Assembly (NCBI GenBank): GCA_012295275.1 | Contig: CM022670.1 | Coordinates: 36,270,001-36,334,000 of the forward strand | Direction of reading: 5' to 3' | DNA length: 64,000 nucleotides | Origin: Chrysomallon squamiferum | Taxonomy: Eukaryota; Animalia; Mollusca | Shown here: piece after piece, positions 1-64,000 of the stretch | Position numbering within the stretch: the stretch's first letter is position 1 | How the letters are laid out: each line of letters begins with the position of its first letter | The notes under the pieces: model-generated | Told to the model about the DNA's origin: nothing | Seen by the model: the letters and a program-made list of their open reading frames with translations, nothing else | Database searches by the model: none | Translations under genes and position numbers: made by a program

Positions 1-71
1 ATTATTAAATATTTCTAAAACATACAATGTGTATAAAGAAATATTTACTCTTTTTCTTTTTTTTTTAATAC

Positions 72-3000
72 CAGGTAGCAACACTGCACACTTAATTTAA
101 CAAAAGAACTTATTAAGAAATGTAAATACTGAAAATACAATGCCTAACAAATTTTGATATTTTTCTTTCTAAACTGCTTTGGTAGAAAAATATTACAATA
201 CTTTTGTTATTTTAATATGACCTTCTTTTGTATTGAAATTGGTTGCAGCAACATTGTTTTCTCAACTTTCTCCTCTTCTTCTTGATCATCCTCTGAAAAT
301 GTATGAATATGTTTATAATATAAAAAATATATTTCTTTACAACATAAATATGATAAATGAATTACTGCATATATTATAATTAATTTACCAAATTTAGTGT
401 AATTAAAATTTGTTTCAAATCAAAGGTGCTGATTTATCCTATATATCCTGGAAAATTAAAAAGATGTTTCTAATAAAATATTTGATTAAAATGAATAATA
501 AAATCTCACCTGTTTCAAACTTTTGTTTTACATTCTCCAGTGGCACAAATGCAATCCATATAAACATGGGGAAAATTAGGAAGGCACTCAAGTATATCTG
601 AAAATGTACAAATAAATATATGTGAAATGGCTGTTTAATTTTTATTATTTTTAAACTGATACATAAATCTGTACACAAATTACAGACAACTAATGTCAAA
701 ATGTAAGTGTAAAACATTTTTCTTCTATATTTCTTCAAAAGTTTAATTAATAATGCCAAATAATAACACTTCAGTGATTGAGTATTTATGTTCATTAAAT
801 TACTGACATAGATATATATATATATATATAGAAAGAAAATAATATTTTACAAACCTTAAGCCAGACTGGCAGTTTGATGCGACCTCCCCAGTCAAGTTCT
901 CGAATCTGAAGACAGCCCAGCCATTTCTGTGCCAGCCATTTCTGACAGCAAGGGTGTGCTATGAAAAACTTGTTGTTTCCCATTTTGGCAATTTCAACCA
1001 CTGTTTTGTTATTGAAATCTGAAAGTTTTTTGTTCAGTGCATGGAATGCTTGAATGCTAGAATCTTCATAGCATAAATCTAGCATACTGACAGCCATCTT
1101 ACCAAATTCCCTTAAAAATCAACAACAGATATTGAATTATGCAGAAAACTTTCAAAGTAATTCAGTGGTTTAACTTAACTGCATGAAATAAAAAAGAAAA
1201 GATAGGATAAAAAACAAAACAGATGATCAGATAACAATATTATATTAAAATGCAAAAATATAACACTAAAATTATTTAAATTTAAAATATTTTTTTTTGC
1301 AAAAATTGTAATTCATTTAATAAAAACATTAAATGATTAATACTAAAACAGAAACATTTTATACTATTAACAGTATTAATTTGAGACATACACAGCAGTA
1401 GCTTTTAATTTTTTCTTCATGTCAACATCTTTGCAACAATCTTTGGCCAATCTGTGAAGTAGCATGCTCACTATTAATGCAACAGCAATAGGATCTTCAG
1501 ACTTTTTCCAAAATACCTTAGCTAAGATTGGCCTATTAGTGAGAGCTGCCCACAGTACTAGTGTTGTTGTTGCCTATCAAACAAAATAGCTACATAACAC
1601 GAAAATACTAATAACGATAAACATTACAATCAATCAAAAATCATTAATGGTAAACTTTAAAACATAATTTTAAAAAAATAATAATTTAATATATATTTTT
1701 TTTTCATATTAAAAAATGTAAAAGAAATATTTTAGAGTATTTTAGGGGTAACTTGACAAGAGCTACAAAGACCTACAACTACTTAATATGTGAATTCTAT
1801 GACCAACTAAAATATGTTCAGTGATTCAAATTTTTTAAATTTTAAGGAAATAGCATAAAAATTATTTTAACAAATACAACAAGAATTAAAATAATAATAA
1901 TTTTTTCCTTGGATAAATGTGCTGTTTTACATATAAACATGTTTAAAACTTTACTTTGCATAAAATAAATTAATAATAAAACATTCAAATAAAATTTAGT
2001 TTTCAGATATTGTTTGTTGCATTAATGTTAAAATTAAAAATTAGACAAACAAAATACTATATTTATTTTCAATGTATATACTGTATTTTTAACATTCTTT
2101 TCTTGTTTGGTATTCTAGATATATACAATAAATCCCGGGAACCGAAAATTTTATTTTTTTTAAAAATAAATTTAAAAGATAAAATATTATTCTGCTCAAA
2201 AAGATATTTTGTAAGCAACAATAATCTGCAATTCTTGAATTACCAAAAAAAAAAAGAAAAAAAAATTAAAAACAGAAAGTTATACTTCTACCAAATCATT
2301 CAAACATTATTAAAATAATCATGCAGAATGTCATAAAATATTTAATAGTAATATGTCACAAACAAAAATTAATAACAGACATGACAAATTAGTAGTAAAA
2401 AAATTATTCAGTAATTCGAACTATTTTTAATTTTTTGTTAACCTTTGTTAATTTAAATAAGTTTTGTAACAAGAAAAACAATGAAACTATATCCTTACCT
2501 AGTTCAAATTATGGCTGAAATACAAATTTAATCCTGAACATTGGTAAAAATAAAAAATATAAAAATAATGTTCCAGAACAATGATAAATTAGTAATTTCA
2601 TTAATTTCTTTTACTTAAAAAAAAATGATACTCTAAAATAAATGTTTCTTTGCTAGAAGCAATGTATAATTACACACATGCACACATCCATACACAAATC
2701 ATGCTTAATTATCCCTTTAGAACAAAACAAAAAACTACGGTTTTTCAAGACTGAAATTGTAGCTAATTGTTTTGTCCAGTGAAATGGATTTTTCTAGGGC
2801 ATGATCTCATACCCGTCTTTCAGCAACATCTTTGTTAGTGATGTAGGTACCCAGTGAGTTCATTGATAATTCATATGGGTTAACTAGTTTCTGCAGTTTG
2901 GTGCATCGATACAGAATACGATTTAACTCACATCTGTCATCTTCACAAAAATTCCCACTCAGTGGACTAAGAGGATTCTAAAAAGAGAAAAACAATAGTG

Positions 3001-6000
3001 CTGACAGTAGGCAAAGAACAAAGGTAAGGAATGTGAAATAAAGGCTTATATTTTACCTTTAATTTACTTAACACTTAATTATATAACTATTTAAAACCAA
3101 AATAAAACAAAAATATTTTACTAGATGTAATCAAAAGATACAAAAAATATTAATCACTAACATTGTGACTTATTTAACAATTATTAATTCATTCAAATGA
3201 ATATTAATTTAATGAAAACATACTTTAAATTCAGGAAAAAACATATTTTTATGAAAGTTCTTATTAATTTTTATTATTAATAAATGAAATAAAACTTGAA
3301 AAGACTCCTATATAAAATTATCTGAAATACATTTCATATATTTTTGAAGTTTTTTACTCAAGACCTCTTTCAAGCATTTCTTTTTTGCTTTTGAGTATGC
3401 ATACACATAACAATGAATTACTTACCAAAGCTTTACCAAGAACACCTTCCAGGCAAACTCCAATAAAAAATTCTTTGTCACGTGCATTTTCAAATAGATT
3501 GTGTAATCTCTTGTGACTCAAATATCTGTGGACTTGAAATCCTTTATCAAGAAATAGCTCAACAAAATCTTCTCTGCCCTCTCTCAGCAGTGCCTGATGA
3601 AAAATGTGATTTTCTACCTAAAATTAAAAAAATACAGCGTTAGCATTTCTCTGTTAATTAAAAATTACATTATCTATATTTTAATAAAATTTCAGTTGTG
3701 TTTATACAGCATTAAAAAAATGTAATAATTGTTTAATTATATTGTGTGCCTTAGTAATATTAAATTTTTGAATATTTGTTGATTCAATTTCATACCCGTA
3801 TCCTGGTCAAACTGTATTTTTGATAAATTTCTGATTTGGCAAGATCACATCGATTCCAGTCTAAAGTAAGCTGTAGATCACGCTGAATTTGATCTCTCCA
3901 TTTGTGACCAAGCTTCCTAGTCTGAGCTGTATTAAAATATAAACAAAGATATTCTAACAACAAACACTCAAGCCAAAAATGTATTTTATTTTGTTTGAAG
4001 ATACTTATTTGTCTCCTTTAAAAATTTGTAATGCTTTTACTTAATTTGTCAATGAACGGTTAAGAGATGATAAATTCATTACTGTTGAAGCTTGTCTACA
4101 TTTATATAAAACAAAAATCTACAACAAAAAAGAAAAGGATTTATTTCTTTGAGACAACTATTAATTCACATTTATAAATATTTTTACTTCAAACATTTAA
4201 TTATTTAAGACACTCACACTTAAACAAGGCCATAAGGATGTATTTGCTTAAATTGGATAGATCAGATCTTCTGTTTCCAGTATCCAGTATTGTTAGGTAT
4301 GTCAAGGTGTCCTGAAAGAATTATGATTATAATCTTAAATGTTTGATAACACAAAATAAATAAAAGTGAAAAATAACCATTTTAAAAAACAATTGATGCT
4401 TTATTATAATTTATAATTAGCAAAGTCAAAATGGAAAAAAAACACAGAGTGGTTTGGTAAGCATAAAATGTGAAATCTTGTGCAAATAAATAATTAAAAT
4501 ACTTCTGGGTTTTTTTGGTCAGTAATAAGATGATAATACCTGATGTGCAAGACTAGCACACTCCATAATTCTGTCTCTACATTCAATAACAGCAAGGTCA
4601 TCCTTCTTGAATTCCTTTGGGAATGTTTCTTTTACTCTCTTCATCAGTTCAGACTTGATGTAACTAATTAACAAATTAATACAAAATAAATAAATAAAAT
4701 ATATATATATATATATATAGCTATAGAATTTACTTTAAATCTTTGATAATTACAAAATTAAAGAATAATAGTGCACTGAAACCTTGCTTATGTTTATAAT
4801 ATATAGATTTGATGAATATTATCATTTGATGAATTACATCATTCTTTTTGAATAGATATGATTGTCATAAAAATTAATAGTTATAGTATAAATAATAATA
4901 ATGATAATAACAAAAACATTTGAACTAAATTGCAATAGGTAATAATTTAATTTAACAATTATTGAAATGTTCTCTATACAAATATCAGCATATAAGCACG
5001 TATTTGAATTTCCTTTTTTTAATTAAAAACAAATAAGTTTATAGTACCTTTCATGTTTTTCTTCATATGCAAAAGCAATGAGATCAGCTGCCAAACCAAA
5101 TCCTTTCATGATGATAACAGGAATTTTCTTCTTTAACAACCAAAGCACATGGTCAATCTCAGGAGGTCCACCCTGAACCATCAGAGCTATAACAGGTGTA
5201 TTGGTGTTGGGATTATTCTGAGATTCTCCAGTATTCACATCAACATCACTGCTGGTTCCAGCTTCAGTAAGGAATAAAGAGAATTAATTCAAAATCATAT
5301 GCATTTTATATAATATATAATTTAAGAAAATAAAACCATAAATGGAACTGCAAGACAAAATAAATGCTTTTTCCTTTTTTCAAAAAAAAAAATTTTGATT
5401 GATGAACAAAAAGATAACCTTTATACTTTATACTGTTATTCAAAAATATTATCTCTATCAACAAGTTATTAACCACTTTGAAACTGGTTAGTTGTTTTTT
5501 ATATCAATATAAGCAGCCATTTTAGTTTTTTTCTGAATTTAAGTAGTTGTTTAAAATGATGACATTAACAATGCAATGGGAACTTACGTAGAGTTGTATT
5601 ACTTGACACCATTCTCCTATATCTCCGAGCTCTGCCAACTGGCTGAAGAAAGCGAACTTCCAAATTGTACCTAAAGGCATTTAGTTCTTGTGAAGTTACA
5701 TCTTTTGCCATTATGAAATGAGTGTGAAAAGGATTCAGATCAAATTTTGATGACTGTGGTTTATGTCCTCTGTTCTCAATTTGCTTTGGCTGAGCATGCT
5801 ATAAATAAATCAGACTGCCTATAATTAATTATTGATGCAACCAAATAATTATTTTCATTAATTTCTGGAACCAAACAACAGTTTTTATTAATTTATGTAA
5901 TTATTTTCAGAGTATAATGGCTAAGAAACACCCTGCTTCAAAACTGTTGTCAGTAAATGGGTAGAAGTCTGGTTCTGTCAAATAAACATTTTAAAGACAT

Positions 6001-7350
6001 TTCTGAAAATATTTATAAAGGAGAATAATAACAAAAATATAAACTGAGGAAAGTGGGTAAATAAAATATGGTATAGAGATTCCTATGATCAGTGTTTTTA
6101 ACAAACTGAAAACACAAACAAATATGTGTACCAAACATTCTTACCTGTCCATTTAAGTGTTCTGAATATGATATGCAGTCGTAAGAAGTTACACCTAATA
6201 TTGTTAATTTTGGTACTTTCTCCAGTATTTGTATGTTCTTCACTTCTAATGATTCTTCTTCTTGGCATTTCCGTCTTGCCATTTCATCGCAGGCAGCATC
6301 TCCAATATACTTTGACACTCCACTGTCAAAACCATTAGTCACTATCCACATTTCTGTCAGATTTGCTGCCTGTAATTAAAACCTTTGTATTCTACATTAC
6401 ATATAAATTCCTGTTGACCTGATGCAATTGTTTTTCCATAAAATACTATTTACAAACATCCAGAATAAATATATTTTATCCATGTAAAAAATATTTATAA
6501 AACATTATGCAAACAACAAAATTAAGTTTTTTCCAAAATGCCATTTCTCATTAATTGAGTCTTAAATCTGAATATGTTGTTTATTAAACCTCAATAATTC
6601 CTGTTTTAAAATCTTCAATGTATTTTTCATCATCCCACTGTTTGAAGTGTTTAACACTGGAGATAACTGACAGTACAATTTTTGGTGTTCTCCGTTTCCA
6701 ACCATATGCCATGTAATTGGCAATGTCATCAACAGGTGTATCCTTTGGTATTATTACATAATGTCGGTGATCTTCCTAGAATAAAACAAAACCACTGTAT
6801 AAAGTAAATGATGCATAACCATTTATTTCAGTTTATGAGAAATATGTTTTATCTTTTTATTTGATTTTTCATTATTCCAATTTTAAACATATAAATGTTT
6901 CTTGTTTCTTAGGAAGACTCAAAAGTTATCAAAATATATTTGAATTAAATTCTGGAAATGTAACTATCACAATTATAAATTATATACTTGACAAAATAAC
7001 AATAATATAATGTAAAGATAAACAAACGATTACTGTTTTATTTTGTTCTGATCCCTCTTGTATAAACTGTATAGTTCCTCCAAGAAAATCGGGCATTAAA
7101 ACATCTGTTGATGATTCTCTGCTGACAGCTGATCCAACACTTGTAACAGTTTCATATACTTGATCTGCATAACTGCAGTCTTCACTGGTCTCTATACTGT
7201 GAGTGGTTAAATCATCCAACATGATTTCTTGTGGCTCTCCACACTCAAAATCCCATCCTAATTTTTCAGTATTATGTTCCTTGGATGCGACATTCTTATT
7301 TGTTGGTGAAGACAATTCATCTCCATGACCATCATCTGGAAGTAAGTATA

Positions 7351-7390
<40 letters not shown>

Positions 7391-7543
7391 TGGGATTTGT
7401 TGTTGTTGTTGTTGTTCTGTTTTGTTGTTGTTTTAATGATTTATATTTATCATAATTAAATGTTATGCTTACACTGAAGTAGACTGTCAGAAATTTTTTC
7501 AAATAAATTTAAAGTTCTTCTAAGCATTAAAGTAGTAGTAGTA

Positions 7544-7615
<72 letters not shown>

Positions 7616-7748
7616 TAAAACGTTAATTCATACCGTTTAAATTAACAGGAGTGATTTCTGCAATCTTGCCACTTGATAAAGATACCAGTCTTGATGGTGA
7701 TTTCAGCGGTGATGGATTTGTAGGTGTTTCTGCAGTCTCTGAATTCAT
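72..7748 (-). CDS. TRPM-family cation channel, N-terminal part (SLOG/MHR domains up to the pre-S1 region); multi-exon, continues beyond the left edge
   Basis: Phase-compatible GT-AG exons: 7748-7634 (MNSETAETP...), 7335-7034, 6775-6590, 6369-6145, 5798-5588, 5262-5048, 4663-4540, 4311-4218, 3926-3796, 3617-3426, 2977-2813, 1573-1392, 1110-855, 597-510, 292-222 and probably 128-72. TRPM motifs: WIVTNGFDSGVSKYIGDA, LNPFHTHFI, PVIALMVQGGP..KKKIPVIIMKGFGLAADLIA, LQLTLDWNRCDLAKSEI, LVLWAALTNRPILAKVFW, FIAHPCCQKWLAQKW. The subfamily cannot be assigned by eye. Confidence 0.9.
7544..7612. repeat. (AAT)n microsatellite; complementary (ATT)n tract at 7350-7387 in the same intron
   Basis: Read directly from the sequence. 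Confidence 0.95.
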
Positions 7749-8050
7749 TCTTCGTTAATCAGAGAACCTGCATGAATAAATGTATAAAATATTAACATAA
7801 AATCTAACGTATTATCTTCAAACTATAAAACGTGTCACTAAAAAATAAATAAATAAATATAATAATAATAAAAGACTTTAAAGAGGGGTTTTTTAAGAAG
7901 AAAAGAAAGCCGTACTAAGGAACCAGAAACTCTTGTTCTTCATTATTCATTTATTGTTAATGATTGCCTTATGTCGGTTCTATTAATAGCACATATAGTG
8001 TAAGACTCAAAGAATTAATGGAAAACATATCAGCAGTTCCGCCCACCTAC

Positions 8051-8250
8051 CTTTAAAACAATACAAAGTGTGTTTCAAACAGTCATGATAACTGTCACTG
8101 ACTTGTTGAACATCCTTTAGAAAAATCACAAGCGTACCCATGTCTGATTTTAAACCAGACGATAATCATTAATTTCGGCTTAGTTCCTTTGTTAATTCCT
8201 CTTTACTGGGTAAAGCACCAGTATGACAGCTCTCTTTCGCATTCAGTTTG
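8051..8250 (-). promoter_or_regulatory. Probable non-coding first exon and promoter of the TRPM gene
   Basis: Minus-strand donor AAAG|GTAGGT at 8050 lies upstream of an acceptor (CAG at 7770-7768) that precedes the ATG at 7748. CpGs are locally retained across about 7750-8450, unlike the CpG-depleted gene body. The TSS is not resolved. Confidence 0.45.
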
Positions 8251-9964
8251 GACAGTCATAAATTTAATATTTAATCTCAGACGTTTATTATGATTTTTTT
8301 TTTGTTGTGAAAAAATGATAATGTCTTCTCATTTTAAAAATATAATTTTGAGACCCGTCTGTATCTGTTTATAAAAAAAGTATTATATATTTTTTTAACA
8401 GATTATTATTAAGTATGGTTGTAAAATTAAACAAATATAGATCGATATTTTATGAAATATATTTATAACAAATTTTAATCCTCATTAGTGAATTATATAA
8501 TAATAATAATAATAATAATAATATATATATATATATGAGTCAAACTATCATTATAAGTTTCATATAAACTACATTTTGGTTACATTTTCAAAGACTTACA
8601 ATCCTCTTTAAAAAGAAATATATATATAATTTAGCTATGTCATTAAAATGAAAAAAAAAAAAAAAAAATAAAATAAAATAAAATAAAATAAAAATAATAA
8701 TAAATAAGCAGTAACAAATAAAACAAAAAAAACAAACAATAAATGTACATTTTCTTTTTTTTTTATTGCAGATCAAGAATTTTTCAAACTGAAAAGCACT
8801 ATTTGTTATCACAGAATAACTATTAATAATATACCAATTAACTATGACATATTTAGTCTTTTTATTTGTTTCCTCTATACATTTAAATTTCCATGACCAC
8901 TTTACATAAATCAGCAATTACCTGAAGTGATAGATAAAATGTTGAACACATTAACATATTTTTTAAAAAAAGGAATCTTTTTTATTTTCTATGATGTCAG
9001 TATGTCATGAACATAAAATAAAATAACTAATCTATGCACTTGACTATAAACAAAAGTACATTTTAAAAGTCAAGAACATTTTCACAGAAAAGAGTATTAG
9101 CTAAGGTACAAAAAACTATATATCAGTAATAAACAATTTTAAATGAATCTGCTTCAGTTTTTCTTTTAGTTTTTTGAAAGAAGAAAAAAATAAAAATCCA
9201 GCAACAAGCTCTTGGAATTCAAGAGTATTTTTTTAATATATATTATTCAACTAACGCACTTAGAGAGAAAGGTGGAAAATGTTTCTGCAGTACAATCCAT
9301 CACATATAAGGCATGACAAAACAGACTTGTATTGTTTTGGGTGAACATCATTAATCCCGTATCAACTAAAAAACACCATAGTTCAGAATTATAGATGATC
9401 TTTTTATCTGAACACAAATATTGCACAGAATCTTCTGTCTTGTTGTTAAATATTATTCATCTCAACAAAAATAAAATTATGTAACTACGTAATGACTTGA
9501 TCAAACAGAATTAAATTATTGCAAAATTATTAACGCAAAATAAAATGCACACTGAATTAATAATCACTGCTGTGAGATGATTTATTTTGTAAATTGCACA
9601 GACTTTAATCACACAAAATGCAGTAGCAGTATTCAGTAACAGGGAGTCAATCCATCTTAAAATAATGCCATAAAACATACCTTTTGTAAAAGGTAAAAAT
9701 TGTAAAATGTGAACTACACAAAAAAAAACAGCTATTGCTGTACCATGACAAAATTCAAAGTCACACAAAGAGTTTCATGATATAATATATTGATTTATGG
9801 CATTCATGCACCACTGACATTTAGGTTAACATTTTCCATTGTGATAGAATAAGTCATTAGACTTTCAACAAGAACAGCAAATTAATTAAAAAATTCACAC
9901 TACATATTTGAAAATGAATAAACAATAATGTTCATCTCCTAAAGCTATATTTCTGGATTGATTT

Positions 9965-12900
9965 TCAAAGAGCTTCTAGATCAACATGGCGTAGGTCAGG
10001 ATATTTTGCCTGAAAAAAACCCATAAACATGATTATACTATCTATTGCAGACATGGACCACAAAAAATGCCTAAATCTATTCTAAATGATCAAACAGTTA
10101 CGTGCATTGTTTGTGTGACAGTTATTTTTAACTTATGCAAGTAATAAAAAAGGTTGCATTTGTTGTCTTTTAATTGAGCTAACTAAAACTGTTATCTTTT
10201 TGTGCATTAAGAATATATTTAATATTAAGATAATACTCTGATAAATTATTGGTGTCCATTTTGTTATACAAAAACATTAACCTCCTAACAACATCTAAAA
10301 GTTAAAAAAAAAAAACCAAACCCCCCACAAAAACAAACCAAAAAAAACAAACAAACAAAAACAAAATACACTTGCTTTAAGGATTTTTTCAATTCGATCA
10401 ACCTCTTCGCCCAACATATCTATTATTTTCTCTCCATGATGCAGCATAAATATCTCAACATCTTCTGCCTTTTTAAGCTCATGCATCTCCTAAAGTATAA
10501 GGAACTTATAAACCATAAAACACAAAAATAATAGTCTTTAAATTCAAAAGATAATTTCTAAAACTGGTAAAAACATAACTGTTTATTAATAAATGGAATA
10601 TCAATAAAAAAAAAAAAAAAAAAATTAACAAAAAACCCACTAGTATATATAAGTCACACTGACTTTAAGAAATAATAATTAGACATCTATAACGTTACTA
10701 GATCATCACTTTAATGGGCAACAGTGAATAATTCTCACCGCCAGCAGCTGTTCCAAGTCCAGTTTGTAAATGTAAGCTCTGGTGATTTCTCGTCCATCAA
10801 AGTCAACTTCAGCTTTAAACCTTACTTGTCCACCCATCTCTGTGGCTTTCACATCATGTAGTGATCTGTTGCAATCAAGAATATAACTGTATGGCAAATG
10901 TTTCTGCACATTTTATTAGAAACGTGAAACAGTGTTTTTAATGTGTATGATATTAAAAACAAAACATTCTACATCTGATTTGAGACTAATACCAGAATCC
11001 AAAATGAACTGCTGGTAATGATTAATGCATAATTCTTTGAAAGAGGAATTATACTGAAACCAACCTAATCATTCTGTCTCTTTCTAGATCTTGACTTATT
11101 TGGTTCTGAACATCTTCTGGAATAGACCTGTAAAATGAAACATAAACCATTTTTTTTTTTTTTTTTTAAATCATACATAAAAAACACTATAAATGTTTAA
11201 CATATATATAATACAATATATGCAATATGATCAATTAATTATTACCTTCCAACGAGGGCTTGAGTGTTTGTGGTAATGATGAAGGTGGCAACAACACCTA
11301 GCAAACCTCCAATCATGATGGAACCAAGAGAATCTGCAAATGGGTTTTTGGTGTAATGGCTGACACACAAACAGGTAGCAGCTATCATGACTCCTGTGAC
11401 AGCTGCTAAGTCTTCAAGAAGTACCACTGTGACATTGGGGTCATTACCTCGAATCACTGAAAGAGGAACACTTCAAAACTATACTTGCAATTAATGAAAC
11501 ATCAATTGCAGGATTATATTTACTATTAACAATCAATTAATGGCTAAAACACAAACATGTCAAACTGGTCCCAACCATTTCTGAAAATGTAAGAAAAATG
11601 TCAGAACACTTACCATATTCCCAAAATTTAATTTTCTTTTTGCGTGAACTCTTTCGAACTTGATTGATAGCTATAATCAAGGTTGCTGAAAAAACACACA
11701 CACAAAAAAATACAAAAATTTTCAAAAGTAAGAAACTGAAATGAAAATATGTTGGTGTTTTTGTTACTATAATCTGATCATAAGTAATTTTTAATCCCAC
11801 AGATTTTTACTGCTGATCTCTCATAAAATTATTTTCCTGAATAGTAATTTGACTATAATTTCTTTGAATGGATTTGTTTGTTTTCATTATATTTTCTCCT
11901 GAAGATTATATAAAAATATGTATACATTTGAACATATCAAAATTCTTCAATTTTATGGGGGGGAAAAGATTTAGTTAGTTATGAATTATTAAAAATGAAA
12001 AATTACCTCCTTCAGACAACAATGATCCCATTAAAGTAGCAATTGCCTGAAAATAAAGGTTTTAAAACATAAAAATATTCTCAACCTGAATTATTTATCA
12101 CAGGTAAAACCATCAATTGAAAAAGGTATCTTTTCTAAAATATCTTTATTTATTTACAAAATAATCAAAATAACAAAATACAATATATTATCAAATAGTT
12201 TCTATAAGTGAAGACATTTGATGTAACAAGGTACATTAAATAAGACCTGACATATACAAATAATGAAAAGTAATCATTATTATAATTAATTCACCACAAA
12301 TAATGTTTTCAGATAAAAAACTAAAAAAAAAAATCTTCAAATAATTTCTCTTACTGATTTATTATCGAGTCTGTGGTATCTAGGTAAATAATTAAATCTG
12401 ACAGACATATTCTAAAGGCAACATGTTCAATGTTATCAATATCGAATAAAACAGAAAACTGCATCAAAAATGAAATCCATTTATGTTAATCTCCTAACAC
12501 TTGACATGAATCATAAAACTTACCCAGGTTAAAGAGCCAAGTGGTTCTGGATGAATAAAGCCCTGAATTCCATGATACACAGAAAGGCCTGTACCAAGGC
12601 AAAAAATACCCACTCCACTGATCAAAGATGAAATATGACGAAGATTCACATATCCATATCTGTAAATGGATTAAAAATTAAGTTAACAAATGAAAGGGAA
12701 ATAAAGAAAACTATATATCAAAAAAAAAAAAAAAAAAAGCAATTAAAAATTAAATATAATCATGCTCTTTTTGAATTAACTGAAATGTCTGATATAGAAC
12801 TTTCTATTGTCTTTATTTTCCTCTTACAAAAACCTGATTTGAGTTATAATAGAATTCATTTTATTATTTACTGTTAGTTATGGGAAAAGAAAATCATTTA

Positions 12901-15900
12901 TTATTTCCCATATTAAGAAATCCTTAAAAATTATGCACACAAAAAGCCTTTGCATGATAATAAATAAATGGAATTGCACAAATAATATAAAACAATTTTG
13001 AATACACTTACGGATGATGCGAGTCAGGCTTGTGCATAGAATGGTATAAACCAAATCCAAGAATTATCTGCAATGAAGATTTACTGATTTTTATAATGCT
13101 GAATTTTAAACATCAACAGTTTCTTAATACACATTAACAAACTAACAATAGCATTCAAAAGAATCTGTATTTAAAAATATATTTTTATAATGTTGTCTTC
13201 TTTTTTAAGAAAAATTAAATAATTCTTGTTGTTTTTTGTTTTTTCATTTATATATGTCAATGTCTTCTGTAGGCCACATCTTTTGTTCTTTAAATAAAGA
13301 GTGCCTGATATAGAAAAAGGGAATTTTACTTATAATAATTAACCATATTTACCTGATTTAGTGTATCAGCTATTGAGTGTATAAACTCTGAAAACATACT
13401 ATGTGAGCCAGTGTAAGTCCAAGCAAGACCTTTTATCAAACTGTTTAAGCCATTTCTGTAAACAAATTTTACATTACAATTTATATTTTAAGAAAAATAA
13501 ATACAAAAAAGAAATAATCTTTAAAAATTCATGCTATCTCTGTATTGCATCGTCTAATTTAATAATCTAGTTTAATAAATTTGAATTAATAGAATTATGC
13601 AAATTTTATAGAATTCATTAGTCCTAAACAAAATTTGTAGTAAAAGTAAAATAATTAAGAACTATAAAAAAAAATATTATTACCTTATGTTTTTAGAAAA
13701 TTGTTAGGACATACTTATAAACACACTTACAGACAAAACACAACACACATACACAAACACATGCACACACATTAATGACATAGATGTGTATACATGTATA
13801 AATTAAGATCTACCATTAATCATGAAGATCTTTCTATCTGCTTTGTATTTGTAACATCAAGAGAAAATATACAAACCCTTTCAGTCCCCAGACTTACATC
13901 AAAATTGCAGACATAACCACTCTGCTTGACCCTGAGGACCAAAAAGATTCTGTCTGAAAATCAAATAAACCAGAACAATCTAAAACAGAAACAGAACCAA
14001 TTTGTTTTTAAGACCCAAACAAAGTAAACAGTATGAACTATTTTTACACCAACTGGTCTTAAATTTATTATTTGTGAGTTATAATACTGATTATGCAAGA
14101 TTTTTTGGATTATATCTTCAGCTATTACTTTCTGAACTTTCTCTTTGAACCATTTATCACTGTCAGATATTAGTGTTTTGGGTATGGGCCTTTCTGATAA
14201 TGTTAATATCCACCTAATGATGAGAAACATAATAACAACTGTAACAAGTACAGAGATTCTTACCATCTTAGAATCATTAAACATGGCAAATTCTGTCTGT
14301 CTTAAATTTACCCGATGCTTGTGCTGATCAATTATGGCACGAAGTTGAAATAAATCATCTGTAAAAGAAAAGTCTTGAAATAGAAAGCACTGACAACTTT
14401 GAATTGTAGTTTTATCATTTTTATTTAAAAAGAGGTAAAACAATAAGAAAATATAAATAAAGGTGGACATTTATGAGGACATGTAAAGGCTGTGTGCTTG
14501 AATATATAACTAACTGATATATATATTTTTTTAAACAAATTTTAAAAATAAAACCAGATGTAAGTTAAAGGATTGTAATTTTTTTCCGAAAGTTTTTTTG
14601 TAAGTAAAGATTTATAGTAATTCTGATATTTCAGTTGAGTGTAATTATAACTTTTTATAACAAAAACAAACATTTTGAACATTTTCACTTACATCTTCCA
14701 TCATAAAATCTTTCTCTTTCCAGTAACCTTTGTTTCTCCTTGGCTAAGTTTTCTAAACTACCCCAACTTTCTTTTGCACTGAAATGGAAATCGTATGACA
14801 CTTACCAAACATAAAAACATTAATTCATTTACTTCTGAAAGTAATTTGGAAGTTCAGACTTTAAGCAACATCATGTGTAACCATTTTGGATGTAAAACTT
14901 TGACACATGTTTATATATTTTAAATGAGTATAAATATATTTTTAACAATTATGTGTAAAAACACTAACAATAATTATTTTGAGAGTTTTCCCAATCCATT
15001 CCAAATACAACCAAAAATACTGGTACTTACATTGCTTCGACATCAGAACGTAAATACATGGTAATTTTAGGACCATATTCATAAGGGCTTCGGCGATAAT
15101 ATTTGGGGCATTTCTCAAGGTCACTGAAAAAAACAAATGCAGTGGGAAATTACAAATTAATTTAATAATGCAGAACAATAGCTGAAATTTTACTTTCAAT
15201 CTGTCATTGTGTGACAAATTATATTTAAATTTTTATTTTTTAAAATAATTATTATTAGAAAATAATTGTATAAAACATATTTAGCTAAACAGTGTTCCAT
15301 GTACAATAAAAGTTGAATATTAATTACTAAACAAACAAACACACCTTGGTTTCAGCAAGTACTCATTCATGGCCCGTACAGGAAGAATGTAGATATTGCC
15401 AGTGTAACTATAATCTAAGGAACTTTTCCGTGCTCGTGGTGTTACTAGGAACAAAACAGAAAAATGCTAAACTGCTTATAGTTTTACTAATTTTATTTAC
15501 AAATAATTCCTCTAGTAATCATAAAAGGAGTCTAATACATAAATAAAGTGAAACATATCCATTAAAAGGATGCAGAACAAGAAAAATAAATCCATATTAT
15601 CTTCTTTTTTTTAATACTGAAAGAATAAAATTTAATCTTTAAAAAAGGGGAGGGAAAAAAGGCTTACATCTGAAATCAATTAAGTATTTAATTATCTACC
15701 TTTGAGAACTTTAGGTGGTTTTGTGTCTGTTGCTGAGGACTTGGAGTCAGATGGTTTGGGTAACGGGGGTGTAACTGGTTCATCTGAGGATGTTGAAGGA
15801 GGTGGTACAGATGTCTGACTGACAGGTGTTGCAGTTGCTGTAAGTTTACTTTTGACACCATTGCCAGCTGGTGGAGAATCTTTTGACACTGAACTCAGTT

Positions 15901-16369
15901 TTCGTTCCCAGGCTTTGACAGTTTTCAACCAAACCTGATGGATTTTCTGCACTTGTTTTTGTGAAGAAAAATGTCTCTGACATTCTGTGGAAAGATAAAC
16001 AATAAAATAAACAGATCATAAAATTATTAATAAGACAAGTGGTTTAAAATATAATATAATTTTGTTTAAATCTTAAATTGTAATTCATCTATTTGGGAGT
16101 GCGGGACAGTTGATACATACTATATCTTAAGAATATTTTGAATAATTCTAATACAGATAATCATTTCAAAATTAGATAAAAATCTTAGATAAAAAAAGTT
16201 CATCAATTTTATTTTGAGTACATGCTGCTTTATATTAGTATATACTCATCTTTAATATAAATATTATTATTGAGTTACCTCTACAAACAACTGGAGTGAC
16301 TTTAGTTATCTGTGACTTTACAGCGTTACTCAGAATCATTGGAATATCAAAGGCAATTGGTCGCATCAT
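9965..16369 (-). CDS. SLC30A9: Zinc transporter 9 (cation diffusion facilitator, mitochondrial-type ZnT9)
   Basis: Exons (approx.): 16369-16280, 15984-15700, 15445-15345, 15124-15031, 14778-14693, 14358-14264, 13953-13898, 13455-13353, 13067-13012, 12658-12524, 12046-12007, 11686-11613, 11457-11246, 11127-11065, 10865-10739, 10489-10376, 10009-9965. ZnT9-type peptides: PVRAMNEYLLKPSDLE..YRRSPYE..MYLRSDVEA..WGSLENLAKE, GSHSMFSEFIHSIADTLNQ, DPNVTVVLLEDLAAVTGV, SLHDVKATEMGGQVRFKAEVDFDGREITR, C-terminus PDLRHVDLEAL*. Confidence 0.95.
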
Positions 16370-16487
16370 TCTCAAAAGATCTGAAATATTAACAGATGTA
16401 GAAAACACACACAAAAAAAAACTTATTATAACAATTTTAAGTCAATAAGTCAAAGAAATTTAAGTATTAAAAAATATTGGAATGAAA

Positions 16488-16521
<34 letters not shown>

Positions 16522-17087
16522 TAATAACTGACAACAACAACAATAAATAAATGCTAATCATGTTAAAAGGTTAAAATATAAATACATAAACATTTTTTTC
16601 TTTCTTTTTTTAAAGGTAATACATGCTGTAATTTTTAACAACAATAATTATAAATTTGTTTAACTCAATGTTTATCTTGGGGGTTCGGGAGGGAATTTTC
16701 TTCACGATTATGGCCTATATAATGAAAAACTGAATAACATTAAACGTATATTATGTAATAATTATGTTCCTAAGTGCACGTATGTCATTATTTAATCGTT
16801 TAATTAATAGTAATATATGTATTAAACCATTTAAATTTTTAATGGAGCTTATTTCATTTCAAAGCTAAAAATATAAAGGCAAGCTCGTGTTTGTCTTATA
16901 AACATAAACTAACGTAAACAGTTTACTAATAATTCGTATGTAATACTGTAAAATGTCCCGAGACTTCACGAATCATAATGATAATCATGGGTTTTTAAAT
17001 TATTATTAACATTATTTTTAACTTAGTGCTGTATTTTTTATACGAATAATAATATTTATAAATAAATATTAGCCATATTACACTTAC

Positions 17088-17460
17088 CTCAGTCATAACA
17101 TAATATATTCACGGTTTGTATAGTTAAACACAAACGAGAGTGCCACAACTTAGATGACAAGCAATTTCTGGTCTCACAAAAGAGTTATTTTGGGTCAATT
17201 TGATCTATTTACAGTAGGGTCTCAAGAAACCTTTTTTTATTGAACATTTCGCAGGATTTGATATTGTGCTAAAGTTTGTCAAGTTGAGTATTTTCCAACG
17301 TTGTCAAAAATTTATTTAACTATAACTATAAAGCCATTTGTTTCAATGTTTATTTTAGCGAATAGCGACTGCGGTGTGACAGCGGCCTTCTTCTTAACGA
17401 CACGTATGGATAAACGTGAAAAATAAAAAGTTCACTTTCAGCCGATATTTATTTTTACAA
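17088..17460 (-). promoter_or_regulatory. 5' UTR first exon and CpG-retaining promoter region of SLC30A9
   Basis: Consensus donor GAG|GTAAGT at 17087. When spliced to the acceptor at 16381, an in-frame stop precedes ATG 16369. CpG dinucleotides are retained across about 16680-17460. Confidence 0.6.
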
Positions 17461-17700
17461 TGTGGATATGTCAGAAACTTTTCTTGTTCCATATCTTATT
17501 CATATTTTTTTTTCTTTTCATTTCTTTTTGTCTTTGTCATTGGTTTTTTTTTTTATTGACTGATTTATTTATTTAATATTCAAACTCATACAAAGTTTCA
17601 ATGTGGCAGTTTAACTTGTTACTATTTTTTATTCCGACTGAATGAATATTAAAACAGAACATTGTTATAAATTTTATTCTAGTATAATGATGAATATGTG

Positions 17701-17701
<1 letters not shown>

Positions 17702-17748
<47 letters not shown>

Positions 17749-17772
17749 TATTATTATTATTATTATTATTAT
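17702..17772. repeat. Abutting inverted microsatellite (AAT)n(ATT)n
   Basis: About 15 AAT units followed immediately by about 8 ATT units, giving a palindromic centre. Confidence 0.95.
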
Positions 17773-18637
17773 TAACATCATCTTTTATAATTAAGTACTT
17801 TCTAATAGCGAGGAAAATACATTATAGCCTTTGGGGAAAAATATGTAAAAAAAACAATACCAAATAATAGGAAATAGCCAATTGATTTATTAAAAGAGAT
17901 TAATCCTCATGAATGTGTTATTACCACTGAGCTGCTGTACATATTAAAAATGATAATATTATCAAATGTTATATGGGAGAGTTTTTAAATAAATCAAACT
18001 GATAAAACTAAAATCATTTCACTGTTTATTTCTAATATTTTTGGTATTATTGTAGTTTGTTTCCCAGCAGCTCATAAATAAATTAAAACCATTTCAGAAA
18101 AAGAATTGATATTTGACTGACATATATTTGAAAAAAAAATATATTTTGAATTGTTTATTTTTACTGTGCAAGTGGTAATAAAGATATAATATTAGTTAAA
18201 AATAAAATTAATACATTTACACAACACTCACACACGCACACATATTAATTCATATTGATTCTTAAGCCTGTTATTTACAAATAACTATGATGAAATTAAA
18301 CAGAAAAATAACATAACACTATAAATTTATTGTATATTGCATTTTATTAAATATTAAAAAACTACAAAAACAAATGAAATATATTTATGCATCTAAAACT
18401 AGTATAAATATCATGCTTATTAAATATGATTTGATAAGAATATTAATGTAAAGAGAAAAAAGATTTTATAAATCAAAAAAAAAAAAAGAAGTGTAAATTA
18501 ACTTTCCATTAATTAATTTACAATGATTTTCATAAAATGTTCTTTGACAATACAGTATTTTATGTGGTATACTTAATAAGGGTTGTATTATATAATCTGT
18601 TTAATTTGTGCCATGCCACAGGTCTGATTCAAATATA

Positions 18638-18668
<31 letters not shown>

Positions 18669-18790
18669 TTCAATCTACCAAATTATTTTGTATAATATTA
18701 ATGTATTAAAATATCACATCAGAATAACTAATGCTCAAGAGTTAATAATTTGTGCAATTTCATGTCAGCTGATTGTATTCTCCACTGAGC

Positions 18791-20583
18791 TCACAGAAAG
18801 CGTCTGAATACAAAATCTGCCAGATCAAACCCAGTGTATGTTCTTGTCAGATTGGTTAACAATCCAGCAATGGCCGTTGCAAGTAAAGCCATCAGTGCCT
18901 TCATGCCAAGCTTAAAACCTGGTATTCTGGAAGAAACAAAAAGAAAGAAAATAATAACAAAGATAAAAAAAAGAGAGAAAATAATCATAATAAATTTGAA
19001 TGTTGTATAAATTTAGTAATATGGAAAACATTGATGATTGATCATAACAGTTGTTTCAGTGAAGATGAGACACAATTTGCTCAAAAACCAATATGTTACC
19101 TTTTAAAACAAAAATATATGTGGGCAATTGTTGTTATTAACAGGCAAATACTTATTATTAAGCAATGATTTCTTATAATTTTATTCCCATAATTACTTTC
19201 AAAATATTTTTAGAAAAATAAAAATAAACAGAATTTAAGAATTGTTAATAATTCATAGATGTAATTCTATATACTGTAAGAAAAATATAATGAAATGATT
19301 TTTCAAAAAATTAATTACTGATTAGAAATGTATTTATTGTAGTATATCTATTCCTGCAATAAGTGTAGATAAATTATATAATGAAATTCACACAGTACAT
19401 ATCACTTGTTATCTCCTCAATTTAATAACATATAAAATTGGTTGTTAATTTTGAGTTACAGTACATACCTTCCTTCTACTGCCTTGCAGTAACCTTCAAA
19501 ATACATGCTCCTTGAGTAAATATACAGCAAGCCAGCAAGAGATGATGGCACTACAATAATGACAAAAAATTAAATTTGAATACAAATGAACATAGGTATT
19601 GAAACCAAAGATGGTGAAGTTTATAATAAAAAAATAATTTACATCTTTCCCAATTCCTAATCAAATGAAAACATCCTTTTACCATAGCAGGAGAAAAAAA
19701 TAATAATAATAAAAATTAAAAAATTAATTGAATTTTGCAGTGATTGCTCATTTCAAATTTTAAAAACTGTTTGAAAATATGAAAAGATAAAAATCAAAGT
19801 GAAATATTTAATAAAACTAACCTTGGTGAAAGAATATCCCAGACATCCACAAGCAAGTCATAAATATAGGAAAAAATTCAACAGAATTTTGTCTGAAACA
19901 AACAATCATCTTAATAAAATATAAATTCAACACGAATCAAAGGAATTGAATTCATGATCTCTTTTATTAGCAGCATATCTGAATAAAAAGAATTTTAAAA
20001 ATAAATAATTAGCATTAAATACATGAGCAGTTATCAGTACGTCTGTTATATTTAACAAAAAAGAAAGAAAAAAAAATTGATAATAATCTTAACTACTTTT
20101 TAAAATGTTATTAACATAATAATTTTACTAATCTGACAAGATATAAATTCTATCAAGCCATGTGCATGTGTGTGTGTGTGTGTGTGTGTACATATTCTAA
20201 TTATATATTTTTTTAATTACTGCTAGTAATAAACCTCTGAATATGTATAAAAATAGCTCTAATTTAAAAAGTTTGTTTAAATATAACTATACATACTGTG
20301 CTCTCACGGATCTTTCAAATGCTGGATCTCCAGTCATTTGTGGACACGTAATCTTAAACTTCTTTCTTAACATCCCAACTTTTCGAGCCATTGTTGCTGA
20401 GGAAAAATATTTACATTTGCCATCATGTTTTACATAGGAATATAAAATTTTCTACAAACAGATTAACTGACAATAATTAATTTTGTTAATAAACTAAAGT
20501 AGATGTATGAAATTCTATATTAGCATCACTGAGATAATGGAATACACGAATGCATTTAATAGAAAAATAAATAATTAAATATA

Positions 20584-20614
<31 letters not shown>

Positions 20615-21118
20615 TACTTTATTTAAAGAAGACAAATCAAATCACTTGAAATCTTCACTATGGTTCTAAACTACAAAAAAATGGATAATTTGTATTTAAA
20701 AATGTGAATTTAATTTTGTTCATTTTTATTAACAGTTAATTTATATGATTTAAATGGGGGAAAAAAAAAAACATTGATAAAATTGCTCAGACAGTTAAAT
20801 CAACTAAAGCTTTGTGCATCACAGTCAGAAGAGACCTTTAAATTTGTTCAATTCACTTGTTATGTCCTCTTTTGAACTTTTCAACAATGACCTTCAAATG
20901 TTATCATGATCAAAACAAACAAGAGGATGTAAAAAAAAAAAAAAAAAAAAATTCAAACAATAGAAAAATGTATTTAAACAAAATATCGTACTACTGTAAT
21001 ATTTATGCTTAGAATCTTTATATTAATGGTTCTTACCCAACTGGAAAGCTCCCAAGAGGGAAACAGCTGCAGGGAAAACAATATCTTCCAGTTTGAGAAA
21101 ACTTTGAGTAACAGCCAT
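18791..21118 (-). CDS. MGST2: MAPEG-family membrane enzyme, microsomal glutathione S-transferase 2 / leukotriene C4 synthase-like, 156 aa
   Basis: Five exons: 21118-21037 (82 nt), 20396-20297 (100), 19892-19822 (71), 19550-19469 (82), 18926-18791 (136); total 471 nt. Protein: MAVTQSFLKLEDIVFPAAVSLLGAFQLATMARKVGMLRKKFKITCPQMTGDPAFERSVRAQQNSVEFFPIFMTCLWMSGIFFHQVPSSLAGLLYIYSRSMYFEGYCKAVEGRIPGFKLG... It contains the FERxxRAQQNxxE MAPEG motif and the conserved Arg of RIxGF. Confidence 0.9.
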
Positions 21119-22936
21119 GTTGCCAGTTTTGAACAAAATGATTTCAGTGAGGACGCAGCAGTTAAAACTGCTTTGTCACTTGTCAAAAAAAGTGTACATG
21201 TCCATAGAAGATTAGCTGGAGCTCAGTAAACAGGCCAACAGAGTGAACATAGGTTAAATCACATTCACAATGGGGTTCATTCAGGGTTTATAAATAGATA
21301 TATAAACATACAGATGTGTATATCCAAGGACACAAGTGAGATTTAAAAGAAAATAATTTAGTTTTTTATTAAGAACACATTAAATTTTTGTTTTATAAAT
21401 AAAAAGAGTTTTGAGAAAATTATTACCCTGGCTTGTTTTATTAATATACAGCATATTATGAACTGGAATATATTAAATTATTTTACTATGACTATTTTTC
21501 ATATATTTTTAATTCTAAAATCAAACAATAATTTTGGTAAAAAAAAACCATGTAATCAAAATGCATGCTATGTTTTATTACTGTGGATAATTCTGTACTA
21601 GTGACATTTATGCTATTGTGTGTAAGACTTAGGAAAAAAGCTGAATCATTTGGAAGACACTTCACTTACTATATCATATATTTCTTTAAAAGTGCATTTT
21701 ATAACACATATTTGGATATTTACATTATACCTTCACTAAGTTGAATGACAGTTTTACTGACATATTTGTAGATATATAAATAACAGTAGCCATAATTAGT
21801 TTATGTGTCTGTACATTTTTAAAACAAATGCAGGGTTTTTATATTTAGAGTAAAAGAAACATTTGTAAATAAATAGTTACGATTACTAGAATTTGCTTTA
21901 AAATCATTTAAATTAGTTTATATATGGATTAGTTTCAGGAAATTTAATTCATCAAGAAAAAATAATTTAATGTGCTACTGAAATTCAGAGAAGTACTCAT
22001 TACTTGTAAAATATTACAAATTAAGAACTTGTGATTTTAACTGATGTGACAATTTTAATTATTTTCACATTGTTAATTGGTGTATCATCTCTATTATTTC
22101 CTACTCTTAGCTAGACAGTGGCCAATCTGTATTAAATTGAAATCAGTGATAGGAATGTCAGTCATATTTTCTGGTATAATTATGGTAAGAGAGAGGAAAA
22201 CAGAAAATCCAGTTTATAGGTTACTACTTTTAGCAGAAAGGATGATTAATATGCACATTCTCAAACAATGGAAAACACAAGCTACAGACTTTGATAAACC
22301 AGTTATAATAGACTGACTGGCAGGCGAAAGCCAATTTAAAGTTATCTGCATCATCCAGGTCCACACCCTGACTAAAATCCTTGGTAACACTATCGTTATA
22401 AAATTATTCATTAACATTTTAATATTAGATATTTCCCCTCCCCTGTTTCTAATTAGCCATTTCTAAACAGTAATATTTGACTGTTTCATGATTATTCCAT
22501 ATGGTATTATTATCCCCATGTAAATTTAAATAAGTTTTCTATTTACAGAGCTCAGTAATCAGTTTAAACTACAGTGATATCATAACTGATAACATAAGAA
22601 GAAAACATACACATAAAAACATGTTTATCTTATTTTCAGTGTATGAATATTTCCTCTTCAAAATAATTTTTTTTATGTCAACTGATGTAGGTAATGAGCA
22701 TATAAAATTATGAACTGATAAAATCTGAGCTAGGAAATCTGCTGCCATTATCCACATACTTTTAACTGCTGTCAGCAACATTTCTTTATTAGTTATCTTT
22801 CCATAGTAAATCCGACATCAATACTGACACAAACAGAACTAATTTCTCAAGTTGAGGAAAGGGTATTAATGATACAATTATATTAAAAAATTGGTTACCA
22901 AATTAGTTTATTAGCAAAGAAGAACAAAAAAAAAAT

Positions 22937-22974
<38 letters not shown>

Positions 22975-23825
22975 GGTTCAAATAAACTGATAACACACAA
23001 ACAAAAAAATAAAACAATACAAATATAAATTCTATAAACTTATTTATTCTTTTTATTTATCATATTAAATAAATATAAAATATGATTACAAACAACATCA
23101 ATGCAAGTAAAATGTTTTCTGATTTTTTAACCAACTGAACATTCTGTCACATTGTATAAATAAATACAGTTCTTATTACATACTGATATCTGTGTCAAAT
23201 TTATTATAATACATAAATTAAAAAGATATGACAAAAGGACGGAAATTACTGAACATATTTTACATCTGGCTTATTAGAATCTTTGTCAGATTCAAATTAT
23301 ATGAATATCATTTATTATCACAATTAATGATACTACATCTAGTAATTACTTTGTGTCTCTATAGCCTTTGTAATTAACATGTAAAATTATATCAACCAGT
23401 TAGCCATAGTAATATTTTACAAATACAATATTTATTTTAATTGTCATGTTTTTCAAATTTGGATTCATTCAGGACAATTTTTTTGATTATTCAAAATTGT
23501 AGAAAGAATTTCAGTATGTTGAAAAAATAAGTGAAACAACAACAAATTTTTTAAAATAATATAACAGTATCATAAATATATATTGCATTTTAAAATATAT
23601 TAACACCTTCACATATCAAATTTAAAACAGTTATTTTTAATTGATTTACATATAACAGTGTTTCATTTGGATAGCAATGTAGCTTTACTATTTCCAACAT
23701 TCTCCAGTATTTAATTCTTTATATCTTTTAATAATAATCTTCAAGTCTTCAAGATATTTTTAGTGTCAGTGGATCACACAAATTAATAATTGAATTTTTC
23801 TGCACTGTTGATTTGCCATTTTTTT

Positions 23826-24100
23826 TTAAGCAGAGTTCTCAAAAAAGTGTACAAGACTTTCCAAGTCATAATTATCTAAAATTTCCAACAATCCTGCAAC
23901 TTTGCCCTTGACATTTTGACCTTTGAACTTGAACTTGTCGATGTACAGATCTGTGATCATACCTAAAAAAAAAAGACAGAAAGTAGATAAAGCTTTTAAA
24001 ACCTTATCTTATTATAATTAAATATCTAAAAATACTTAAAAAATTAATATTTGTTTATTTATTATTATTATATATTTTTCTTTAAAAGAGCTTAATGTAA

Positions 24101-24155
<55 letters not shown>

Positions 24156-27100
24156 TTAATAATAATAATAATAATAATAATAACAGCATATATTATAAGA
24201 CAAATGTGATTTAAATGTCTTTCTATTCTAAAACACAAATGACAAAAAAACAACAACACCCATATTAAAAGTTATTATGAAAACCATATGAAGACCATTA
24301 TGAAGATTAACCAGCTATTAATCTGTGACTGTTTTGCTTAATATAAGAGAAAACTCGGATTATAGATGACAAATATTTACCATATAATCTTTCCAAGTGA
24401 CAAGGTTGTTTTTTAAATTCTTCTTGAATTTTGTCTGCATCATCCAGGATTTGTTGATACTCAGAAGAAAGAAAGTTTGTGTTCTGTTCATGTATAGCAA
24501 GCTCCTAATAACAAAATTAAATAATATTTATTTGTAACTCTAATGTTTAAAACAATCAACATATATTTGACAAAAAAAAAAAAAAAAAAATTTAATATTT
24601 GTTTTTATTCTTTTGCATAATTATCAAATATAAATAAGATAGTTTGGTAAATACTTTTTATCTGAAATATGAAAAGTTATATTAGGGCTCAAACAGTTTC
24701 ATTCAAAAAGGTTCTCACTCTTTTAGCTTAGATTCCCCCCACCCCTCCATATTATTATATTTCTAACATGATGTTTATCAAACAAGAAGTGCAGGATAAA
24801 AAAACAGTTCTATACCTTTAAACCATCAATGAGCTGAACTTTCTTAGCAAGCAGAAGTTGAGATTCCAGTCTTGGATGAATCAGACTGAGCGTATGAGGT
24901 ATCGAATCATCATTCACATCTAAAACATACCACAGTTATTTACTTATTAAATACATAACGGACTGCACATCTGTCAAATAAGATCTCTCCCCCAAAAAAC
25001 ATACACAAATATTTACAACCAAATAATAGCATGTCTCATTAGTGAAATAAAACCTATTCACATTTTTACTCTTATATTATTTATACTTCTGAAACACATG
25101 TCTTAACAATGTCTCTTTGAGACAAGAATTTTTCTGTTACATATTGTTAATCAAATGAAGATACTGACTATTTACAAAGGTAACAGTAGTTTAATGTCAG
25201 CTGGTTCAAAAGTTAAATGGAAACATCAGTAATGGATGTCTTGACAATGTCATTTTGAAATCGGAATATTTCAATTATATGTAGCTAACCAAAAGAAGAC
25301 TTTTGACAGGTAGTGGTAATATAATAGTTCAAGACTAGCTAGTTCAAAAGTTTATTACAGTTCAAAAATACAAGCCTTAATGATGTGATTTTGAGACAAG
25401 AATATTTTTGTAATAGTGAATTATCCGAATGTAGGTTTTGAAAGTTTACATAGGGAATATAATTTTAAAGGTAAGCTCCTCCAAAAAATAGATATATTTA
25501 CTCACCATATGTGATATCTAATCTTATTTTCTTTTTAGTTGCCTCTTTTGACAAAATATCCTTCAGAATAGAGATAGTGGAGATATTGTCAGATCTGAAA
25601 ATAGCTTCACCTTTCCTGAAATTATATTCAAACAATAGATGTTGCTAAACTTATTTACAATAATATTTGTGGAAATGTGGAAATTATATGACCTGTAAAA
25701 TGTGTTAGTAAAATAATATATCAATGTTATACTTTATATTTTTATATCACCTATAAAATGCATTTGTAAAATCTAATGATAGTGTTTTTAATAACAAAAT
25801 CACCTGTAGAAATCAAAATTAACAGCAAAATCATCGAATTTGTTTCTATTTGAGTGAACTAGTTTATCACACATTAACATTTGGTTCAATAAATATTTGA
25901 GTAATTAATACATTTTCATGAAAGATTAACAAAGGAGATTTGTAAACTGTAATACTGTTACTTCCTTACTTGTAGCAACACTCAAGCTGTGTGTTAAGAA
26001 ATGTTGACTCAAAATGGAAAGTGGCTGTGTCACCTGCTGGTGTCCTTTCAGGAAGTTCAGGCAGACAGAAACATATCCAGTTGTGCATCTCTGCTAAACT
26101 GAATGATCCTGTCAACTTTAATGTATTGTATGGTCTGAAATAAAAATCAAAGTATAGCTTTGGGGATAACATATCTGTGTGAAGCAAAGAAGGCTTTGGA
26201 AACATGAAAATTGTTGCTTTATAATGAATACATATATTGGTGAAATGAAAATAATTTGTAACTATTCTTCTGGCTCAAAAAAAACTTTCAAAAACAAATG
26301 GACACAAAAATGTTAGCAAGGGATCAGTTGTTATTTTAAAGTTTTCAGTAATAGAGAACAAAACTTAAACAATATGGTAAAATACTTTATATCTAAAAAA
26401 GAAAAAGAAAAAATTTAATTATTTTTGCATGTGGCCACAATAGTTTGAACTTTGATGTATTAATTCTGTATGTGTTTTTTCTGTGGGTTTTTTTTGCAAT
26501 TAACTTTAAATAATACACCACTTATAATGTAATTCATTTACTCCATATTATTTCACAATATTTTGTTGCTACAAAAAAGTTTCACATAAACTGAATATCA
26601 CAAATTACCTTTTGTCATCAAAAACATGAGTACGCTGATGCAGTGACAGTGGTTTGATCAGGTATTGCTTCACCTGACAGATCTTGGGCTGTATTCTGGG
26701 TGTCACATAGGCCTGTAGAATTCCATGTTGACCTTCTATAGATCTGACCTTCAGTTCCAGTCTGGTTGTGTTTGCTTGACACCTGTATGTGGCAAGAAGA
26801 AAGTTTCCTTCCTGGAAAGTCGAATAATAATAATAAAAGTAAAAACAAAAACAAACAAACAAACAAACAAACAAACAAATAAATAAATAAATAAAATTAA
26901 AATAAATATCAGTAATTCATAAATATTTAATTTCAAAAACATTTCTCTAAAGTAGAGTAATAATAATTCATATGTTAAAGCTAATAAGATTTTCATTGAC
27001 AGAATTTAAATTAAATCTATAAATTTTTCAATCTCAAAAACATTTAATATTTTAATTATTTTGATAAGTGCAATTATGTTTCAGTAAAGTGAAGTTGTTA

Positions 27101-30100
27101 TTTGTAATCAAACAAATAAAAATTACTTACATCTGGAGAACAATGGCTGTAACTAACAACTGCTGAATTCTTCTCAACATCAAGTAAATCTATGGGGACA
27201 TCACTCTGAAATGTCATTGGCACATTAGCACTTAATTAACACAATTTGTTTTGTTAAATAACATAAATCTCAAATTTTTAGTAGTAACTATTTTAAATAC
27301 TGACAGAATTTAAAATAAATATATGAGAATAATATATAGGAAATTCTAATAAATTATTTCTCTAACAAAATGTTTTTATTTTATTATTTTTATTGATTTT
27401 TTGTTGAAAACTCTCTCTTTAAGAATAATTTGTAATATTCCAAAATTAATGTGGAAATAAAATATTTTTTCTTTTTTTAAGTAAACCATTCAAAGAAAAC
27501 ATACACCAATAAATAATAATAATAAATAATTAATAATTAATAAAATAAATAGAAACAAAAAAACAAAGATTATTATTTAAAGTACATCATTTCAGTTCTT
27601 GAAGCTAAAGATCTCAATGTGAAACTGAAAATAGAAAACCTAATTAATGAACTATACCTGTAATAGAACATTGTCTATGGGCATTTGTAGTTCTAGACTC
27701 AAAGTGTAGCTGGCATCTTCACGATTTAATACAAATTTGTCCTTGATACTAAAACAAGGCACAGCAGAAACAGTATTGCTTGAAAATGCTGACTTCTGGT
27801 ATTTTTCTCTTTCATCCATAACTTTCTTCTGGAGATCATCAAGTTCCTGTCTAAAATTTTAAAACAAAAAGTCATGCAAAAATTACATAATAAATAACAT
27901 TTCAATGTCAAATTTAGACTATTAAAATATATAGTATGAATTCACTTAAAACTGTTGATGTAATATGTTAAATCTGGTTATAAAAATAGATAAAATTTAA
28001 TTCCTTGCTGCAATTAAATATTTGTCACCCAAATGCACCTAAAAAAATTAAAAAGAAGAAACTGAAAAAGCTTAGTTTTAATGCACATTAACCGTAATAT
28101 TTAATGTAAATACTTTTAGATAGTACAGTTAAAGCAAACATTATCAGTAAACTGAAAAATATAATACTAAAATATAATACTAAAATAACACTAAATATTT
28201 CCTTATTTATAACTGTAACAGAATTTTATGAAAAAAATATAAGTACCAGCAAAATTGTTAAAATGTTAAATACATATAGATGGTATATATATATAATTTA
28301 ATATAAAAACACAAAAAGGAAGCAATACCATGTAAGAAAAATGCATGCTGAAATGTGTTAATGAAGCAAGATATTCACTTAATTCCCTTCAACAGTGTTA
28401 AAATGATTATCATGCAGATTACAATAGTGAAAATATAAAAGAAAAGAAATAAATGAAAAATTATTCATAATAAAACAGGCAGGTTTCAAAAGATATATTT
28501 CAACACACCACAAGAACAATCAGTTTTGCCTCAAACAACAATAATTACAAATTAAAAACTGACATAATAAACAAAAATGTATACTAAATCAAACTAACTA
28601 CAATATATACATGTATCAAAAATATATCAAACAATCAGCCATGCATTAAATCAATGGTAATGTAATGTGCACACATGATGGAAACCTCCAAGAAGGGAGG
28701 TAATTCTACATACTTCATGTTTAACAGCTTTGACTGAGCTGCTGCATCTAATGCATTTGCTTGATTTCCAAAAGCTTTGGTTTGCTGTTCAGAGGTTAGT
28801 CCAAAAATCCAGCCTGTCACATGCAACATACAAAAGCAGAATACAGACAATAGTAGCATTTACATTTATAATAGAATACACTGCAGTGTTTACACCATGC
28901 ATCCAAATTAGTACTGGAATTTATAGAGATTATGTAAATCAGATTTTATTATGTATCATTAGTAACCTGTTATTTGAAGGAACTTGAACATGTAACTAGT
29001 AATCTTTTATTTAAATGAATATGAACCAACTTCTTAGAATTAAATATAGAATGAAAATATTATGAATTTATTCCGTCTGATTTAGCCATTGGTATTGTTC
29101 AAGATCATATTTAGAATTTTATCTGTAAAAGTCTCTGAAAAATAAAATCAGCATAAGTGTTTAAATAATATTTTATTAATTTCATGTACAAAGACATTTG
29201 GGTTACATGATGAAAAACAGATTTCTCGTGAATGGGAACTTCTAAAAGAAAGCCCAGGAAAGAATTAACCAGTACCAGGATGAAGCTTTTTCTTGTGTTT
29301 AGTATTTGCTGGGATTGTATGTATATTTATGAAGCAAATTACTGATTTTATAGTACATGCAATGTCTTAATAGAGGGATCAAAATCAGTTTCTACTGAAA
29401 TGGAAAAACAAAGGGGAATAACTCCTTAAATGCAATTACTATAATTTAGTATGAAAACTTTCACCAATCACAAGTAAAAAAAAAAAAAAAAATAAAAGAG
29501 AAAAAAAGAGTAAAATTTTAAATAATGAAATATATTTTACATTATTTAACAAAAACACTATGTCTTTAAAAATCTTGATCCCTAATAAATACCATGCTTA
29601 TACAAATATTCAATGCATTATACCACATAGGACACCATTTACAATAATACAGTTATATTTACGTCATGCCCATCATGCCATTAGGCAGCTAGTTACCTCA
29701 GTGAAATAATTTTTTGTTTTCCCTCAGCAGTGAATCTGAGAGCATCAGATGATGAGTCTTTGTACTTTGCCTCAGAGGTCAGAGAAAAAAGCCAGCCTAG
29801 AAACAGGTGTATCTAACTCTTGTAATACACTAATTCCTGCACTGGTACCCAGTGAGAGATTAAATGCCCAGGATATTAATATTACTTTTGCATCTTTAGA
29901 TAAAGAAAACACTTTTAAAATGTATTAATACTTCAAAGTACCTTCGTTGCCATATAAAATTATCATTTAAGTTTGGTTAAGTAAAGTTGTATTTTATTTT
30001 TAATAAAACATTTTCAAAGGTAGTTATCATGGGGAAAAAATGGTCTGACATATTATATCGTACCAATTCATTTTATACAAGACAAAATTAAAATCAAATT

Positions 30101-33100
30101 TCTGTTGTTACCTCCATATGTTGCACATATAATTTCGTCATAGCCTGGGGTGGAGACCACACCACCCTGAACAGAAGTGACACTCTCACTACATGTCTGC
30201 AATAAACATTGAAAGAAATTATGACAAGTATACAAAATTTTATAATTTTATTGCCTTAAGAAATTTTTCAATCAAATTTTCTAAATATTTTAAAAGCAAA
30301 GGTTTGAAAATTAGCAGCTGTAGCTGAAACCAAAAAACAGTTGTATGTGAAAGATAGGGAGAGTGCAATGGAGAGACAGAGAGATTATATATATATTAGT
30401 ATTATAGGTATATACATTATATATGTGTGTGTTTGTGGGTGTGTCAGGGAGAGGGAATAGGAGATAGAGGGAAAGTATATCTATTTTGTTGTATGAATAT
30501 AGATATGTAACATATGTGCATAAAATTAAGTATCCCTATATTTTTCCTTAATTCAAAAAAGTCCATAAACATATATATTTATAAATTCTAATATGACTGG
30601 TTGATGTAAAATAAAAAAATTATCTTTAAAATGTATATGCTGAAAATATTTAAATCAGATAATCAATTACAAAAATATATAAATAACTAACACATTTTTT
30701 TATAAAGTGTTGGAAAAGAAAAACAAGAGGAAATTCTGAAAGTACATACATGACTAAATCTATGAACTGGTTCATCAGCCTCATCATAACTGTACACTTC
30801 AATCTGACCATCATCTCTGCCCACTAGCAAGTCAAATACCCCATCTCCTGTTATGTCATAATTGTCAATGCTCAACACACCTGCATTAAAGACAGATACA
30901 CAATAATGAAAGTAGTGCAATGTAGCAGTTTAACTTAAAGAAAAGAAAGCAAATTACAAAACTCATGTGAATTGTTATTCAATGATACATTCAGAAAAAA
31001 TTAAAGCAATAAAAATTATATATATATATATAAATATAAATAAATATAAAGTTAATTTGTTTTCTAATAATACTAAATTAAGAATTTAATAAGCTGGCAT
31101 ATTTTAAATAAATTCCAAAATACACTATGTGAAATTTAATCTCACAAAATGTCAAATTCCTTTATTCATCAGATGTATAATTGTTAATTACAAATATAAT
31201 TTCAAATACCTCCACTTCTCTTTTCATTGGGCAATTCCCATCTGTGTGTTGGAGCCAGACTGAAAGTAAAATAAATATAGATTAAACTGATTATGAAAGG
31301 TTTTCATATAATTGATAATTATTATTAGTATTTTAAATTTCAGTTCAGAAAAAGAATGAAATTCTAAATATTTTAAAAAATATCTTTTTGACATTTGAAA
31401 TTAATATTTTACCTTTTCTGTTTTTTTACTAATCATTAATAATGTATAATTTACTCAGTTACATCATCATGTTTATAAACACCAACATCACTGATCAACT
31501 AGATTTGTTACTTCAAATTCTTTGCATTTATTTCTTTGTTTTCATAATGTTTTAAAGAAAACAAAATTCAAGTTATGCAAAGCTTACATTCCAATCTGCA
31601 CCATACCAATTCGTCCATCAGCTGTACCATAAAGAATTTCATTGCCTTCATCCCCACCATTTTTAGCATAAAGACTCAACACAACTGGTGGACCTGGTAC
31701 CTCCATTTCATATAACAAATCAGATGACTAGAAAAAACAAAAACAAAATGTTTACAAATAAAACAAATCATAGATTTATTATGTTTTCAAGAAGTTTTAA
31801 AAAAATGTGTATAGATATATAAAATCGAAGTATTTCCACTACAAAACTTATTTTAAAAATTGCACTCTTTTAAAAACTTCTCATAGCAGTTTATTACATA
31901 CTTGACTAAAAGAACCTTTAACAAACAAAATGATTTACATGCTTGCAATTTATTTATTTTTGTTTTATGCAAAATGAACCGAATCACAACTGTTACTATT
32001 TAATTTCCTGAAATCCAAAATAAATATTGTGTAGTATTTAAACAAACAATTGCTAATGAAAACAGAAGTCTTCAGGTTTCTTTATCATTAATTACAGTTC
32101 TTCTATCCAAACGTTTATCTTCAACAATATGTCATTACTTTAACTGTATTGTTTTTACTTCATCCAAGTAAAAGTGCTATGATTACTTGATATAATCATT
32201 TATTTTTATAAAATTCATTCTATACCTTTGCATTGCTCCAGTTCATTTATTCTTATTAAACAGTATATTAACTCTGAGAGCTAAGCATATATTTACAATT
32301 ATAACTCAACCAGTCTTTCTAGCATACATTTTTCTCTTTTTTATTAATTACAATATAATTAACAATATAGCTAGTCCTCTGAACCAAAAAACAGTACCAA
32401 TATATTAACAGGGGTCCATCCATTTGAAATTAAAATATTTTATTAGAGATCAGATGAACAGTACCTGTAGAACTCGGAGCACCCTATCTTCACAGGCAAG
32501 AACAGGAATGACATCTGGTATTCTGTCTAGAGGCAGGCACAGTACATCATTAATTTTGTCTCCACACAGAAAGTTGTTCAAATTTTTACAATCTCGATAA
32601 TGGTTGTAAATGAAATTGCCACAAACAAGCAGATCTGAGCTCTCTACATACCTGAAATTTAAAATTCACAATATTTTAGTTAAGTTTTATGAAATTATGT
32701 TGGAAGAACAATATCTGATGAATTCTCAGTATAAATCATTTTTACTTTCTTCAAGCAGCCATGAAACCTATTACAATGATTAAAGCATAAAAGAGTAATA
32801 ATTAAAAACGTAAAATAAATAAATAAAACTAACCACAAACAAATTAAAAATTTCTTAAAATATCCTTGAAATATTTCCAAGGAATTAGTATTAACTGTTA
32901 AAGCAGTAATAAATAACAAAATGACAAAATATACTTACATGGACTGTATAGGTTCAGACATGTTAGAATCAAAAGTTAGAAAATTTTTGCCCTTTTTTGT
33001 GAATCCCTTAACTTCAGGTCCAGCTGCTATGAAAATTCTTTCACGAGGCTGACCTGTTTGTCCTCCTAATTCTAAACTGGTTATCTTTGGACCAGGCTGA

Positions 33101-33950
33101 GTTTTGAAAGCAAGCTGTAAATAAATATTCTCTTGTAAACAGAACCAAATTTAGTGACTTAATGTAATCTTGAACAAAAACATTTTAAACTTATCATTCA
33201 TCATATGATAAAAATCTTATGGTTTTAAAATGTTAATAATTAAAATTAATAATTAAACATGAAAAAAAGTATTTAAAGATAACATCTGTAACTTCTGAAA
33301 CATTAAAAAAAACCAATAAGTAATACTTTCAATGTTACTCAAAAAACATTATTAAAAAAATGTAATCTCAAAACACCAATATTTATTATTTTTATTCTTT
33401 TTCTGTCCAGATATTTAAGTTTTTAACATTTTGTCTATGATTGTATATATATATTATTTTTGTTTTTTACCTGTACTTCCCTTTTCCTCATTCCAAAGCA
33501 CTGAAGTACACCTCCACAATCTGCTATTGTAATCTACAAATTAAGTCAAATGTTCAGTAAAAATCACCTGTACACAATTATAGTCACACATTAAAACAAA
33601 TAATAATAAACAAATAAACAAACAAACAAACAAACAAATAAATAAGTAAAATAGAGATCATATCAGAATTTAAAGTTTGTAACACAAAGATGTTATTGTC
33701 CTATACCTGAATAAAGTTTTTAATATGCAGTAGTGTATTTTTATTTTATTTTTTAGAAATTAAACTGAACATCAGTATCTTGTTGTAAATGTCAAATTAC
33801 CTTTTGCAGTTTTCCAGTAATAGGAAGAAGTTTCATTGTTTGAGGACATGTGATTCCAACCTGAAATTAATGACAGAAATTTTATATTTTTATTTTTTAT
33901 AGTAATATTTTTAAAATGTCAATAAATAACGTCACAGCTTAAGACAAAGG

Positions 33951-33988
<38 letters not shown>

Positions 33989-34210
33989 TCTCTAAAAGTT
34001 CTCGAGGCATAAAATGTATTACTTTTTATTTTTTGAAATTAGTAGTAATAGTCGTAGTAAAGATATATTATGCGATCATGTGAAATCGAAATTATTTCAT
34101 ACACGAAAACATATTAAAACAATATGGAATATTAAATATTTACAATTTTTAATGCTAATAAAATAATTAACCTGTATGTAGTCAACTCGTGTTAAATTTA
34201 ATTCCATCAT
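23826..34210 (-). CDS. BBS7: Bardet-Biedl syndrome 7 protein (BBSome subunit)
   Basis: Exons (approx.): 34210-34172 ([13 protein letters not shown]), 33860-33801, 33533-33471, 33114-32939, 32651-32465, 31727-31588, 31259-31210, 30881-30750, 30196-30111, [29796-29697 or 28813-28714], 27851-27658, 27205-27131, 26811-26609, 26133-25970, 25616-25506, 24918-24816, 24504-24381, 23962-23826. Strong similarity to vertebrate BBS7 as recalled: [101 protein letters not shown]. Confidence 0.97.
24100..24183. repeat. (AAT)n microsatellite in the last BBS7 intron
   Basis: Read directly from the sequence. Confidence 0.95.
28714..28813 (-). CDS. BBS7: BBS7 alternative exon B (100 nt, phase 1-2): [34 protein letters not shown]
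   Basis: Acceptor TGACAG|GC, donor AA|GTATGT, open frame, same length and phase as exon A and homologous to it (GWxFxLTSE...K...K). Confidence 0.85.
29697..29796 (-). CDS. BBS7: BBS7 alternative exon A (100 nt, phase 1-2): [34 protein letters not shown]
   Basis: Acceptor TTTCTAG|GC, donor AG|GTAACT, open frame, phase-compatible with the flanking exons 30196-30111 and 27851-27658. Confidence 0.85.
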
Positions 34211-34460
34211 TTTGAAAGATTAATATCGTATGTTAACAATATTAAATTTCAATCGTTGACGAATTAGCAGGTTGTTTAGCTTCCCAACCAAATATGCGTA
34301 AATCTCCTGTGCTTAAAGTAAAGAAACGACAAGGTCTCGCAACGCAATTTTATTTTATCAATGTACTGTTATACAAGCAGACTTTAAGTGGTATCCTATC
34401 AAAGCAGAAATAATCCTTGTAACAATCAGTATCACATAGAACAATGTTAAAAACGTTTAT
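34211..34460 (-). promoter_or_regulatory. BBS7 5' UTR/promoter, CpG-retaining
   Basis: Directly upstream of the BBS7 ATG. CpGs cluster across about 33930-34460, in contrast with the CpG-poor gene body. Confidence 0.55.
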
Positions 34461-34659
34461 TTATTTATTTATTATTATTATTACATTATTATTTTATTTA
34501 TTTATTATTATTATTATTTTTTATTTTTTTTTTTTAGAAGGTAAATACACTTTGTTGAAATCTTAAAAGCTAAATAATGGTATTTTTCCATTGTAAGCTC
34601 TGAAAAATATTTGCTCTGCTTTTTCTGCTATTTATTTCTTTAGTGGTTTGAAAATGACC

Positions 34660-35600
34660 TTGATAAAATTTCAATGGATGAACATTAATTATGCACATCA
34701 TGTCATTGGTTTGTTGGACAAAGATGTACCTTTTCTTTAAAATACTAGACACAAAACAAATCTTGAAAAGGGACAAACACTGCAGACTTGTCAACAACCT
34801 GAAATTCTTGCAAAGTAATCCTCTTTGCATTCATTCTAGGTGATATTCAGATACTTATACTTCAGCAGCAACATCAAATTCTGTCTTTAATAGAATTGAA
34901 CCAAAGATTCTCAGATTTGGCCTCTGAGACTGTTGAGAATATTAAAAAGCAATTTAAATATCCTACCTTAAAGAGGAATTTTCAAAGTCTTTGCCTGAAA
35001 TACTTTACCAAACTCTTTAATATTTGAACAGACACTTGGATCAAGGGAATTCAGATTATAGGCCTCAAATGGCACTATGGACTCCACTGATGGGAAATTG
35101 ATATCAAGGAAAAACCACCACCTTTCACGAATCAAATGCAAATCACCTGCAGAAAAGAGTCAGCCATGAAGGCTCCAGGTTAAGAAGGAAGGAGCTGACA
35201 TAACTGAAAAAAAAATCCCTGACAGAGTGAGGAAAAGGAACAAAGGAAAGATTCATTTACAGTGGTTAAATAAATTTGTCTGTTCATTGTATTATCCAGG
35301 CTGGAATTTGTGGAGTATACTAATCTTAATTCCATCTTGTGAATATATGTTAACATCATTTGAAACAAGGAAGCTGAAAATGGAGAGGTTTATGATGTGT
35401 GAATTGGTGGTGACTGCACTTCTTTCTTTTTACAGTCGATAATCAATGTAAATTTATTTTTCATTTTGCATTTGCCACTGTTCAGACAACCCAATGTTTA
35501 GTCTTGAAGTCAGAAGTGAAGATCATTTTCAGTAAATAAGCTTTACTTCAATGAAGTATTTGTGCACGCTAGCTCTTACACAAAATCATTTCTCACAACA
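34660..35600 (+). mobile_element. Heavily decayed PIF/Harbinger (DDE_Tnp_4, HARBI1-like) transposase relic
   Basis: Frame-shifted, stop-ridden fragments occur in the order expected for Harbinger transposases: SAATSNSVFNRIEPKILRF (~MSxxTFxxLxxxIEPxI..LRY), SKSLPEIL..YL, TWIKGIQIIGLKWHY then STDGKLI (~W..KWNFP..GAIDGKHI), HCIIQAGICG..FHLVNI (~FSIVLQAxCDxxxxFxxVxV), ENGEVY (~SDGGVF), IGGDCT (~VGDxAF), VLKSEVKII (~ILKSRWRI), LHK (~LHN). Each match alone is weak; the colinearity is the evidence. Confidence 0.5.
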
Positions 35601-37081
35601 ACTGCTCTTCATAAAGACACAAGTAAAAAGAGTATCTATATTTGTAATTACCAAATTTATTACAATTCTGAATTTTACATCATTTATTAAATAATTTAAT
35701 GACTGTTTGTGTACAAATTCACTTCAGGAATATTTACAGTAATGATTAATGACTTTTAAATTGCCACTTTAAATGTTGTTCAGTAATAAGATGTGATTCT
35801 GTGGGTACCATAACAACACACTGATATTTTCCTTTCAGATAATGAAATAAAAAGCAAATGTGCTTTTAGTGCATTTGCTTGGTGGTTGGTTCTATATTAC
35901 AAAGAAATTACATTTCCCTCTATGTTTATGTAGACAGATTCTGTCCTTAATTGACACAAATTAATCTTTATCTATTAAAAGAATAGCTTGTTTTTCTAAT
36001 CTCATTCCTCCATTCATCAGTTTGTGTATTGATCGGTCGATCCATATTTCTTTTCATCCATTTTTACAACCTTCTTTACATTATTAAAATTATTTATTTT
36101 CCAGACAGAAGACATAACTGAATTTTGACCTTCATTTAGGCACTTTGTCTTTATTATTTTGATCTAGTTTAGTGCTGCATTTGGGAATAAGAAGCCATAA
36201 CATATTATATTTATGACAAAAACTACCAAGCACCTCATATGGTTGGTGACATTCTCCTGTAAACAAGATATAAAAGAGTGCTTACAATTTTTAATTAAAA
36301 GGCAGAGATAATCTTTACTATTATTTCTTTATGCGAGGTCTTAACATTAAAAAGCACCCTTGAGACTGTATCGCTAATTCATCCAGAATGTTTTCATTAT
36401 GAAAAGTAATGAGTCAGTTTTTCTTCATTGAACCAATTCAAAAAGAAAATTGGTGGAAGGAGTCAAGATCGTTGCCACTGCAAAGCAATTTGCATGATTT
36501 TTCGCCTGACAAAACTATGCTGTGTTATGGTAGTGATATCATCACTGCAGTGTGGACTTGATCGATGGGCAGCAATTTTGTGGATTATTGTCACATTATT
36601 ATGACAGAGAAAATATGGCATGAAAATTGTTCCATGTAATACAGTCTCTTAAGCATCCATATATGATGTGGGGGGGGGTCAGTGAACTGAATGTTTTAAA
36701 ACGTTGATAGCTTTTGATTAAATGTTATCAAATGTTATTAGAATTTGATATGTTTTGTGTTAGGTGGAGCAATTACATGAACTTTTATGTCTTTAAATTT
36801 AATATTAAAGAAAACAATGGTTATATTATATATATATATATATATATATGTATGTACTGTGCTCTGTGTAAATGTATATGTATGTCTCTGTGCATTTCTG
36901 TAGTATGTACATATGTTTTGTGTGTGAATATGTGTATGTATACATATTATATTCATGAATGTATTTCTGTATATATTTACAAACACTGATATGTGTGTAC
37001 TTATGTGTGATATGTAAAATAATAAAGCTTAAATAAACATCACAACACCAAAATATATAAGATTGTGTTTGTGTGAGTGTA

Positions 37082-37113
<32 letters not shown>

Positions 37114-40100
37114 CGTGCATACACACATGAGTGTTGGTTGGTAAAAATATAGTCTTCCACCAAAGATATTAAATATAAATAAGATTGCTAAAAAAAAAAA
37201 AAAGTAAATGACAATAAAAAAAAAAATTTATATATTAGAAATGTAATCAAGAAAACGTAATATCATAAACAAAAACAATAAAATTTTAAAAATTAATTTA
37301 TTATATATATGTCGTATTTTAATACATTAATGAATTTTGTATTCAAAATATTTTGTTCTAAAAGAAAACATCAAAGTATATTTAACTTTAGCAGTGTGAT
37401 GACACTAATGTGAGAGTGACGTGCTTCCTTTCATACAGTTCAACACCCTTCTGCTGAAAGTTATTAATGAAAAATGATGGTAAATATAAAGTGAGCATGT
37501 TTTTGCAAATTAGACATTCACAAATTAATCTAATGATGTGGTTAGTGAAAGGTCAGTTGTCATAACCTATTATTCATGGTGCGATATTGACAAAGTTGCT
37601 TGATGTACAATTAAGGACACGAGGAAAATCAATAGCTCAAGTGAAAAGTGGATCAGGTGAAACGAAGGCATATTATAAGTAAATGAAGAATGAGGAGAGG
37701 CAGACTGCATGTAAATCAAAGTCTGCCATTAGAGGATATTAGAGTAATTGCATCCTGTATCCAATATGCTCATCAGAAATTATTGATTTTGCCCACATTT
37801 TGCTTTCTTTTTCATAAAAAAAGCTTATTTTTTAAATACTGCATATATATATATATAGATTTTGTTTAATGTCTTTGTTCAGTAGGTGTATAGAGTTCAT
37901 GTTTTACAGGATGATTATGTCTACAGGTGTATTATGATTTTGGTATACTTGAATATGTTTATGAATATATTCAGGTGAACAGTCAATCATGTTTGGGCAA
38001 ATGTATTTATTTCTAGTCATTTAATTTGTATAAACTCAAAGACTGTCAACAAAATTTATAAAAATATTTTATTCAAAAATATCTCCTAATGTTTATCTCC
38101 TAATGTTAAACTTTTTTTTTTTTTACCTTTTTACCTTATTTATTCATGTTAATAATGTTAATTAAATAATTGTATTGTTCATAATAAAATAAATAAATGG
38201 TAAAATTGTAAAAAAAAATTATCAATAATTTTTGTTTAATTGTATAACTAGTTGTGTTTTATTTTATTCATTTAAATCATAATATATTTTTTTTATTATT
38301 TTATTGTTTTTATTGTTCTAAATCTCAGTAGTAATGTTTAAAAGTAATAATCTGTTCTTTTTCTAATCTGTAAAAGTACATTCAACAGTATGCATTTGGT
38401 AGTGTACTAATGATTTCACATTTAATTTGTTTCTTGTTTGCATTCGTTGCTAATAATAAGGAATGAGCATAAAACAATGAGTTCATGTAGAGGATTAATA
38501 TGCAAAAATATAATTTTTACTACAATATCATTTTCTATATATATATATGTTAATTTTTTTCTTGTTTTATTTATTATTATTATTTTATTTTTATTTTTTT
38601 ATTTTTAAATTTTATTTTTTATAAAGTAAAAAAACCCAATAGATTAGACGATACCAATAAATTTACTCAGTCTGTCTGGAGTTTTTTTACATACTAGGAA
38701 AACATATCTGCATGCATTCTTATGAGCTTGTTGTTTTATTGCTGTGCTCTAGAAATGACTGACAACAAACTGGAATGAAAACTGCCCAAGCTGATTAATG
38801 CATCAGGGTGAAAAAACAACACAATTTAGTTTTAGATTTTTTTGTGAGTATGTGGATCTTTCACAGACAAATTTTACAGACACCAGTTCAAATATTCTTT
38901 ACAATCATTGTGTTTATGTATATATCAGTATAAATCATCTATTCATTACAATATATTAATTTATAAACCAACTTAAAAGATTTGTAACTGCTAAAATGGA
39001 AAGCTAATAAGTCTGAATCTCATTGGAAATGAGTTATTATTAATTCAAGAACACAGATGAATAATACTTGTTCTAAAATTCCATTGAAAAAAGTTCATCC
39101 CAGCAGTTTTCTTAAATCAAAGTCAGTGATTTCATGTTTTTCAATATTGCCAGACAAGCTCATCCTATTGCAAATAATGTTATAGATTCATGTATGCATG
39201 TATCTTTGTATCAGTGCAATCACTTATTCAAAATAAAGATTAAATCACTTTCTAGAGCTCAGTGCTGATGAATATTCATTTAAAAAAATAGTCTTCAGTG
39301 ACTACTGGCCATTTCTGTTTTAAATGTCCTTCCCTTCTGCTATTCACCATTCTCTGCTCTTTCCAGCCAGTCAGTAAGTAAGCTATGCATCTATTCTTCA
39401 ATATTATTCAATTGATTTTTCTGTAAGCATTCATCCATCTGTCCATTCATGTATTCTTCATATCTGTCTGTCTCATTTCATTCATGTCTTTCAATCCTCT
39501 ATCCATCCTTCCTTCCTGCATCCATCCTCTATCTTTCCATCCTCCATCCTCCAATATTCCATCCTCCATAAATCCTTTATCCTTCAGTCAAAACATCTTC
39601 ATACAATACATTAAAACCAACTGGCCAACAGTTGGTTAATTTACTCCATATTGGACTGTTTGTGCTTCAGCCTCCACAAATATCCTTCCATTTTATTTTC
39701 TTATTTATCTCTTCCCTAACTCTTTCCCTCATTTCTGAAACATATCAATTACACAGAAGTTACATAAATAACAGTAGATTTTCATAATTGATTATCTGAT
39801 TAAACCAGATTTTGAAGAAACATTTCTTTTGAAAGGGAAACAACCCATCAATACGAAATCCATTAAGTGGATTTGACCTTGTAATCTTTCACACATCAGG
39901 CAGACAGCTTACTATCCAATATATGTATCCATCAGTCAAAAGTACATTATATATCTCTTTACAGTCAGCAAATGTTGTGACTAACACAGCATGAAAATCT
40001 GGATTCTCATAAATCAAAATAATATAATCATTACGTAGATGAAATTTTTGATTTTTGTATAAAATGTTGATATCCCATTATTAAAATGTGAAAGATTTTG

Positions 40101-41074
40101 TAATATGTACTATATTTATTATATTTTGCATGATATTGATGGTAGAGAAAAATAGGAAAAGTTTGTTTGGTTTTGATTGTCTTAGTATTTTAAATATTTT
40201 AATTTTGGTATGTGAATGACTCACTGGTATTCATGCCATTTGAAACAAAATGTTCTAAATAACTATAAATTATAATAATTATATTAATTGGTGAAATGAA
40301 AAAAAAATAAAAATATATATATATATATATATATATTTATATGTATGCAGACACACACACACACACACATACACTTATACATATACATATATATATATAT
40401 ATATATATGTTCATTTTCACTGAAGACTCACCAGATCAAAGAAAATATTGAAAGAGATCTATATTAATTTCCATCTTCCAGATAGCATCTAGCTATGTGC
40501 ATATTTTTCTGCAAGAAAGTTCTTAAGCAAGACCTCTGATTAAAACCCCCACCAGAATTGAAGGATTCAAAGCAGCAAAGGACTGGCTCTCTTGGACAAT
40601 AGAACTATAAACATCACTGATTAAATAACATGTATTCTTTTCCTTATTTATTATATTTTTTTTAATAAAATAATGTCCCTGCTGAATTTAATTATTAATA
40701 ATTTATATTCTGTTCTGAAAATGTGAAAAAATGTATGAAAGCAATAATATTTATTAGTTTATCGTAATTTACTAGACAGTGCTTACCATTTAATTTTTTA
40801 GCTCCCATTTGAAATGTTTAAGCTGGACTCCTGGTTTGCATTTTATGCTGTGATGCAAGTACAGTGAACTATATATAGTGTAGTTATAAGCATTTTATAC
40901 TGATCTGCTTTAACAATTATTTAAACTAATGTGGACAGACACATACTTAAGTTATGTAACCCAATAACATTCATTTATTAAAAAAAAAAATTATTATTAT
41001 TATTATTATTATTATTATTGTTGTTGTTGTTGTTATTGTTATATCTGAAAACAGCATAGTGTAAATATATTTAT

Positions 41075-41116
<42 letters not shown>

Positions 41117-44100
41117 CTTGAAAAACATGTAGAAAATTGACTGGTTGTCATAGAATATGTTTTGACAATCTAACATTTCCATATAGCATACATTTTCTGT
41201 TTTTACCCTTTTTTTATTGGAACTGACACCTTATTTCTGTGTGAGGTGCTTTGCTGATTTTATGCATGTGTACAAAAATAATAAATAAATAAATAAATAA
41301 TATTAATAATTTTAAAGCAGAATGCTCACAGACTTTATATAATATTTATATTTGTAGAATGAATAAAAAAATCCATCTTAAAGATGATTGTCTGTTATTG
41401 TTGTTATTGTTTATGCTTTTTTTTATCATTATTGTTGTTGTTGTTGTTGTTATTAGTATAATTTCTATTCTTGTTCTGTGGTAGTTCTTATTATTGTTGT
41501 TTTTAGTTGTGGTTGTTATAATTTTTATTCTTGTTCTGTTGTTATTTTTCTTTTTATTATTGTTGTTGTTGTTGTTGTTTTTGTTATTATTATGATTAAA
41601 ATTAATATTATGGATATAGATATAACTTCCTTGTCTGATATTTAATCAAAAGCAATATTAGACTTGTTAAAATTAATCTTATGTATGTTCTTGCAATTCT
41701 TCAGATCACTTGGGTCACCAACAGTACTGATCATCATGTCACCCATTTTCTTGGAATTTTAGCTTCTAAAAATTAAATGCTTCTTACCTACATATCTAAT
41801 ATATCTATTCGTAAATACATTATTTAAAATATTTAGTTTAGAAAAGTTTAACTGATGTTAGTCTTCAAAAATGTTTATTTGTATTTGAAATAAATGAAAA
41901 GAATGGTTTTTAAAATTTAAAAACATCCAAAAACAAAAGTTTTAAAATATGGGTATAATCGTGAAATTTATAATAAAAAGTAAAATATTTTCTATAAAAT
42001 AATACATATAACACAAGACCAGTAACATTACTATATTACGTACAGAGCACAATGTTTTGCACAGCACCTAACTGTCATGAAATTATAAAAATACATATCA
42101 CAGATAAAATAAAATAGATTCAACAAAATAATTTTATCACTAAAGTTTACCAGCAAAGTCACATTTTGTATTCATATATGTGGTTATATTAATCACAGTG
42201 GTAAAAAGTTATAGTAATAGTTATTTTAAAAATAAAATCTGTCTGATAAATCATTCTTTCAATAATGTATCTGTTTTTGTTTGGATTAGCCTTATTAGTA
42301 GTAAGTAAAACAGCATTGTTGTGATATCTTTTTACATGTCCTATTTTGATGACACTGTACTCCAGTGTTTGTCATTTATCATCATCAAACATCCATAAAT
42401 ATGTAAAAGATTTCATATATAAATTTGAATTGAAAATAATTGGTGTAAGTTACAGTTAAGATGTATGTTTCAAGCATCATGAACTTTAGTGACTAGCATG
42501 TATAACTTTCCTCAGCAACAGAAATAACTCCACTGTTTTATTAGAGTTGTTTTAAAACTTGTATCAAAATATATTCAGTAACAAAAATAACTTTACAAAT
42601 GTTACTGGAACTGTTTTGAAACTTGTATCAAAGATATTAGTCTTGAAGGCTTAATCTATCAATGTTATAAGCAAACTGGTATTTGTTTCGCTTTTTTTTT
42701 TTTTTTTTGAAGATAAGTGACAATAATTCCCACTGATGTTGCTGTCTGGGAGTTCAGAAAGTTGCTGTCAGCTACCATTGAGGCATGGCGCTTCCCAAAA
42801 CAGTACATGGAAGTTCCCATAAATTTGTATTGATTTTTATGCCAAGTCTCTATCATCGTCTTCCATCCATTACATTGAAGAAAAGGCCAAACCTTTTACA
42901 AGTGATCAGAGGTTTGACTGAGCAAGAAAAACAACGTCTCAATTCCCCGTCAACTGTTTTCTGTGACTTTGATAAGACAGTCTGACTGTTCCGTGTATCT
43001 TCGCTGGAGCTAATGATTCAGTTGAGGAGACATCAATTCAGGTGAGAAGGGGTTTTTTTTTTTGGTTTTTTTTTGTATGAAATCAGAAAAGTTTTAAAGT
43101 TTTTTGGAATTTTTATATTATTATTTTTTTTTTTTTTTTTAATTTATAATTTTAAAATTTAATTTAGAAGATTATTAATTCTATAATAAATTTAATTTTT
43201 TTGTGTTGTTATGATTTATATTTTCTTAATAATTTTTATTTTTTTTATTTATTTTTTATTAATTTTTTTGGGGGGATTTTGTTTTTAAGTTGTTGTTTTT
43301 TTAATTTTTTTATTGGCTGTATTGTTGTTGTTTTATTTTTATTATATTTTTAAAAATATTTTTAAATTGGTTATTGTTGCCATTTCCATTATTTTTTGGG
43401 GTGGGGGTAGAGTTTATAAACATTTCTTTGTTATCAGTTTAATTTAGTGTGTTTTAATTTTCAATAAAATAAATATAAAAATTCATTTTTGGTTATGTTT
43501 TTTAAAAAATATCTTATTAACACTGATTATGCCCAAAAAAACTTTTTTAATTTTTTTTTTTTTTTTTACTTACAAAACTGTTTATTTGTTGTAAGAATTA
43601 ATGAATATAGTTTTTAAAAAACCCAACCCACAAAAAACAAAAGCAACATTAAAAAAAAAAAAGAAAGAAAAACAAAATGGCACACTGCAACAGACTTATT
43701 AATTTTCCATTCCATTTGTTTGTATGATCTTTTGAGTATTGTAACCACAATCTGCAGTTTCTGGAAAGTGAACAAATAAAAAGACAATATTAGTTTAGAA
43801 ATAAAAAGATATTATTATTTTACAAATAAAAAGACAATATTATTTTTAAAATAAAGAAAATAATTTTTATATTTACAAATGTTATTTCATCAGAATAAAC
43901 AAAAAAATTAATAACCATACAATTATTTCTTTGAAGAAAAGAAATCTGTTTAGTTCCTAGTTATGTGCATGTACATGAATAAAAAAAAACTTAATTTATT
44001 TAAAAAAAAAACTTTTTTGTTAATGATTCCTCTGTGAATATTCTTGGTGTGTTCACTGAGCAATTTCCAATTCAAGATAGTGTTCTACGACTAAATTAAC

Positions 44101-46539
44101 AAAAATCTCTCATAATTTTCCTGGTTTTTATTTTTATTTTTTGTGTGACTGAATCCCATTTGTTTTTAATTTTCATTTAACAAAACAGTTATTATTAAAC
44201 CCTTTGACATGAGCTCATAATAATTAATTGTTCATTTAAATATGTGAATTATGTTCATCAGTTTGTATATTCACAAGTTATAAACCACATTGTTTATGAC
44301 AAAGAATTAAAGAAACCATGGACATAGTTTTGTTTTCGTATAAGTATTATTGTTATTGTTGTTTTTATTATTACTTATATTGTTGTTAATATTATTATTG
44401 TTGTTATTGTTTCTTTTTATTATTATTTATGTTGTTGTTTAAACTATTATTATTATTATTATTGTTTTAAGCTCGGACCATACTAATTGACCAAAAAAAA
44501 AAATGTATTAAAAAGCTCTGCATTTTGTGGTTAGATACAAACTGAAATGAACGATATAGAATCTTTCTTTCTCTCTCTTTTTTGAACACTTTTTTTTTTT
44601 TGCTTCATAAAAAAAAGAGAGAGAGAGATGGAGAAAAAATACCATGCATTAACCCAATCCAGGAAAGTATTCCCTATGCAAATGTTGTTAAAGAATAAAT
44701 CGAAATGATTCAAGTTGTACAAATGCTCTTGAATAGATGTGCTAGAGGAGGAAAACATTTACTGCTCATGAGGTTCACCAAAGATGGGCAAACTTTGTTC
44801 AGCTTCATTAGAAAAGCAAACAATGGCAGACAAAGGCAGAGATCCCTGTTGCAGCCTGGTCCAGAATCCTTCTTGAAAGATACATTGGACTCATTTGGTC
44901 TGTCAACAAGACAAAATAACACCTGCTTTTGTTCACGTTTTGCACGTTTGTTGAGAAACTTTTCACGAAATTGATTTTTATCATTTGTCATAATGGTGCA
45001 GTGAAGAAGAGTTCGTGAAATTAATGTTATGGGTCGCAGCTTTCATTAAGTTAGTATAAAAGAAAAAAAAAAAGTTAATAATTTAAGTCTGTGTAAGGAA
45101 AATGAAAAGAGGGTAAAGAAGTGGCAAAAGTTACATTTTTCAAGAATGTTTTGGCATGGTACAAATCTTGGCAGTAAAAAGTTTTGCTGATGTGAATTCA
45201 GCAAAGTTCAAACATTTCAATTGAAAAAAGTGTATAACTGTACAAATTAATTAATTACTTTTATAATAATGATAAAAACAAAGTGCAGTGAAAAACAGAT
45301 TATCTGTTATAAATTATTTTGAGAAAATAAAGAAAGAATAAAAACTGATGGACAGGCAATTATATAAAAAGAAACAGTTTTTTCTTTATAAAAAAAAAAA
45401 AAAAATTAAATATTCTTTATAAATAAGTAAATAAATCTGTATTTGCTTCTATTAAATAATGTGACATCTCCCTGGACATAACTGAGTACACAATCAAGGA
45501 CAAGTGGACATGTAATAATGTTTGTCAACAGTTTAAATGTTTGATTTTCTGTGTTGATACGCTGGCCTTGCTAATGATTATCAGCACTGTTCAAATGGCT
45601 GTGTCTTTGTGTAGTCACATTATTTATCTTTTGTTTCAAGTCAAGGTGTAAATGAGTCAGCTGTTGATTTTCTTCAGCACTCTAAACGACGGAGCAATTA
45701 TTGAAATTTTGATGCTCGTTTTGTGTAGTTGTGATTGTTGTTAAATTATTTAGACAAACAGAGATTTTTTAACTGATTGAAAGCATTTTTAAATTTATTT
45801 TAATACTACACACATACATACACACACACACACATACATCCAAAAATCGTACATACATGCACACACATACAGGCATATATTATTTACATGTTTTCTGTGT
45901 ATTTTATTTTCTAATTTTGGTTTGTCCTAATAATCAAATTATCTGCCATTAATGGCCTAAAGATGGTGTTGGATGACTGTGAAGAGAAGAATCAGTTTAC
46001 ACCTCCATTTCTGGACTGCGACTACTTCCTTGACATGAATTTGGTAGCAGACTGGTATTTCAAATCATGGTGATTTGTTCTGTTTTCAAAACAAAAGATT
46101 TCGAAGATTTCATTATTTCAAAACAAGTTAGAAGAATAAAAAAAGAATTAAAATCATCTTATGTTTCAATATTCAACAAGCTGTTAGACAATAAGTGATG
46201 AATGGATGTCTAGTCAAATTAATTTCCTTATTTTTTAATTAATAAAATTAAATAACTTGAAGTTTTCATCATTTAAAAATAAATTCAAAGGAAAATGGCT
46301 TTTTATTTTAATCACCTTATGTTTGAATTTCCAACATGCTTTTAGACAATAACACATGAACAGATGCAAAGTCAAATTAATTTCCTTATTTTTTAATCAG
46401 TGAAATTAAATGATTTGAAATCCTCAAAGATTTGAAATCCTCAGAGCACACACAGACATTTATATAAATGTTTAATTTTTAATTTTTAACCCTTATCATA
46501 GTTTGAAATGATGATGACATGAAATCCACTAAACATTGA

Positions 46540-46965
46540 TTCATTTTTTCCTTCTTTCAATTTCACCTTTCATTTCTTTCTTTCCTGCCTTTTCACTTCT
46601 TTACCTCTTTTTTTTCATTTCTCCATTTCCTTCTCACTTTTAATCTTTTTGTCCTTTGTCTCTTTTGCACTCTTTCTTTCTCATTTATCCTTCCCTCTCT
46701 GAACACCATTGTCCTTCCCTCTGTCCTCCTCCAACTTTCTTCATCTCTCTCTTTTGTTCTGTTTGTCTTCACTATTTTTATTTTTTCTCTATCCATCCAT
46801 CCTTTTTTCTCTATTTCTTTCTTTCCATCTCTCTTTTATTTTCCACTTCCCCACCAACCTCCGTCATTGTACCTCATTCTTTTTCTTACTGTCATTCTGT
46901 CTGTTTTTTTGTTTTTTTTTTTTTTTTTCTTTTTCTATTTTTCCCTTCTCTCATTTTCTGTTTGT
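46540..46965. repeat. Long polypyrimidine/polypurine low-complexity tract
   Basis: About 420 bp strongly C/T-skewed on the + strand. It accounts for the spurious F/S/L-rich and R/K/E-rich ORFs here. Confidence 0.9.
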
Positions 46966-47868
46966 TTTGCTCAGTCTGTTGTACTTTCCTGCTGATAATC
47001 AAACTTTATCTCTTACTGAATATGATAAATGGGAAGAGAGGGCTTGTTTCATCAAGGACTTTACACACAAATAATAAATCTGTTTTTCAGTTTGTTGCAG
47101 ATGAGAAAATACAACTTAATCCTCTGTAGCCAGTTTATCAGAAGTTATCGGAAATAAAATTAAATGCAAAAATGGATATAATCCCCCATGTTTTTGTTTT
47201 CTTGCCAATTTGTTTGCAAGATTAAATTTGATAACAATATTATATAATACCAGATTAAATAAAGATGTTTTCATTTAAATAATGACACTTTTGTAAGAAT
47301 TTACTGTGTTTATAATGAATAAGACTTACAAATAATTAAAAATATAAAATAAAAATCAAATATTTTTACTCAGGATATGCAGTGGCTTACATAAAAATAA
47401 ACAAATCACTACAGATAATAATAATAGTAGTAATAATAAAGCATTTAAAAAAAAAGACTAAAAGAAACAAACCTCACAAATAAATGAAATAGGTCTAAAA
47501 GAGACTGAAAACAAATTAACAGAATGGCATGCACTGCAAAATATAATCAAGTCTGGATGAAAAATTTCATGCCTGTATGGCTGCACTGATGAAAGTTTAT
47601 TAACATCTTGAAATGTTGACCTTCTGGATTACATGTAAGTGACAGAAAATATTTATGATTTGACATTTCAATCTCAGCTGGAAAACGGTTTAATACAGGT
47701 TACAGTGTCACTTGTCACACCACTCCAACATGTAATATAGTGACAGTGTCACTTCTGTCTCTGGTAATGTGATGAAACCTGATCAAGGTTTAGCTATTTA
47801 AACACTGTCATAGATTTGGTCTTTATCTGGAGGTTAGGTGTTTGGTAAAGTCCACACTTTTTATTTAA

Positions 47869-47903
<35 letters not shown>

Positions 47904-48509
47904 AATTTTTAGACAGTAAGACAAAAGTTTAAATTCTCTTTCACATGTTTCCAAGGTAACAGACGATTATAAAAAATCACAATTAATGCTGCCTTTAAAT
48001 TCATGCAGTTATGTGGATTCAGCATGTGCTGAAACAATTGCATTGTTAAGCTTACAGAAATGTTCTTAAACTCAGTTTATTTATTTATTTTCTACTTGCA
48101 TATATTATGATGTGGCTGGTGTTAATACTTTTGACTTTTTAACTAGTCTTATAAAATTGGATCACTAAAGTGTAATAATACACAAAATGGCATAAAACAT
48201 CCTTATTTAAATTAAATAAAAAAATAAATAAATAACAAAAAAAATATTGACATGTACTAAAACAGAAACCAAAGTTAAAGACTAGAACAAAAATTAATTT
48301 AATTAATTAATTAATATTTGTTTTATGAAATTTGAAGACATGTTCAGTACTCATTGTTTGATGTCATACATTTTTTTCATATGATAAATGAAAGAAGAAA
48401 CGATCTCAGTTTTTTCTTACTGATTAATAAGAATGTATTTTTATATGCATTTTTCACAGCCTTCATAGAAGGAAACAAAAAAATTTGTATATGTATGACA
48501 CAGCATTCA

Positions 48510-48810
48510 GAGAAGGAAGCAAACAAAACTGCATTTAATAAAATATTGAAGAATTTTTATTTACAATAATATGGCATTAGACATGTTGTTAAAGATCACT
48601 CAGAAAACAAAAGAGGAAACCAGCTGCCACTAATTGATGTGTTAATCTTTCTGATTATGAGTAAGGGATCTTTTATTTTTTATTATTCCACACACAGATA
48701 GTACATATTACAGCTTTTGAATAACGTTTATGGGGTACTAGCTAGAATGGGAAACAGCACAATGGGTCCACCAAAACAGAATGATCTGATGAACCACTGC
48801 ATATTTAATG
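48510..48810 (-). mobile_element. Degenerate tRNA-derived SINE (mollusc Meta/MESC-core-like), near full length
   Basis: Matches, from memory, an abundant gastropod SINE: ttatttac..atatggc..agacat..aaagatcactcaga..agaggaaacc.gctgcc..gattaxxagxaagggatctttt..cacagatagtacat..actxgctagaatgggaaa..caatgggtccacc. Homologous copies lie at 48812-48941 and 53340-53515 in this window. Confidence 0.65.
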
Positions 48811-48811
48811 A

Positions 48812-48941
48812 CGGGATACTCTTTTTGATTACCAGTAAGAGCTATTTTATATTCACCATTCTGCAGACAGATAGTAGTACATTACAGCTTTTGCAACACC
48901 TTTTACAGAGTACTGGCTAGAATGGGAAACAGCACAATGGA
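48812..48941 (-). mobile_element. Partial second SINE copy, tandem to the first
   Basis: Repeats cagatagta..cattacagctttt..gtactxgctagaatgggaaacagcacaatgg from 48695-48766. Confidence 0.65.
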
Positions 48942-49901
48942 TGCTCTACCTGCTTTAAAACCATTCTGGCTAGAAAGGAACATTGCCAGGGAGTCAAGAG
49001 AGGAGGGTAGATCCTGTGGACTGTTACTTCTCTGACAAGTACTCCAGTATCTCTCAGCTAACACCACAGAACGAACTAACAGTTGAAACAAATTAAAAAC
49101 AGAATTTGTAACAAATCCCTTCCCTTAAGAATGAAGCATTTAAATTTTTTTTTCTTTCACAGTTAATTAACTTAGAAACTAATTAAAGATAACAAATGAC
49201 TGGATCAGGTGTGAGTTTAGGTGTGTAAATAAATTAAAGCACAACATAAATAGAACAGTGCGAATGTTTTGCACTTTACACTTGATTTAAGAAGGAACCA
49301 TTACTCCATGATAAACGATGGGATCAGAAATGAAAAAGCACTTAAATGTAAATTAGATCATATATAGTATCCCATATTCCTTTAAGCCAGGGTTTAGAAT
49401 CCACTTCAAAGTTAATGTAATATCTTCAACTCTGTGAAAATTACCAGTAATAACAACAAAATATCTTTTCTTGCTACCCTAAATGGCATTCAGAACATAA
49501 AATTTAAACAGCATTCTGCGTTTTGCTATAACGGCATAAATCAGTTTATGGTTGAAGTAATTTTTCATACCTCTGTTAGAACTTTAGAAACTTATCATAA
49601 AATGTCAGTGATATGTTACTTAGTTGAAGGAAATACTGCTGGAGCTGGTTTTTCATCACCACAGAAAAATGTATCAACTTCAGACATTAAATTTTCGACT
49701 TGTCACTATCTACTTTGAAGAAACAGTGTTTTCTCTTTTTGTGTTTTAATTTTCTGTCTTCATTTGGTGTAGCAAATCATGATTAATGGAAATGAATTTT
49801 TTTTTAATGAATTTTAAGAAAGAAAAATGAATATCAATATAGATATCAACATAAAGTTAATGAATTAATAAATATTTAAGATATTTGAAAAAACGTATAA
49901 T

Positions 49902-49946
<45 letters not shown>

Positions 49947-50699
49947 CCCCAAAGAAAACACCCACTACCAATCAGCTTATTAAGATGTTGTTTATCATTT
50001 AGTTTTAGAAATGTGAAAGAAAGAATTATAACTATGGTGACTTGATATTTTAGTTTCTTTTTCTGGATGGTGGTATAATTCAAAAAGCAATTATTTATTC
50101 TGAATTATTAGATTCCTCCGAAACCAAGAAAGATCCTGTCCTCTAAGAGCTTGCATATGACATTTTGAATGATGAAAATCTTAAACCTATAAAACACGCA
50201 TGTAATTCAGCTACTCAAACAGGCTGAATAGAAGATCTCATTCTGAGATCATTTTTATATCAAAATTTTCAATTTAACAGCCCTCTGTTGTGTAAAATTC
50301 TTTTAAAAGATAATTCTTTAAAAATGGTTCGACATTTTGCTTTTTGCACCATCGTTTGAAGCTGTTGGTAGCTTTTCCTGTGATCTAAAAGTAATGCAGC
50401 AAGCCAGGAATTTGATTATTAATTGAAGAAAAACAGCAGAATAAGTTAGAATTATTATTTGTTTTGTTGATGCAACTGAGCACAGATATCTAGAACAGGG
50501 AATATAAATGATTGATGTTAAAATGAATGGTAGAGAGGATGCAAAAATATAACAAAAAAATCCTGGGATTTTTTTTTTTTTTTTTATTAAATCAAAACAA
50601 TGTAAATGTTAGTATGCTGCAATACTTTTTAGAGAAAAGAGTCTGAATAGCAGTTTTACCCATACCAGTAGAGTTGTGTAGGAGTACTGGTATATTAGA

Positions 50700-51290
50700 C
50701 AGAAGAGTTAGTTATCAGTTAGTAGCTTTTAGAAAGGCACAGGTGTTTAGTGTGTTAGTACCTTTTAGAGAGGCACAGGTGGAGGGTTAGTGTGTTAGAG
50801 AATTACTCAGAAAAATGAGTACAGACACCTTGGGTAGTGTGTTCATATGTTAGAGAATTAGAAAAGTGTGTACAGAGTTTTACAATAACACCAGGTACTA
50901 TGTTAGTGTATTAAAGCATTAGAAGAATAAGAATAAACAGATATTATTAGTATGATAGAGAAAAATGAAAAATTTCTCCAGGACTGGTAAAAATTACATG
51001 AATGTAAGTATGAAAGAGGATTAGTTTGAAGAGAGTTTTATACACTGTGTTTACTATGTTAGTATGTTAGAGAATTAGAAGGAGTATAGGACTTTATAAA
51101 CTCCATTAGTTCTGGGTTTGAGTGTTAGTAAGTTAGAGAATTAAAAGTATGACTATAGGACTTTATAAACTCCATTAGTTCTGGGTTTGAGTGTTAGTAT
51201 GTTAGAGAATTAAAAGAAGTTAGGACTTTATAAAGAATTAAAAGTGTTAGTAAGTTAGAAAATAAAAAGTATGAGTATAGTACCTCCATT
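50700..51290. repeat. Degenerate tandem repeat built on gtgttagtatgttagagaatt, with a near-exact ~69 bp duplication
   Basis: The motif recurs about 9 times. tataggactttataaactccattagttctgggtttgagtgttagta occurs at about 51085 and 51154. Confidence 0.8.
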
Positions 51291-52504
51291 AGATCTGAAT
51301 AAGAGCATTAGTATGTTGGTTAAGTGAAGACTGAGCAATAGCCACCAGTTTGAAATGATCCCAGAATCTAGACACACCAGTGGAAAAGTGAACCAATGTC
51401 ATCACTTTTCTAATTAATTTTGTAACCTCACTTATTAAAGGAAGCAAACTACAAATAGATCTGACACATGTGTGATAACATAGACTTACTAGAATCATGC
51501 TTTTTGATGAAAAATGAAATCACTACTTAGGCTGTCTTTGGAATTATACTGAATTTACTTATTGATATCTTGAGTATTTGCTTAACAGTCTGTAATTCAA
51601 AATCACATTTCCTTGAAGTGTCATTAGAATCTGCAAAACTGATACGATACATTAACTTTTGATTTTCTGCCTTTAAGTTTGGTATGTGAAAAAGAATTTT
51701 ATAACAAGCAGATCTCATGAAAGACAAAATATGTACTTTTATTACTGATACTGAAAGATAAAAATATTATCACAAAAGAATAAATTTCAATACATATGCA
51801 TGTATTTAAAGAATGTTCATCAAAGTGCAACATTATGTAAATCGTTTTTTTTCAGTAATTATGTGACTAATTATTTTTTAATGTCTGAAAAATATGAATA
51901 AAATTAATATATTACATTTTTATATTTTTTATTTGATCTTATTATGAAGAATTCAAATTAAAATGTGAATTATTGTAATTAATTTTATATAGACGTACAA
52001 TTTTAAATCTTCATTATTAAAATTTAAATCACTGTCTTTATCTGACATGTTCAATATCACTTCTGCATTTGGTAAAAGAAAAGTTAAAAAAAGAGAAAAA
52101 TGTTTTTTTTTATTAGATTTTCAACCTTGTTTCACCTTCAGCACCTGCTAAGTTTTAATCAAATGTCTTGTCTGTTAAGCAATGTAAGGAGGGCGCCATT
52201 GTTTGGCTAAGCTTAGGGCATTATGTGGCCTTTATTCAACCTCGTTTATATTCTCCAGTTTCTTCTTTAAAAACTAATGTTTTTTTATTTTTATTATTAT
52301 TATTATTTTTTTTTTTTTTTAAGTTTAAATGCAGGAAAGTAAGTAAATAATAATAAATAAATAATGAATAAAATAAAATAAAATAAAAGACAAGTCACAA
52401 CAAGACAAAATAAAATAAATAAAATAAAAATAAGATAAAATAAATAAATCAATAAACAAGGATTAAAATAACATAAAATCAAATTAAATGATAATCAATA
52501 ATAA

Positions 52505-52557
<53 letters not shown>

Positions 52558-53339
52558 TAAAGAAATCAAAAACCAAGAAGGAAAGATTGAAGAGAAAAGA
52601 AAAGAAAAAAAATCAAACACCATTGACATTGGTAGTTATTCTCTCCACACAAGGCACTAACAAGTTAAATCACTTCATTTTTCTGTCAGATAGTGTTATT
52701 TTATAGCTTCGTGTGATTTTTATAACCCTCACCGTCTTCATTAGACCCCAGCCACTTGATACACGGATTAGAACCACTTGTCAACATCAATAATTCATTC
52801 ACTACGGAATGGATGATTCGTGAGTCCATTCTTGTTCATAACGACTGTCAGAACTGTTTCAAGAATAAAACCATTTCCTTCTGCAATGACCACAGAATTG
52901 TGCTTGGCTCTGAACATGACATTACCCCAGCTTGCTCAAGAGGTAAAGTAACAGCTGTATAAATTGACGCTTTCCCCACAATTTCTTGTCCATATGTAAT
53001 TGCTCTTTGGAACATTAATCTCTTCATAAGAAAGGATTCCCTGAGAACACAATTTATCCTTTTGTACGAAGTAATGAGTTTGTCTTCTCTGGTGGAGCTG
53101 ACAAATGCCAAGTGGGTCGTTTCTGTTCATGAGAATTTTAAATCGGTCAAGAATTGGAGTAAAACAAATTACAAACACACCTCTCCTTTCTTTTAATACT
53201 TTTGTTATGTTTGTATGCTTTCATGTATACATGTAAATGATATAATAAATACATACATTCATACACACACACTCACACACATACACACACACATTTGAAA
53301 ATAACTGCTAAATGAAAAAATATATTATTATTATCATCA

Positions 53340-53515
53340 CTATCATTATATATTTAACAATATATTTTACAACACATATAATTATATGTCAAACATGGGC
53401 AACTATTTTCAGTTAGCAACAAGGGATCTTTCTTCTGCACCTTCACATAGACAGAAAAACACAGACTGTGACTTTTTATAAACCAATCAATGAGCACTGC
53501 CTGGAACAGAAAATA
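53340..53515 (-). mobile_element. Degenerate SINE remnant, same family
   Basis: catgggcaactattttcagttagcaacaagggatctttcttctgcaccttcacatagacag..gagcactgcctggaacagaaaata is homologous to 48630-48760. Confidence 0.6.
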
Positions 53516-53961
53516 TTAGGAGAATTGTTGTTTCTTTAAATAATAAAACTTAATATTCACATTAAATTGTTTCTTGTTGTTTTCAACTTAAAAAAAAGTT
53601 TTGATAAAAAGGAAAGAAAGAAAAGTAATAAAAAGTTTATAAAAGAGACTTTAAAAATAATTATTTTATTCTTTCAGCAATTTTGTTAATATATTCATTA
53701 ATCACTGCTCATTGACAAATGTCTCTTGCTGATTATATATCATATTTGTTTGATAGAATTTGAAATTATTGGATTTAACTTTAATGTTTGATTTGGATAG
53801 ATAAATTTTTGTTTCCAAGATATATCACAATAGGTAAATGTTTAATTATTAATTACATTTACTGAAAAGCATTTGCTGTCAAAAATAAAAGGTAAAATGA
53901 CATACAATGTAAAAAATAAATTAAACACATTTCTGATTTTTTGATAATGACTGTCATTATA

Positions 53962-54337
53962 CTTCAGAATAACTATGCTAAATGTATATAGTTCAAAATA
54001 ACTGTGTTAAATACATATAGTTCAAAATAACTGTGCTAAATATATATAATTCAAAATAACAGTGACAAATATATATAGTTCAAAATAACTATGCTAAATA
54101 TATACAGTTTAAAATAACTTTGAGAAATATATATAGTTCAAAATAACTATGCTAAATATATATAATTCAAAATAACTGTTAAATACATATAGTTCAAAAT
54201 AACTGTGTTAAATATATATATTTCAAAATAACTGTTAAATATATATAATTCAAAATAACTGTGCTAAATGAATATAGTTCAAAATATGTTTGTATATATA
54301 TATATATTTCAAAATAACTATGCTAAATATATATATA
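53962..54337. repeat. Minisatellite, ~29 bp unit (ttcaaaataactgtgctaaatatatatag), ~13 copies
   Basis: Direct tandem repeats with point variation and no unique spacers. Confidence 0.95.
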
Positions 54338-54851
54338 CATTTCATGCTAGGTATCACTGTGCTGAATTTTACATGGTAATAAAATTACAATTCTATCAGT
54401 GATTCTTGTCTTTGGCAGCAATTCCTCTTCATGGCACTGTGAAACCACAGAGGTATGGTTAATACAATACATTTGGACAGTATAAATGCTTATAATTTTA
54501 TAACATATTCCACTGTACTTCTGTGACCAGTATAAAATTTACTCTGTTTGTGTGCACACTTTGAAAATGATTTGGAAAGGGATGCTGAAAAAGAAAAGAA
54601 TCTTTGTCACGTGTGTCGTAACTCTCTTTACAAAGAAACCAAGTAAGTCTTGTATCCCTTTTCATTCAGATATTTTAATTATTGAACTATCAGTTAAATC
54701 TTGATATAGTACTTGTGGTGGCAAATTTATATTTTGACAATGGAGATAACCCTACTTGATTCTGGTGATGTATTGTATTTTTCTGTGTAACGTATTCTGA
54801 GCTGTTATTCTACTTGATGAAAGAAACCAATATATTTATATTCAATATAAA

Positions 54852-54885
<34 letters not shown>

Positions 54886-57800
54886 ATTCAAATAATTTTT
54901 CTGGTGTATGGTATTTAAGAAAACTCATTGTGAATTTGTACTGACCATTTAACAATTTTCATTATCTTATGTTTTCAAAAGTTTATTAATCTGTTTTGAA
55001 TTCACCAAATGCATATCATTTTGTCAGTGCTTATTTATCTGTGTTCTTGAACTGTAACTTTTATTGGGTTTTTCAATAAACAAATTTCCTAGCAAAATCT
55101 ATATATAAACATTTTGTAGAAATTAATCTTTTTACAGTATGATTTAAAAAAAAGTTAAAATAAAGTTTAAGAAAATCCTGTATAATTTCCTTTATTGTTC
55201 ACTATACCTGTTTTTTTTTTCAAATACTACATGAAACAAAGAAAATTCATTATTTTCTCAGAATATTGTAACAGTCATAAAAATATGTTGCCATTAAAAC
55301 GTCATTCACAGAAGACACAATACATCAAGTATTATGACACAGAATAATAAAAGAATTTGCTATGGAAATTGGAAAAACGAAAAATTTGTTTCTTTGTATA
55401 ATAGCGTAATAATGTTCTGCAGTTGTTCTGAATAAACTGTGGGCGGAATTGAAGGATGATAAAGAAAAGTGCAAAACACAAGACAAACGTTGGGCCAAGT
55501 CAGTAACTTTATTTGTTTTACAGGATGGATTTAATAACTATAACAGAACTTCAGTCTTACATTTTATGTTCTAAATGTAACTTTATACATACATTTAATC
55601 TTTTAAAAGTCCTGAGATTTGGAAACAGTGAAAAATAAAATAAATATAAAAGAATCCATGTCAGCCAAAAAAAAAAAAATTTGCTCAGTTTAGCAGCAGC
55701 TTTTTTTATTTTTTTATTTTTTTTTTTTGTACAAGAAATAATTGGAATCTGTATAATGGCATCCATCTATTTGAGTGAATAATGGAGAAAAGAATTCATT
55801 TTTTGTTCTTATTGGAAACAAAATGATTCATGTAAATTTGTATTGATAACCTACTCTTGCATTCAGCTGGAAAGTAAAATCATTTTGGTTTTTCATATCC
55901 TTTTCCTTTTTCTTTTTTTTTTAAATAAAAAGAAGAAAAGAAAAAAAATAAAAAAGAAAGAAAAATCTGCTTGTTCCGCGAATTATGCTTAAAACACAAT
56001 ATTGATTAGAACACATGCATGCTTCTTCATTAATTCTATGTCCCATGCCTTGTTTATCTTCTAGAAACCTTGTTATCCTGAAGGTAATGGCTGTTGCCGT
56101 ATCTCTAACTGGTCAACTTCAGGATTTTGTCCTGATAAATGTGGCCACATGTGCCTAAGCAGTGTTTTAATTTGTGTGTTTGTCCTGAAACATCATTAGT
56201 TATTGTTCACTCAGTTTAATTGGCTGTTTAAGTGGACAGTGTTACGAGCTGAGAATAATCTTGCAACTAACTAACAGTCTGATGATTACTTTGGTTTCTC
56301 AGATGACATTTTCGTCAAGATTCTCAACTTTGAAGGTCAATCTCAAGATGGCCGTAATCAGAACAAACTATTGTGAGAAATAATTACCACAGTTTCACTT
56401 TCATTAGCATTGGAGGCTGCAAAATTAATAGAAGACATATTGATATAGGTTATACTTCCCTAATTCTAATGGTGTGACTAAATTCTGAGATCAAGATATC
56501 AAAATGGTGACTCCAATCCAGACCTAATAGATAAGGTAACATCACTTTATTGAACCTTGTCTTTACAAAATCCACTAACTTATTAACACTCTACCCAGAG
56601 TTGATGGTGTGGGTAAAACTCTATGCCAACTCTTCTGTTTAACACATTTTTTAAACTATCATCTTTCTTCCAGAGTTGTTAAAGACTGTAAAACCTTTTT
56701 CATACACGTTATCGCTTTCACAGCTATAATTAGACATTTGAAGTTCAGTCCTATTTTTGCAGCAATGATTTTTTTTTTCTCACTCAGTCCACTCAATCAT
56801 GTTTTAATGAGCCAACTGTGTCCTTTCCTATTCCAGCTCCATGATATCAGTTTTTGTTTTTAAATTTTTCAAAAATACGTATAGCCAACATAGGAATTGA
56901 TCTCCCTTGATCATGCAACAAAGATGTATTTTTTTCACTCTTTTATTTTATTTTTTATTTTTTATTTTGTGGGTGTTATTTCATGATTTGTTTTTAAGTA
57001 GAAACTGTAAATAAAATATATAATAACAACTTTAAACAAAAAGAAGAAAGAAAAATGGAAAGAAAAAAATTGTTTGTTCAGAGAATTATGGTTATAACAC
57101 AATATTGATTACAATGGGGACATATTTGAACAAGATTAAACAACAATTTTTTTTTTTTTTTCACTTTGTTGTGTACAAGCAGATGTTTCAACTATCTTAT
57201 CTTGATGGCTAATTTCATTACAGACTTTGTTTTATCTATAATTCACTTATCAAGTAAATCATTTAAATGCAAGTTTTCTGTTCTTCTTGACTTTATTTTT
57301 GACATCACCGTTCTTGTAGATAATGCAAACAGAATGCCCCCGACTTTGTCTGAAGTTACTGTCTTCAACAATAATGCACATTTATTGATTTAATTTGGGA
57401 CTGTCCCCTGAGTATACTTAAATGGCAAAAGGTTAAATCATAGAGGGCGAAAGAGAAAATTTCATTTTCTGACCAAACAATCATTCTGTTAACCAAATGA
57501 GCTGCATGATGCATATCAAGGAAACATCATTTTTCTTTTATTGAAAAGGAAAAACAATAACAAAACAAAAAAAAAAAAAAAAAAAAATGTTTTGTGAATT
57601 TTTTGAGACTTGACCTCAATATTTCCTATCTTATAAAACTATTTACTGTTCCACAACTTCACATGAATGCAGACCACACCGTTTTTCTGTCAGTCAGCAA
57701 ATTCAGTTTATTCAGTTTTCCTAAAATTGTTGCCAAACTTAAATTAAACAGCACACGAGGACACATTTTTCAGTAGGTTTATTTCTGTTTCATAGACAAT

Positions 57801-60149
57801 GAATGATCCACCACAGTTTGAATCTAGTTCAGTTCAATTTTTAAAATACAAATATGAATTTCTTTTGTTCTGAAAAACTAATTTTGATTTCAACAAAAAA
57901 TATTAATAAAAACTAAAACACATTGTAGCTATTTAATTCTTCTAATTTTATCTTAATTAATGAGAACACGGTTATAGATTTTTTTAAACTGATGTATGTC
58001 TCTAAAGACACATATACAAATTAATTTTATTAATTACATTATGAAAGCATGATATGTATGTATGTGGGCCATTCGTATATTTGAAACAGTTATCATACAT
58101 GATAACCAAAAAAAAATATTTGATACTTTTTTCTTTTAATCATCATCATTATTATTGTTATTATTATTAACTTTTGAATTAATTTATTTTATTACAGTTT
58201 TATTAATATTATATTTATTTATTTATTTTAATTTAATTATTTTAATTTAATTTTGTTTTATTTTATATACACATACTTTTGTTTGCATGGCACAATTTTT
58301 AATAAACAGCCAAAATTCAAGAAGTTAAATACCGGATTAAAAAAAACAAAATTCTCAAAATAGTTTATTGTTTAATCTTGGTCATTGATTTGCTTTCCTT
58401 TGCAACAAAATTAATATCTGTGCAATGCAGAAAGTGAGGGGGAGCAAAAAGATCATTTAAAAAAAACAGACTGATATCACGGATATTAAACTTTACAACT
58501 AAGCTACCAGGCTCTTTGAAATAAATGAATTCCTGGTCTAATTTGATATCATGTCCAGACTATATGTTCACAACAGTGTTATTAAACAAAGCATAAAAAA
58601 CAGCTCAGGGGTCAAACAAGTTTACAGTGAAGTCAATCTGTCTCACTCTGATGTCTCTCTCTCTGTCTCTGTTTCTGTTTCTGTCTGTTTGTCTGTCTGT
58701 CTGTCTCTCTATCTATCTATCAAAACATCTGTCTGCCTATCTATACATATGTCTGTATGTCTACCCCTCCATTTTTGACTTTGGCACTCAGGTCTCTCTC
58801 TAGCTATTGCTCTCTAATAGTTTTTCTTTCTGTTTTTTTTTTTCTCTCACCTCTCTCTTTGTGTAATTTTTTTGCTACACTTTCTCTTTGACATTATCTA
58901 TTACTCACTGTGTGTGTGTGTGTGTGTTCAGAGCTGTTCATGATAGTCAAACAGATCCCAGCATCAACTTCAAGAAGTGTAACCTGTCCAGCAGATAAAT
59001 AATCAACTTGTTTCCCCCCAAGACAGTTGTCTCTGATGCACAATCTGGGAAAATTTGTTTATCTGCGTTAGATTGCTAAGTCTTTATTTAGGACTTATGG
59101 GAGTGTGTATCAGCTTTATCAATGACAATTTGATACTAATTGTAATAGCAAGAGCAGATTGTGTGGCTATTTGTACCCAGCGGTGTATCCATTCCGAAGG
59201 AACTCATCCTACTGTGGAAACCAATTTGGCTTGATAAATATCTTTTTGCTCTGTTATCAGTTCATCTGGACAGTCTTCTTAACATGTTTTCTCTTTTTTT
59301 GATTTTGTGTGTGTGTGTATGTATGTATTTATGTATGTATGTATGTAATCATGTTTGTTTTTGTGTATATATGAATGTATTAGTGCATGTATGTACATAT
59401 GCATACACACATAAAGATAAAAAAAAGTTAATGCCTAGCATTAATACATAAATCTTTATAATCATATTTGTTGTTTGTCTGTTTTCTATGAAGTCATATC
59501 TGTTTCATTTTTTTTGCAGACATTATCAGTTTCGCAATAAAACTAATTCTATTTGTTTACTGTAGGTTAGGGTCAGGCTTACAAACCGGATATATTTTCT
59601 GTAACAAGTACAAAATTATTAACAGATTTTATTTTTCATTGCTGGTGTCACTGATTCATAGCTTTGTTTACCAAACAGCCATGTTGTGTAGAATCCATTT
59701 CCATCCAGAAAAATCATTTCCTCTTTAATTTATTAACAACTCTGGTTTCTTTGTTATAATACAATCCGAGTATTACATATCACATATCAAGATTTAAACA
59801 AATATATTTTACTAAATAAAGAAAATGCATTCACTGGTTGGAAAAAGTATAGTTTAATTTAACAAGTTATATTTAAAATGCTCTAAAAAAAATTATCTGT
59901 GGTCTGAACAAATAAATAAATGAACACATGAAATGAAATGAAATGAAATAAAATAACATAAAATAAAATAAAATAAAATAAAATAAAAAAATAAAAAAAT
60001 AAAACAAAATGAAATGAAATTGCTGCAAACAAACAAAAAAAAAAAAAAAAAAAATCCAGTGTGTATGATAATTCTGTTAAAAATACCAGGAATTCAGTTG
60101 GCAGTAATAAAGAATTATTAATCTAGAAACACTTCAAAATGCTGTTAAA

Positions 60150-60720
60150 TCATGCTGTGAATTTAAGGGTTTCCTTTCACTGAAGAATATATTTGAATAA
60201 TACAAAGTGAAGAAGTAAATTCTTCTGGTTTTACATTCACTGGATGCTGAAAAAATGGAAGCCAGTTTCAATGGTACAGCTGCAATATGAATTTAATGGT
60301 TTCCTTATATTGTAATAAATATTTTTTTACAAAGTTAAAATTTTGTTTTTATTGTTACATAATGACTGGACATAAGAATTACCAATTTCAGTGGTATTAT
60401 GAATTTAAGGACTTCCTTTCATTGAAATATATTTAAAAAAAATACTAAATAAAAAGTAAATTTCTTATGATTATATAAACATTGGACAGAGAAGTATCCA
60501 GCACTATTGGTATAATGAATTTAAGAGTTTCCTTTTGCTGGAACACATATTTAATTAAAAAAAAAAAAAAAAAAAAAAAATTAGAAAGAAAAAGAAAAAT
60601 TTTGTACTGTTTTACAATGATTGGACATATAAAAATAGCAACTTCGTTTCCTTTCGCTGAAAAATACATTTAAAAAAAAAAAAAAATACAAAGCAAAACG
60701 GAACATTCTAGTTATACAAT
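60150..60720. repeat. Degenerate ~120-130 bp tandem repeat (about 5 units; an outlier unit near 61310)
   Basis: The anchor tgaatttaaggg-tttcctttcactgaa recurs near 60158, 60288, 60400, 60516, 60646 and 61314, mostly followed by an A-tract and aa(a)ttcttxtgxttxtaca..ttgga. Confidence 0.75.
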
Positions 60721-62929
60721 GATTGGTTTATACCAACAGGATTTAAAAGCCAGTGGAATCAAGTTCTGCAGGTGAAATATGATACCTGTTGTTTAGAAGT
60801 TTATTGTAATCTGAACTTGATTGTCACAGGTTGGTCTGACTAGAGATAGACCAGTTCACCTTCGTCTGCACCAGACACAGCAAGCACTGGTAAGATATTT
60901 AGTTGCAGAGATATTCTTGTTTTAATTGGAATGTTAATATTATATAAGTCTGGCTTCAGTTTAATGACTGGCTTTGTTGTTTTAAATATGAAATTATTAT
61001 CATAATTTATAGTGGTAAGTCGAAGATGTAGATTTAGTGGTATAGAGATATTCTTGTTAATAATTGCAAAGTCACTAAATGGTATAAATAATGTCTCAGG
61101 ACATATTTAATTTTTGAAATTACACTGTACAGTTAATGTTTCACTTTTAAAACTGAATGGAATTTTTGCAATGTGGATTAAAATAGAAACAGATAGAGAC
61201 AACTTTTCTTTAACCATGCATAACATAATCGACAGTTAAACAAGTTCATTTTAATCAAATAATCAATTAACCATTAAGCAATTTCTTTTGATTTTAGCTG
61301 TGACATGCATTTTAAATTTAAAGGTTTCCTTTCACTGAAGAGCACATCATTTTTAAAAAAGGTAGAAGAAAAATCTTTATGATTATAATGCTGGAAGTGT
61401 ATAAAAGGAAACAGTAATGATCAATCAACCACTGATGGCTAAATCGTGTGTTTTGCTGCATCATTGAACAAGCACACATAATTACGTAACAGTTAACAAT
61501 GAACTGCGTACTTCATAAATCTGAACTGTTAATTAACTTGGTATAAAATTAAATTTCATAACTTCTGTGAATGTAATAATAACTTGGCAATCAAAGGATG
61601 TGCTGATTTCCTTCATATTTAATATGAAAACTTAGAAATACAGTCCAGAGACATTGCTAAATGAGCCATATTTTGAATCTTATTTTAGTACAGCAAATAT
61701 TTTGATATCTTTTTAAAAAAATGTTCTTGTTAATAACTGTACATTTTGTTTATGTTTTAAAACATAAACTTTAATAAGTGTGTTAAATGTTTGTTTAAAA
61801 TAAGAGAAAAATACAATATCAAGAATCGCAGCAAAATAACCATAATAATGGTTTTAATAGTAATGTTGTTGTTGATTATACTGTTCATTTTATTATAATT
61901 ATTCTTCATAATGTTATTCTCATTACCATTTTTATTTGTTGTTGTTACTGTTGTTATTATTGTTGTTGTTGTGGTGCCAGTAGTGCTAAGTGGATTGAAA
62001 ATACAATTGAATTTGATCTGCAAACAACAGCAATAAAAAGAAATTTATTTGATTTAGAAATCCATACTTAGACAATTTTCTTCTTAAATGTCTGTGCCAG
62101 TATTACTGTAATTCCACTTAACCAGTGTACACTTCTCTTACACCAAACACAAATCAAACTGAAGTCTTCTAGTCTGCCAGGAATCAGCAATTATGACAAA
62201 AATAATATAACTAAGAAGCACAATAATCCACTGATAAGAAAAAATAACAAATGAGTTTTGAAGGTTTTTTTTCAGGAGGATTCATAAAACAACAGAAGAA
62301 TTTTTATAAATATTTATTATATAATAGAGTTATTGTAATAATTAAAAAAACATATGTACTAATGAAGACTGCAGTGTTTTAATAGTAAATTGTTGAGTAA
62401 CAAATACTTAAACTGATTATTATAGCAATGGTTGTTATCTTCTAAGTGTAATAGTGTGATTTAGAAGTGATTTTTACATTAAATAAACTTTATTACAACT
62501 TCATTCAAAATAATTTTTGAGAAATGTCTTGAAATCCTTTCATATAGTTCTACAATATTTTACAAGATTTATTCAAAACATAATTACATTCAGTTAATCA
62601 TAATGAAAGAAAATGTTTTTAAATGATTTTTTAATTTTGTTACGTTTTTTGGTTTTATTTTTTATATATATGTAGATACAGATGTATATAAATACTATTT
62701 TTTAATCTGTTTAATTTTATTTACTTTTTTTTTTTTTTTTATAAATGTTTAAATTGATTCGTAAATGCATTCATATATTTTTTATTTATCCTTAATCCTT
62801 TCCTTAGTTATTTTAATTTACAAAAAAGTAACTGATTCATTGATCCATTCGCTTATTCTTTCTTTTCTTTATTTTTTTCTTACTCATTATTAAAAATAAA
62901 TATATAAACAAATAAACAAACAACAACAA

Positions 62930-63402
62930 CAACGACTTTTTGTCTATTTTGTATTCGCTAGTCCCAGTCTCATCTTGTTTACTTTTCTCTTCTAATCACC
63001 GACAATCTTGACCAAACACACTCACCATGTTAGCGAGTTGTCACAGAACTTTACAACGTATGCCAGTTCTTAGTCGTAAACGTGTGTGTGCTCTCGTACA
63101 CAAACAACGTTACCGCAGGATAATCTTTCCCGTCGTAATACTGCCTCCTCTAAGATGCTGCTAGGACTCGCTTTGGAGCCGCGACCGTCGTTGTGCAAGA
63201 TGTTTCAGATCAAAACGTGTAGGCATAGTCTTATCTCAGCGTAGATCGCACATTCTCGCTGTGTGGTGTCTTTTACTTGTAGACCACATCACATCATTTT
63301 GTGACGAAGTCTTTATTAAGTCTAATATCAGTAGAGGTGCGTAAATATTCATGCAAACTGGAGACGTTCGTGAAGATGATTTTATATTTCTTTTGGGTAA
63401 AG
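62930..63402. promoter_or_regulatory. CpG-rich promoter-like island, possibly bidirectional, with candidate first exons on both strands
   Basis: Appears to have the highest CpG density in the window. Minus-strand donor AACATG|GTGAGT at 63025 and plus-strand donor AAG|GTAGGT at 63403 face away from each other. Confidence 0.6.
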
Positions 63403-64000
63403 GTAGGTACTAAGTTAATAATTTTTAATTCTTATTTATTTATTTATTTTTAAATTTTAGAAATCACATTTGTTTTAGTTGGAAAAGAGATTAGAACAAC
63501 AACAACAACAACAAAATAACAAATAAAAACAGTAAAAAAAAAACCTCCACATTTTAAAAATGTAAAATATTATTTTGAAAGTACTTAGACTTCTTTTTTA
63601 AATTTAAAATTGTTTTTATTTATTATTTATTATTATTATTATTATATATATAATTTTTAGAATTGCATTTTTCAAAATGTGGAAATTGGATTTGAATTTT
63701 TTTTTAAAAACTGTTTTTGGAATTCTTATTTTTAAGTCTTAGATAACAATGTGTCAACTGAATGAACAATAAATTTAATTTTGTGATTTTTTTTTTATTA
63801 AAATATGTTTTTTTTACATTTTCACTCTCATAATAAGTGTTATTACTAAAACTGAAAATTTTGTTTAATATAACAGTGTCAAAATCTGATTGATATACAA
63901 ACATTTTTTTTCCATTTGTGAAAAAAAAAAAAAAAATTAATAGTAATAATAATACTAAATTAAAAAACCACCCAAAAACCCCAACAACATTAAATAGTAA

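Follow-up and report, generated by a model that had tools for sequence, protein, structure and literature searches.

Two tandem versions of exon 10 in BBS7 of Chrysomallon squamiferum and the probable exchange of a BBSome loop at the second ARL6 contact

The BBS7 gene of Chrysomallon squamiferum was found to carry exon 10 in two tandem versions (A and B), of which only one can enter a transcript if the reading frame is to be kept, and the choice between them probably exchanges the loop that forms the second contact of the BBSome with ARL6. The pair lies in a stretch of 64,000 nt (the window; CM022670.1, 36,270,001-36,334,000, assembly GCA_012295275.1), within which all positions are counted. 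The pair represents a genuine alternative exon, old and conserved, at an interface that is defined structurally and linked to disease.

Gene model and exon pair

The gene was modelled by hand over its full length (34210-23826, minus strand), with all introns being of the GT-AG type and many of the exon joints also found in RNA contigs. E11 was found to match PDB 6vbu_7 (E 6e-18), and the protein was identified as BBS7 by its make-up (beta-propeller, hx, GAE, platform and hairpin), with four Pfam domains found on the Gigantopelta proxy P0074. Its closest named relative was that of the gastropod Gigantopelta aegis, at 91% identity. The features concerned are listed below.

23826..34210, minus strand: coding gene of BBS7, each transcript having 18 exons and the gene two copies of exon 10 (hand-built exon model)
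30112..30196, minus strand: E9, constitutive 5' neighbour of the pair, ending in phase 1 (model and contigs)
29697..29796, minus strand: exon A, residues 311-344 (sequence and the E9>A joint in run X2)
29004..29394, minus strand: third acceptor region, with acceptor 29394 spliced from E9 in run X2 and a stop after 15 codons
28814..29696, minus strand: A-B intron, 883 nt
28714..28813, minus strand: exon B, in the same role as A, main form in assembled contigs
27851..28713, minus strand: B-E11 intron, 863 nt
27658..27850, minus strand: E11, constitutive exon 3' of the pair, with the remaining helix and the start of the GAE domain

The intron between E9 and A measures 315 nt. Exons A and B are each 100 nt long, of phase 1-2, preceded by AG, followed by GT and open in frame, sharing 49/100 nt and 11/34 aa. 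An earlier note on this DNA had placed both exons, with their peptides and intact splice sites, exactly where they were confirmed here; the flanking junctions that it gave (30111 and 27851) were each one base off, with E9 found to end at 30112 and E11 to start at 27850. The frame of BBS7 is 713 aa with A alone or B alone, and inclusion of both exons or of none leads to a stop at codon 352 of the model, in keeping with the frame shift that had been predicted for either case. Being adjacent, similar, equal in length and frame and without a stop, A and B possess the sequence properties of a mutually exclusive cluster (PMC5740500).

As a control for chance resemblance, 463 candidates from both strands of the window (open, flanked by AG and GT, 85-124 nt long and of length 3n+1) were scored with a profile built from the BBS7 segments of non-lophotrochozoans. 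Exon B scored 23.8 bits (together with a shorter form of itself) and exon A 19.0, with the next best candidate reaching 2.5. No third, decayed copy was identified in the three cluster introns of the window by three-frame translation and profile scan. Elsewhere in the window the following were identified.

~795-7432, minus strand: multi-exon TRPM-like channel gene (Pfam TRPM2 and SLOG matches)
11242-11472, minus strand: exon of the cation-efflux (zinc transporter) family (Pfam scan)
13961-14470 and 15692-16015, minus strand: open frames of protein-like composition, with no Pfam match in the scan

The alternative segment and its place in the BBSome

Alignment placed the segment at residues 312-346 of bovine BBS7, which upholds its correspondence to a single vertebrate stretch, as previously proposed. 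The bovine linker 320-335 has been described as disordered in the free BBSome and as adding a beta-strand to the central sheet of ARL6, and the Bardet-Biedl mutations L317V, H323R, G329V and R346Q cluster in this segment (PMC7018513). The same loop sits on the nucleotide-independent back of ARL6, with the mobility of BBS7 dropping once ARL6 is bound (PMC7311171). The coiled coil with BBS2 spans BBS7 residues 339/340-363 (10.1101/699223) and, given this start, the exon enters it with no more than its final ~7 residues; taken with the extent of the loop, the exchange of exons thus concerns mostly the helix cap and the loop that binds ARL6. The hinge and the BBS2 coiled coil had been emphasised in the earlier note, which holds for these last residues; the middle of the exon is instead the ARL6-binding loop.

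The A and B isoforms of Gigantopelta served as structural proxies and were modelled with AlphaFold2 from alignments of 50 rows each, 26 of which were shared (pTM 0.50); the same layout was obtained for both, namely a strand at 312-317, pLDDT below 50 at ~322-333 and a helix from 334. In these models, either exon is predicted to form the last strand of the propeller, a flexible loop and the opening turns of the heterodimerisation helix. Binding of ARL6 by the mollusc loops is proposed from their equivalence in position with cattle, the only source from which the contact is known.

G at position -9 and a final R were found in 19/19 A sequences, with B having Ala at -9 in 21/26 and a final K in 25/26, counts that are partly circular because the A/B labels were assigned by eye from motifs. 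The differences that are most diagnostic lie at the start of the helix and thus not in the loop alone, and that of the final R/K may reflect donor strength, since the junction splits the final codon. A mutually exclusive exon at this place might accordingly tune head geometry or BBS2 pairing and not ARL6 binding, a role that is unlikely but has points in its favour: in the proxy models the heterodimerisation helix takes its first turns within the exon, the strongest A/B signature is at the helix start and the last residue, and the coiled coil of residues 339/340-363 with BBS2 begins inside it (10.1101/699223). However, those core positions of the coiled coil that fall within the exon (K-I/L and L, close to its end) are common to A, B and single-exon outgroups, and the majority of exon residues make up the strand and the ARL6 loop.

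Splicing of the exon pair in RNA contigs

Five public runs were found to cover the BBS7 stretch of C. squamiferum, all as assembled contigs, with four being RNA from one study and the fifth being run X5. Contig depths were not taken as isoform ratios. The E9>B joint was identified in RNA contigs of at least three of the four RNA runs (X1, X2, X3) and the B>E11 joint in at least two (X1, X3), with E9>B, in bridging A, being a junction of the kind that characterises mutually exclusive clusters (PMC5740500). In run X2, E9 was found to leave by three routes, namely to A, to B and to the third acceptor at 29394.

The junctions E9>A, E9>B and B>E11, expected from the earlier note, were thus present in contigs; A>E11 was not found in the contigs of the three RNA runs covering the exon-pair stretch, and strict mutual exclusivity in C. 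squamiferum is for this reason supported only in part. The sole contig with A passes the A donor and ends ~60 nt inside the intron, and complete contigs of C. squamiferum carry only B. No A>B joint was present among the contig joints, in which rare forms are dropped, and joint inclusion would in any case shift the frame. Exon A is likely to be a minor form in this species.

RNA contigs that lie wholly within the A-B intron stop at one of two positions, 29075 or 29004, with AATAAA close by at 29072 and 29011, and a 608-nt contig of run X1 is entirely intronic (depth 7.6, compared to 13.7 on the main path). Positions 27901-28422 had zero RNA cover in the three runs examined there, which argues against uniform DNA carry-over as the source of the intronic contigs. 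The third acceptor and these contigs may represent slow splicing or a splicing intermediate, a poison exon, or intronic polyadenylation.

A brake on expression in C. squamiferum, with E9 being spliced to A or to the third acceptor, the A donor left unused and the RNA ending in the intron or being degraded so that either no protein or a propeller-only BBS7 is made, would account for the A contig reading past its donor into an immediate stop, for the depth of the 608-nt intronic contig, for the spliced E9>29394 joint in X2 and for the ending of intronic contigs near AATAAA. This is nevertheless quite unlikely, as A is conserved through its last codon across species, and A isoforms of full length appear in the annotation of many species and in the assembled Logan protein P0091. 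Contigs also lose the rarer of two paths of equal length, and phase-2 GTAA donors commonly give a stop when read through.

Run X5 is DNA-like, covering introns at a depth of ~45 and tiling both exons. Compared to the window it has one conservative change in A (I341V) and none in B; as it differs from the window at specific sites, its source is probably an individual other than that of the assembly.

Distribution of the two versions in other animals

Among database proteins, both versions were identified in 21 species of mollusc (13 of them bivalves and 8 gastropods), with those of Ruditapes stemming from different contigs. Isoform pairs, which in RefSeq are automatic models, were found to differ inside this segment alone in 15 of the 16 comparisons made (13 mollusc species), with the sixteenth differing elsewhere, and the either-or use claimed in the earlier note is supported by them. 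In Gigantopelta, isoform X1 is matched by exon A of the window at 26/34 aa and isoform X2 by exon B at 23/34 aa. The nemertean Lineus also has two versions of the segment, and three are annotated for the brachiopod Lingula anatina (P0113, P0174, P0176), two of which are B-like and pair in the tree, which suggests a second duplication. The order A then B was observed in four ab initio models with both copies (Mytilus edulis, Sinanodonta, Biomphalaria pfeifferi and Bulinus). Database models in which both copies are fused (P0059, P0218, P0203, P0139) are likely to be mis-annotations.

Only B was seen in the protein sets of five caenogastropods and of Magallana/Crassostrea, and only A in those of Mactra, Pinctada and Haliotis cracherodii, absence from a protein set not being counted as loss. 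Among 36 mollusc-like Logan proteins examined, B was present in 29 (~19 of these being near-copies from one oyster group) and A in 2, with the segment missing in 5. A continuous frame from A to E11 was found in the bivalve-like Logan proteins P0091 (713 aa, on a 3533-nt contig) and P0098, and likewise in RefSeq models. No cephalopod or chiton names were present among the matches listed (one list giving 120 of 836), and the A segment of abalone, used as the query of a region-limited homolog search, retrieved itself alone (1/5 candidates).

A single version was identified in the deuterostome and cnidarian proteins inspected, which per cluster were 5/8 for lamprey, 2/3 for Apostichopus, 3/6 for Dendronephthya, 5/10 for echinoids, 7/7 for Branchiostoma, 2/2 for Ptychodera and 2/2 for Anneissia.

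A metagenome scan gave 80 loci, and nine loci spanning E9-E11 were scanned for copies. One copy was found in eight of these, including the annelid-like long-branch loci L045 and L051, and three tandem open AG..GT copies in the ninth, L009, which grouped with Capitella and Ridgeia in a quick locus tree (SH-aLRT 89).

L009, 5484-5583, 6128-6236 and 6543-6645: exon copies of an annelid-like locus, the first being A-like

A later exon of L009 contains an in-frame TAG near 9833, through either assembly error or decay. Five coral-like loci (L031, L066, L067, L068, L070) were found to be without an intron before the segment, with one being present in the bilaterian-like loci scanned; the segment is thus a separable module only where this intron exists.

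Variation of other kinds was also observed. The A versions of a limpet and of pulmonates (P0076, P0116, P0033, P0200) have lost an otherwise invariant Trp and are strongly basic, with a net charge of +4 to +7, and the pulmonate A version is 3 residues shorter. Mussel and oyster isoforms (P0014/P0015, P0030/P0100, P0043/P0054) show a 5-residue length difference independent of exon 10, possibly a microexon elsewhere in BBS7.

Age and origin of the duplication

Profiles trained on bivalves sorted 20/22 gastropod copies, and those trained on gastropods sorted 20/23 bivalve copies. Across 13 species, mean identity was 0.45 for A-A and 0.52 for B-B, compared to 0.36 for A-B within a species. In an exon tree of 60 rows and 35 columns, from which 20 near-duplicate rows (removed by hand) and Pomacea were left out, 15/15 mollusc A sequences were separated from 19/19 mollusc B sequences by a branch with 99/93 support. 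Lingula X3 and the first copy of L009 joined the A clade (93/92, unstarred), with the single annelid copies and the remaining Lingula versions joining B. The database isoforms and these identities across species bear out an old duplication with both copies conserved, as had been suspected. The split of gastropods and bivalves dates to the Cambrian, and the sequence comparisons make it likely that the duplication arose once, at or before this split. An origin common to all lophotrochozoans is plausible, being less firm than the gastropod-bivalve age. AU tests on the 35 columns of the tree did not reject younger origins, whether the duplication was taken as recent (p 0.058) or as confined to molluscs (p 0.06).

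The copies might instead be interchangeable, with the exon having been duplicated repeatedly and independently as a self-contained module between introns. In favour of this are the AU results, the few columns of the tree and the third copies of Lingula and L009, by which repeated duplication is seen to happen. The idea is nonetheless improbable, as A is closer to the A of other species than to its own B (0.45 vs 0.36), profile sorting works across classes and the order of A then B is constant. An assembly artefact or dead pseudo-exon, to which the presence of only B in complete contigs of C. squamiferum might point, is largely refuted and barely credible, as both exons are covered by DNA-like X5, E9>A is spliced and Gigantopelta, the closest named relative, has both versions as isoforms X1 and X2.

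Introns and motifs that may govern the choice of exon

The pentamer GCATG was found ten times in the 2061 nt of the three cluster introns, compared to once in the 6082 nt of the 15 other introns (p 9e-6), and was the top-ranked pentamer in the cluster introns, with one occurrence on the antisense strand. Against the window background its enrichment (p 1.2e-6) survives correction for 1024 pentamers, the motif having been noticed by eye before the test was made. The positions of the motif are given below.

A-B intron: six GCATG, at +19, +28, +100 and +337 from the A donor and ~88 and ~12 nt upstream of the B acceptor, with RBFOX binding being predicted from the motif
B-E11 intron: four GCATG

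Three sites therefore lie within 100 nt past A and one lies ~12 nt ahead of B, and the introns flanking the pair show the (U)GCAUG enrichment by which RBFOX exons are recognised. According to the RBFOX rule, a downstream site activates an exon and an upstream site represses it, with some GCAUG being unbound (PMC11874969). Sites after A and before B would under this rule mean that RBFOX favours A, a reading that is complicated by the GCATG sites downstream of B. TGCATG leans the same way in L009 (3 in 1825 nt vs 11 in 18042) and in the bivalve-like L023 (3 in 2040 nt vs 1 in 3199), but the insect-like, single-copy L072 is somewhat enriched too (4 in 4607 nt vs 6 in 17748). Motifs of the RBFOX type would point to a switch of neuron or muscle type, rather than to one between motile and sensory cilia or in sperm, as the earlier note had suggested.

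The U12-type splice-site consensus was used as a standard of comparison for the donors, and those of the cluster (GTAAC, GTAAC and GTATG) were found to be unlike it. With an A-B intron of 883 nt and ordinary donors, both steric exclusion (less than 50 nt from donor to branch) and U12 incompatibility could be ruled out. A search of the exon cluster of the window for docking and selector sequences of the Dscam type gave 34 inverted repeats (no shuffle control), nearly all AT-rich, with no evident one-to-two pattern.

Proposed mechanism and significance

In the preferred reading, that of a loop exchanged at the second ARL6 contact, the duplication would have arisen once, on the lophotrochozoan stem, with B presumably being the default form. 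In certain cell types, neurons for example, RBFOX binding just past A and just ahead of B would switch splicing to A. As A and B together are incompatible with the frame, nonsense-mediated decay could clear the wrong forms, removing transcripts with both exons or with no exon. By its nucleotide-independent binding to ARL6 the loop would, as in cattle, steady the BBS2-BBS7 head, and A- and B-BBSomes may differ in the strength or duration of their hold on ARL6 at the ciliary membrane. A wider proposal, put forward only tentatively, is that of a switch between two or three ARL6 loops predating the split of molluscs, brachiopods, nemerteans and annelids, in which A, chosen by RBFOX in neurons, gives a BBSome with its own dwell time or cargo.

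No description of mutually exclusive exons in BBS7 was found in the literature searched, which was mostly outside subscription journals, in line with the earlier note, which knew of none; the isoforms stand unremarked in automatic annotations. Mutually exclusive splicing is a well-known type, for which BBS7 is a new gene. Two or three long-kept versions of a segment on an otherwise identical protein could be grafted into human BBS7 to probe the second ARL6 contact. With four patient mutations in the segment, the role of the nucleotide-independent contact is a question that these versions could address. If true, the wider proposal would amount to a natural mutagenesis of a Bardet-Biedl hotspot and to an invertebrate counterpart of the retina-specific BBS isoforms of vertebrates. 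It also suggests a way of specialising one BBSome without gene duplication across types of cilia (gill, larval bands, sensory cells, sperm). For annotation, it is of consequence that ab initio models frequently fuse both copies or choose one.

Comparison with known systems

Exon 2A of BBS8 provides a retina-specific isoform of the BBSome pathway in vertebrates. Further retina-specific isoforms have been described there, namely BBS3L (PMC2841623) and a variant of BBS5 (PMC4750968). Like retinal BBS3L and BBS5, the BBS7 pair would give by splicing a tissue-specific version of one trafficking module, BBS3L being ARL6 itself. Unlike these isoforms, in which an exon is added or the protein shortened, an internal interface segment of BBS7 is replaced by a homologous one of equal length, and this in invertebrates.

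Compared to the tandem-duplicated mutually exclusive exons described in PMC5740500 and PMC9741552, the BBS7 exons are likewise neighbouring and homologous, of like length and phase, old and conserved. A length not divisible by three, by which joint inclusion shifts the frame, characterises 60% of human mutually exclusive clusters (PMC5740500). BBS7 differs from known cases in having a single version in the vertebrate proteins examined and one to three copies among lophotrochozoans. It was not found in the main text (term BBS) and 10 supplements of PMC5740500, nor in one supplement of PMC9741552.

Exons 7a/7b of unc-32 in C. elegans are controlled by RBFOX and UNC-75, with the upstream exon being neuron-specific and UGCAUG lying in the intron (PMC3585155). 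BBS7 also has a mutually exclusive pair with an intronic motif, the evidence being genetic for unc-32 and a motif cluster only for BBS7. In the bovine BBSome:ARL6:GTP complex (6VBV; PMC7018513, PMC7311171) the segment is the same by alignment, with both mollusc versions being predicted to be disordered. Cattle have one version, which is one residue longer than the mollusc segment.
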